NCBI RefSeq assembly: GCF_018977255.1
Contig: NW_024704744.1
Span: forward strand, 88,660,001-88,724,000
Length of the DNA stretch: 64,000 bases
DNA from: Callorhinchus milii
Taxonomy: Eukaryota
Direction of reading: 5' to 3'
Shown here: positions 1 to 64,000 of the stretch, in pieces
Numbering within the stretch: the stretch's first letter is position 1
Layout of the letters: each line of letters opens with the position of its first letter
Notes under the pieces: generated by a model
The model's database searches: none
Seen by the model: only the letters and a program-made list of their open reading frames with translations
What the model was told of the DNA's origin: nothing
Translations under genes and position numbers: made by a program

Positions 1-1249
1 CATCGTGTGAAAAATAAACGCTGACTTTTTGGGGGGATTGCACACACAATCTGCTTCTACTCGTCACTCACCTTCAAAATTTTGTACAAGGTTATAAATT
101 ACTATTGTATCAGGGGGAAGGTGCATCTGTACCTTTCTGTTGTTTTTAACAACCTAATGCACGATGAAAAGCAGTCGTTCATTAACCACAGGCCAAGTGA
201 CCGCATTTCCTCTCTTGCATTTCCATTTATTAAAGAGAATCAGTCAAAGTTAATTGATGGGCCATGAAGGAAAACTTAGAATAATTGATTATTCTAAACC
301 ATTTTTTTTAAATGGGAGAATGATTCAGGATGGAGGACAAAGGCTAAACTTCTTTGGCTGTCAGAGCCCTGAATTTATATTGAACAAGATGTATCCTGCA
401 ACGTTTGACATTAAGCTTTTCACTCAAATGAGCAGTAAACTACTCTTCAATAGAACAGTATCAATGGGTATGTAGGTTAACAAAGTACATACAAAGCATA
501 AATCCCTAAATATAATCAACCATATTGCCTTCTCACAATACTGCAATATAATATTTTGTATAACTCTCCATGAAGTACATGTGCAGTAAAAGTTTTGTGT
601 TTTATGTACATATATATTTGTCCGCATTTTCTTAGATTCCCTTGAACAATTAGGCTTCCCAAGCCTATAAGGTGAAAAGAGATGGTCTCCCACATACTTT
701 TGCTAATGCTTCTGTGTTTATGCTGCGATTTTTGTGGTAGAAGTGTAGTGCAAATAGGAGTTAAGCCATGCAGTCAAAAGTAAACTGTGTTGGAGATTGC
801 TTTGAGAAGATGACTTCAGCGGCACATCAAGTTGCGATGATTGTAGTAATATGTAAGTTGTAGTACTGTACAGAACTGTGGGTGCAAATCGATTTAAACA
901 CCACTCCGAAATAACATGAAAAAGAAACTTAATGCACAATTTTAGAACTCCGCGTACAGCTCTTTTCTCTGCCGGGTTTTGCATTATTGTAATGAAAATA
1001 TTTAATACCTCGATATGTTAATGGTAAAACTTATTTCTCATTACCATCTTTTCATTTAAAAAACATACGATTGCTTTTATAGAGCAAGGAAATGCAATAT
1101 GCTGAATACGTATTTGGTGCCCTACACATATGTTCTGTTTGAAAATGACTTATTTTTTAAAAAACATTTAAAAAAAACAAAAAACAATTTTTAAAATTCT
1201 TAAAATTCTGAAAGACTTTATGAGGTAACTAATGAAAGATTATTTCCAA

Positions 1250-1557
1250 TGGTTGGTGAATCTGCTAAATGAGGCATAACCAAGATCTTGTCTGCTTGTC
1301 CAGGTGGATGTTAAAGATTCCATGGCACTCTTTGAAAAGATAAAGGAGTTTCTTCCCTCTTCCAAATTCTGGGCAACAATCCACCAAATAAAATTGGTCA
1401 TTCGCTCCATGACTGGTTGTGGGATGTTGCTGTGCACAAATTGACTGCCTGGTTCATCACAAAATATACAGTTGCACCACCTTACAGTACTTTCTGTGAA
1501 GCTCTTTAAGACATCTTAGCAACATGATAGGGTGCCATAGGATTATTATTATTATAA
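1250..1557 (+). mobile_element. Old Deu-domain-type SINE, degraded
   Basis: caggtggatgttaaagattccatggcact...gtgggatgttgctgtgcacaaattgactgcc with (TTA)n tail; homologous to other copies in the window. Confidence 0.7.
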
Positions 1558-1683
1558 TAACCTAAAGACTATTAATAGAATTCTAGAAGGGGAGCTTATA
1601 ATTTGTTTCCGAAATAAAGAGGAAGTGGAATATCTTACCACAAGTAGCCACTGAATTCCAAAGCACGCGTGTCATTTAAAAGG

Positions 1684-1724
1684 GAATTTAAAGAATTTAA
1701 AGAATTTAAAAACATTTAAAGAAT
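1684..1724. repeat. 9-bp minisatellite (GAATTTAAA), about 4.5 units
   Basis: gaatttaaa gaatttaaa gaatttaaa aacatttaaa gaat. Confidence 0.8.
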
Positions 1725-2282
1725 CGTGGATGTAAAAAGATATGAGGGAGAGTGCAGATTGAAGCTTTAACTTCTCCTCCATTGCACTGACACGATGGGC
1801 TCCTTTAATTATATTTCTACAAGGTGCCAGTGAGATAAACGTAAAACAGCTAATGAAAGATAGTAGACAGTGGGAACTAAAAAGGCATGATTTCTAACAA
1901 GAATCCTTAATAAGGAACTTCAAGTTGTAAACGGAGACACCTACTGGTAACCAAAGGTAGGATACGCAGTTGTGGCAACTCCAGCCAACATCAATGTATT
2001 AATTCACTTGAATTTTGACAATTAACTCTGTTGTGTTTCAATAGAATATTGAAATATTTCAGTTTGAGTCGATGTTGTTTTCTCATTCATCATTTAACTC
2101 TGCATTTTGAAAAGATGGAACAAATGCTGACAATTGCCTGTCTTTAACAACCTTTGCTTAAAGCCCTGATGCAGTGCCTTTTAAAAATCAAATTGGTAGA
2201 TGAATAGAGGCTGTGGGGGGTTATCAAATGCCTATCACTGGAAACAGAATTGTTATTAGTCTATGATGAAAAGTCCCATTTT

Positions 2283-2680
2283 AATGATAATGATCATCCT
2301 TGCATTTGATATAGTGTGTTTCACATTGGGAGGACATTTCAAGCATTCCATGGGAATTTGCTGCACACTGTTGTGATTGTGTATTTTGTAGGCAAAGACA
2401 GCAGCCAATTTGCACGCAACAATGTCCCACAAGCAGCCACAACGTGAATGACCAATTTTATCTTGGGATACTGGAAGAAACTCTATTCTCTTTTCAGATA
2501 GCGTCATTGGATTTTTAACATCCACTGGACAGGCAGACAAGCCCTCTGTTTAACATTTCAGCTGAAAGAAGGTACCTCTAAAACTGCAGTGCTCCCCCTT
2601 CCTAGACTGTGGGCTCAAAGTCCCGACTTAGGGCTTGAATTCACAACCTCCTGACTCAGAGAGAGAGTTCTACCACTGAT
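2283..2680 (-). mobile_element. Old Deu-domain-type SINE with degenerate tRNA-like head
   Basis: Reverse complement shows B-box-like gtgaattcaagccc, Deu-like core and L2-type tail. Confidence 0.7.
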
Positions 2681-3089
2681 CGGCCATTGCCAACATTGAC
2701 CTGTGAGAAATATCTGTACAAAGGTGTTATAATCAACCTCATGAGTTGGGATAGTTAATGTATCTCACTGCTGACTGCAGCTTTTTCTTATAACACCCGC
2801 AATATGTTTTCAATTGAATGAGATAAAGAAACACATTTTAATGAGCATTTTAATGATATTTTTGTAAATCCAAGGAACTAAGAGGAAGTAGCCTGGTGAT
2901 GTCTAGACTTTGTTGTGATAAAGTCATACCAGTAGAAGCAGAATTTTTATCTATAATGTGTTTCTCTGCACAGAAGTGTAATAAAGCAGAAAACTTGTTC
3001 ATAACAGAAACAGGTCATTTATTGCAGGTTTTGCTGGGTGACAGTGATTGAAATCTTGCACTGTTTTAACTTGTGATTCTTTCCTGCAG

Positions 3090-3302
3090 GTATGGTCGGT
3101 GAATTCTGCAGGAAGAACATTTAGTGCCTGGAGTCGTGCGAGAACAGGGCAGGCCCCTCCTGAAGGCCTGTATGCACCCACCTTCCTCACAGTTTTTTCA
3201 ACCTCTGCAGTGGTGAACATCAGTCCACCAAACAAACCTAATGGAGTAGTCACGTTATACAGAGTGTTTGCCAGGAGCAGGAGCAGAGGAACTGACATGT
3301 TG
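3090..3302 (+). CDS. USH2A: Usherin exon (about human exon 65), FN3 repeat; upstream exons lie outside the window
   Basis: ttcctgcag|GTATGG...ATGTTG|gtgagc; 213 nt, phase 0-0; VWSVNSAGRTFSAWSRARTGQAPPEGLYAPTF...PNKPNGVVTLYRVF resembles usherin C-terminal FN3 repeats. Confidence 0.95.
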
Positions 3303-4922
3303 GTGAGCACCCTGGCTGACTTTTTCACACCAGCAATAGCAGACAGATTGTAACTATACATTTTTATACGTACATTTTTATTTTAGCCGTATCCTGTATG
3401 AGCAACGAATTCCAACCTAAGCAGTCTGTCATTATGAGTTTGATCAACCATTTGGATTTCCCCTTAGTGCTGTGCTCTGTGGAGCTGTCAGATATAATGG
3501 AACCTGACAATAAGCTAAAGAGTTTTCTTGAAAAGCTAGGTAGAGAACATGTTTTAGTTTGTTTGCTAAATCAAATCAAATATCTAAATCTTGCATGGCA
3601 TTGCATAAAACACCATCAGGACAGAATAATGCACCAATATTTCGAGCCTTTCTCGCTCCACAGGTTTACTGTTCACAATGAAGACAATGCTTCCTTTTCA
3701 AGTGAATTTTGTTACATTGCTGTCACAGTTTCTGTTCCTACAAGTCTCTGACAATCCCAAGCCATCAATGCTGGGCAGCAGGTTCACTCCAAAGGAAATG
3801 CTTCACTTACATCCAACCTGATCCATTCCCTTGAGTATCTGGCAGATTAAATAGGGATATGACATTTTACTGTAACCGTCAGGATATCAGGTAGTGAAGT
3901 ATTGTTTTATCAGCACAACTCGTTACTAGGATTCTATTATTATGACAGAGAAGATGGATTGAAAGGGCAAGCTTGCTCCTTAGGAAGAGTTGCTGAATTT
4001 ACTGCATATAACATTCGTGCTTTTTTCTCCCCTACTCTGTTATTCCTTAGGGAAAGTATTGAAAGTTATTGGATTCTCACTCTCTTGTGACTTTGTATGT
4101 ACAGAGACAGGACTTTTAATGGTGTTCTTTTGGTGTTTCAGAGGAGCTGAAATCTGATTTGAAAACTACAAAGTGTTGAAAACTACAAAGGTAGAAGAGT
4201 AACATGCCTCTTATCTGAATTAAAAAGAGGATTTGAAGGGGAGAGAAAACATGACTGTAGGCACAGTATAACCCCAAAGTATTAGTGAACTTCAGCCCAT
4301 GATGGAAATCACACGGAATTGTCTGTGCCCATTCAGACTGCACTGATCAGTGCTGTTAAAGCCTACTTCTCTTCAGTATAACTACAACTTGTTTTGGAGT
4401 GGTACAGATCTTGAAGTTCTTAAAAGCAGTTTAATCTTTAAGACTGAGCAGCACTGTGGAAAATTCTTAAATTTAGTCCATGTTTGGAAGTCGTGTTTTG
4501 CAGATACAAAACTTGAAAAGACCTGACTTCCAAATCAAGATTGTAATTAAGAATCTTCCACAATTCTACATGAATTGTGAAATTCATGAATGGTGAAATG
4601 GTGAAATTCTACATGAATCAAAATTCCACCAAAGCCTAGGTGGAACTTCAGTTCTCAGATGAGACCTAATGAATGCAGCACCTAGATTCTGCTCCTGAAT
4701 CTCAATCCCTTTCTGCCGACAAATTCTATGGACATTTATGCGCAAAACAACAACACAAGCCTATCACACTTCTTTTATACAACTCTGTATCATACCTGAT
4801 GGAGCAAATAAAATCATCGCACTGCAATCATTTTCATATTATCATTGCTTCAAATGCATCCCATTAAATTACTCTGAAAAAAATCAAATGTGATCAAACA
4901 TGTCCTTTATTCTCATTCATAG

Positions 4923-5161
4923 CTCTCTGAAGGAACCTCAACACAGCAAACTATCCATGAGCTGCAGCCCTTTACTACCTACTCTGTTGGTGTAGAGGCA
5001 TGTACGTGCTTTCGGTGCTGTAGCAAAGGACCAATAGCAAATTTTGTTACTCGCCCGTCAGCTCCTTTCAACCAGCCTTCTCCACAACCCAAGAGTGTTA
5101 AGTCAAGGAATGCCATCTTACAGTGGAACACTCCACTGTCTCCTAATGGTGTTATTCAGAG
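4923..5161 (+). CDS. USH2A: Usherin exon (about human exon 66), FN3
   Basis: ttcatag|CTCTCT...CAGAG|gtaaga; 239 nt, phase 0-2; LSEGTSTQQTIHELQPFTTYSVGVEACTCFRCCSKGP...SPNGVIQ; not in ORF track. Confidence 0.95.
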
Positions 5162-5694
5162 GTAAGAGTTTGTCTAAAGACTGTTAAGGTATATGGAAGC
5201 AACTGTAAAACCACATCAGATATTGTAATCTGAATATTACCATTGTATGACCTTACTTGATCATATTGGATTTTTTAAATTCAGTAAAAAGCTTTGGGTT
5301 CATTATTTGTTAAACAGGCTGAAGAGTAGTAAAAAGAGGATGAATTACATTTTAAGAAAACAAGAAGATCATCTACAATATACATTTTGAAAAATACTTC
5401 TGACATGAAAAGTGCTACATCAAATATAAGGAATTGATTTACTTTATCTGGACCAGTTAAGTTGACGGAGCAAGGAGTGATAAATGGATTGTATTGTAGA
5501 TAACTATATGTATTCATACATATTTGGAAGAACATATATGCATGGAAGTGCATGTATACAGAATGAAGGAGGTGGAGAAGAAATTATTTGGGTGTGATGT
5601 ATTTCCTGAAGTTTTTAAGGCAATGCACATCCAGTGTTCACTAAGTTAACCAAATGTTATGTTGTATCTCAAGCACATTTGACTATAAATTGAA

Positions 5695-5880
5695 AAACAA
5701 CAACAAAATTTATAGAGCGCCTTTCATGTTCGGAAAGACGTCCCAAAGCGCTGAACAGTCAGGTGTCGGGGTCCGAGCATGGGGGGAGGGGTGGTTTAGG
5801 GGTGAGGGAAGGCAGAGAGGTGGGAGGGCGACTAAAAGCACGATCGAAGAGAAGGGTCTTGAGACCAGCCTTGAGGGAGA
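5695..5880 (-). mobile_element. L2 LINE 3-prime end fragment
   Basis: (TTG)n tail plus GGGACGTC...GAAAGGCGCT terminal stem-loop shared with other L2 copies. Confidence 0.8.
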
Positions 5881-7112
5881 CAACAACAACAACAGGATTT
5901 CATTTATAGAGCGCCTTTCATGTCGGGAGGACGTCCCAAGGCGCTGGACAGTTGGGTCGGGACCCAAGCAGCGGGGAAATGGTCAGGGTGAGGGGAGGGA
6001 AGGGAGGGAGCAAGGAGGGGGTAGAGACTCGAGAGGGGAGCTGAAGGCACGGTTGAAGAGAAAGGCCTTAAGACTGGCCTTGAAGGAGGAAAGGGAGGAA
6101 GTGAGGTGAAGGGACTGTGGGATGGAGTTCCAGAGTGTGGAGGCATAGAGGCTGAAAGCCCGGCCACCAATCATAGGGTGGGTCGAGCGGGAGTCATGGA
6201 GCAGGCCGGAGCCTGCTGAACGGAGGGAGTGGGCAGGTTGGTAGGGCGTCAGCAGGTCAGAGAGGTTGGAGGGGCAAGGCCATGGATGGCCTTAAAAGTG
6301 AGGACAAGGATCTTGAATTCGATCCTCTGGGGGATGGGGAGCCAATGGCGAGGCGAGGGTGGGAGTGATGGGGTCGCAGAGCCTGGTGTGCAAAAGTACA
6401 CAAGCTACAGAGTTTTGGATGATCTGCAGCTTGTGAAGGGAAGAGTTGGGAAGGCCGATGAGGAGGGAGTTCCCGTAATCGAGCCTTGATGTGATGAATA
6501 AGGGTTTCGGCAGCCTGAGGGGTGAGGCAATTGCGGAGTCTGGCAATGTTGTGGAGGTGGTGGCAGGCAGTGCTGGTCATGTTGCGGATGTGGTGGAGAA
6601 AGAACAGTTCAGGGTCAAACAAGATACCCAGGTTGCTGACTGGCTTAGTGAGGTTGAGTGTGCAGCCGTGGAGGCTGATGCTGCGCCCGAGGTGTGAAGG
6701 CGCTGGCGCGAGCCAATCAGGAGGGCCTCGATCTTGCTGACGTTGAGTTGGAGAAAGTTGGCCCTAGTCCAGGACTTGATGTTGGACAGGCAGTCAGTCG
6801 GTCAGGACGCCAGTAGTCCTGGAGTTCAGGGTGGAGGCAGAGAGATAGAGTTGGGTGTCATCCGCATACATGTGGAAATTTACCCCATGTCTGTGGATGA
6901 TGTCACCAAGGGGAAGCATGTAGAGGATGAAGAGGAGGGGACCGAGGACAGAACCCTGAGGAATACCGCAAGAGATGGTGCGGGGGCTGGAGGAGAAGCC
7001 GTTTGCTGCGACAAAGTGGAGCCAGTGTGAAAGGTAGGACCTGAACCAGTCAAGGACAGAACCTTGAAGTTTGAGGTGGGAGGAGAGGTGGTGGAGGAGG
7101 ATTGAGTGGAGG
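5881..7112 (-). mobile_element. 5-prime-truncated L2 LINE (RT remnant)
   Basis: Frameshifted ORFs [51 protein letters not shown]; (TTG)n tail. Confidence 0.92.
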
Positions 7113-7228
7113 AAAAAAGATGTTCTTCCAACCTTGTTTTGTCTGCCTGTTCCAGTAGAAGTTAAAGATTCCATAGCACTAATTGATAAAATAGAAATGA
7201 ATTTCTCCTGATACCCTGGCCAACAATC

Positions 7229-7784
7229 ACTGTGTGCAGTTTTGGTCTCCTTATTTAAGGAAGGACATACTTGCCTTGGAAGGGGTGCAGCGTAGATTTA
7301 CTAGGTTAGTACCAGGGATGAAGGGGATGAGTTACGAGGATAGGTTGACCAATTTGGGCCTATATTCTCTAGAATATAGAAGAATTAGAGGGGATCTCAT
7401 AGAAACCTATAAGATCATCAAAGGGCATGATAGAATGGATAGTGGGAGATTGTTTCCCCTGGTTGGAGAAACTAAAACCAGGGGTCACAACTTTAAAATC
7501 AGAGGCCAGCCCTTTCGGATTGAGTTGAGGAAGAACTTCTTCACTCAAAGGGCGGTGAATGTATGGAACTCACTACCCCAAAGGGCTGTTGACGCTCAGT
7601 CCTTGAACATATTCAAGACTGAGATAGATATATTTATTATTGCAAAAGGGATTAAGGGATATGGGGATAAGGCAGGGTTAGGTTATTAGCTGGAATTAGA
7701 TTAGAACATCAGCCATGATTGAATGGCGGGGCAGGCTCGAAGGGCCGAATGTCCTATTCCTGCCCCTACATGTTATGTTGTGTT
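7229..7784 (+). mobile_element. Young 5-prime-truncated CR1 LINE with 7-bp TSD
   Basis: Open 151-aa ORF2 C-terminus [23 protein letters not shown]...FFTQRAVNVWNSLP; (ATGTT)n tail; AACAATC at 7222-7228 and 7785-7791. Confidence 0.95.
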
Positions 7785-8048
7785 AACAATCCTCCAGATT
7801 CATTCATTCACCAAGTCATATTCAATTGTATCTTTTTTATATTTATATTTGAATTTATATTTAATCATCTTTGGGTTCAAGCAATGCCTATGTAGCAATT
7901 AGATAAATGGGTGAAGCCCATGGAGGAGTATGTTTTCTGTTGTCCGTGGAAGGAGAGGTTTGGAGGGCTGAATTACCTTTTCTAACTCTGTGCTTCCTTA
8001 CACTCCTAACACAAACTGTTAAGAACTTTACCTTCATACAGCTTTAAG

Positions 8049-9105
8049 CAACAACAACAAAGACAAATTACATTTGTAAAGCACCTTTTATGTCGGGAGG
8101 ACATCCCAAGGGGCTGGACAGAGAGAGTTACGGACCCAACCTGGGGGTCAGGGAGGGTGGAGGGCAGGGGGGAAGCAGGGAGATCGAAAGCATGGTTGAA
8201 AAGGAGGGTCTTGAGATGGGTCTTGAAAGTGGCAATGGAGTGACTGCGGGATAGAGTTCTAGAGGGTGGGGCAGTGTGGGGGAAGGCCCGCTCGCCAATA
8301 GTGGGGCGAGCGAGGCATGGGACATGAAGCAGACCGGAGCCCACTGAACGGAGGGAGCAAGCAGGATGGTAGGGGATTAGGAAGTTACAGAGGTAGGAGG
8401 GAGCAAGACTGGAGGGATTTGAAGGTGAGGACCAGGATCTTGAAGTGGAGTTGGGCAAGGATGGGGGTGATAGAGTCACGGAGCCTGGTGCGGGAGAGGA
8501 CACGGGCTGCAGAGTTCTGGATGATCTGCAGCCTATGGATGGAGGAGTTGAGGAGGCCAACAAGCAGTGAGTTTTCATAGTCGAGCCTCGATGTAATGAA
8601 AGCATGTATGAGAGTTTCGGCGGCCTACGGTGTGAGACAGTGGTGGAGCCGGGTGACATTGCTGAGGTGGGGGAAGGCAGAGCGGGTCGTGGCGCAGATG
8701 TGGGGTACAAAGGATAATTGAGGGTCAAACAAGACCCCAAGGTTCCGGACTGGCTTAGCAAAGTGGAGTGTGCAACCATGGATGGTGATGCTGTCAGCGC
8801 CTGAGGTGAGGAGGCACTGACGGGAGCCAATCAGGAGAGCCTCGGTCTTGTTGACATTCAACTGAAGAAAGTTAGTTCTCATCCAGGACTTGATGTCTAC
8901 AGACATTCTGTCAGGACAGCAGTGGTCCTGGAGTCAAGGATGGAAGCAGAGAGGCAGAGTTCCACATCCGCATACATGTGGAAGTTGACCCCATGTCTGC
9001 TGATGATGTCACCAACAGGGAGTGCATAGATATTGAAGAGGAGGCGACCAAGGACAGAGCCCTGAGGAACGCCGCACGAGACGGTGTGGGGACTGGAGGA
9101 GAAGC
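8049..9105 (-). mobile_element. 5-prime-truncated L2 LINE
   Basis: WMRTNFLQLNVNKTEALLIG, VRNLGVLFDPQLSF; (TTG)n tail; possible TSD AAGCAAC at 8046-8052 and 9102-9108. Confidence 0.92.
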
Positions 9106-9217
9106 AACCACTACGTTATATCCCTAGTTGAAAATAACTAGGATCCTTATTACATTTGCAGATGCAGTGTCTGACTTTGTTGTCTGTTTTAGTTACTGTA
9201 CCTTTATGTGTTTCTAG

Positions 9218-9435
9218 CTACAAACTCCAGATGCGCATCACCTGCCCCCAGCCTGTGCAGCCAACAGCACAGCACTGTGCTGCCGGATCTGTTAAAGCTG
9301 TATACAGTGGCATAGGCCAGAGTTTCAACTTGACCAATTTGCTGCCCTATACAAGTTATAGCTTTCAAGTAATAAGCTATAACTCAGTGGGCAGTACAGT
9401 GTCGGATTGGTCTACCATCACTACACAGAAAGAGA
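9218..9435 (+). CDS. USH2A: Usherin exon (about human exon 67), FN3
   Basis: tttctag|CTACAAA...GAGA|gtgagt; 218 nt, phase 2-1; YKLQMRITCP...LLPYTSYSFQVISYNSVGSTVSDWSTITTQKE. Confidence 0.95.
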
Positions 9436-9441
9436 GTGAGT

Positions 9442-9685
9442 ACAACAACAACAACAACAACAAATTACATTTGTATAGTGCCTTTCATGTCAGGAGGACG
9501 TCCCAAGACGCTGGACAGTCAGGGATCCGCACCCGAGCTGGTGGTTGGGATCAGGAGGGGTGAAGGGTGGGGAGGGTAAGTGTAAGATGATGAACAAAGG
9601 CACAGTTGAGACTGGTCTTGAAGGAAGCAAGGGAGTGGGCGAGGCAGAGGGACTGTGGGATGGAGTTTCAGAGGGTGGGGGTCTG
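9442..9685 (-). mobile_element. L2 3-prime fragment abutting a USH2A splice donor
   Basis: (CAA)n on + starts at intron position +7; L2 terminal stem-loop follows. Confidence 0.85.
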
Positions 9686-10709
9686 CAGTCCAACTGTTCA
9701 GGTGAAAAATACTTGACTGTTGATTTTTTCTCGGTGTGACACCTACACTAACAGACTGCTTCCAGGGAGCAGTCAGTACCTTCCCTGAAAATGAGCTGCC
9801 TTATCTCGTGAATGGGTTCTTTGCCCAACCGAAACCTATGTTCTACACCTGAACCATATGCATAACGTTCAGTCACAAGATAAGGTTTAAGGCAATGGTA
9901 GAAATAAGAAAGCCGAATCAGACAAGAAATAAAGGAAGGGAAAGATAAGGTGTAGAAAATGGGAAATCACAAACTAAACATTTCAAAACAGAGGCAAAAA
10001 GAAGCTTAATTAAGATTAAATTGAGAAATTGCCAAAGAGAAATGAGAAATCATATGAAGTGAGAATCGGGAAGGGTTGGGGCGGAATTAACTGGAAGATG
10101 GATGCTACAAAGTGAAAGGAAAGGTGTACTGGAGTTCTGGAAAGGAAAAAGAAAGCAAATGTTTAAGATAGGGCAGAAGATAAGTCCAGCAGAAGACACA
10201 ATTTCACAGGATTTTGTTTTCAGATATTCAAAATTTGCAATTACAATTCAACGGTGTTGAACCAACTTTTGTTATAAACTATTTTAAACCAGAAATTGTG
10301 CTTCTGTATCCATGATGGATGAGTCAATTGTTTTAGGTTTTAGTGAATCGGTTCAGTTTTATCCCAGTAGACCCAAACCTATCAAATCCAATGCAAAGCC
10401 AGTTTTTAAAAGACATTCCCTCTACAAAGACCATCTTTAGCTTGTTAGACTCCCCGAGACCTGTCCACACGAGTGACTGGTAAATCTCACAAAAGGAAGC
10501 TGATGTCACATTAGATTTGCTTCTTTGGAAATGATTAGGAATGTACTTAGTAAGTCGCTTAAAGGCCCAGATCCACATTTTTTAAATAAAATAACAATAC
10601 ATGTTGATAAAATAACAAATTCATATTGTGTTTTATGAGTTGCCTGTTTTGGGACAATCCAGCAAATCAGCAATATTCAATAACTTTTTCAATGTATTTC
10701 ACTCCCCAG

Positions 10710-10886
10710 TGCCTCAGTACAGAGCGCCATTCAAAGTAACCAGCAACTTGACAGCAATCTACCTGGACTGGCGTCAAACATTCCAGTTGAATGGACGGCT
10801 CAGAGAGTACGTACTGACTGAGAACAACGTCAGAGTTTACAGTGGCTTTGACAGCATATTACGACTTCCAAGAACTTCAGACAAAA
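10710..10886 (+). CDS. USH2A: Usherin exon (about human exon 68)
   Basis: ctccccag|TGCCT...GACAAAA|gttagt; 177 nt, phase 1-1; PQYRAPFKVTSNL...LNGRLREYVLTE...RVYSGFDSILRLPRTSDK. Confidence 0.95.
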
Positions 10887-11556
10887 GTTAGTTGTTTTGT
10901 ATTTTTCATGGTGTTGCTCTTCAGATTTCATTTATTTTATGCCTCTTTTTGTACAAAAAAAATCTCTTTTGCTTAGCTATCTTTTGAGTCTATGGGGCAA
11001 TAGTTCCATCGGTTCCAGGAGCCCTTCAGTGCTTCAGACAATTTACATAATTCATGTGCCAGTCTTGCCTGTAAGTGTTGACTGGCTCTCTGACCACAGG
11101 GAGCATCTCAGCCAAGCCAGATCCTGTCTTCACTTGGTGTTCAGTGTAATGTATTGTGGGTGGCAAGGCAAAGTGTTCCTGACCTTGGTTCCCCAAACAA
11201 GTAATCTCAATAGTAGTCTCATCCTTGACTGCTCTTAATAACTTGGTGACCAATTTATTTGACCGCACTTTCGGTTATCTTTCACTTCCTCACACCCTTG
11301 CCACCCACCACCAGCTCATGTGCCAAGCCATTATTGTTAAGCACTTTGGGATGTCCTCCTGATGCTATATATAAATGTAAACTTGTATGATATTGCAATT
11401 ACACAGTGGCATTAGCAGAAGTGTGGTGTCAGGTTTCCAGACCACCTTCTCACTTAAAATTTGGTCCATGGCATAACAGGTCATCGAATATTTATAATAT
11501 TCTGTGGCAGTATTGTATTCATGGATTAATTGTTCTTCATCCAAATTGAATACAAA

Positions 11557-11700
11557 TAATAATAATAAACCTTGTATTTGATATAGTGCCTTATCAAGTC
11601 TTCAAGATATCTCAAAGCACTTCACAGAATATACTGTAGGTAAATTGTGGGCCAAAACATAGCAGCCAATTGGCCACAGGAGTGTCTCACAAACAGTCTC
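11557..11700 (-). mobile_element. SINE 3-prime half
   Basis: (TAA)n...ttgatatagtgcc...ttcacagaatatactgta...gcagccaattg, matching the tail of the 14638 copy. Confidence 0.75.
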
Positions 11701-12330
11701 ACAAACAAGAGTGTGTCATTTGACTTTAGTTATAAACTGAGATGTCATGGAGAAGATAATTATTATTATTGAAGAATAGCCCTTCATCTCTTCATTCAGC
11801 TCCAAATCCCATTGTAAGTTGCCAAACTGTGAGAAAGTACTGAAGAGCAAGGTTTGTTCACTGGCTTCTTTCCTTGCACTCAGTGACAACTTTCGTATTG
11901 AAAGATTTTTTATAATCTTTTAAATTAGACAGCAAACTTAAATCAGAATTAGTGCTTCCCATCCTATTTACATCACAGCAAATTACTCCACAGTATGCCT
12001 TTGCCCAACTGCTATGCATTTTACTTCATAAGTTTTCTATCTGTCATTCAGTGTATCAGTGAGCCACATTTGTAAGGTTTCAATTTAATTTTTTAAAGTT
12101 AAAAATAAGATCAGTTGGTAGCTGTACTTTGATGATGGGCCATATGGAGCAGGAAGGGTCACTATGGCATGTTCTGAGTTAGACAACCTCAGCTGTGAGA
12201 CTGGAAAGAACCCTAGTTTACTCGCTGTATTCAATGCACTTTCACGTTTGACTTGAATATTCATAATAAATGTTCCAACCAGTGCTGATGCACTAAGTGT
12301 AATTACACATTTGAAGTTAATTTAAAGCTT

Positions 12331-12776
12331 GATGTTAAATTTAAATATTGTGATTTGTTAATGGTTGTGGTGCTAATTAACATATGCATTGAATTTAGAG
12401 ACCTTATGATAATTAACACAACTGGTTCCTGAATGCGTTTGATGCAAAATCCACAACACCATCAGTTTGTTGTGTCTGGGAAGCCCGTGTCCATTGAATT
12501 CGGCTTTCAGACTGCAGCATCAGGAATAGATTTACGGAAGTCCAGCTTTACTTGTAAAGTTTTGCTGTTATCTACGAACCAATGTGATCCATGAACTGGA
12601 GGTCCACTACACAGTACAGCCGGCTTCTCAGAGCAGCCATTGGAGGGTGTGTGCTCCAGCACCCTGGGATAGCCAGTCAATGCGTTAATTATCATTGGGT
12701 CACAAAATTCAATGCATGTGTTAATTAGCACCATAGGTATTAATTAACACATCAAAACATTGCAAATTTTCATCCT
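12331..12776. mobile_element. Palindromic MITE-like element
   Basis: Inverted arms 12368-12419 and 12682-12733 match at 46 of 52 positions, with weaker pairing extending outward. Confidence 0.7.
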
Positions 12777-12984
12777 GGAGTGTGGAATTTAATGGCAATA
12801 TTGAACAAGAAGCCCTCTGTGTATCATGGGATTTGTTTTAAAAAGCATGTTGATAAATACTCTGCTTTATCTCATCCAAAAATAACACTGCAGTAACTCC
12901 CCCATCCCGAGTATATCCGCATGTTCTCATTTGTCAATGCCAACTTCTACAGTGTAAAGAGAAAATTTTATTTATTTAGGCTGA

Positions 12985-13070
12985 ATCTCCAGTGCTGGGG
13001 GTGTGCTGCAATGTTTAAGGCACTGTCCTTCAGATGATATGTTAAACTGAGGTCCCGTCTGTCTGTTCAG

Positions 13071-13108
<38 letters not shown>

Positions 13109-13628
13109 CCTTGCATTCGATATAGCGCTTTTCTCGTCAGGAGGATAATAATAATAATAATCCTTGCATTTGATATAGCGCTTTTCACGTCGGGAGGACG
13201 TCCCAAAGCGTAAAGTGAATTGACTGTATATTTGTGGGCGAATGCGGCAGCCAATTGCGCACAGTCGTAGATTAAAAATGACCAATTTAATTATTGTTTT
13301 TGTTTTTTGGAGGGATTATTATTAGGCGTGTGGAGTAAGGAAACTTGCCCAAGGTTTCGCCCTGCCTGGAATTGAACTCAGGTCTCTCACTTGCAAAGCG
13401 AGTGCTCTAACCACTGAGCTACAGGACTCCACAAATAGATGTTAAAGATCCCACGGCACTATTTGAAAGTGAGGAGGAGGTTTCCAAATCACTGTCCTTG
13501 CAAATCAGTCCCCCAAATAAAATCAGTCATTCACTTTGGGCTATTTGTGTGACAGTGCTGTGTACAATTTGTCTGTGAAATTTGTGGATGCATCAATGAT
13601 GTGATAAGACATCAAATGCAAGGCTTAT
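12985..13628 (+). mobile_element. Old Deu-type SINE interrupted by a young SINE
   Basis: gttaaactgaggtcccgtctgtctgttcag [insert 13071-13433] atagatgttaaagatcccacggcactatttgaa is colinear across the insert. Confidence 0.75.
13071..13433 (-). mobile_element. Young tRNA-Ala-derived SINE with duplicated tail
   Basis: Reverse complement GGAGTCCTGTAGCTCAGTGGTTAGAGCACTCGCTTTGCAAG...GAGTTCAATTCC; two (TTA)n tails. Confidence 0.92.
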
Positions 13629-13713
13629 TAGATATTTTGGTGCTGGGCCAAAATTATATTGTATGTAAAAATCTGAGTGTCAGATCAGTAATTATCATCT
13701 CCTTGTATTGTAG

Positions 13714-13797
13714 CTTTTCTGTTCCGGGTTGTTTGCACAACAGATATGGGAAGTACCAGCACCTCCATTACTTCATACAACACAACCACAGGTGTTG
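13714..13797 (+). CDS. USH2A: Usherin exon (about human exon 69)
   Basis: gtattgtag|CTTTT...GTTG|gtgagt; 84 nt, phase 1-1; FLFRVVCTTDMGSTSTSITSYNTTTGV. Confidence 0.93.
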
Positions 13798-14140
13798 GTG
13801 AGTATATTCTACATTGCCATTGCCTTTATTTTTGAATAGCCCAGAAATTAGTGATACTTTTATGTGTATCAGTGGATGTGCAGATTAAGAAAAGAGTTGA
13901 TTCCAGTCATTTGAAGACACGTAAATCAATTCAGGAAAACTGAATAAGATTACAAGAAAAAGGACCTAATCCATACACTGCAACTTCTTGAGTATAAGCC
14001 TCACTTGTGTATTTTACTCTTATCCCTCACTAAATTCTTTCTTTACAACCTACATCCCCTGATTTTAGAGCATTTAAAACAATAGTAAATACCGTGGCCC
14101 CTTTACTCCTAACCTGTGACCCTTGAGAGACTTATGGTTT

Positions 14141-14367
14141 TACATAGAATTACATTACATAGAATACATAGAATATGCAGCACAGAAACAGACCATTTGG
14201 ACCAACTGGTCTTTGCCAACATTTATGCTCCACATAAGCCTCCTCCTGCCCTTCCTCAAGTAAGCCTATCAGCATAATATTCTATTCCTTTCTCCCTCAT
14301 ATACTTATCTAGCTTCCCCTTAAATGCACCTATGCTATTCGCCTCAACTACTCCTTGTGGTAGCAAG
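14141..14367 (-). mobile_element. CR1 3-prime fragment (second family)
   Basis: catagaat-type tail and cagcacagaaacagaccatttgg; homologous to 50514-50998. Confidence 0.8.
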
Positions 14368-14637
14368 TCACTAAAGTTTGTGTGACTCTGGACATCCTTT
14401 CATAGGTTTATTGAATGTGAACTCCTTTTCTATGTTTTGCATAGAAGCCAAGGGAATGTTAACAGGAAACAGAGCTATCAGAGCGTTGAGCAAGTTCTAT
14501 TAAAATAGTCTTGGGGGGCGCAGAAATCCAGGGAAGGATGCGTCTTTGCAATATCCCACAAATGGCACGCCTGAAATAAAAAGCTTGCTGCGTGAGGAAT
14601 GACATTGCAGATGAGTGTCCATCAGATGAGTGTCCAT

Positions 14638-14953
14638 TGTGGAGTCTTGTAGCTCAGTGGTTAGAGCACTCGCTTTGCAAGCGAGAGACCTGAGTTCAAT
14701 TCCAGGCAGGGCGAAACCTTCGGCAAGTTTCCTTACTTCACACGTCTAATAATAATCCCTCCAACACCAAAAACAATAATAAATTGGTCATTTTCAATCT
14801 ACAACTCTTTGTGGGACATTGCTGTGTGCAATTGGCTGCCGCGTTCGCCCACAAATATACAGTCAATTCACTTTACAGTGTGTTCTGTGAAGCGCTTTGG
14901 GATGTCCTCCCGACGTGAAAAGTGCTATATCAAATGCAAGGATTATTTATTAT
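14638..14953 (+). mobile_element. Full-length tRNA-Ala-derived SINE
   Basis: A box TAGCTCAGTGG, anticodon arm CTCGC-TTTGCAA-GCGAG, B box GAGTTCAATTCC, L2-like tail ending in (TTA)n. Confidence 0.93.
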
Positions 14954-16353
14954 CACTCGGTTTGTTACAGTTTTCCTAGGAGCAGCCCTCGAGCAAGGAT
15001 TCTGGTTACACTGACCTCTAGCATGCATGAAGGTGTGACTTATGCACTAGAGTTTACAATATATGTCATCTCTAATCACTAAAGTTTCACGTGTCTCTGA
15101 TCTCACTTAGCCAGTCCATGTAGCAAGCTGAAGGAGGATTCGGACCTCCATTTCCTTATAACGGATTGTTTGGCCACAAGAGGTAAGATCAAACAACACC
15201 CACTGTGAGATCTACAAAAAATAAGATATTGAGGCAGGTCTCAACATTAAGAACAAATGGGCTGAACATGCCACTTTCAATGATTACTTGTGATAATTAT
15301 CATCTAAGGAATATTTTACTGATGCCAACGTCCCAGGCAATTACACAGAATTACATAGACTCCACAGCACCAACTAGTCTGTGTTGGTGTTTATACTGCA
15401 CATGAGCCTTCCCCCATTCTAACCCCCCACCTCCCTAGCCTTCTTCCCCAATTCCCCTCTTTCCTTTCTCCCACATGAATGCACCGAGTTTCAATAGCTG
15501 ATGAAAAGCAATTTCCCACAGACTTTGTGCAAGTAGTGGAGCCTCAAAGTGCCAGCAGCAGGCATGTAGGCAGCCTTCAGCAGCTTTCAGCCAGTTTGTG
15601 GAATACTGACTAGTTTCAGTGAATGTCATGCTTTTTACCAAGTATTGTCATGAAAGAGAAACAGCATAAATGCCTTCCATAAACGAGCAACCATAATAGG
15701 ATGGGATAGCTCCACATGTCATAGAGGAACCCCATTCTGCATGACATCTGCAACCACACAGCCTTTTACAGTGGAACCACTTTGGTGTGAAAGAAACTTT
15801 GTGAATAATTCTGAACATAGTAAGGCACGCTAAGTACACACAGACTGCCTGGTGCAAATTCCCAATCAATGCAATAGACATCTCAAATGTCATCTCAACT
15901 ATTTCAATAAAAGAACTACAAGGAAATCTCGGATATAGTATGACCGACGGCCACAAGTTCAATATCTCAGGGATTGCATTATAAATAAGATACAAAAAAT
16001 GGCTGACCTCTGGATCATCACTGACATCACTTTCTGTGTGGTGCGTACCTCCATACTATGTGTAGAAACCACGGGTTATGTCACTTCCAGTTTTTGGTAG
16101 GAAGTGATATCATCAGTGCCCCAATGACCCAGCAGTCAGACACTAGTCAACACTATACTTCCAATTAGTCCACAATTACTTGTAATGTAAGAGTTGCAGA
16201 GCTATACCAAAATGCGTTGGATTGAGGTTCCTCTTTACACTAAAGCATGACTAATACAAGCATGTTTCTCTGCAACCCTTTCTCCCCACCAAAAAAAATA
16301 AAGAATAATTTTTAGCATTTTAAAGAAAATTTATGTGAATTCTTGTTTTGAAG

Positions 16354-16583
16354 ATCCTTTTCTACCTACTGCTGATGGAAAAACAGGGGTACATCCAGCA
16401 AGGACTCCATTCTACAGTGAACTTTGGTTCATTATCCTAATGGCAATTCTTGGGTTGCTGTTTGTGGCTATCATCTTGGCTCTGCTTCTCCAAAGAGCAG
16501 TCAATAAGCAACCATATAAACGTGAAAGGCCACCTTTAGTCCCATTGCAGAAGAGAACAAACGTGCCCAATGAATCCTTTATG
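16354..16583 (+). CDS. USH2A: Usherin transmembrane exon (about human exon 70)
   Basis: ttttgaag|ATCCT...TTTATG|gtaagt; 230 nt, phase 1-0; FYSELWFIILMAILGLLFVAIILALLLQR (TM) then PYKRERPPLVPLQKR. Confidence 0.96.
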
Positions 16584-16613
16584 GTAAGTTGTTTGGGAAT
16601 CTTCTGTTAATAT

Positions 16614-17198
16614 CAACAACAACAAAATTACATTTGTATAGCACCTTTCACGTTGGGAGGATATCCCAAGGCGCAGGACAGTTAAGAGTTTCTGACCCGA
16701 GCTGGGGGTCGGGATTGGGGAGGGTGGAGGGCAGGGGGAGAAGCAGGGTGATCAAAAGCACGGTCAAAGAGGAGAGTCTTGAGATTGGTCTTGAAGGGAG
16801 GGGGTGAGGCAGAGGGAGTGTGGGAAAAATTCCAAAGCGTGGGGGCAGAGTGGCAGAAGGCCCGCCTGCCAATGGAGGGGTGAGCGAGGTGGGGGACGTG
16901 AAGCAGGCCGAAACCTGCTGAGTGAAGGGAGCAGGCAGGATGGTAGGGGGTTAGGATGTTGCAGAGGTAGGAGAGAGCAATACCAGGAGGGCTTTGAAGG
17001 TGAGGACCAGGATCTTGAACTGTATCCTTTGTGTGATGGGAAGCCAGTGGAGTTGGGTGAGGATGGGGGTGATAGGGTCACGGAGAGTACATGGGCTGCA
17101 GAGTTCTGGATGATCTGCAGCCTATGGAGGGAGAAATTGGGAAGGCCAACAAGCAAGGAGTTTGAAAGTCAAGCCTCGATGAAATGAATGCATGTATA
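16614..17198 (-). mobile_element. 5-prime-truncated L2 LINE
   Basis: LVGLPNFSLHRLQIIQNSAAHVL; (TTG)n tail; possible TSD ATATCA at 16610-16615 and 17196-17201. Confidence 0.9.
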
Positions 17199-19454
17199 TC
17201 AGGAAGAAAACTATTCTGCATTAGACGAGCACTATCTTATGCGGTTTGGGGCATCCTCCTGAGGTGAAAGGCACTATATAAGTATAAATGCTATTGCAAT
17301 TATATTGTAAATTTGTTTTAGTTGTTTTACTTTGACTCCTCAAGCCCTCACCTGGCCCTTCGTGTATCACAAAAGTGCCATATAGCAGATGCAACACATG
17401 AGGCCGTTGACACAAACATTGACTCCCCTTGTCTTTCATTGTAGTCCATCTGTCAAACTTAAATTATCACCTCCCCCTCTCACTTTCCCCTTGCTCAGCG
17501 TCCAACCCCGGCACCGTGCCATCCTGCTTGAACGGTGCTATATAAATGCAAGCTGTTATTAAATTATTTTGCCCTCTTTGCATTTATCCTGGATGGTGCA
17601 GACCTGACAGAGTTTGTATTTTACGTCTGCAATTTTAGATATTGGCACATTTTACTGTTCAGAATCCATAGGATGCCACATTCTTAAACACGCAATGGCA
17701 GCTTCTTGCATTTTCTTGCAGAGTTAGATTTTTTTCCACATTGTTTTGTAAATACATTGATGAGAAGTACTGAATCCTCCAGCAGATTGTAAAGATAAAC
17801 TCAATCCATACAGGTCACTTAAATTCAACTTGGGGAAGACTCTGACCATTAAAGTCAGCGTTTAAATCTTGGCAAAATGGAATTCTTAACAAAGCTGTCG
17901 CTATGTACTGAACGTTTGAACCCTATCAAACAATCTGACTCTAATCGATCTTAATCTGAAATCACTTTATTCCTTATTATTTACCTCAACTCGCTTTATT
18001 CCTGTTTATGCTTAAAATTTCAACTGAACTTTCTTTTCTCTTTCTTTCTTGACATTATTAACTGTTCTGTGTTTCCTGGCCAAGAAAACCTCTAAAGATG
18101 ATAATGCCTCTAGTCAATATTCCAATATAGCCACGTTGCAAGTCCCTCTTGTACCTACCCCACTTGTGGAAGAAACACCCCAGGACAAGGTAAGTAGCTT
18201 ACTGAGTTCTAAATTGGTACAAGCGGTGAGTGATGTCTGTTTTAAGTCAGCTCAATATGATCTTTTTGGTGAAGTCTAGGGTGTTTGTTAATCCACCACA
18301 TTAACAAAAAATAGCATTTGCATCCTTTTAAAGGCTTCTTCAACCAGTCCTGCTTCCGACTGCATAAAATAATATGTTGTTGTTCCATGACCACAGTACT
18401 CTCACCTCAATGCCGTAGGAACATGTTTCATTAAGCTTCCTCTCTCCAAAAAACATGGAATATTTTCTCTAGCTCTCCTTCATCTTCTAAGGAAATGTTC
18501 TGCATAGATAGTTCCTGTTGTCTGTATTTCCTTTCACAGGCCAATATCCCCATCACCAGCCCCAACAAAACCATTATTTTCTTTACACCGTTTTCTCATC
18601 TCAACCTGTATCCGTCTCTATTAACTAACAATGGTTCCATTGGTGCTTGTATGTTTCAGGAGTACTTCAACACAACAACAAATTATATTTGTATAGCACA
18701 TTTCACATCAGGAGGATGTCCCAATGCACTGGATAGTCAGGGATCTGCAGCTCTTACTGCTCTTGTGGGGGAGTCTGTACTCACTGAGGGGAAATCTATT
18801 CTCAGTCACGTTTTAGCTTGTTAACTAAGATTGGAATCATTTGTTCCAGTCTCACAGTTTAAATCAAATAGCCTGCTTATATTTATATTGTGTATCTTGG
18901 GAATGAACCAGGTTATGATTGTGGTGCTTGGATCCTACCACTTGTGCTTTATTATTGACACAATGTACCACAGAAATCCCAATACCATGCTCAGATGCCA
19001 GACCATTACACTTTTGCAGATCAATAGTCTGAGAAAGTCTGGCATATTAACAATGCAAACTCACGTTGCAAAGCTTGGTAAATCTGCCAACCCGTAGAGA
19101 ATTGTTACCTGAGTTTACACAGAAATTTCTACTGACAAATTGGAATTTTTTTTTGTAGGTCATATCATCGTTTATTTTGCATCATGCTTATTTTTGACCT
19201 TTCAAGTTAGAAGGTTTTTTCAGTTTTCTTGCCCTGAAAGTCTAGAAGTGCAGATTCACTGGAATGGTAACCCTCTGGCAACCCTCTTCAGGTGAGAGCC
19301 TAAATGTTTACAGTCAGCAGGCTATTCAACCATACAAAGCAATATTAACATAGCCAAGCTTGAAACTATTCCCACCTCACACCAATTAACATGGGCTTGC
19401 CAGGTAGAGGGATCTCTGGCTGGTTATTTTCCATCACTCCCATCCTTTATGTCT

Positions 19455-19690
19455 CGGTGTCCCTCTGCCTTTCCTCCTCCCCCCCCCCCCGCCCCCACCC
19501 CACACCTTTAAACCCACCTTAAGACTTATCTTTTCGACCATGTTTTCGCCCACCTACGCTCCCCCTCCCCCCATTTTCACTCAACTCCCCCTGGCCCAGC
19601 TTGGACACCCAGTCGGCTATGTGAAGCGCTCTGAGATGTCATCCCAACATGAAAGACTGTACATAAATGTAAATTGATGGTGGTGATGAT
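19455..19690 (+). mobile_element. L2 3-prime fragment
   Basis: tttaaacccaccttaagacttatcttttcgaccatg (FK.HLKTYLFDH) then gtgaagcgctctgagatgtc...taaatgtaa tail. Confidence 0.75.
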
Positions 19691-19895
19691 TTGAATCAAG
19701 GAACATAACCACGAAAAAATCAAAATTGTTATTCTTCATTCGATGAATATAAATGTCAATAATTTGAAATATTCTAACTATGGAAAGATCAAGTTCCACA
19801 TTTACTGTCTAAACCAGACCTCATCACCGCTAGTATACTCCACCTTGTACAATGTGACTGGAGCGTAGCTGTTAACATTATCTTTCTCTTCTTAG

Positions 19896-19967
19896 TTTGA
19901 CTCTGTTGCAGAGCCCTCAGATTCTTCAGGTTCTGTCACACTTAAGAGCTATACAATGTGCTTTGAG
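19896..19967 (+). CDS. USH2A: Usherin 72-nt alternative cytoplasmic exon (homologue of the inner-ear-enriched 24-aa exon)
   Basis: tctttctcttcttag|TTTGAC...TTTGAG|gtatgc; phase 0-0; FDSVAEPSDSSGSVTLKSYTMCFE, similar to the mammalian alternative peptide as I recall it (FDSVAD...VTLKSYTMHFE). Confidence 0.88.
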
Positions 19968-20040
19968 GTATGCCAGAGGGCGTGTAGCCTCACATGATGC
20001 TGTGAATAACTCAAGCAAGACTTGGGCCTTGCTGAACTGA

Positions 20041-20066
20041 ACTAATTGCATGGTTTGTGCTGCATG
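20041..20066 (+). promoter_or_regulatory. Intronic splicing element cluster (QKI-type ACTAAT plus two Rbfox TGCATG)
   Basis: ACTAAT 20041-20046, TGCATG 20047-20052 and 20061-20066, 74-99 nt downstream of the 72-nt alternative exon. Confidence 0.6.
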
Positions 20067-20299
20067 GAGTGTGTGAATTTACAATCTCCTCAATGTTAGC
20101 GAGGCATTTTCTTCAATGAAAGCTGTTTGACAACGTTTTATGAAAACATGCAGATGTACGGGTAGAAATTCCACTAAATTTGGGACTAAATTTACCCTAT
20201 TAACATTTCAGAGCATCCAGAATTCATCGAATTCTTAAATATAGCCTTTTTGTTTTGAAGTTAGTTTTCTGTACTTTTCTCTGAAGTGCAATGACTTGC

Positions 20300-20585
20300 A
20301 TAATAGGCAAACGTGGCAGCCAATTTGCAAACAGCAATGCCCAATGAACATCCATGACGTAAAAAAAATGACTGAATTTATCTGGTTGGCCAGCTCACCA
20401 GGGCTCTCTCTTCAAATAGTGAAACGGGATCTTTAACTCTACCAGTCAAATGGGAACTCTGTTTAAGTTCTTATCCTCAGCACTGTATTGGAGTGTCAGC
20501 CTGAACTATAAGCATAAAGCACCTGACGTGGAACTTGAACCTATAGCCTCTGATTCAGAGTTAATAGTGCTACCGACTAAGCCAG
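20300..20585 (-). mobile_element. Old Deu-type SINE, degraded
   Basis: gtggcagccaatttgc, ttcaaatagtg...gggatcttt, ggaacttgaacc. Confidence 0.65.
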
Positions 20586-21595
20586 GCTTACATCTGACAG
20601 ATTTACAAATTTACAAGACACGCAAATCTCCTCCTTCCCCCCACTGTGCGTGAAATAAATTTGTAGTATGATGGCATTGAATAAAATACTACGTCAATTG
20701 TCAGCGTGGTGGATTGGGCTTGTGATCCATTGCTGTTCGCATTCGGCATCATCAGCGGGGATCTCAACTCATATTGCCAAACAGTAGGAAACATATTACT
20801 CTGTGGACAGATTTCATATTCTTCATGATAGTGCAGGATATTCTTTACCTTCCCTTTAATGCCTTTGCCTCAGTATTATGCCAAATAAATGTTATTTTAA
20901 AAAGGATTTTTTCTTGTACAGCTGTATCCATGCTCTCCCTGCTGCCTGTTGAGGAATGGCACCAAATACAGTAAATCTTGATATTTCGACCCTGCCTTAA
21001 CTTGTCACTAACACTCAAGTCATCATTCTGTCAGTATCCTGGCCGCATTTATTTATGTACAGTATTTATACATTTACCTAACTCACCATTCTGAATAACT
21101 CGTCACTGAGTCCTTTTCCCTTGCATCAATGTTTACTGTAAAGTGCAATGCAATCCTGTTTTTTGTGCGTGGCATATTACATTCTGTGCATAGTAAATAC
21201 ACTGGAACTACTGTAAGCAAAAGGAACACTCACTGGTCTCTGATCCTTGGTATGAGAGGCAAAAACGGCAGAAATTGGTCTGACATATTAGTCTGACTGG
21301 TGGTGGCTGTTCCTCCCTTTACTGCACAGGAATACTGAGGCAGTGGTTAGAAGTCTAATTAAAATCCCATTATAAATACCCATCATCAATGTCATTGCAC
21401 AAAGCAGCAAAAGGAATTTAACTCATTCCTCTCCCAGTCTCATTGACACACTCTTTGCTGTAGTAAACAGAGCCTTATTTTAGATCAACTTGTTCGATTG
21501 CTTTCTGAGTGCTCTAATATGCCACCCTGCGTGCTGTATAAGTGCAAGCTGTTGTTGTCACTTTCATCTTTGCTCATGATTCCTTTGACTTGCAG

Positions 21596-21811
21596 GGGCT
21601 CACTGACACAAAAATCCCAGAACCTGGATCTCAGCTCAGCAATCGGACCATGTCAGTGCTACGTGTGCCAAGCCAGAACCAGCTGAGCCAGGTCTATTCC
21701 AAGACCTCACTGCACCGAAGCGTCAGTCAGCTTATCAATACTCACGACAAAAAGTCCTTGCTTGAAGACTCAATGTGGGATTCTCTTTTGCAGGGTCGCG
21801 ACAGCGGAATG
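21596..21811 (+). CDS. USH2A: Usherin penultimate exon, cytoplasmic tail
   Basis: gacttgcag|GGGCTC...GGAATG|gtaatt; 216 nt, phase 0-0; GLTDTKIP...VLRVPSQNQ...SLHRSVSQL...DKK...DSGM. Confidence 0.95.
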
Positions 21812-21846
21812 GTAATTAAATCATTAATACGTAAAAGTCACTTAAT

Positions 21847-21993
21847 GTTTGTGGGACACTGCTGTGTGCAATTGGCTGCCGTGTTTTGCCCATAAAGTAT
21901 ACAGTCAATTAACTTTACAATGTATTCTGTGAAGCGCTTTGAGACGTCTCAAAGAAGTGATAAAGTGCTATATCAAATGCAAGGATTATTATT
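21847..21993 (+). mobile_element. SINE 3-prime half
   Basis: gtttgtgggacactgctgtgtgcaattggctgcc...tatcaaatgcaaggattattatt. Confidence 0.85.
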
Positions 21994-22270
21994 ACAATGT
22001 GCAGGACTCATGGAAGAAATGCACAGAATTTTGGAAGCAATGATCAGAGTGATCCCATTTTCAGATTCGGTGCAAATTGTACAAGTTCGAAAGTGAAGCC
22101 ATGATTATTCATTCAATCAAATCTTAATTAACAAAGATTTCATGACATGATTGAATCTTATTGTGCATTACGTTTGATTAAATGACCCTCAGGTCTAAAT
22201 CTCTTTCAAGCATTTGAAGATGCTGTAAACGGTGGATGCTTATCTAATTCCCTTTTCATTTGTGTTTCAG

Positions 22271-22360
22271 TACCCAGATGATGAAGAACTTTTGGAGTCA
22301 ATCAAAGGTTTCAGTACAGTTACAAAAGAGCACACTATATTCACTGACACTCAGCTGTAG
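22271..22360 (+). CDS. USH2A: Usherin last coding exon with class I PDZ-binding motif and stop
   Basis: gtttcag|TACCCA...CAGCTGTAG; 90 nt; YPDDEELLESIKGFSTVTKEHTIFTDTQL*. Confidence 0.96.
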   Translation, partial: YPDDEELLESIKGFSTVTKEHTIFTDTQL

Positions 22361-24964
22361 CTATTGCTCCTTGCATATTAAGAGTTCTGTTTTAAAGTTT
22401 TGTGTAATATATCTAGGTCGTGCAATAGGTGTTGGGAAACAAATCAGTAAATATGCGTTTAGCAAATCATTCTTGCCGCTCACCATCATCAATACTGTAC
22501 ATGTTGTTTTGTGTGTGCGGTTCTAAACTAGCTGCAGCAAGTTCCTTTCAATGAATTCATTTCAGGGCAGTTATCATTATGGATGCTGGGATCTATTTTC
22601 ATCTAGTTTATAAAGTTAATGCCAATTGGGCATTTTGTAAATGAGCAGGGAGAATTGGAGGCGTTGTTTAGGCTACAACAATAATTATTCCCGGTTCTCC
22701 TTCGAGGTTGTTAAAAGTATTTTTTTTCTTTCAGCCTAAACCAGCCAATTAAGCTCAGTAAAGAAAAGTTTTTTTTAAATAATGTTTCCCAAATTATTCT
22801 CCCTGGTTTAACTTACAAGTGTTGATATATGGGTGTTCTTTACCCCCAGGTAAAGGTTGAGGTTTTGTCTCAGGAGTGAACAGAATAATAAGTGGGATTG
22901 GTATTCAAATTTTTTTTGTTATATGTGTACTTGTAAATGTACAGTTAGATAAGTTTGCAATGGAAACTCTGAGATCCCAGAGACAACCAAGGACTGGACT
23001 GTAAGGCAGCCCAGAAGAGCTTGCAAACTGTGGCAAAAGAAAATGAGAGTTCAACAGGCATCTATCTCCAGGAACCAAGGAGGGGCAGTGTCTGTGAAGA
23101 GTATTACTGAGAGGGAGTGGCAGAGTTCTGCAATCTGGTGGGTTAAGATCTCTCTGTGGCAGGCACTTATGTGCCATTAACAGTGCATGCAATTTACCAC
23201 AGGATAATATAACTGCCTTCATTTTAATTGTTCTACTGTTATCAGCACTTGTAGCAGTAACTGCTAACACAAAGACCTCCTCTGCACTGCATAGTCCCTT
23301 TCCTACAGTCGATCCACTTTACAATATATTCTGTAAAACACCTTTGAGCCATCTCAACAACATGATAAAGCGCTATATCAAATTCAAGGATTATTATTAT
23401 TATATGCTCTTATTTTGGTACTCTTTTGTAAATTGCTGTTTCTTCCTGTATTCTGACACCTGTATTCTGAGACCTCTTGGTTTTTTGGCTATGTTCCCGA
23501 CTCTGTTCTACAAAACCTCAGAAGGTCTCACTTCACGAGGTTGTGCTGGAGAGTGCTAGAGATTATTTTTATATAGCCATTGTAATTCTTCCATTGCTAG
23601 TCTCCACATTTTACAACTGTAAATAACACGAAAATAGTTGTTTTGTGCTAATTTGGGGGCAACATCAGCATCTTTATGTCAGCACTGAAGTAGTCGGCTG
23701 AACAGCACACACATCACTGGGATGAGATGTCAGGTTTGAGAATAATGCATTGCAAACACAGTGATGTGAACGGACCTGTACCGATGGTAGAAAATGACAT
23801 TTTCCTTGAGGTTTTAGGGGCTTGTGGAGAAAAACGTGGTTGGCTTGTATGTGAACTTATTGTCCAACAGAGGGCTCCCATATTAGTAGTAATTAGGTCC
23901 TGAAGATGTTCCCAGGTCCGCATAAGAATATAAGCATTTGTTGGACAAGAAAAGGCCATTAATGTCCAACAAGCCTTTATGTTGACCTTAAACTCCCATT
24001 ATCCCATTGATCTTCCATCCCTTCTCTCTTTGAAAACATCGCCTCTTGAACCCTGTTTACTACAATATCCAGGCCTCAGATTTTCTTCATTATATCGGTC
24101 TGTAAAAATGGTTCCCTTTCACCCTCATTGTAACTGGTACTGCATCTAGGTGAACGACTTCTTAGAATTGAACGATGAGCCAGGCAGTGAGACCTGTCAA
24201 CCATCAACCTTGGATTACTTCAAACTACACCTGGCTGGACTGTATAATATTTTCAAAATACTTGCAGTGGAATTGCTAACAAGAAAAAAATTCACACAAG
24301 GTATAAACAAATAAAAAACGTGTGTGTGGGGGATGGGGAGGGGTCTTTCTCAGAGTCAGTTTAACCCTATTTGGTTTACTGCACCTCAGACAAACTTAAG
24401 CACAGTTGAAATAATTGGGTTACAAATTGATCTTTTTTCTTTATTGACCCAGCAGATCTGTTATTCCAACCTCTTATTTTCAACTTTTGCTACTTGCAAC
24501 ATCTGGAGGACCTCTAACATTCTTTAGGACCTTTTCTTTATTCATTTTGGAGTTACATTTGTTTTCATTTATTTTCTGTTTCCTGCTTTATAGTTTGTAA
24601 CAAGCTGTGAAACATAGGAATGATATGGTTATCCTTCCCAAGGTTAATATCTCCCTGTTGGGGTGGTCAATTAATCTAGCAAAATCTAGTGTTTTCAATA
24701 GTGACGAATGCACCACAGTGTCCTGCTCAAATCCCATCAACTCTTATCAGCCTCTTTGGTGCCAATATGCATGTAGTGGGAATAGCCCACCATAGGTTTG
24801 TCATATTAGCGACAAAGGGAATTTTCCCACCCTAATTCTTTGTCTGTGCAGCAGTATATGAATCAACCGTTCAAACACATTTTCAAGAACTACAATTGTT
24901 TCGCCTTTTTAGTTTTGTAATCCTTTTGAAATGATTTGCTTTTACAAACCAGTCACTGGAGGCA

Positions 24965-25327
24965 TTCCACTCAGCTCCTGTTAACCCTGCAAGCTAAAGC
25001 CCCAACTAGGGTTGTCCTAGCTGGACAAGCAGCGGGAAAGCATGCCAGACAGCAATCTCAATGTCAAGCTATGCGGTTTAACTGCTTAGACTCCAGGAGT
25101 TACCCCAACAAACACTCTGGGGATCCCTAAGCCTTGGCTCTTGCCAAACTGGGCCTAATACTTCCCAGAATTAGTTAAGCAGGATACGTCCCTCCAAGGA
25201 CAGAGTGCGCATTCCATTCCAACACTCTATCTCTGAGATTTCCATGTATAGGTGAGATGTATGGAAATCTCAGTTTGGTTTGGATACTCTTAAGCATAGT
25301 GATGAGAATCCACATGTGGAAAACAGC
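24965..25327 (+). repeat. Unclassified dispersed repeat, copy 1 (orientation arbitrary)
   Basis: Aligns by eye with 55960-56230 (direct) and 38245-38598 (inverted). Confidence 0.8.
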
Positions 25328-26058
25328 TTTTACAAACAGATGCTCCTTCATTCTTAAGCTTGAAAGTCTTCTAAGGAATGAGAGACAAAGAATCTCCCAC
25401 AAAGCGAGAGTGACTCCAGAGTTTTGACACCTGTGTTGAAACTTTTTTTTTGCCTTAATGCATTCCACGCCTGAGAGTGTAACAATGAGAAGACTAACAA
25501 CTAAGAAGACTCTTGGGGTGTTAATGATTTACAAGGAAAATCAGGTCATCTGTGCCTATCAGAACAATGTTGATGAGCGAGCAGTATGAACAGCAGCAAC
25601 AAGCTGACATGAGATTCTATATAAATAATTCATAATGAAAGCTCTGGGTATTCAAAACTCCCTGTAGGCTGCTGTTTAGTTACATGATATCAGTTTTACC
25701 ACAGCAAAACTCATCCAATATGTGGCATAGAGTCCCTTGTCTGTTAAAATACCTGTACTTCTGTTAATAGAGCTGAGCGAGCTCACTGAGCTCAGATGAA
25801 TTCGGTCCAGATTTACATTGCAGTACCTTATTGCAGACATTGTGGATTTATAAATCTCTGGAAGGTTTGTATCAACTGCACCAGTGGCCGAGTGCTAAAG
25901 CCACCTGCCAGACAGACTGCAAGACTTCAGGCTCCAATTCAATGCCCTGTATGAGAGCTGGCTGATCTCAGACAGGGCATCAACTGGAATTGCTCCAGTC
26001 AGCCTTTCGGTTAGGGAAGAGGAAACCAGTCAGGCTTCCCACATCGGATCATGGTCGA

Positions 26059-26270
26059 GAACATAAGAATTTGCTAGACGAAAGAAGACCAAGGTCCATC
26101 TAGTTCGCCTTCCACCATCCTGGCAGTCACTTGACATGTCGTGTCCCAAATATACTGTATCCTGAGATCTTATTTTCTTGTAGAAATCTATCTAATTTGT
26201 TCTTGAAACAAATTATATTTTCTGCTTCCACTGTCTTCCTATGGAGCCTGTTCCATAAGTTTACTACCTG
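26059..26270 (-). mobile_element. CR1 3-prime fragment (third family)
   Basis: VVNLWNRLHRKTVEAENIICFKNKLDRFL; agaacataagaa tail. Confidence 0.8.
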
Positions 26271-27639
26271 TTTAGAATCCTGGATATGTTTGGTTGAGAA
26301 CAGGCAGGTGGATTGGCCTTGACAATGAAGAGATGCAACGGTAGAAAATAAAATTTGAGAGAGGGGAAGCAAACTTACCTGTTTTTTGCAATGCTGCCCC
26401 CTCTCCCCCAACGTTATATTTTTTACAAGAGTAATCTTAGGCAATTTTTGAAAATAAGGACATAATAAATCTAGGTGAAGGGGATGGCTGGGAGCACATA
26501 CAAACAGAAATTCAATCAAGTGAGAACATTTCTGAACATTACAGAAGAATTTTAAGTGTTGCAAATGACTTTTGAAAGTCACAAACAATAAAACTAAAAT
26601 CTCTTATCTACGCAAATACTTTTATTGTAAGTCTCCTTACACAATGGCAGATTGGCTTGCCTGTACTTCCAGTGAAATTTAAAACTGAAGGAATATTACC
26701 AACAAAATGACTGAATGTGTCATGATACATTTCATTCAAGATACAGCCTGCATTCAATTAAGAAATTGCACCCTTTGAAAGGAATTAAATTCCCTAGATT
26801 CCTAGAACAAGGAATGCATTGTTTTTTTGCTGTTTGTTTCCACTAGCAGCATTAGTCATCATGCACTACATTAAATATTCGTCAAATGTACTGCTCAACA
26901 TATTGACATTTGTCTAAAAAATTTTTTTACGCTTTTCCTGGCTATATTGAATGGTACCAGTAGTTTCATATAAACATGACATATCTAGCAGAATGCCACT
27001 GAGTCAGTCTGATGTAAGCTTCTATTTAAAATTCAGCCTTTACTTGAATTATGTGATATTGGTTAAAATAGCATTTAAACTTTGAGGTGTTGTGCAGCAC
27101 ACATCTTTTGAAACTTTACAATTTAGATTTCCTGTGAACTGAAGTACCTCTTCATCAAACATATTGCCTGTGTTTCGCAGCTAGGTTCAGAATGAAGGAA
27201 AGGTGCATCAACACATTGGACAGACGCACTTTAATTATTAATGGCTTTTGCGTAAATTGGAAACATGACAATGGGAGCAGTGAGTCCAACAGTAAGACTT
27301 CTTGATGCAGAAACTAAGATCAATTTCAAGTTTCTAATCATATCTTTTGTTCAAAATAAAGTTTTGTCTATGAAAATTCTATAACTTATTTTAAAAAATG
27401 TTTGATGTATCTAATATGAACAGCATGGTTATCCTAGTAAAACAACTTGTTTGTTTTATAATCATTCACCACGTATAGTATATGTATTTTTGTGAGAGTA
27501 AATTATGTATTTTTGCATAATGCTTTTGTATATTTAAACTCATGTAGTTCAAGTCAGTAGTGAGTATTGCCTTGCGAGTGTTGTGTTATATGGATTGTAT
27601 GGATTGTGACATGGTCCATCAGAGTTTATTTGTATACTT

Positions 27640-27669
27640 AATAAAACTTTGTACACAGCTGTAAATAAA
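27640..27669 (+). terminator. Candidate USH2A polyadenylation signals (tandem AATAAA)
   Basis: AATAAA at 27640-27645 and 27664-27669 ending an AT/TGTA-rich UTR-like tract, followed by ttgtatgtggt; earlier AATAAA at 24310 and 27355 are alternatives. Confidence 0.5.
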
Positions 27670-28370
27670 AATTGTATGTGGTATCATTCCCAAGAACAGT
27701 TTCAACTCTGAGCTATGGAATGGCAAGATTTGGGGTAGACAACGATTAGACCAGGAGGCAGCCAATTAGATCACTAATATTATGTAATGCTATCAACAGG
27801 AGGTTAAGCAAAAAATAACAAATGAGATAACGAAGGTGTGAAAGACTCCAGTGATCTGAGAAGTTGCTATTGAAATTGGAGTACAGCTTGTTTTCCACCC
27901 TTCTCCCCTTTTTTTTGCCACTCCCGCTGTTTGTAGCACTCTTGCCTCTGGATTTGACCTCTGCACTTGCACTTCAACTTACACCCTTGGCTGGAGACAC
28001 TACAGTAAAAAATGCAGTGAAGCACTTTGAGATGTCCTCCTCAAGTGAAAGTATTATTGTCTATTTGCTTTATTATCCTATCAGTGGAAGACAAAGTATT
28101 ACTGTATTTTAGCTGCAAAGGAAGACAGTTGTCCAGATTAAAAAGCAGTTGCCATCCTTGCAAGACTATAGCGTTGGTTATACTCTTCCTGACATAAAAC
28201 CATGTAATATGATGGCACAAAAGCCTCCCAAGAATTCCTCCTTCCCACTCAATGAAATTAAGGGCTGGCTATTTCATCTTGTGTAGCTCATCTTGTTTCA
28301 AGTACATCAGAGAATACAGTTATTGTGAGCATTAACAAGTCCACACACGGTTCATTTACCAAGCTGTGTT

Positions 28371-28376
28371 TTTAAT
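28371..28376 (-). terminator. Candidate KCTD3 polyadenylation signal (ATTAAA)
   Basis: TTTAAT on + strand; GU-rich ccgtgtgtggacttgtt follows about 20-35 nt downstream on the - strand; an alternative AATAAA(-) lies at 29220-29225. Confidence 0.4.
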
Positions 28377-29889
28377 TTATCAATTGAATATGGAACAAAG
28401 TGTGGAGTGCAAGTTATAAAACTGCAGTCAATTTTATACCATTGACTCAAGATACATTTTAGTTACTGTAATTACTGCTTATGTAAAAACATCCCTTTCT
28501 GGTTTTCAGTTAAATCAGGAGTTGAGGTGCTTGAAGCAGATCGTTCAGTTCTTTGTACAGTACTGTGCAAACCTCTGATATTGTGTCACAATCCATGAAC
28601 TGTGTACACTTCCAACATGCCTTAAATATGTGCAGTGAGCATTAGATCAAGAGCTTCAAACTCAGGCACTTTCTATTGCTGATGTCATGACCACTTAGGG
28701 AAATCAATTCCCATTTTTGTTGTGATTGGACATAACGTGAAAGGCGGAGCATTGACATAGCAGGGAAGAGGATATTGCAAAGATAGACAAAAGATGTCTA
28801 AAAGAGGTTTGAAGTGTACCATCTCAATGCCTAATTTTGGTGAAGCTAAAAACCCTATTCAGTTTCTTTTGAACATTTCTAGAATGTGAAAATCTGAGCA
28901 GAACATTCAAAGGAGCAGTGAAATTAACATGAACAACAATTTCACTCTCACCACTAGGATCACTGAAGGTGATGCACATGTTTTCAGCTGTTGTGTGGAG
29001 GGGATTCCAGTCATGTGTTTGGCAGCTTCCTTACTTCCCACCTGAAACACAGGAACAATTCTAGTGTCTGTGTGAAACCAGTACACTTGCAACAGTTGTT
29101 TAAAGCAAACCCAGAAAGATTTCCCAATTTACCAACCAGAACGTGGCTCTAGGATGATTTGTGCTATCTAAAGCCCAAGTCCCCAAATAGGATGTTGGAT
29201 TGGCAATATATAGCAACTGTTTATTTGTGTACAAGGCCATATTTCACAGCTCGTTTGACTCCCCATTTACAAGTTGTGTATAATGCACTGTGATCATTGG
29301 TGCAATAGTAAGTACTGTATTTACCAAAGCACAAACGTTTAGAGCATTTTGAGACTTAAGAAAACACATGCTCTTCCTAATGCCATTTACCATTCACAGA
29401 AATACTGTACATACTTTAATTGCATCATTTCCCCAGGTTTACAAACCTTAAAAGGAATTCACCTTGAACCCACACAGAAGAAAGCTCACATAGGCAATAA
29501 TATAGCTTGCACCACTTCGATACAGCTAACAATGAACATTTCCTGTAGAAACAGTCCATGAAAATTATAGAGGATCATATCTGATGTGAATCAAACAAAC
29601 AGATGTTAATTAAAAACAAGCTTTGATGGGCTCAGCAACTGGGGGTGGGGGGGCAGCCTGTGTCAATCACTTACTTATATGCTGGTGCTTAGTGAGGACA
29701 AATATAACCATTATGCAACCAAAATCTTTAAATACAAATGTGTAATACTGAGAAAACAAATAAACATGTAGTAAGTCTTCAAATGAAAATGTGATAGTGT
29801 ACAGAATATATGTGAGAATACTGTAGTGTTCAATAACTAAGTCTCTTGTTGGTTAAAAATCAAAGCAGTTTCATTGTAGTTACGATGAT

Positions 29890-30466
29890 TTACGCGCTGT
29901 GTTCCTGGCTTGGAGCTTCGGTTTTCTTGTGGCGAGGAGAGGTGGTCACTTTAGTTGGCGACAGTGAGGCAGCACTGGGAGGCTCACTCCCTCCCTCTAG
30001 CAACGCTGCCCACTGCTGCTGCCCTGCAACAGGTTTCTTCCTGCTCAGAAACCCTCCCTCAAAAGTACTTTTCTTCTTGCTCTCAGCCTTATCGGTTTCT
30101 TCATCTGGTACCTTTTTCTTGAGGTCAGCTGGGCTGTCGACCGCTTTCTGGCTTTCCAACATTCCGTCTGGACTCTTACTCACTCGTGTGTCTGTTGTCG
30201 GGCCTTTTCGATCAACAATGCTACACTCTGTAGCTCCAGGCTTCTTTCCTTTCAGTTCAGCCTCCAGCTGCACTGAGGAGTCGCTCTCATTACCAGCACT
30301 GCCCTTGTCCAAGACATTTTTACAGAATGTAAACGGCTGAAAATCGCGGTAGGTGTGAAAGCTCTCTGTCCTCCTCGCTCTCGCTAGCAGTGGACTCTCC
30401 CTGTATGGTCTCACAGAGCCGTATGTTGCAGTCTCATGAGGAGTCTCTTGGGTCTGAAGCTGAAGA
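29890..30466 (-). CDS. KCTD3: KCTD3 last coding exon (18)
   Basis: tttgtcctgtag|TCTTCAG; phase 2; LQLQ...ATYGSVRPYRESPLLARARRTESFHTYRDFQ...SPTKVTTSPRHKK...SQEHSA*; TAA at 29892-29890. Confidence 0.96.
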
Positions 30467-31418
30467 CTACAGGACAAAGAAACATAAATAAAACAATCAA
30501 GAGATGACTTTTTAATGAGTACAATTAAGTCAGTGAGTGTTCAACCATCACAAGCAAAATATGTTACAAAATAACCAACTTCTGTTACAAGAATTCTGCC
30601 AATTTCATTGCACACCACCATTAATTATACATTACCGGCATCGTCAGCAAACAGCTTTTTAAACGTGTTTACATTCACCACCCTCGACAGTTTTGAAGGT
30701 TACATTTCCTTCCCTCTTTAGACGAGGTGCTTGTCATATTCTGCATGTGGTTGTAACTTACATCTCATCAGACTGTGGAACAGTACGTCAATGTACAATT
30801 AGCACAAATAGCTTAGCTTGAATTGGCTGGAATTTCTCCCTAGTGTGCCTGAAAATGGACTGAGGCAATGAGACTCTGCCGCTCTTAATCACCATTCTCA
30901 CATCTGACAAGCCTACTTTGAATCCACTCCAGAGAAAGTGCACGTAAGGGAGGGATTACAACCTCTGTTGAAGTCATCAAACTATCACCCACAAACTGGC
31001 TGTAGAAAATATAGGATTATTATTACTATTTAAAAATACGAAAGTAACATGTAGCAATGTTGTAGGGTTAAATAGTTGGGGTCTAAACTGGTGCTGTTAG
31101 CTAACACCATTTCCATTCAAAACAATGAAAACATTTTATTAGTTTTAAGGAATCATCACATGACAAAACTTCAGATAAAGAAGATTAAAGTAGAGTGTGA
31201 CACTGAGAAACATATCCCAGTCCTGTGGCTTTCAAAAAGGGCTGAGATGATCAAGAGAAAACACCCAAGAAAGAGGTTTCAGTTCTACTCAAAGAGGTTT
31301 TAACTCAACTCAAAACGTTTCCCACTGGGTCTGTCTTTTTCAGGACGGAATCCTCCCTCAGGTAGAATTGATAGTTAAAAGGGGAGAAAATAAAAAAAGT
31401 TTATTTGAAAACAGTTAC

Positions 31419-31557
31419 CTTGAGCTTGACTCCCGTAGTTTAGCATGTTGTACGAGAGAGGCTGCTGGACTGATATTAGGAGTAGCACAGCGGGACGTGC
31501 TCAGATCACACTGATCCAGCAGCTTCAGCAGCTCTTCCTCAGTGGGACCTCCAATAT
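31419..31557 (-). CDS. KCTD3: KCTD3 exon 17
   Basis: 139 nt, AG/GT, phase 1-2; [32 protein letters not shown]. Confidence 0.96.
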
Positions 31558-32092
31558 CTACAAGGGGATCGATTAATTTATGAACAACAGGCACATTGAT
31601 TGACTGTTTTATGCATTCAACCATACAGGAGATCATCTGCAAAAATTCTTTCAAAATAAATCTCTTGGAACGTAGTTTTGTCAAGCGGCTGTGAACGCCC
31701 GCAGCAAAACAGAATATTTCACAAACCACCATTCTCTCTGATGCAAGTCTTAGTTTAAAACCCTCCAAAGGATCACATCTGCACTAATTTATGTGGCATC
31801 AGCTACAATTGCTAGGAAACAAATAACAGTATACTTTACAGCAATTGCATCAGACATTTAAATCACTCTGTTTGCACATAATATATGCAACACAATAATG
31901 AGCCTGGTCAAGTAAGTGTTGGTCGGGGCTATTGCACCACAGGGGGCATCAGCCAAGCTTAATCCTATCCTTAATCAACATGAAAACACATTGACTTTTC
32001 ATGGATTGGCGGGGAGAAAAGGGGAGGGTAAAGGGGGGGGAGAAAAGTCATTGGATACTCATCAGGAGCAAAACTGGCTGCTTTTAACCTTC

Positions 32093-32491
32093 AGAGGATC
32101 CAGTTCCAGATCCTGGTCCTCACCTACAAAGCCCTCAATGGCCTCGCCCCACCCTACCTCGGTGACCTCCTAACCAACCTGTCTGCTCCCTCCGCTCAGC
32201 CAGCTCTACATCTCCCGACCCACCCACCCCACAATTGGCGGGAGAGCCTTCAGCCACTCTGCCCCCAACCTCTGGAATTCTGCCTCGCCAATCACTCCGC
32301 CTCGCCCCCTCCTTAGCCTCCTTCACGTCCCGCCTCAAAACTCTCCTCTTCGACCATGCCATTGGTCACCCTACTTCCCCTCCCTTCTCCCGCCCCTGAC
32401 AGCTCGGGTCTGAAATGCTGTACACTGTCCAGCCCCTTGGGACGTCCACCTGACGTGAAAGGCGCTATACAAATGTAATCTTGTTGTTATT
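32093..32491 (+). mobile_element. L2 3-prime fragment
   Basis: aggatccagttccagatcctggtcctcacctacaaagccctc (RIQFQILVLTYKAL); tail gggacgtcc...gaaaggcgctatacaaatgtaatcttgttgtt. Confidence 0.88.
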
Positions 32492-32901
32492 CTCTACTTT
32501 AGCAATGATGTACCAGAAATGTACCATTTGCCCCTTCCCTCAGATTAGCACAGCTCTGCAAATATGTTGGTCAGTGCATAGAGAAAGCTCTCTTGTTTAG
32601 CATTTACAAGATGGTGCTTAAAATGGACTTTGAATTTGGTGGGTTGAGTGTCTTGACACATGCAGGAAGCCATACTATTGAAAAAAGCCAGAGTATTGAA
32701 ACCAGAGCTGCACAATGCTAGCCACGGACACATGGAAATTTCCATGGTGTACAAAAGGCGCTCCTCATGTGACCAACATGATCAGGTTAAAGAGTTAATT
32801 TACCCCCCTTCCCCCACCATCAGTAAAGTACAGAAAAGAGGATAACTGAACCATTTAACACCATGGTGCATAACTTACAGTTGTTTCTTTTTTAACCTCA
32901 C

Positions 32902-33086
32902 CTCTCTCTTCCCCTTTGTTTGCCATGTCCATAGCTGTGGTCAGATCCCACATCTGAATGCTCCCATTCCCATGACCAGTGAAGAGGTAGCGCCTTGGCC
33001 GTGAGCCCATCCGACTGGATCCTTCACATTCCCGCACTGTAAATGAACTTATGGTTGTGCAATCGACTGCCTGGATCTCACAAATC
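32902..33086 (-). CDS. KCTD3: KCTD3 exon 16 (WD40-like)
   Basis: 185 nt, phase 2-1; [51 protein letters not shown]. Confidence 0.96.
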
Positions 33087-33230
33087 CTGAAATTCAAAAA
33101 GGTCCAGCAATGGGATTTCTGATGTCACGCAACTACACAATGACTGCAATAAAAATTGATCCTCAAAATATGGGGAGCGGGGAAGGGGGGGGTGGTAGGA
33201 GAATATCAGTAGATTTGTTCCATGTCTTAC

Positions 33231-33327
33231 CTTTTCCCCGTGGAGGACAGGCGGACAAACAGCTTGCTCGTGACTGGGACAACTTTCTGAATGAAAACCT
33301 GCTGGTCATCCCTCTCCCCAAATGGCC
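33231..33327 (-). CDS. KCTD3: KCTD3 exon 15
   Basis: 97 nt, phase 1-2; [33 protein letters not shown]. Confidence 0.95.
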
Positions 33328-33722
33328 CTATAGGTCACAGAACAAAGGACATGGAATATTCAGACTGTTTTACTGTGGATCCACAGTCCATTACACAGAA
33401 TCTATTCTGGATTTAAGTCTGGTATTTAACTATTTATCTTTGACTGAAAAGAACGGATCCATACTGGGAACTAATTCAGATTTCTAAACTTAACGATTCC
33501 GTAGAATCATCAAAACAGAAACATATTTCATCCAATTGGTCTAGACTGGATTCACCCCCAGGTGAACAGACAAGACAATGAAACTGGGCAAAGGGAATAC
33601 TAACGTTAAAATATTATCATATGTTGGAACTTGAAAGATTTGCCTTTTGAATGCATAAGGCTATATTGTGCCTATATTTTCATAACAATTTACCTATCCT
33701 TTTGAACCCTAATAATATTTAC

Positions 33723-33878
33723 CAATGTCATTCCCAGATGCATAACTACCATGACTCTCTGTTTCTTCCAGTGAGAGTATTTTAAAAGAAGCTAGTGGTG
33801 TAGAGCCAGGCTGTGTGGAGATCATTCCTCTGAAGCGTGTCACTGTCCAGGTCCTCACATGGTTATTGTCCGCACACA
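33723..33878 (-). CDS. KCTD3: KCTD3 exon 14
   Basis: 156 nt, phase 1-1; [52 protein letters not shown]. Confidence 0.95.
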
Positions 33879-35686
33879 CTGCAGGTCAAAAACAGGTTAC
33901 TGCTAACTGCTATTAATCCCAGCATACCATTACATTTGCTGAATATCTATAGACAAATACAGAAAACAAAACGGGAGGAAAGACAACCTTAGATTATTTT
34001 CATAAACGTACAGAATTATGCTTTTGAGAGAGAGACAATTCATTATCAATGTGTTAATTATCAAAAATCACTACAGTAGCTGGGAGGGAAGAGGTTAAAG
34101 ATTACTGTGCTTTTTGGCAAGGGGAAGCTGTGAGAAGGAAGTAAGCTTTGTACTGCTGAGAAGGAATTGTGGATGCCCCCCCTAAATGATCCACACAAAT
34201 CATGTCACATTATATTCTGCTGGTGTTTCTAATTCTCGTTCCATTGGAAGATTAAAGTCCTCTTTATTCAAATTACATCCCCAAGGCAACAAGCAGGAAG
34301 AGGGAGAGGGTTTGTGATGAGACATGAAGTGGAAAAAAACAGCAATGATGGTTTCTGATTGAGCACGACGACAAATGGCCATCATCACAAAACAATCAGT
34401 CTCGGCGGATAAGTGTTGCATACAAAGGATCCCTCTGCCATTAGCCATCTTATCAAATCGAATCTTAATCTAAAAATAAACATTGTTTGATCTATACTGG
34501 TAAAAGTTATTTCAAAACAATAAACCAAACACATTGGTTGCCCTGTCTAAACACTGCAAAATCACATATACTGGTTGCTGTTGTGTCATGATTTATCATA
34601 CCAGTGTGCCAATCATCCACAGACCTACATTGAAGGTTCACCCAATCAGTGGATTTTACTGACACCTTCACCAGCAGATGTTGCTCTGCAACAGTAACTA
34701 AACCTGTACTACACACATCATGTTAAAGACAACCACATTAATCAGTAGCCAGTAAACGCGGGCCAGCAATTTGATTGAAGCATTTTTAACTAAAAGTCTT
34801 CACTTCTTTAATGCCCACAAGGACTATGGTGAGCCAATTGATTGAAGTAATAGGACTGCACAGATAAATGTGTATGTAGTGAAATACTCTCTTAACATAT
34901 ATTGGGAATCAACTCCCCCAGTTAGTAAGGCCTATTTGGAGCAAGGTTTCGCAATTGTACTAAAAGGTCCACTTTGTTCATGGATCTGCCCCAGGTCCCG
35001 AGAGAGCTCCAGTTAATATAGTTAGCATCTGCAGAGTCTGGATACATTGGCTCTTTGGTTTGGCTCCAGTCTGAAGTCTGCCATTTGGGAACCCCTAATT
35101 AGTCTTTCAATGGTTTACCCGAATATCAGTTGATTTGATTGCCAGACTGAGGTAGTTAATCTCAGGCAGCAGAGCTACCAAAACTGACCTGAACACCCAG
35201 GGCTAGGACGATGGGCTGTGTGGGGTTAGTGGGACATCAATCAGGATTCCCATTCCTGATCGTTTTCCAGTGAGCCTTGCTGGATTTGTAAAATATGAGG
35301 GTATCTGACACTGATTGTACAGGTGACCAAAAAGTTGTGATACCATTACAGTGTCTAATAAGTCTTAATGAAATGATGATTTTTTTAGATCATAGGGTAG
35401 TTACCATAACTTTTTGGTTATCCTGTATAATAAGGGTCAAATGCAATATCCTCCAGTAGAATAGTCTCTACAATGTCTAAGCTTAAACAAGAAGATTAAT
35501 CCCTTGGATGAAATACTATAGGGCAGCTAGCCACAATAGGACTTTATAGACACACACACACAATCCTATATGCACAAAGGGGAGAAGTGCAAATTTTAAG
35601 ACTTAAGAAAATCTATGTAAACAAATTACAAACAATGTAGAAACTATACTGCTCACTGAAATACACAAAAAATTCTAACAACATAC

Positions 35687-35857
35687 CAGATACTAGGTAT
35701 TTTTCAGACAGCATGATTTTAGTGACTGGACTCCGGTGGACCGTGAAAGTCTGGAAGAGCTGAGGGCCTGAGCCGACTGTCTCAGGATGCTGGACTATCA
35801 CGCGCACTGCTCCTGAGCTGGTTCCGTATGCGATCTCAATCCAGTTACCACTGACAC
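35687..35857 (-). CDS. KCTD3: KCTD3 exon 13
   Basis: 171 nt, phase 1-1; [57 protein letters not shown]. Confidence 0.96.
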
Positions 35858-36164
35858 CTAGAGAGTAAGGTCACAATCAACTCAAATTCTGTCAATAAAC
35901 GTTCAAACATGGCAACTGTTCAGCCAAGTCTACCTGAAACACTCCACTATCCACCTACCCTGTGAAGAAATACTGTAAATTTGCCTGAGAAGAGATGATG
36001 CTTTAGTTAATTTGACTGTGCTAGGTTTTGTTATTCGTTGTTGCAACATATTTAGTTTTATTTCAGATGCCCAAAATTCTCAGTTTTTCTTCTTCCCCCA
36101 AAAGTTTGATTATTTAATTTATTCTCTGCCCAGCACTAAATTCACTTTAACTGTTTGCGGCTCT

Positions 36165-36480
36165 TCCCAGTACTTGGAACTCATATAGCCTATCTGACAC
36201 TCCAACGAAGTGCTCAGAGGACTCTGCATTATTGGAGGTGCCATTCTTTGAATGAAGGTTTAAAATTAAGTTCCAATTTCCCTGTTCAGTGTAGCACTAT
36301 TCGAAAAGTGAAGGGAGTTTCTCCCGGAGTTTTGGCCAACAATCCGTCATGTAAAATTGGATCATTCACTTCATGGTCACTTATGGGACATTCCTATGCA
36401 CAAACTGGCTGCCACGTCCACCCACATAAAAAAAAAGTATATCCTGTGAAGTGATTTGAGACATCCTTCCAATATGAAAG
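36165..36480 (+). mobile_element. Old Deu-type SINE, degraded
   Basis: gcactattcgaaaagtgaagggagtttctcccggagttttggccaac, gggacattcctatgcacaaactggctgcc. Confidence 0.65.
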
Positions 36481-36561
36481 AAACCATATCAACATCAAGG
36501 GAGTGATGAAGCACGAAAATGGATGCATTGTGAACACTGCAGTCATTGGAACAAAACGTAC

Positions 36562-36678
36562 TTGTTTTAGGGGTGAGATACACACTCAGTGCAGTAATAG
36601 CATCGTTTGAAGGATCGTGATAAAGTTCAGTAACCAGAAGATCATTATCCTTCATTCTCAAAGGGAATTTCTGCATAT
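36562..36678 (-). CDS. KCTD3: KCTD3 exon 12
   Basis: 117 nt, phase 1-1; [39 protein letters not shown]. Confidence 0.96.
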
Positions 36679-36973
36679 CTGTAAAACAAAGAGAGAATCA
36701 ATGCAAACTATGTACATGCTTTATTGTTTTAGGTGTCGTCACTGACATATGTACAGAAACTAGATTTACTAATTCATTCTAAAACAAAGATCATTTATTT
36801 TCTTACATGAAAGCTCCTATCATCTGCATATTTACTCAATGAACTGCAGATGGTTGTCTTGCAATTTTGCTCGGAAAACATCAAGACAACCATTGTGATA
36901 TTGTACTGTTTCTAATGGTGCACTCCCAAGAGCTTCACACAACCACACACCACTCACACACACACACCCTTAC

Positions 36974-37061
36974 CTATGTAATATATTGATCCATTATTAC
37001 AGCCCAACAGGAGGAACGACCCTGCAGTATCATAACTTGTAATGGGAACAACTTCCTGAAC
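36974..37061 (-). CDS. KCTD3: KCTD3 exon 11
   Basis: 88 nt, phase 0-1; [29 protein letters not shown]. Confidence 0.95.
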
Positions 37062-37541
37062 CTATAAATTTAGAGGAAGACATTTCAATGTGGCACTTAT
37101 AACTGAAAAGACACATCAGTCACAATATTCCAAACTTGGGACAAATTTTGCATTCACTGCAAAAAAAGTTTTACAAAAAATTATTTGACAAAGGTGAATC
37201 TCACCTCATCTATAGAATTCTGTCAATTAATTAAGTTCTTAATTTAAAAGAACAAAAATTAATAGAACATGACTAAGTGATCTTGAACCAAAAAGTGGAT
37301 TCAAATTAATAGTGCAACTCTTTCTTCTTCTTCCTCCCCCACTTCCCCCCACAACTTAATTACTCCTTAACAAGTTAATTATTCTTATTATTGAATATCA
37401 TTTATATTAAATATATAAAAAGTTTTTCAAAAGTGTTTTTATTTCCTTGCACTTCTACAGCTAGCCAGCTGAGAACAGATGCACAAGATGATGTAACCAA
37501 GAATATAGAGGAAATAAATTAACAGTGATGTTGGGACCAGT

Positions 37542-37728
37542 GAGGAGAAATTCCACTGGGGACTCATTTATGCACCATGGTAGGTGCATGAATTAGACCT
37601 AGGTTCTTTTAAGAATTACAGAAAATCAGATTTGAAATTAAGACCGAATTCAACAATTTGTCAATTTGACAAATTCTGGAGACTCTAAAATGCAACGTAA
37701 AGAGTAAATTTGGGTGGAAGTTCTCCCC
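37542..37728. mobile_element. Short MITE-like element
   Basis: 15-bp terminal inverted repeats (GAGGAGAAATTCCAC / GTGGAAGTTCTCCCC, 13 of 15 match); internal palindrome 37655-37675; related fragment at 20160-20235. Confidence 0.6.
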
Positions 37729-38244
37729 ACTCATTTGCTGCACCGCGTGGCTAACACTACAGGGTTTAGAAATAGTCAGAGGTGAATAGATATCTATCCA
37801 TAAATTACAAGACAGTGATCCAGTTGAAGGAGTTGTAATTCAGCACAACCACAGGAGAATTTCTCAACTTGATTATCGTCTGTAGCCCATTGAGAGATAT
37901 CTGCTATTGTGCCTAATGCATGATAGTCTGGGACTACACAGCCTTCATTAATCCCTCTTACTGTTCAAAGCACAGACTTTCCACTGGGGCTTTGAACCAA
38001 TGACTAAAGGTGCAGTAATTTAATGAGGTAAACCTTCAAGATGGACTGGATCACAGTTTGAGTCACAGTTGTACAGTATTACATTATTTGTTCATTGTGA
38101 ATTGCCACCTTGTATACAAGAGCTATTTTATGTCTGAATTGCTCCTATTTTAGCAAAGTTCTTTCACTTTTTGAATATAGCTTTACGTTTATAGAATTTG
38201 TACATTTTACTGGGGCACAGCATGTGTACCACTATTTTTGATCT

Positions 38245-38598
38245 GCCAGGTGTCTGACCCATGTGGAAGCCCATGATCTTGCTTAAGTGTATCCAAACCT
38301 GAGTTCACATATGCATGCCACTTACAATGGACATTTTCCAGTGTCTCGAATGGAACATACACACTATTCCTGGAGGGACACTCTCTGCTTACCTAATTCC
38401 AGAGAGCATTCGGCTTAGCTTAGTGTGAACTGAGGCTTAGGGACTGTATAGTGTGCATTTGGGTACTGCTGGAGTTTAACCAGCAAAAATTGCAGCTTGC
38501 CATTGAGAACATTGTCTGCCAAGCTTTTTGCTGCTTTTCCAGCTAGGACAATCTTATCCGTTAGGGCTTTGGTTTGCAGGGTAACAGGAGCCGAGTGA
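38245..38598 (-). repeat. Unclassified dispersed repeat, copy 2 (inverted)
   Basis: gcttaagtgtatccaaac, ctgcttacctaattc, ccagctaggacaa, ttgcagggtaacaggagc are reverse complements of motifs in copies 1 and 3. Confidence 0.75.
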
Positions 38599-38808
38599 GA
38601 AGAATTCCATCCCCCAGAGTGGCCCCTCTAAGTCCTGCCCAGGGTGTTATCAAGAGATAAAATTATCCGAGATTGTGAAGGCAAGGAGATGCCTTCTTAA
38701 ATAGCTCTGGGGACAAACCTGCTTCATGAATGGACCACAGGGTTGAAGACAGTAGTGGATGCAAAAGAAAACAGGATAGAAGAAACTGCCTTTTGAAAAG
38801 TGTCTCAC

Positions 38809-38924
38809 CTGCCAATGTTGGGTGACTGCATTCCACACTCCCACTTTCCCAGTGTGACTGGTAGCCACCAGCTGGTTTCCAATAAAGAAGAGTGCATCCA
38901 CTGGGACTCCAAGGCTGAAAACAC
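38809..38924 (-). CDS. KCTD3: KCTD3 exon 10
   Basis: 116 nt, phase 1-0; [39 protein letters not shown]. Confidence 0.96.
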
Positions 38925-39919
38925 CTACACATTGAAAATACAGTCAGTCACTGTGGCTCTACAGAAACCTGGCACTCCAGAGCTAGCAGCACTATAACTG
39001 ACTCCTCTACTGGATCAGGCACTTAGGCACAGCGCCATTGGATAACTTTAATGGTCGGAATCCTCTTAGTTTAAAGAAAATATGATTCTCTCCATCATGA
39101 TTTTCAAACAGAAGAAATGAACCATTTCTAAATAACCTCTTAGGTTAAGGGGCTTAGCTTTTAATAAGGTGGAAGACTGGTTGACAGAAGTTTGTAATTG
39201 CTGCTTTTTAGGTTTGCCATGTATTGGTGGCCTGTTACATTCCATTACTTCAAACTCTCTTTTCTCTCCCCCACCCCTCCCTTCTCCACAGCTGTTCAGT
39301 GGGGTTGGATTGTGAGTTCGAAAATGATGCCGATTCCACGTTTTTTTCTGCTGTGCAAGGTTACAAAGGAACAGAGGAAAAAACGAACACAAAGCAGGTT
39401 GATTCCTCCAGAGGGAAAAGATACTTAAGAGAAAATTATTCACGACAGCATGTGGGCTCCTTCCATACTCGAGGGTGTCTCTTCTGTTTAGCTAAAGCAG
39501 TCTTAAAAGCTGCAAGGAAGAAAAAGCACTTCATAAAGAATGACAGGAATGCTGCCCTGAGGGGAAGTATCAGGCCAGACAAAATATTCTGAGGAGCAGA
39601 GGGAGAAGGTGTCTGCAAGTAGTGTGGAAACTGTAAAATCACTAGGGATAGATTTCAATGTGGCAAAGTGCTAGTTTCTTTCAGGAATGCTCTCTGTATC
39701 ACCTTTCCTACACTACCCAAAGCAGCTTCAGTATTCTGTACAATTTGACTTGTCACACAAGCACATCCTTTGATCAACATGGGTGAAAGAATCTTAAAAA
39801 AGATTCAAAATCTTAGCAGCCCAGTAAAAATAATGGCAAAGAAAGAATAGAAAAAGTGAGGGTGTGCTTAGGCTGCTCTTACATATCCCTTTGCAGCCAG
39901 TGTCAGAGTGGCAGTCCAG

Positions 39920-40260
39920 AGTGGAGTCCTGCAGTTTAGTAGTTAAGAACACTCACCTCGCAAGTGAGAGGATTCCCTAGGTTCGATTCCCAGGTAGGGC
40001 GAAACATTGGGCAAGTTTCATTACTCCATATGCCTCTGTTTACCTAGCAGTAAGTAGGAACCCAGTTGTTAATCGATTGGTGGATCGCTTTTTTTGGACT
40101 CAATTTGGACTGTTTGTGGGACACTTCTGTCGCAATTGGCTGCCACATTTTGCCCACAAAATATACAGTCAATTCACTTTACAGTATATTCTATGAAGCG
40201 CTTTGAGGCATCTCAAAGATGTGATAAGGTGCTATATTAAATTCAAGGATTATTATTATT
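39920..40260 (+). mobile_element. tRNA-derived SINE, variant subfamily
   Basis: Same head (ggttcgattccc B box, gggcgaaac) and tail as the 14638 copy but a different centre (tgcctctgtttacctagcagtaagtagg...). Confidence 0.85.
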
Positions 40261-43200
40261 AATCATGGGATTACAACTGTAGGAATGGCTCAGTGCTCAC
40301 GTTTACTACCTCAGACAGAACATGACACTAGCAGTGAGCCTCTCAGTGGCCTATCAGACAGCTCAAGTGACATTTTCATTTCCTTAAAAAGAAAGATACT
40401 TCTACATTAATTTTGTTTTCTCAGTGCATCTCTTTTGTGACAGGGGTCGGATTCTGTAGTTACTCCACATCAATGTTTTTTNATTAGTTCAGTCCATGTT
40501 TGTTAGCCCATTGGTCCAATCTGTGTATGTTACAAGTACTCAAATTAAATTTAGGATTCCCTTTAAACTCTCAATGATTTGCACAAAAACAAAAGTACAA
40601 GGAGGCTGTAGGAATTTAATTTTAACTGTACATTTAAACCACCTTCACTTCTCAGAAGGTTACTTTAAAGAAACATTTTGATATAATTAGAAAACAATTC
40701 CAAAACACAGATGGTATCTACACACATCCAAGTAAGATTCACTGATGGGTAGGACTGTAACAGCAGCAATTGGAAGAAAATTACTCCTTTTGAAAATAAG
40801 TTCCTCAACCTAGACCTAGGAGCAGATTTCTTTTAAAAAAAACTACCCTGCATTCAAGCCTCAACTCTTCAGAACAAGTGAGAATATTCCAAATATTTCT
40901 GCCTAAGAATGTCCACCATACACAATTCCAATCCCAGCTTCCAGCACGTCATGTATCATGAATATTCATGTCAATTAAACAATGCTGCAATTTACATAAA
41001 CATCTGCCACGCATATTAAAAGCACTTTTACCAATTGTATACTGACAACTGGTAACTTGTAATAAATTCACCTGGGGACGGGGTGGCCTCTCACGAGCCC
41101 TCGAACGGAGTGACAGACTCACAGGCAGCTACCGTAATGGTGATCACTTGCTTTAATTTATTTTCAAAATATGCATTAAAAGCTATTCTGAAATAGATTT
41201 GGGTTGACACTCTAATCTGTCCATTTGCAGCATTTGTCCCTGTAGGAAATGAAACGCCTGTGCAGCTTGCAGCAAAGGAACAATAGCTGTAAAAAGTGCA
41301 GAATCAGGACTTTCTGAAACACCTCCATCTTCAGCATCAGGATTCTCTCTCCAACTAAAGCTGAAGCATCCGGCTGGAAACTTTCAGATTTCCTGAATAT
41401 ATGAACAAAGGATCAGAATGCTTCAGGCAGTAAGTTAAACGCAGAACTAATTCCACTAACTAGCTGCCACTTTAAACAGCATTTAAGCAGTATGCTTCAG
41501 TTTTTCTTACTAATCGGACTGGACTCTCTCAACTTTTTTTAATATAAAAGATGAGGAAAAAATATCCATTCTGTTTAATTTGGGAGCTAATAGGGTTGTT
41601 CCACTATTCATGTTCAGATTAAACTCTGCCCAAAAATCTACAGTAAAGTGTCTTTAGAAGCCATCTCTTCACCCCATCTCAGAGAAAAGACAGAAAAATC
41701 CTCAAAACAAACCAATTCCCATTCATTCCTGCTGCAACACGACAGATCAACATTTCCAAATAGCTGTAATACAGATATGCATGAAATTGGAAAGAGTTAG
41801 TGATAACGGGCATTAGATTTTACATGTTGGTTAAATATAAATGGAAGGAAAAACTTAGTTTGAAGTATAACAGTCAAAACAAGCAGACCTCGGTATAAGT
41901 AGAAAACAAAGAATAATCTTAGGTAATAATCTTACCTGGCAAAGGTATCTGGCTGCCTGCATGAAAATAAAAACTACCAACAAGACCCATGATACAAGAA
42001 AAATTGTCTGATAACAGTACATTCTTTAAGTCTCTAATGAAAGACAAAGCACTTAGTTATCTGACAAAGCATTGTAATCTGAAACAGGTTGAACCTTGAG
42101 TCTGTAGCAGAGGAGGATATATTTCTGTGGGCAGGGCATATACTTGCAGTCCTGACCTCTACCTTTCCACCATCTGCCCTCACGCCTTCCAATCAAGTTA
42201 GAAACTGGGGCTGAAGAGCAGTGGTCAGTTCTGTAAGCACCAAGGGTGTGAGCTTCCAGTTCTCAACCTTAACTTTACTTAAAGCAAACACCTTCCAAGA
42301 CAATAATTGACGGAAACGTTTTTTTCCCTAAATCCCACTGCGAATCTGTTTCGGTCACGCTCCAGTCAGAAAATAAAATATCATATGGGACAAATGTAAT
42401 TATAATAGCAGATAAATTGGCAGTACTGTACTGTGCAGGGGATGAGGAATAAAACTGCATCAGAGAATTTCAGTGGCCTCTGTGAATAAGAACCACTGCA
42501 TCAGGTTTGTACTTGCTTGAAGGTTATAAAGCAACCAAAGTAAATTTTGCGTCAGAAAAATCTACCAATTTCCACAAAACTGAATCCGATGGTATATTAA
42601 CACCAGTTTAAGTGATTTCAATATTTTGGACCAGTCTTATGTTTGTGCCCAGTTAAATACTCACAGGTCTCTCCTTAGGATGCACGTTCTGTCCTTGTGA
42701 TACTCTGTCCTTTACTCAGGCTGTCAGTCATTGAGAATTTGTTGTCGGTAAAGTTTTTTTCTGGCTGAGTTCTGGCATTTTAACAATTGGTTTACTCAGT
42801 CGGTGGTGGGAGGGGTTGGGTTGGTCAATAATGTAGTTTGGTGCTGAGACTGGGAATTTGCCAACAAATTTTAAAAAATGATAAAGACATGTTGATAAAC
42901 AGTGCAATCATGTGAAAGAGGTCACTACGTGGAAGAGGTTTGTCTATAGGTTTTCTGCCTTGGTGTCAGCAAATTCTGGAATTAGCCGATATCCTGAGGT
43001 TGTTGAAATGTCAACACATCTTTTGATGACATAAAACCAGTCAATATACCATTGACTGCTTCCCAATGGGGTCTGGAGTATTGATTTTTTTTCAAATTTA
43101 GATTAGATTTCAAATGGACAAAGAAACCAGCAAATCAATTTCATGCAAACAGGATCTGTGCAAAGTCTGAGTCTATAGCGTTTTTAATACTCTTCACGCC

Positions 43201-43491
43201 TTCCAGGACTGATTTCACTTATCCTGCTCAGATAGGATTTAGCTGACGTTGAAAGGTTAGTGAATGGTGGGAGTTGGCCAATGGCTGGTTGAATCGTTTT
43301 CTTCCCTCGGCACACTCAGGCTCCTTGATGCTCCCATGGGAAGTAAATGCTCCAAAGATATGGAGACGAGAGTTAGTGAACTATAAAGCCGCCTCATTCA
43401 TTCATGTTACCAGGAGTTCTAACTGATGCATGCACACAGCCTCACCTAAGATTAGATGAAAGGCTAATGCCGTACAGTCACTTATACACAC

Positions 43492-43682
43492 CTATCTCAT
43501 TGCCGCTACCACCGTCCTGAATGCTCCACAGGATAATGCTGCTTTCAGATGCCACAGCTACCATCTTGTCCTTATCTCCAAGAGGTCCTCCAACGACTTT
43601 TGCATTCAGTGCCACACGTTCGATGGCCCAGTCCAAATACGGACTGGTGAAAACCTGCTGCCATCCAGAGGACTCCTTTATT
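43492..43682 (-). CDS. KCTD3: KCTD3 exon 9
   Basis: 191 nt, phase 2-1; [32 protein letters not shown]...[14 protein letters not shown]. Confidence 0.96.
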
Positions 43683-44450
43683 CTAGAAATTAACGTTGAG
43701 CATACAATTAGAAATCCTTCAAGTAGTCGTCGCTGCTGTGCACACAACTGAATCTCCCGGTTTAGCAAAAGAGGGCATTTTGCATCAAATTGCACATCCT
43801 ATTTGCTTAGTGGTCCCTAAGCATTCCAAGCCTGCTAAATCTAAGGTTACAATTCGAATTTTAACCAGGGAGCAGGTACAATTGATCTAATAGTATAGTA
43901 ACAAAAGTGCAGTCTTGAGAGGCTTTCATCACCTCACCCTGAAATTAGTTCTTTGTCACTGGTTTCAGACATCTATAAATCCCAACAGAGAACGAGCTGC
44001 AGATAGTAACAATCTTAGTGTTCAGAAGGCATATACAAACTATCCCACTTCTCTCTCATGATGTTGATACAATCTGAACTCCTAACCTTGTAACACACTT
44101 GGGTTAGCTTTCAACACTCTTAGAACAGTGCTTAGAAGTTATGGATCTTCCAGACTGCAAAAAGAAAACAATAACCCACAACCATCAATGAGCTATCAGG
44201 TTCTAAACTCTTGCTGTTACATATCGTTAGGAAACCCAGAAAAGTCAGAACCAATCCATAGCTTCTTGTTAAAAGACAGCCATTATCATGCATTTTTCTG
44301 AGGCTCTTATCCTAACAGGCATTATCCAGAAATACATTTTGAAAAAAAAATTCAGAGTACAGAGCCATTCCCCAAATCCCATTTACAGAGGAGGGATGTT
44401 TGTCCAGGAGCATTCATACCAAAATAGGGATGAAGACTCACAGCAGACAA

Positions 44451-44595
44451 TAACATAACATGTAGGAGCAGGAGTAGGCCATTCGGCCCTTCGAGCCTGC
44501 CCCGCCATTCAATCATGGCTGATCTTCTAATCTAACTCCAGCTAATAACCTAACCCTGCCTTATCCCCATATCCCTTAATCCCTTTTGCAATAAG
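44451..44595 (-). mobile_element. CR1 3-prime end (same family as 7229)
   Basis: Reverse complement of the last about 145 nt of the 7229 and 58150 copies. Confidence 0.92.
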
Positions 44596-44633
44596 CAACC
44601 ATCCTCACTCTGCCCAATGGAAGCTAGCTAGAA

Positions 44634-44812
44634 ATAATAATAATCCTTGCATTTGATACAGCACCTCATCACATCTTCGAGACGTTTCAAAGTGCTTCAT
44701 AGAATACACTGCAAAGTGAATTGACTGTATATTTTGTGGGCGAAACGTGGCAGCCAATTGCGCACAGCAGTGTCCCACAAACAGTCGTGGATTGAGTGAC
44801 CAATTTATTATT
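44634..44812 (-). mobile_element. SINE 3-prime half
   Basis: aataataatccttgcatttgata...gtggcagccaattgcgcacagcagtgtcccacaaacag. Confidence 0.88.
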
Positions 44813-47188
44813 TTTCTGAAGGAATTATTACCCCCGGAAAAGCGATATGGACCTGAATAAGACATCTGGCCAGCAGATCTAATGTGACATGGTTAAAGTT
44901 TAATATTATAAGGATATCTCTGAAGGCTTTATGAGGAAAGTACTTTAGATTAAAAGTAGCTGCTGTTTAAGAATTTTCTACAATTCTACGAGATCTTAAA
45001 TTTGAAGATAAAACAATCTTACAGGCTACGACTTGGAAGAATTTGGTTTTTTTTGTGGGTTTTTTTTAAATTGTGGATCTGAGCTTATAGAAATGACCAG
45101 CAGTTCATCAGCTGCTTAGCACCATCACTGAACTGATACAGATTGGAAAATTTAGGCATCAACATGAATGGACTGAAATAAGCAGAGTTTCTTCTACAGA
45201 AACCAAAAACAATGGGAGCAGTAAATAAAAGGTGGAAATTTGACAAGTAGTGCTGATTTGGCAATCTCTGGATAGTTAGTTGGTGCCTAGCACTGATTTT
45301 TAAAATTTACATTCCGAAGCTGTACATCATGCTGGCATTCAAGCATCTGTGCGCTATGAGTAAATCAAGTGCCCATATAGCTAATACTATCAAACTACAG
45401 CCCCTTCAAACATCCAGTCTACCACTGCACTGTTGCAGCCCTTCCCCTATCTAGCCTGCTAAATTATCCATGGAGTTTCTGACTTTGCCATTACTTCACT
45501 CTCCACCCCATGGCTACCATCACTAACTTTCCCAAAGCTAATCTCTGCCAGTACCAATCCAAGATGCATCGTAGGGCTTCTGGCCAGGAATTAAAGGATG
45601 AAGACTCGCTGAGCACCTCAGAAACATTTCACACTGAACTATGAATTATTATTATGCCAACACTTACATATTTTAAGCTTAATTTAATTTAACAGTAATT
45701 TAAAAAAGAAGTATTCCCAAATTTCTTAAATTTATCACTTGTGCCTGCTGTATTTGCCACTGAGCTGGGTTGAGAGATAATGAGTATGCTTAAAAACTAC
45801 TGTTGGATGATGCAACATAATTCATAGCTTGCCCCTGGTTACCTCAAATATAATCTTCATCCTTTTATCAGTGTCTGCCTGACTTCTCCCAGCTGCTGTG
45901 TAAGATTTACTGAAACCATTTAATTTATGCCAAACTTTCATCTTCAAAAAGTGAAACCGTATTTATTTGGGGCCACATGGGCTCTGCGTAGCTCACCGTC
46001 TCCCCATCTCTAGCACTATGCTGATCCTCCTTTATAGATTTGCAAAGAAAAATCGCTTCTTTAAAATTTCAAAGACCTAAGGGCTTGAACACAATTGAGC
46101 TCCTTTAAAAACCAAAAGACTAAGGATACAATTGAAATGAGGATTCCCAACAGAAGACCTGTCAGACTGTAGATTAACTCCTGGAGTCGACTTGTGCCTA
46201 GCCATAATACAAACTGAAATATTATCACCCAAATTAATTCTTTTCCTTATAGACAAACTACTTGCACTTGTGCTGCTACAAGCTCAACTGAAATGTTAGC
46301 TTCTACTGCCTCCAATCTTGTCTGTAAACTCTGCATACATTTCAATGTGTGAGAAATCAATGAGAACATACAAGCAATCAGATGCTACTGAATTCTTTAT
46401 TCAATGTTCTAATATGCTGGGCCTGTAAATTCCCAACTCTCTTATTAAATGCACATGAACAAATATTTGATGGAACCGATTAACATAGCACAATTTGAAT
46501 AGACTAAGGTGCTTATTAGAGACATAATTCAAGATTTACTATTAAATCCTATTTTATTGACAGACTCTGAGCAAAGTGGCTTTGCCAATGCTACTTTTAA
46601 CAGATTCCTTTTCAATGTCTTGAGAGATATACCGTCCCTTGGTTTGTTTCACCATCTCCTTGCCTGAGTCTGCAGACTCAACACAAAGGAAATCAAACCT
46701 TGGGAAATTGAATCATGAGTGTAATGGTGCAGTTAAATAAGACCTTTGAGGTTCTAGTGTTTACTCTTAGGTATGTTATCCTTTTCTCCATTACTAGTTC
46801 TTAAACCACAAAATCAGAGAAAAAGACTGAAGGCCTCCTTCTGAATCATCAACGTTTGCAATCTAGGCCGGCAGCCAAGAGACAGAGGCCAAGTGAAGCT
46901 CCTCAGTTTACCCTGGAGGAGAAAGGAATGTGGAGAAGACATGACAGAGGCTCATTGAAACTCCACAGGGAAAATGCTGAACCTTCAAATCTGGCCTTGC
47001 AGCAATACAACTGAAAAGGTAAACTGGGAGGGGGCGGGGGTCAAATATGTCCAACCCCTTTGTGCTCTCAGCACTGGTGTTGCATATAATGTCCCATATG
47101 AAGTTGAGCGTGAGTGTGAGAGCTGGGGTGGCGGGGGGGCAATATGGCTCTACAGCAATTAAATCATACTATCAACTATAATTATTAC

Positions 47189-47279
47189 CTGTAACAAACC
47201 ACAAAGTGTGCGTAGGCTGCTACAATCCAGTTATGATGACCAGCAACTATTAGAACTTTACGGGGATCTACCGCTGTAC
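47189..47279 (-). CDS. KCTD3: KCTD3 exon 8
   Basis: 91 nt, phase 1-2; [28 protein letters not shown]. Confidence 0.95.
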
Positions 47280-47837
47280 CTAGCAAAACACAATTCATAA
47301 GAAAATTACTGCTCAACCATAAATGCACGTAAAGACAGCAATGAGGGGGGAAAAAAGCAAATATGGTTGTGAAAGTTATATATTACAGTACCACCACAGA
47401 TTACTTAGAATGAAAACAATTCACGTTCCTGCTATCACTACATCTGTACAGTCCTGGTTTTAAAATCGTTAAGTTCAAGTGTGAATATTCCAGTAGTATT
47501 CCAGTAGCAGTAACAAAGCTAGTTTCATATCAATAGAAACAGACTGATTTCCTCCACTGCATGTAAAACATGTTCATACTAGAATATTTGAAACTGGGGA
47601 AATATTAAACTAAAAATAGTTAAATAATGCATAATATATTTAATGCCTGACATCATTCAGACTGGATTTTGCTGTGTACAAAATGCCTGCTGCATTCACC
47701 TACAAAACAGTTACTACATTTGACAGAATCCACTATAAAGTGCTTGGAGATGTTTTGGCAAAATAAAAACTTTAAAAAGGCAAGTACTTTCTTCTCCTAC
47801 CCCATTGAGAGAAATTGTAACTAACCCTAACCCTAAC

Positions 47838-47983
47838 TCTCTACCCCCTCCTCGCTCCCTCCCTTCCCTCCCCTCACCCTGACCATTTCCCCGCCTGCTC
47901 GGGTCCTGACCCAACTGTACAGCGCCTTGGGATGTCCTTCCGACGTGAAAGGCACTCTATAAATGGAATCTTGTTGTTGTTGC
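47838..47983 (+). mobile_element. L2 3-prime UTR fragment
   Basis: Close reverse complement of 5881-6027; (TTG)n tail. Confidence 0.88.
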
Positions 47984-48011
47984 TTTATATATATGTATAT
48001 ATATATAAAAA

Positions 48012-48416
48012 ATCCTTGCATTTGTTTGATATAGTCCCTTATCACGTTGTTGAGACATCTCAAAGCTGTTCACAGGAATTACTGTAAAATCTGGTGACTG
48101 TATTTTGAAAGTGGCAGCCAATTTGCACACAGCAATGTCCCACTATCTTGAAGTGAATGACCAATTGAATCAGGGGTATTGTTGGCAAGGACACCAGAAT
48201 AGTGCCTTTTTAAATAGTGCCATGGGATCTTGAACATCTATCTGAGTAGGAACACCTTGGTTTAACATCTCATCTTTGGAACAGTGCCCCTGACAATGCA
48301 GCACATCACCCAACATTGCACTGGAGGGATAGCCTAAACTATGAGCTCAAACTATCAAAGTGGGACTTGAACCCACAATCCGACTCAGTGATGAGAATGC
48401 TACCAATTGAGCCACG
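48012..48416 (-). mobile_element. Old Deu-type SINE, near full length
   Basis: Reverse complement has gtggctcaattggtagc A box, gggttcaagtccc B box, gatcccatggcactattt core and L2-type tail. Confidence 0.78.
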
Positions 48417-48647
48417 ATGACAGAGTTGCAGGTGGGCTTGAATTATTGATTGACTGAGGAAGAGGACAGTATACAACGGATTGTTTATACCACTTATGAA
48501 TGAGTATCGACAATTTCACAGTTGACAAACTCAAGCCGAGTTCTGCAGATCCCTTTCACAAATAGCTTCAAAGACTTGGTAATTAAGTGGACAAATTATC
48601 AGACACATTCACAAAGCAAGATAATAAAATACAGCCTCTATCCTTAC

Positions 48648-48797
48648 CCAATCGGGCAGATCCCTCTGCAGAAATGACCCCAGCTGATGTACAAGGAGCA
48701 ACATTTGGGCGAACTGCCCCCTCTGGTGCACTCGGTCCAGCTTTGGTCTCTTGTGAGGGTCCCGCACTTCCAATGCTTCCTTTTCTACTGGGAATAG
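48648..48797 (-). CDS. KCTD3: KCTD3 exon 7 (variable linker)
   Basis: ctgctag|CTATT...TTGG|gtaagg; 150 nt, phase 1-1; AIPSRKGSIG...EGSARLG; phases fit both neighbours. Confidence 0.9.
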
Positions 48798-50132
48798 CTA
48801 GCAGTGTTAAATAACACAACCACCTTTAACTATTTAAAAGGTGAAGCACATGAACATATTCTTTGTACAATCGAAGTACAGTAATGGAGGGCTGCAGCAG
48901 CAATCTCTGCACCATGTTCAAAAATTGACCACTCATTTTTTAAAATTTCTGCCATCAAAGTCATATAACCACACCACAAGCACGTGGTTCTTCTTAAAGA
49001 ATGCAAGTGGTCTGTGTCAGTCTGTGATCAGCCTGGCCTCCCCATGACGCAGAGTTTCGCTGCACAAGTAAACCTCCACTGAAGTCATCTCACCCACAGT
49101 GAAGGATAGCCATCATAAGCATTTTCCTGTTTACATACCAAACCTCCCATGAAAAGCCTGAAGTTTACAATAACTTCTACCCCACCTTATCAGGTTATTT
49201 GAATTGATAATTATGGGATTGCAATCCCCCAGACTGGGGGGGGGGGGGGGGGAGACCAGGCATCTTCACAAGAGGAAGAATCGAAAGAAAATGAAACACA
49301 TTCAACCCTTGTTGGTTTTATTTCCAGTTTTTCTTAGTGCGGCTGTGCAGTCGGTATAGCAAGAACAAATGGCACTTGGAGTGAATGCTGTAGCACTCAA
49401 ACTCAGTGGTGAAGCTGACGAACAGCAGTGCTGGGGGATAAACATCTGCTGCTGTGTTTGGCAATCCAATGTCCGCATCAAACACACCCACAGCTGGTAC
49501 AACACTGGCCAGATAGAAAATAAAGTTTTTTTATTCAGCCCCAACAAGGTGCCTTAACCAATCCACCAGATAAAATTTCAATTTCCCCACCATGTGTCAA
49601 AGCAAGACTAAAATGAGCATTAATGTGGCCTGACCACTCAAACTGAAGTAGTTTAACAGCGCATGTATATATTAGCCAGTCCACTGGCAGGAAGAATAAT
49701 TTCTTCCCATTAACTAGATTCAAACCCAGGTACCAGAGATGCAAAACCATTGTGCTAATCCTATGGTAACAATGAGTATCTTTACTTTCAAACATAGAAA
49801 CCACAGAGTAATTTACAGTCGGAGCCTTAAGTTTTCAATTGTAAATTGAAATGGCTTTCAGGTTCGACTCAACTTTAAAAGCCCCAATAACCCTGTAATG
49901 GAGGACTGCAGTGATAAAGGTCAAAAGATATCCGATTTGAAACGCTGTCAAGTTAAAGTTAGTGTACTGCTGATTCTCTTCCAACAGGTGGCACCATTTG
50001 AAAATTGAGTCCCTTGCAGATTATTATTGCACAGCAAAGGCAATATGCTGTGGAAATATTCTGCAAAGTACTTCTAGTTTTGTTCTCTTACATACATTTG
50101 CTTCCAACATAAAATAAAACACGTGAAGGTAC

Positions 50133-50213
50133 CTGGAGGTGGCAAGTAGCCGTGGAAGAGAACACTGCCACACGACGAGCGTTCCAGTTCCTCACACAGC
50201 AGCAGGCGACGTA
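50133..50213 (-). CDS. KCTD3: KCTD3 exon 6
   Basis: 81 nt, phase 1-1; [27 protein letters not shown]. Confidence 0.96.
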
Positions 50214-50513
50214 CTAGTAAAAGAAATAATAAACTCGGGAGATGCTGGCTTTTACATATTGCAACCTTTAAACAATAGACCACAACAACCCTCTTCATGC
50301 AAAAGATAACCCAAGACAAGTCCGCCAACAAACGCATTACTTTCAAACAGATTGTGTCACACATGATAGAATATCATCTCCCTCCATTCCAAGTGTAAAA
50401 AGCCAACTCCTAAACACATTCAATCCCATAGTACATTCAATCCCAAGAATCCAAAAACCAGAAACCAAAAACCAAAATATTTAACCTAAAAATACTTGCA
50501 TATTATGGGTTCT

Positions 50514-50998
50514 AATACATTAGAATACATTAGAATATACAGCACAGAAACAGGCCATTCGGCCCAACTAGTCTATGTGTTTATGCTCCACATGAGCTTT
50601 CTCCTGCCCTTTTTCAACTAAGCCTTCAACCATAACCTTCTATTCCTTTCTCCCTCATGTACCTCTCTAGCTTCCCCCTAAATACATCTACGGTATTTGC
50701 CTCAACAACTCCATGTGGTAGCATGTTCCACATTCACACTCTGTGTGAAGAAATTTCGTCTAACTTCCCTATTTGATCTATTTGTGACTATTTTATTTTG
50801 ATGGCCCCTGGTCTTGGCGTTCCCCACAAGTGGAAACATCTTCCCTATGTCTACCCTATCAAAACCTTTCATCATTTCAAAGACCTCTATCAGGTCACTC
50901 CTTACCCTCCTCTTTTCAAGAGAAGAGTCCAAGCACGTTCAGGCATTCCTGAAAAGTATAACCTCTCAGTTCTCAGATCATCCTTGTGAATCTCCTTT
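50514..50998 (-). mobile_element. CR1 3-prime fragment (second family)
   Basis: SLEKRRVRSDLIEVFEMMKGFDRVD...TRGHQNK...RRNFFTQ. Confidence 0.9.
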
Positions 50999-51670
50999 GC
51001 AATAATAAAGGAATTTAGTTCTAAGAAAATAGTTACATACTGTAAAAAATATATAAATCATCCCAAACTACAGATAACAGCTTACTCATTTATTTTAATA
51101 AACTTTATTTTGTTCCAATGGCTCACTGTCCCTATTAGCAGCATCTGAATCTGGGATCTGGAATTTGTCTCAGTAATGCATCATTTGAGTTTCATTGCAA
51201 ACTCAAGACTGCATGCAAAATATGGAGTACTGCAGATTCCCATGGGGGTAGATATAGCCTTCCATCTGTTAAAGCATTTATGGTTAAGCCAGGCTTGCTG
51301 AGATTGATGGTGGGTGAACTTCCACACATTAAAAAAAAGGATACATTTCTATCGCTCTCAGCTGCTTATTTGAAAGTTGGCTCTTGCTATCTCTGCTAAC
51401 CATATTAGAATTCAGAGACCATATGTTAGAACAGAGATGAATAACAAAATATCTTCCTGCCTGCATACACCGCAATGTTAAAGGGAAACTTTAATCCTTA
51501 CGTAAGTGTTGGAAATCACAAGGCTTGGATAATGGCTTTTAAATGTATTAGCTGCTTAAAGGCTGCCACTTAGGTACAACAGAGCAAATAGTTGGTGAGG
51601 ATGGAACTGCAAAGAAGGTACGGAAGAGATTAATTCTATTTGATTGCAATACTAGGGGGCAGAATGGATG

Positions 51671-53327
51671 AACAACAACAACAACTTGGATTTATATAGC
51701 ACCCTCCACGCTGGACGGCGTCTCAGAGCGCTTCACAGTAACGGATCCCGGGGCCGAGCCAGGGGGAGGGGAGGAAGGTGACCAAAGGCGCGGTTGAAAA
51801 GAAAGGTCTTCGGTTGAGCCCTGAAAATAGGAAGCGAGGGGGTGAGGCGAAGGGAATGAGGAAGGCAGTTCCAGAGCCTCGGGGCGTAGTGGCTGAAGGC
51901 ACAGCCGCCGAGGGTGGAGCGGAGGGCTCGGGGGATGAGGAGGAGGCCAGACCTGGTGGAACGAAGGCAATGGGCACTATTTTGAGGAGAGAGGAGGTCA
52001 GAGAGGTGGGGGTGTGCAGAAGAGTGGAGGGATTTGAAGACAAGGGTGAGGATCTTGAAGTCGATCCTCTCTGGGACAGGCAACCAGTGCAGTCTGGCAA
52101 GGACTGGGGCAATCAGGGAGCAGAGTTTCATGCGGGTGAGAATGCGGGCGGCAGAGTTTTGAATGATTTGGATTTTATGGATGTAGTGGATAGGCATGGA
52201 CCAGGGTTTCAGCGGCTTTCAGAGAGAGGTATTGGCGGAGGCGGGCGATGCTTCAGAGGTGGAAGAAGGCGGTGCTGGTGAGGGACCGGATGTGGGGGAG
52301 GAAGGATAGTGTGGAGTCCTGTAGCTCAGTGGTTAGAGCACTCGCTTTGCAAGTGAGAGACCTGAGTTCAATTCCAGGCAGGGCGAAACCTTGGGCAAGT
52401 TTCCTTACTCCACACGCCTAGTAATAATCTCTCCAAAAAAACAATAATAAATTGGTCATTTTCAATCCACGACTGTTTGTGGGACATTGCTGTGCGCAAT
52501 TGGCTGCCACGTTCGCCCACAAATATACAGTCAATTCACTTTACAGTATATTCTGTGAAGTGCTTTGGGACGTCTAGAAGATGTGAAAAGCGCTATATTA
52601 AATGCAAGGATTATTATTATTAGTTGGGGGTCGAATCTGATGCCTAGGTTGGTTACGGGTTCAGAGAGTTTTAGGGTTGAGGTCGGGTAGGTGGAGGAGG
52701 TGAGAACAGTGAGATTTTAGACGTTGATGAGAGCCAAAGAGTATGGCTTCCGTCTTGTCAACGTTCAGCTGAAGGAAATTTGTGCTCATCCAGCCTCTGA
52801 GGTCTGACAGGCAGGCTGACAGAACATCAGGCGACAAAGAGAAGTGCAAAGAGAGGAGGAAAAATAGAGTTGGGTGTCATACATGTGGAAGTGCACCCCA
52901 TGTCTGCGGATGACATCTCCAAGAGTAAGCATGTAGATCAGAAAGAGGAGGGGGCCAAGGATGGATCCTTGGGGTACCCGGCAGGTAACCCGGTGAGAAC
53001 GGGAGGAGAAGCCGTTGCGCAGATGTACTGCTGCTGGTTTGTGAGGTAGGACTCGAACCAAGCGAATGCAGTTCCACCGAGGTGGATGACGGAGGAAAGG
53101 CGGTGGAGGAGGATGGCATGATCGACTCTGTCAAACGCGGGGAGAGGTCCAGGAGTACAAGGAGGCAGAAGGAGCCCTGGTCACAGATAGAGAGGATATA
53201 ATTTGTGGTTTTCACAAGCGCAGTCTCTGTACTGTGGGCAGAGCGGAAACCGGACTGGAGGGGTTCGAAGAAGGAGTGGGCGAAGAGGTATGAGCGGAGT
53301 TGATTTGCAACAACGCGTTCTGGGACC
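51671..53327 (-). mobile_element. 5-prime-truncated L2 LINE interrupted by a SINE
   Basis: [53 protein letters not shown]; (TTG)n tail. Confidence 0.93.
52310..52621 (+). mobile_element. Full-length tRNA-Ala-derived SINE nested in L2
   Basis: Near-identical to the 14638 copy; splits the L2 motif gaaggatag/tgggggtcgaa with a short TAG(T) duplication. Confidence 0.94.
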
Positions 53328-53592
53328 TGAATGCTCTGAAGAGCAAGCCTGTAATAGGGATTAAAACACAAATGGATAATATTTATTAACTGTGAGTTAT
53401 CTTTTCCCCAACATATTGAAGTTCCCCTTTATTGGAAGCAGGAATGACTGAGTGATTGATACCCGATGGAAATAGTGGATACAGTTTGTTATCAATACTT
53501 TGATTTCATTTAAAAAATAGAGCCTAAATCAGTCAAAAACATCAGAAGCTCTCTCACACGACAGCAAGTGGATAAGTAGAGGCAAATCCTAC

Positions 53593-53651
53593 CTAAAGGA
53601 GTAATCCCATAAAATTCAGCTTCATGTCTCAGAACATTAATGTTCACTCCC
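53593..53651 (-). CDS. KCTD3: KCTD3 exon 5 (BTB)
   Basis: 59 nt, phase 2-1; [19 protein letters not shown]. Confidence 0.95.
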
Positions 53652-54401
53652 CTGCAATTCAGAAAAACTACAAGTAATCAGACAGATTATAACAATCATT
53701 TTCCATTTAAAACAGTTCAAAATCGAAGTCAAACAAAATAGCTTTCCTAATGGTTGTTTTAACTATTTGTTTTATCAATTTAAGTATACAGATCTTCAGA
53801 TTGAAGAGATTACTGGATTAAAGATTCATATCCTTAAAATAAAGGACATAATATGCATAGGGAAGAGTACTTACTCCTGATGTGTACTAGGTAGGCAAGG
53901 AATTGATTTATAAGAATCGTAAATTAGATCCTTCTAACCCTAAATAGTTTCACCACAGATTAACATTTCACCCTGGTGTAGTTGGGGATGCTTTTCCAAA
54001 ATTAGAATCATTTACTTTATTCTCTACCTGAAGCAAAGCAATTCTGATTCAAGCTCGAGTCTTTCGGAGGAATTGTTCAGAAACCAGCAATGCTCAATAA
54101 TCCTAAGTGAATCTGCTTAGGCCAGAGGTGAATGGTTAAATCTAGCAGTGAATTCTTATATAGTTGCAAGCAAGACTGAGCACTACATTTTATCTAGAAG
54201 GAATTTGAACAGTACCACTTGATTATATGAAAAAATGTTTTATAGATTTGAGAAATGTTATGACTTACAAATACTTTGGAATACTCATGTCCTTGTGCCA
54301 GGAGATCTAACTGGAACGTCATTTTAGGAGAGAAAGGGGAGAATGTACTGGTGCTGATTCAGATTACAGCAAAGATGCCAATTGTACAAACAGCTTCTTA
54401 C

Positions 54402-54475
54402 CTTAAATCTAATTCCTTTGTTCGAAGAAAATTCAGAATTGGTGCAAATGCTGTAGGATCCCGGTCAATAAATAT
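54402..54475 (-). CDS. KCTD3: KCTD3 exon 4 (BTB)
   Basis: 74 nt, phase 0-2; IFIDRDPTAFAPILNFLRTKELDL (T1/BTB signature FIDRDP...ILNFLR). Confidence 0.96.
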
Positions 54476-54971
54476 CTATGAGGGGGTAAAATATGTTGTA
54501 ATAGCAATAATTCCTTGTATTTGAACAGTATCAAAATGTATCAATTTTTAAGTGAGTACGTAATTCTGCAGGTTTAAAGTAAATGACTTAACAAGGCTTA
54601 ATGTTACACAGCAGTAGTGAGTGGAGCATGGGGAGGGAGCAGAGGATCAACAAGTCCTCTTTTCTCTCCCCTTTCTTTCTTTCTTTCTTTTCTATCCCAA
54701 ATACATGAAGCAGGAGCATTCAAAAGAAATTCTGCTGTAAGGTTCTCGTCTCTATGCAAAGAGAGTGACCCAAAGTTTGACCAGAGGTCAACATTTTTTT
54801 GTAGCCTGGGCACATGTGCACTTTTTTCAAACTACTCCAGAAGAAATATCAAGAAAATTCTTTCACTCTTTAATTGTTTAAATACAAATTTCTCAAAAGC
54901 AATTACTGACAAAAGTTTTACAATTACGGCAACTTACTACAAAAAAGTTACTTGAGTTATATTGCACTCTC

Positions 54972-54985
54972 CCACTAGATGGCAG
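54972..54985 (+). promoter_or_regulatory. Candidate CTCF site
   Basis: CCACTAGATGGCAG matches the CTCF core consensus CCASYAGRKGGCRS. Confidence 0.5.
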
Positions 54986-55159
54986 TGTCAGACACAGCAA
55001 AATCACATACTGGATGAAAGAAGGGAATAACATGTTTTTCTTTCAGATCTAGCTGCAGAATTGATTACATCTTTCTCAATGAGCATTTGTTTCATATTCC
55101 AGATGGGAGTAACATAGCTTCATGACTCAAGGACGTCTGATACTCAAATTTAACAGCTT

Positions 55160-55340
55160 TAATAATTCGGTCATTCAATCCACAACTGTTTGTGGGACAC
55201 TGCTGTGCGCAATTGGCTGCCACGTTTCGCCCACAAAATATATAATCAAATCACTTTACAGTATATTCTGTGAAGTGCTTTGAAATGTCTCAAAGACATG
55301 ATAAGGCGCTACATCAAATGCAAGGATTATTATTATTATT
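55160..55340 (+). mobile_element. SINE 3-prime half
   Basis: ggtcattcaatccacaactgtttgtgggacac...caaatgcaaggattattattattatt. Confidence 0.88.
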
Positions 55341-55959
55341 AAGAAGCTCAGCAAGTCAAGGAGTAAACAACTCACTGTGCAGGACACCTGCTCTCTATTC
55401 CACCCAGACAGCAGTGCCTACTGGGGCAAGTAGCCACATTAAGAATTAAGTGAGCAAAAAAGGAAAGAACCACTTTTCATCGAAACATTCTGATGGTTGT
55501 GGCATATATGTGGCATATATATAAAGCCACCTTGCTTTCCTGATCAATTACCTGCCTCCAGCCAAAACTGTATCACACTTATCAGATTCTGACACTTGAT
55601 TATGCAACATACCATAATAATGATTTACACCCATCAAAAAGAAGCCAATTTTAGTGGAAGCAAAATCGATCACACTGTCTCTTGTGTGTCTTCACCTCAC
55701 CACAAACTTCCACACTGACTACTTCCACACTGATCTACCCAAAAGGAATATGAGGTTTAATGATTTCCACCATCATTCAGTCGAACTAACCATGAGTAAA
55801 TGTGCACACTTAAAGTCTCAAGTTCATTATCATTAAAAAATGGTCTTTTAAGTAACCCAAATTCACCATCAAAGGGCACCACTTCTACAACCCAGTTGTA
55901 GATATTCCCAGTTCAATGCACTTTATAACTTCAATTAACATCCTCTCTTACCATAACAA

Positions 55960-56230
55960 TGGCAAGCTATGCGGCTTTAGCTGGTTAGACTTCAGCAGTA
56001 CCCCCAAAACACACTCTGGGGTCCCCCAAGCCTTGGCACTTGCCAACCTGCGCCTAATACTTTCCAGAATTAGGTAAGCAGGGTGTGTCCTTCCAGGGAG
56101 TGAGTGCGCATTCCATTGCAACAATCTATCTCTGGGATTTCCATATGTAGGTGGGATGCATGGAAATCGCAGCTTGATTTGGATACTCTTAAGCATGGTG
56201 ATGGGTTTCTGCATGTGACAGACACCTGGT
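55960..56230 (+). repeat. Unclassified dispersed repeat, copy 3
   Basis: aagctatgcgg...gagtgcgcattccatt...tttggatactcttaagcat shared with copy 1. Confidence 0.8.
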
Positions 56231-56262
56231 TGACTAAAAAAAATCTTAGCATAACATTACTT

Positions 56263-56563
56263 TGGAGTCCTGTAGCTCAGTGGTTAGAGCACTTGCCTCA
56301 CAAGCGAGAGACCTGTGTTAGATTCCCAGCAGGGAAAAACCTTGCGCAAGTTTCCTTACTCCACATGCCTGATAATAATCCCTCAAGAAAAAAAACAATA
56401 TTAAAGTGGTCACTTCAATCCTTGACTGTTTGTGGGACACTGCTGTACGTAATTGGCTGTTGCATTTTGTCCACAAATATACAGTCAATTCACTTTACAG
56501 TCTATTCTGAGACGTCTAGAAGATGTGAAAAGCGCTGTATCAAATGCAAGTATTATTATTATT
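56263..56563 (+). mobile_element. tRNA-Ala-derived SINE, more diverged copy
   Basis: ggagtcctgtagctcagtggttagagcac head; (TTA)n tail. Confidence 0.9.
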
Positions 56564-56953
56564 GTGCTTGAACCTGCTCAGGATAAAAAGAACACAGGAC
56601 AGCACTCCTTGCGTATCTACCAGTTCCTTGTGACATCAGCCATCTTTCATTCCTGAAGTACATTCAACATAAGTTACTCACTATTCAATGAGAGGGGAGA
56701 AAATATAGAAGTTCTTCTCTTAAGCCATAAAATAATAACTATACTTTACAAAATATCCTGTGTAGCGTGCTTTGAAACGTCCTGCTGATGTGAGAGGTGC
56801 TATACAAAATCTAAGGATTACTATTACATCACAATTCCAATGTATACTACCACTAATTAAGACTACCTGGACTTACGTACAAGGTCTGCCTGTACAGTAA
56901 AAGTATTTAGTTTAAACATAGCAAAATTTGGAAAAATTATGGCATTGTGAATG

Positions 56954-57782
56954 ACAACAACAAAAACTTGCACTTATATAGCACCCTCCAAGCAATATAG
57001 TGTCTCAGAGCGCTCATCAATGGCGGAGCCTGACTCCAAGCTGGAGGGGAGACAGGGAGATGACCGTGAGCACGGTCGAAAAGGAAGATTTTAAGGCAGG
57101 ACTTAGGAGAGAGGAGGCAAGATTGAGGGAGAGTGTTCCACAGTTTTGGAGCGTAGTGGCTGAAAGCGCGACCTCCAATGGTAGGGCAGAGAGTGCGAGG
57201 GATGAACAGGAGGTCGGTGCCAGTCGACCAGCGACGCCAGGTGGTGGATTGGGAAGTGAGGAGTTTGGAGAGGTAGGGAGCTGCCACGGAGTGAACCAAT
57301 CTGAACACGAGTGGGGGGGTCTTGAAGTCGATCCGTTCAGTGACGGAGAGCCAGTGGAGCCTGACCAGAACTGGCGAGATGTGGGTATGGAGTTTGGTCC
57401 GGGTCAGTATGTGGCAGCAGTTCTAAATGAGCTGGAGTTTTTGAATAGTGAAGCTGGGGAGATCATCGAGGAGTGCATTTGAGTAATCCAGGCAGGAGGT
57501 GACAAACACATGCACGAGGGTTTCAGCTGCATTTGGGGAAAGGTACGGTCGGAGATGGGCAATGTAGCGGAGGTGGAGGAAGGCGGTCCTGGTCAGGGAC
57601 AGAATGAGGGGGAGGAAGGACAGCTGGGGGTCGAACCAGATGCCTAGATTGTACACTGGTTCGGTGAGTCTGAGGGAGAGACCAGTGATGTTGAGGAGTT
57701 TAGATCCGCAGGAGTGAAGACAATGACGGGAGCCAAAGAGTATGGCTTCCGTCTTGTCCACATTCAGCTGCAGGAAGTTGGG
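56954..57782 (-). mobile_element. 5-prime-truncated L2 LINE
   Basis: [48 protein letters not shown]. Confidence 0.92.
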
Positions 57783-58149
57783 GTGCCTGGAGCATAGAAA
57801 AAATGAGCAGTATTCTGACCTCTCACTTACAACTTTATGACTCGGAAAGATAGCAAACTCTAGAATAAATGTTACAATACAGAATTACAAAAGCTGAAAT
57901 CTTGATAATCTTTACATGAAACAATCCTTTGGACAACTTTAAGTAGGAATGGTCCTGTATATAAAAAATATATATTTTTGCAAAATAATGTTTGCTGAGT
58001 CCAGTAGGATACTTTTCCTATCACCTATTTACAGAGAAGCTGTAATAATAACTTGCATTTATAAAGTACCTTTCACGTAAAATAAATGCCTCAAAGCCCT
58101 TTGTAAAGTAAAATTGTTTAAGAATGGGTGAACAATGCTTTTTTTAGAA

Positions 58150-58900
58150 GGGGAGAGATTGGAATGGTTAGCGTCCAGAGGGACTTGGGTGTCCTTGTAC
58201 ACCAATCACAGAAAGTTAGTCTGCAGGTGCAGCAGCAATTAGGAAGGCGAACGGTATGTTTGCATTCAGTATGAAAGGATTAGAGTATAAGAGTAGGGAA
58301 GTCTTGCTGTAACTGTATAGAGCCCTGGTGAGACCACACCTGGAATACTGTGTCCAGTTTTGTTTTCCTCATTTAAGGAAGGACATACTTGCCTTGGAGG
58401 GGGTGCAGCGTAGATTTACTAGGTTAGTACCAGGGATGAAGGGGATGAGTTACGAGGATAGGCTGACCAATTTGGGCCTATATTCTCTAGAATATAGAAG
58501 AATTAGAGGGATCTTATTGAAACCTATAAGATCATCAAAGGGCATGATAGAGTAGACAGTGGGAGATTGTTTCCCCTGGTTGGAGAAACTAAAACCAGGG
58601 GTCACAACCTTAAAATCAGAGGCAGCCCTTTCGCACTGAGTTGAGGAAGAATTTCTTCACTCAAAGGGCGGTGAATGTATGGAACTCACTACCCCAAAGG
58701 GCTGTTGACGTTCAGTCCTCGAACATATTCAAGACTGAGATAGATAGATTTCTTATTGCTAAAGGGATTAAGGGATATGGGGATGAGGCAGGGTTGGGTT
58801 ATTAGCTGGAATTAGATTAGAAGATCAGCCATGATTGAATGGCGGGGCAGGCTCGAAGCGCCGAATGGCCTACTCCTGCTCCTACATGTTATGTTATGTT
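58150..58900 (+). mobile_element. 5-prime-truncated CR1 LINE (same family as 7229), frameshifted
   Basis: RPHLEYCVQF...[19 protein letters not shown]; (ATGTT)n tail. Confidence 0.94.
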
Positions 58901-59198
58901 AATCTGCATCAACAAACTCCCATAAACAATGAGTGACCAGATAATCTGAATTTGGGATTAAGGAGAGGAGGGGGAATATAAACCAACATTGACTCGGAAG
59001 CAGGGAATGGCGAGTGCCTGGAGCAACCCAATACAGCAAAACAATGCGCAGAATTCTGACCTCTGACTTACAACTTTACGACTTACTGGGAAAGACTGCT
59101 TTCAAAACACAAAGCAAATGTAAAACAGTGCACTCCTATAGAGATCAATGAAAAAAAGTCTTTAAAAATTTAAAAATTAACCAAAAGTATCAACGTAC

Positions 59199-59244
59199 CG
59201 CTCCAGTTTCATCACGTAGTGTTGAGATTCTCCCACTCAGCAAG
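59199..59244 (-). CDS. KCTD3: KCTD3 exon 3 (BTB)
   Basis: 46 nt, phase 2-0; LLSGRISTLRDETGA. Confidence 0.94.
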
Positions 59245-59544
59245 CTAGAACAGACATTAGCAAATGGTTATTTTGAAGGTCAGTTATATCTGAATAGTGT
59301 TGAACAGTGGGGACAGTTTGTAAAGAGGATGAATGGTCCTCTTGTGCTTTTAATTCAAGTTCAGTCTCCAAACCCACAAATTGAATGGCAGCGATACCAG
59401 CTACAAGAAGGTGTCTAATTTCAATTTTTCTGTGTGCGCATTTATACTAATCCTTGCATTTGATAATCCTTGCCTTTCCCATTGGACATGGCTGGGTTAT
59501 GCCTTCACTGACAGTCACATATTCCAATAGTATTCCAATATTGC

Positions 59545-59670
59545 AATAATAATAATCCTCGCATTTGAAATAGCACCTGATTACATCTTAGAGCCATCTT
59601 AAAGCCCTTCACAGAATATACTGTAAAGTGAATTGACTGGATATTGCGCACAGCGGTGTCCCACAAACAG
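59545..59670 (-). mobile_element. SINE 3-prime fragment
   Basis: aataataatcctcgcatttg...ttcacagaatatactgtaaagtgaattgactg. Confidence 0.8.
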
Positions 59671-60097
59671 GATGGTAAATAAACTGAGTAGCAATAGTGA
59701 ATATAAAATTGGATTGTTCCAGATCTAGAAAAATGTCCCATTGAGTTACTCGGGATAAAAGAATAACATGAAACACTTTGTTTCCAACAGAATAAACACT
59801 CATAATGGGCAAGGTTAAAGCTCAGATCATACAGCAACATCTTAACTCATTACTACTGCTGAGAATTTCAGGAATTTCCATTGTGTCAACAGCTGATTGG
59901 TCTAATTTGATGAGAAAAAGCCATTGTATGATTTTGGATCTGAGCCTTTCTGAAGTATGTACAGCCTAAACCTACTTACTACACACAATGCTCAGATATT
60001 CGAGTTGCATTTGAAACTTCAGAAATCAACAACTACTACTTGCATTTATACGGCACCCTTCACGTGGGGTAGCATCTGGGGTCGCTATCAATCTTAC

Positions 60098-60151
60098 CTT
60101 GAGAAGAAGGAGTCTGGAATCCACATTAGTGTTTGTCTTGAGGTGCTGAAC
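60098..60151 (-). CDS. KCTD3: KCTD3 exon 2 (BTB); exon 1 not found in window
   Basis: ggttctag|GTTCAGC...TCAAG|gtaaga; 54 nt, phase 2-2; FSTSRQTLMWIPDSFFS. Confidence 0.94.
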
Positions 60152-60440
60152 CTAGAACCACAGAAAATAAAGCGACAATATTTTAATGCTTTTGCCCAGG
60201 ACCAATAGTTTGCAAACACATTCCATGAGGATAGATTACACACAGGGTTTCTGAATTGTTTATGAATCTGTTTTGAGAGGTTATTTTTTTTAGCATTTTT
60301 AAAGCAATTTTAATTTTGAAGCGTTTATATTCAGAGTTTTTAGCGCTCTCGTTAGTGTAGTGAGAAGATATGCCTGTGCACATGGACGGGAAAGAGGTTC
60401 CCTCACACATGGGCAGTGTCTCCCTCCTATCAAACGCTCC

Positions 60441-60655
60441 ACAACAACAACTTACATTTATATAATGCCTTTCACGCAGGGTGGCGTCTCGGAGTCTGAC
60501 CCCAAGCCAGGGGGAGAGGGAGGAGGAGGTGACCATAAGCAGAATCAAAAAGTAAGGTCTTCAGGTGGGAATTGAAAATGGGAAGGCGAAGGGATTGAGG
60601 GAGGAAGTTCCAGAGCTTCGGGGTGCTGTGGCTGAAAGATCGGCTGCTGATGGTT
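60441..60655 (-). mobile_element. L2 3-prime fragment
   Basis: (CAA)n then cttacatttatataatgcctttcacg; gagg aagttccagagcttcggggtgctgtggctgaa matches the 51671 copy. Confidence 0.8.
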
Positions 60656-61859
60656 CACCTGATACGTCTTGCACACACAGAGGAGGGGCAGAAAACGATA
60701 TACTTGCAGTCAGCACACCAGGATATCCCCAAGATCGAGAGAGAAAACCTCACCTGGGAGTTACGTCAGGATAGGTATTTCTAGTGTTTATTGGATAAAA
60801 AAAAAATTTTTTATTGGATATATTTTATCGGGGAGTTTCAGTTACAATCTGTTCCCTGGATCTTTATGTCTTGTAGAACTTGTAGTATGGACTGTAAAAT
60901 TTAAAATTTAAAAAATGACTTCTCATGGCAAGAGCAGAAGTTTTCAAAGGCTTGGCTTCAGTGCAGAAACCATAATTCCCTTCGATTTCAGCCTCTGCCA
61001 TGGGCTATGATCCAGAAATTGCTCAGTTTTCCCAAAACAGGAAGCTAATTTCTAAATTGCAGTTGCTAGAAGCTGGGTTCAGCCCACAGTTTCATTGTAG
61101 TTAACAACATGCCACTTGTTTGGTGTTTCTGTCTGAAAAAACTTTCAAAGCACTTTAGAATTAGACTTTTAATGCCACAGATAGTGCTTCACATAACCGG
61201 AAGCACACAGTAGAAATCCAGACCTGGAATTCAGCAACTCTAACCCAGCCAGCTATGAACTCAGAACAGATTAATAGTTCTTTAGTGGTTTTGGGAGACG
61301 AAAAATGGGTTATTCTCTTCATAAGCACTGAAAAACATGTTAATTTTGTTAACTAGCACACACAGTATTCAAAACACAACTTTTTTGAGGTCTCCAGCAA
61401 GTTACGACCTGGACCAATAGAAAAGTGCAGCTGCACATTTTCTGCAGAATCTGCTACAAATGGCCCTCCACTACAAACCTGTACCCACAGTGTGTTAGGC
61501 CCAGGCCTCTCGAGGGACTCTGGACTCACATGCGTGGCATGGGGAGGGTTGGGATCGTGGAAGCTACACAAGCAGGAAATCGGCTTCGCTAGTGAGTGAC
61601 CCACGAGAGACATACCAGCTCCGTCTCAATACTGCCGTCTGTTTGCTCGACGACCGGCCTAAACTGAGCTCCTGTGACAAATTCTTCGTAAGTGCTGTAC
61701 TAGTCAAATTAATATATTTTGTATTTTAAATTACCAAACCTACAGCGTATTCTCATCCTCAGTTATTACAGTTTAAGAATCGAAAATTAGAACTTTCACC
61801 GCAGTGCTGTCACTAAGTTTGGATTAGCTGATAATACAATTGCACATTATAAGCCTTGT

Positions 61860-62600
61860 ACAACAACAACTTGCACTTATAAAGCACCCTCCATGCAGGA
61901 TAGTGCCTCAGAACGCTTAACAGAGCCTGACTCTGAGCCTGGGTGGTGGGGGTGTGATCACAAGCACAGTCAACGAGGAAGGTTTTCAGATGGATCTTGA
62001 AAAAGGGGAGAAAGGGGGCAAGGCGGAGGGATTGAAGGAGAGTGTTCCAGAGTTTCGGGGCGCAGTGGCTGAAAGCACGACCTCCAGTTGTGGGGAGGAG
62101 GGTGTGAGGGACGAGCAGGAGGCCGGTGCTAGTCGAGCGGAGGAACCTGGTGGTGGATTGGGGTTTGAGGAGGTCGGAGAGTTAGGGAGGTGCCAGGGAG
62201 TGAAGGGATTTGAACACGAGTTTGGGGATCTTGAAGTCGATCCGTTCAGTTATAGGGAGCCAGTGGAGCCTGGCCAGAACTGGTGAGATGTGGGTACGGA
62301 CTTTGGTCCAGGTAACTATGCGGGCGGCAGAATTCTGAACGAGCTGGATTTTTCGAATGGTGGAGCTGGGGAGACCAGTGAGGAGTGCATTTGAGTAATC
62401 CAGGCAGGAGGTGACAAAGGCATGCACGAGGGTTTCGGCTGTATTTCAGGTAAGGTACGGTCGGAAGTGGGCAATGAGGCGGAAGAAGACTGTCCTCGTC
62501 AGGGACCGGATGTGGGGGAGAAAGGATAGCTGGGGGTCGAACCGGACGCCTGGATTGGACACTGGTTCGTGAGTGTTAGGGAGAGCCCCGGGAGGTTGAA
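61860..62600 (-). mobile_element. 5-prime-truncated L2 LINE
   Basis: [19 protein letters not shown]...[17 protein letters not shown]; same subfamily as 56954. Confidence 0.92.
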
Positions 62601-64000
62601 GACTTCAAGATCCTCAAACTGGGCCTCTTTCACAGAAAGAGTAAGCACTGTATGAAAACCCTAAAATGAAGCTGAACTAAACGTCACATCATTAAAGCTT
62701 TGCTAAGATGTCAGAGACAAGAATACACTTTTTGATGGGATTTTTTGTGGGAATTTTTGGAGCATTTTCAGAAGTGTTTTATGCAGTGAAGGCTAATGTG
62801 AAGAGATACTGTAATTATGTGCGTTTATAATAGGGTTTGTTTAAGTGCAGCCTCTGAAACAGTCATTGCATTATTATAAGCAAATTCTATGCACCGTGCA
62901 GTGAAGCCCTTTTATAATGATAATCCTTGCATTCGATAAGAGCATTTATAATGTCAAAACTTAATGTTCAACTGCACATATTACACAATGGGTAGGTTGC
63001 TCAAGCTGCTTCAAGGATAGTGTCACTCAGGGACACACAAAATAAAAGACCATAACTAACAAAAGATCACTATAGATTCTGAATAAGTTTCCTGATTTGC
63101 CAAAAGAGCAGGTATTATGAATACAAAAAAATTTGCAGTACAAGTAACCTAAACACATGAAGAGTAAACAAACCTAAACAAACAAGCAAGGATTTATTTT
63201 TGTCTTTAATCCAAAATACACAAATTATGTTGAAGTACTTGAGATATTTTGCCATTTTTCATTATGTTCCGCAGATTCCCCCCATCCTGCATTCTTCGGG
63301 TACAATTGTCACAAACTTGTAACCATGAAGGTAAATCAAGCATTTTCAACAATGTTAGAATAAAATTTATAAATAAAGTAATTATGCAATATATCCCTTC
63401 CCCCAGAGCTATACGATGTTTTGATAAACTCCGCACTATATACAGGATGATCAATATAAAAAAATTACAATTCTGTAGCATCTTTCACATGGGAAGGACG
63501 TCTCAAGGTGCTTAAATATTAGAGAAATACAGATCAGGTATCTGAAAAATGTTAATGGGGCTGAAATATAATCCAAGAGTTGAGATGAAGGGCAAAGGCT
63601 ATTATAGTAGTTACATTTAAATAGTTCCTACTTTATATTCCCTGGCAGTGAAATCACACACTGATGAAAGAGTCTTTCAAATAATCCCCTGCCCAACCGC
63701 TGGTCCTCCCCTCCTCACTCTCAGGTGAGATGGTTTAAACAATGGCTGATGTTTTAATGGTTAACAGCAGCGAGAGTTGATCCGGCTTCCTGGAAGGTGA
63801 ATTCACATTCATGGAAAATGAAACAAATCCTAGGCTAATCACTGCTGAGTTCTACTATTATTGTTGGAAGAATATAAAACAAAATCCAGTTACTACTTCC
63901 AAGTCACCTGAATTTCAAAACCATTTTACAGGGGGACACTTATGTCAGTCACGCATAATATATGGGTGATCAACATAATTTCCTGTAGGCTGCTCCAATC

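Follow-up and report, generated by a model that had tools for sequence, protein, structure and literature searches.

Does usherin, encoded by the deaf-blindness gene USH2A, carry in its cytoplasmic tail a segment that the gene models of Callorhinchus milii have passed over? The question was raised by an initial annotation of the window, by which we mean the whole 64,000-nt stretch of C. milii DNA analysed here. Between the transmembrane exon and the exons that follow it, this annotation had proposed an extra cassette exon of 105 nt at 18085-18189, behind a long zone free of AG dinucleotides.

A spliced, in-frame exon in the usherin tail

The exons flanking 18085-18189 were identified as usherin by protein search (Table 1). 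The transmembrane, 216-nt and last exons are letter-identical to two C. milii models (P0076 and P0124), while a third model (P0125) contains the 216-nt and last exons exactly and has the same junction as the other two. All three public models join the transmembrane exon directly to the 216-nt exon, with neither the 105-nt exon nor the 72-nt cassette present. In a zebrafish study, a mutation at Ala5174 is assigned to "exon 71" (10.64898/2026.03.09.710525). The alanine equidistant from the C-terminus falls in the exon starting GLTDTK, by which the intron studied here would be intron 70 of the 72-exon numbering.

Table 1. Features of the USH2A tail region, in window coordinates
Feature	Position	Strand	Basis
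USH2A transmembrane exon, upstream neighbour (equivalent of exon 70 of 72)	16354..16583	+	identical to models P0076/P0124
AG exclusion zone, 188 nt, 66% pyrimidine, 5 TCTT	17895..18082	+	
Distal branch-point candidates CTGAC (A 17938), CTAAT (A 17944), TTAAT (A 17954)	17935..17955	+	motif match
Unbroken 22-nt pyrimidine tract	18029..18050	+	
Proximal branch-point candidates TTGAC (A 18052, -33), TTAAC (A 18061, -24)	18049..18062	+	motif match
Unannotated 105-nt phase 0-0 exon, 35 aa	18085..18189	+	X1 junction contigs, homology; absent from the species' models
SQYSNI, proposed ITIM/SH2 pattern, Tyr unconserved	18112..18129	+	
LQVP conserved core	18136..18147	+	8/8 34-aa orthologous inserts
Consensus donor GTAAGT	18190..18195	+	
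72-nt, 24-aa cassette, position and size of the mammalian inner-ear exon	19896..19967	+	similar peptides in other vertebrates; PMC8417766
Next constitutive exon, 216 nt, carries SVLRVP	21596..21811	+	identical to P0076/P0124; one match in own genome
Last coding exon, ends in PDZ-binding motif DTQL	22271..22360	+	

Re-reading of the sequence upheld the proposed exon. Frame 0 is open and stop-free over the 105 nt, the acceptor is AAG, the donor is AAG/GTAAGT and the 35-residue peptide is as had been given, and phase 0 is found as well at the donor that precedes the exon and at the acceptors that follow it.

Of 12 sequencing runs, six were examined (X1, X2, X3, X4, X8 and X10); none is recorded as RNA, and X1 is taken as RNA-type by guess. 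X1 contains the joint 16583>18085 (depth 42.1, short side 107 nt) and the joint 18189>21596 (depth 45.6, short side 27 nt), both with GT..AG borders. A 1,084-nt contig of depth 42.1, the sole X1 contig on the transmembrane exon, runs from the previous exon (ending 13798; the loose end of the contig matches 13768-13797) through the transmembrane exon to 18085. Depth is 42-46 at the joints of the new exon, 28-32 on the downstream exons and 4-7 in intron contigs. The upstream junction foreseen by the initial annotation was thereby found; of the two downstream junctions it had foreseen, 18189>21596 exists and 18189>19896 was not seen among the X1 joints listed. In fact, the 72-nt exon is skipped in X1, where it appears only in an unspliced contig (19800-20147, depth 4.4). 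A retrocopy was considered as the origin of the joints and rejected, since the region and the next exon each match the C. milii genome once, and DNA-type run X4 shows no break on the transmembrane exon. Runs X2, X3 and X10 contain no junction here, with the transmembrane exon uncovered in X3 and X10, and X8, which comes from another organism, has only a 39-nt intronic match; these four runs speak neither for nor against the joints. All runs examined show very high depth over high-copy repeats within the introns (16600-17180 and 21840-22000).

With GT..AG joints on both sides, the frame kept, and the peptide conserved at the same junction in protein models of other species, 18085-18189 is a real, spliced, in-frame USH2A exon by which the cytoplasmic tail of usherin gains 35 residues, and the annotation of C. 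milii is corrected by it. In X1, a single run from a single study seen as contigs, the form that includes the exon dominates. As the ear-type exon is left out of the usherin mRNA in X1, the tissue behind this run may be guessed to be of photoreceptor type, and inclusion would then take place in such tissue. Depending on the combination of the two cassettes, the tail would have 132, 156, 167 or 191 residues (132 with neither, 167 with the new exon and 191 with both). The initial annotation had expected up to four usherin tails, and the four combinations do exist in public models of other fishes. Peptides resembling that of the 72-nt exon occur in shark, ray, coelacanth, teleost, reptile and bird models. 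Two TGCATG motifs, which we take to be of RBFOX type, lie 80-100 nt downstream of the 72-nt exon (20047-20066), the window average being 0.34 per kb.

The AG-free acceptor and probable optional inclusion

A recount bore out the sequence signals that had drawn attention to this acceptor, namely the AG-free zone, the branch-point-like CTGAC, CTAAT and TTAAC, and the unbroken pyrimidine tract. At 188 nt, the zone is the longest gap among the 4,489 AGs on the + strand of the window, the runner-up being 133 nt. A gap of 188 was reached in 1 of 60 dinucleotide shuffles of the whole window and in none of 60 made in 500-nt blocks. Gap length alone is nevertheless only moderately unusual, because comparably frequent dinucleotides also leave long gaps in the window (AT 201, AC 195, GT 208 and GA 182 nt). 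For the eight USH2A acceptors annotated in the window, the zones span 23-116 nt, and for the 72-nt exon 25 nt. The 116-nt zone (4805-4920) belongs to the acceptor of the exon at 4923. TCTT occurs five times in the 188-nt zone, as against about 1.5 per 188 nt of intron background.

PTB binds UCUU and is low in neurons. Inclusion of the exon could be regulated through PTB-type repression on the UCUU tract or through a candidate distant branch point. The distal candidate adenosines lie at -147, -141 and -131 with a U-rich tract after them, a pattern as in PMC1431707. By the estimate given there, only between a fifth and a half of zones longer than 100 nt go with a distant branch point; cassettes are commoner among exons with AG-free zones of at least 100 nt (P=0.002). 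Regulation of the Musashi type was considered and set aside, since UAG occurs twice in the 201 nt downstream, where 1.9 are expected, and is thus not enriched. It is likely that the long AG-free, pyrimidine-rich acceptor regulates the exon.

Public models offer pairs of isoforms, with and without the insert, within Podarcis raffonei, Anolis sagrei, Pyxicephalus, Lepisosteus and Alligator. From these pairs, together with the 188-nt zone, we infer that inclusion is optional, and the exon likely behaves as a cassette. Mutual exclusion with the ear exon was rejected, as models with both are found in gar, frogs, lizards, a turtle and 5 of 53 teleosts.

Counterparts in other vertebrates

The comparison outside C. 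milii is built throughout on automated gene models at the protein level; named models spanning the tail were hand-picked from protein searches and cluster look-ups, with fragments excluded and redundant isoforms mostly so. An insert between the transmembrane exon and the ear or next exon is present in four of five chondrostean and five of nine holostean models. At the same place, inserts were found in 9 of 14 amphibian models (one more was unparsed), and among the reptile models in 4 of 20 from squamates, 4 of 7 from crocodilians and 1 of 11 from turtles. Among 53 parsed teleost models (one unparsed), 23 carry just the new insert and 19 just the ear exon, with both present in 5 and neither in 6. 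No insert was found at this junction in five shark or ray models, one coelacanth, two bird and five mammal models; the shark and ray, bird and mammal absences speak only weakly for loss. Two further shark-like proteins are also without it, and among 1.84 billion representatives a profile search brought up no insert-bearing tail of shark-like type, a null that is weak because one protein was kept per 50% cluster.

Insert length is 34 residues in sturgeon, paddlefish, crocodilians, turtle and lizards, and 22-32 residues in gar, amphibians and teleosts. By local alignment with 5,000 shuffles each, the 35-residue peptide is similar to 9 of 19 inserts, from six reptiles, two chondrosteans and gar (p 0.0002-0.005), with 15/30 identities in Acipenser, 14/33 in Polyodon and 11/31 in Alligator. 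The ear-exon peptide, used as an alignment control, scored 12-22 versus 35-76. The remaining ten inserts, from Amia, four amphibians and five teleosts, gave no significant similarity (p 0.10-0.96), for which reason the orthology of the Amia, amphibian and teleost inserts rests on position. The zebrafish insert (Danio XP_009291422) lies at the same junction, the teleost version being about 22 residues and not alignable with confidence. In the reverse direction, a profile of the two chondrostean inserts, run on the window cut into 2,883 six-frame pieces, gave the exon as its best match (E 1.9e-5, the next at 0.55). A sauropsid-only profile placed it third (E 0.25). The teleost profile missed it and gave an unrelated match at E 0.0014, and a 12-sequence profile found the exon at an E of 0.0014, equal to that unrelated match.

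The 35-residue peptide and the 34-residue inserts have a DN...Q...LQVP...DK pattern in common. Insert-bearing models such as Acipenser XP_033872973.3, Crocodylus XP_019405018.1 and Podarcis XP_053239130.1 share the junction, the 34 residues and the DN...Q...LQVP core. Because the junction is the same, the lengths are 35 and 34 residues and the pattern is shared, descent from a jawed-vertebrate ancestor is the simplest reading. The 105-nt exon is thus likely to be ancient, widespread in jawed vertebrates and orthologous to the 34-residue insert of sturgeons and reptiles. Its age and wide spread, like the LQVP core, had escaped the initial annotation. The idea that the exon arose as a copy of the first part of its downstream neighbour was rejected, the match of SQYSN..LQVP with SQLSN..LRVP scoring 25 at p=0.22.

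Some of the models are of interest in themselves. P0235, a divergent usherin of 5,376 residues, has the ear-type segment and not the new insert, a hint that of these two exons the ear exon may have come first. The reference "usherin" of zebra shark and three rays (P0002, P0006, P0028 and P0029) has only 219-222 residues, comprising the transmembrane segment and a tail with the ear exon; this may be a short form with an internal start, broken annotation or loss of the long gene. P0233, P0234, P0237 and P0238 are short usherin-like proteins of transmembrane segment plus tail, ending FTDTNL and containing the ear-type segment, and possibly represent a duplicate gene in fishes.

The initial annotation knew of no such exon in mammalian USH2A, which agrees with its absence from all five mammal models. 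This silence is weak, because the same five models also lack the ear exon known in mammals. Loss of the exon in mammals is plausible, going by these comparisons.

In the full-text literature, mostly non-subscription, no published description of the exon was found; a prior mention, for instance in zebrafish cDNA cloning, is possible. In their accessible parts, PMC8268283, PMC8417766, PMC7642844, PMC10497539 and PMC8232728 name only the 24-residue ear exon in this region, and those of PMC10258241 and PMC10018040 have nothing on a 105-nt exon. Its counterparts stand as unnamed inserts in database models, with no description found in print.

Alternative readings, peptide motifs and known systems

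Perhaps the exon is ancient yet constitutive in C. milii, and the models miss it by following mammalian proteins. The only X1 contig on the transmembrane exon includes it, its joints are deeper than the downstream exons, and the skipping junction was not seen in the X1 contigs of C. milii; yet contigs drop rare variants and X1 stands for one tissue only, isoform pairs exist in five other species, and the 188-nt zone is unlike those of the eight constitutive acceptors. We judge constitutive inclusion unlikely. It could also be argued that the exon is a lineage-specific cryptic exon or splicing noise and that the inserts of other species arose independently. Human USH2A gives some ground for this. 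In long reads from human retina (PMC12047242), no natural skipping is seen among the 72 USH2A exons, and of 41 cryptic exons that turn up sporadically one, 55 nt long, lies in intron 70; the lack of an insert in the shark and ray models points the same way. Noise would hardly form the dominant product in X1, however, nor would it share junction, near-equal length and significant similarity with the sturgeon and reptile inserts, and this reading is in our opinion most improbable.

As for what the peptide does, the initial annotation had read SQYSNI as a fit to ITIM-like/YxxPhi and YxN SH2-docking patterns, and these patterns do occur in the peptide. They are also matched in 5% (ITIM), 18% (YxxPhi) and 5.5% (YxN) of its shuffles, and in alignable orthologues the tyrosine gives way to F in the chondrosteans and to H, P or S in the reptiles, with no tyrosine anywhere in the eight 34-residue orthologues. 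Phosphotyrosine signalling is rejected because the tyrosine is not conserved, and we give it very little chance. In contrast, LQVP stands in the C. milii peptide and in all eight 34-residue orthologues, and arises in 2.8% of shuffles; it is absent from the gar and teleost inserts. Insertion would take the tail from 132 to 167 residues by lengthening the linker between membrane and PDZ-binding motif, a linker rich in S, T and P and probably disordered, as judged from composition only. It would add a putative short docking motif while leaving the end that binds whirlin and harmonin unchanged, and we predict that partner binding is tuned by the LQVP core and not by the tyrosine.

Taken together, the observations are best explained by an ancient USH2A cassette exon of jawed vertebrates, regulated through an AG-free acceptor and tuning partner binding through LQVP, which as a joint account we consider probable. 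A wider scenario, tentative and to our minds rather doubtful, would be an ancestral two-exon switch, with the 105-nt exon used in photoreceptors and the 72-nt exon in hair cells; mammals would have lost the former, leaving human cryptic exon 70A as a frameshifted relic, and the retinas of fishes (including the zebrafish in which Usher syndrome type 2A is modelled), frogs and reptiles would keep an extra LQVP docking site, missing in humans and possibly for calcineurin.

This kind of event is in itself ordinary. A second tail exon, found from chimaeras to crocodilians, nonetheless revises the picture of the ancestral usherin, and LQVP is a conserved motif in a tail so far noted chiefly for the PDZ-binding motif at its end. 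Moreover, the zebrafish reference has an insert here, which matters for antibodies, for rescue constructs and for how exons are numbered in the chief animal model of USH2A disease. If a relic in human intron 70 were true, it would be a place to seek deep-intronic splice variants.

The nearest known system is inner-ear exon 71, attributed to Adato et al. 2005 as cited in PMC8417766, PMC8268283 and PMC7642844. Like it, the new exon makes an in-frame insertion into the tail from the same intron and leaves the PDZ-binding end intact. Unlike it, the new exon lies 1.7 kb upstream, is unrelated in sequence, has a 188-nt instead of a 25-nt AG-free zone, is present in the X1 transcript, which skips the ear exon, and is unseen in mammal models. 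The traits of exon 71 (72 nt, 24 residues, VTLK core) are not those of 18085-18189, and the position that answers to them is 19896-19967.

Exons with distant branch points, as described in PMC1431707, resemble ours in a zone longer than 150 nt with upstream branch-point-like motifs and then a pyrimidine-rich tract. Of the traits of AG-exclusion-zone exons, the length (at least 100-150 nt) and the motif and tract near the upstream end are found here; our exon differs in also having good candidates near the 3' splice site (TTGAC, TTAAC). With the calcineurin pi-Phi-LxVP motif, which according to PMC5156906 needs a polar residue at -2 and a hydrophobic one at -1, the peptide shares a conserved LxVP core in a probably disordered tail. 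Its own -2 and -1 residues are Ala-Thr, outside the full motif, which is present in two of the eight 34-residue orthologues (T-I and T-L) and, among the listed species, only in paddlefish, Paroedura and X. tropicalis; the resemblance may serve as a lead rather than as membership. The constitutive exon at 21596-21811 has S-V-L-R-V-P, which fits the full motif, and L-x-[VI]-P is found there in 74 of 152 long usherin models. Finally, human cryptic exon 70A (chr1:215633076-215633022, PMC12047242 Table S3) lies, like the new exon, in intron 70, the inferred orthologous intron; unlike it, it is 55 nt long, out of frame and sporadic, and by analogy of place it is possible that it is a relic of the 105-nt exon.
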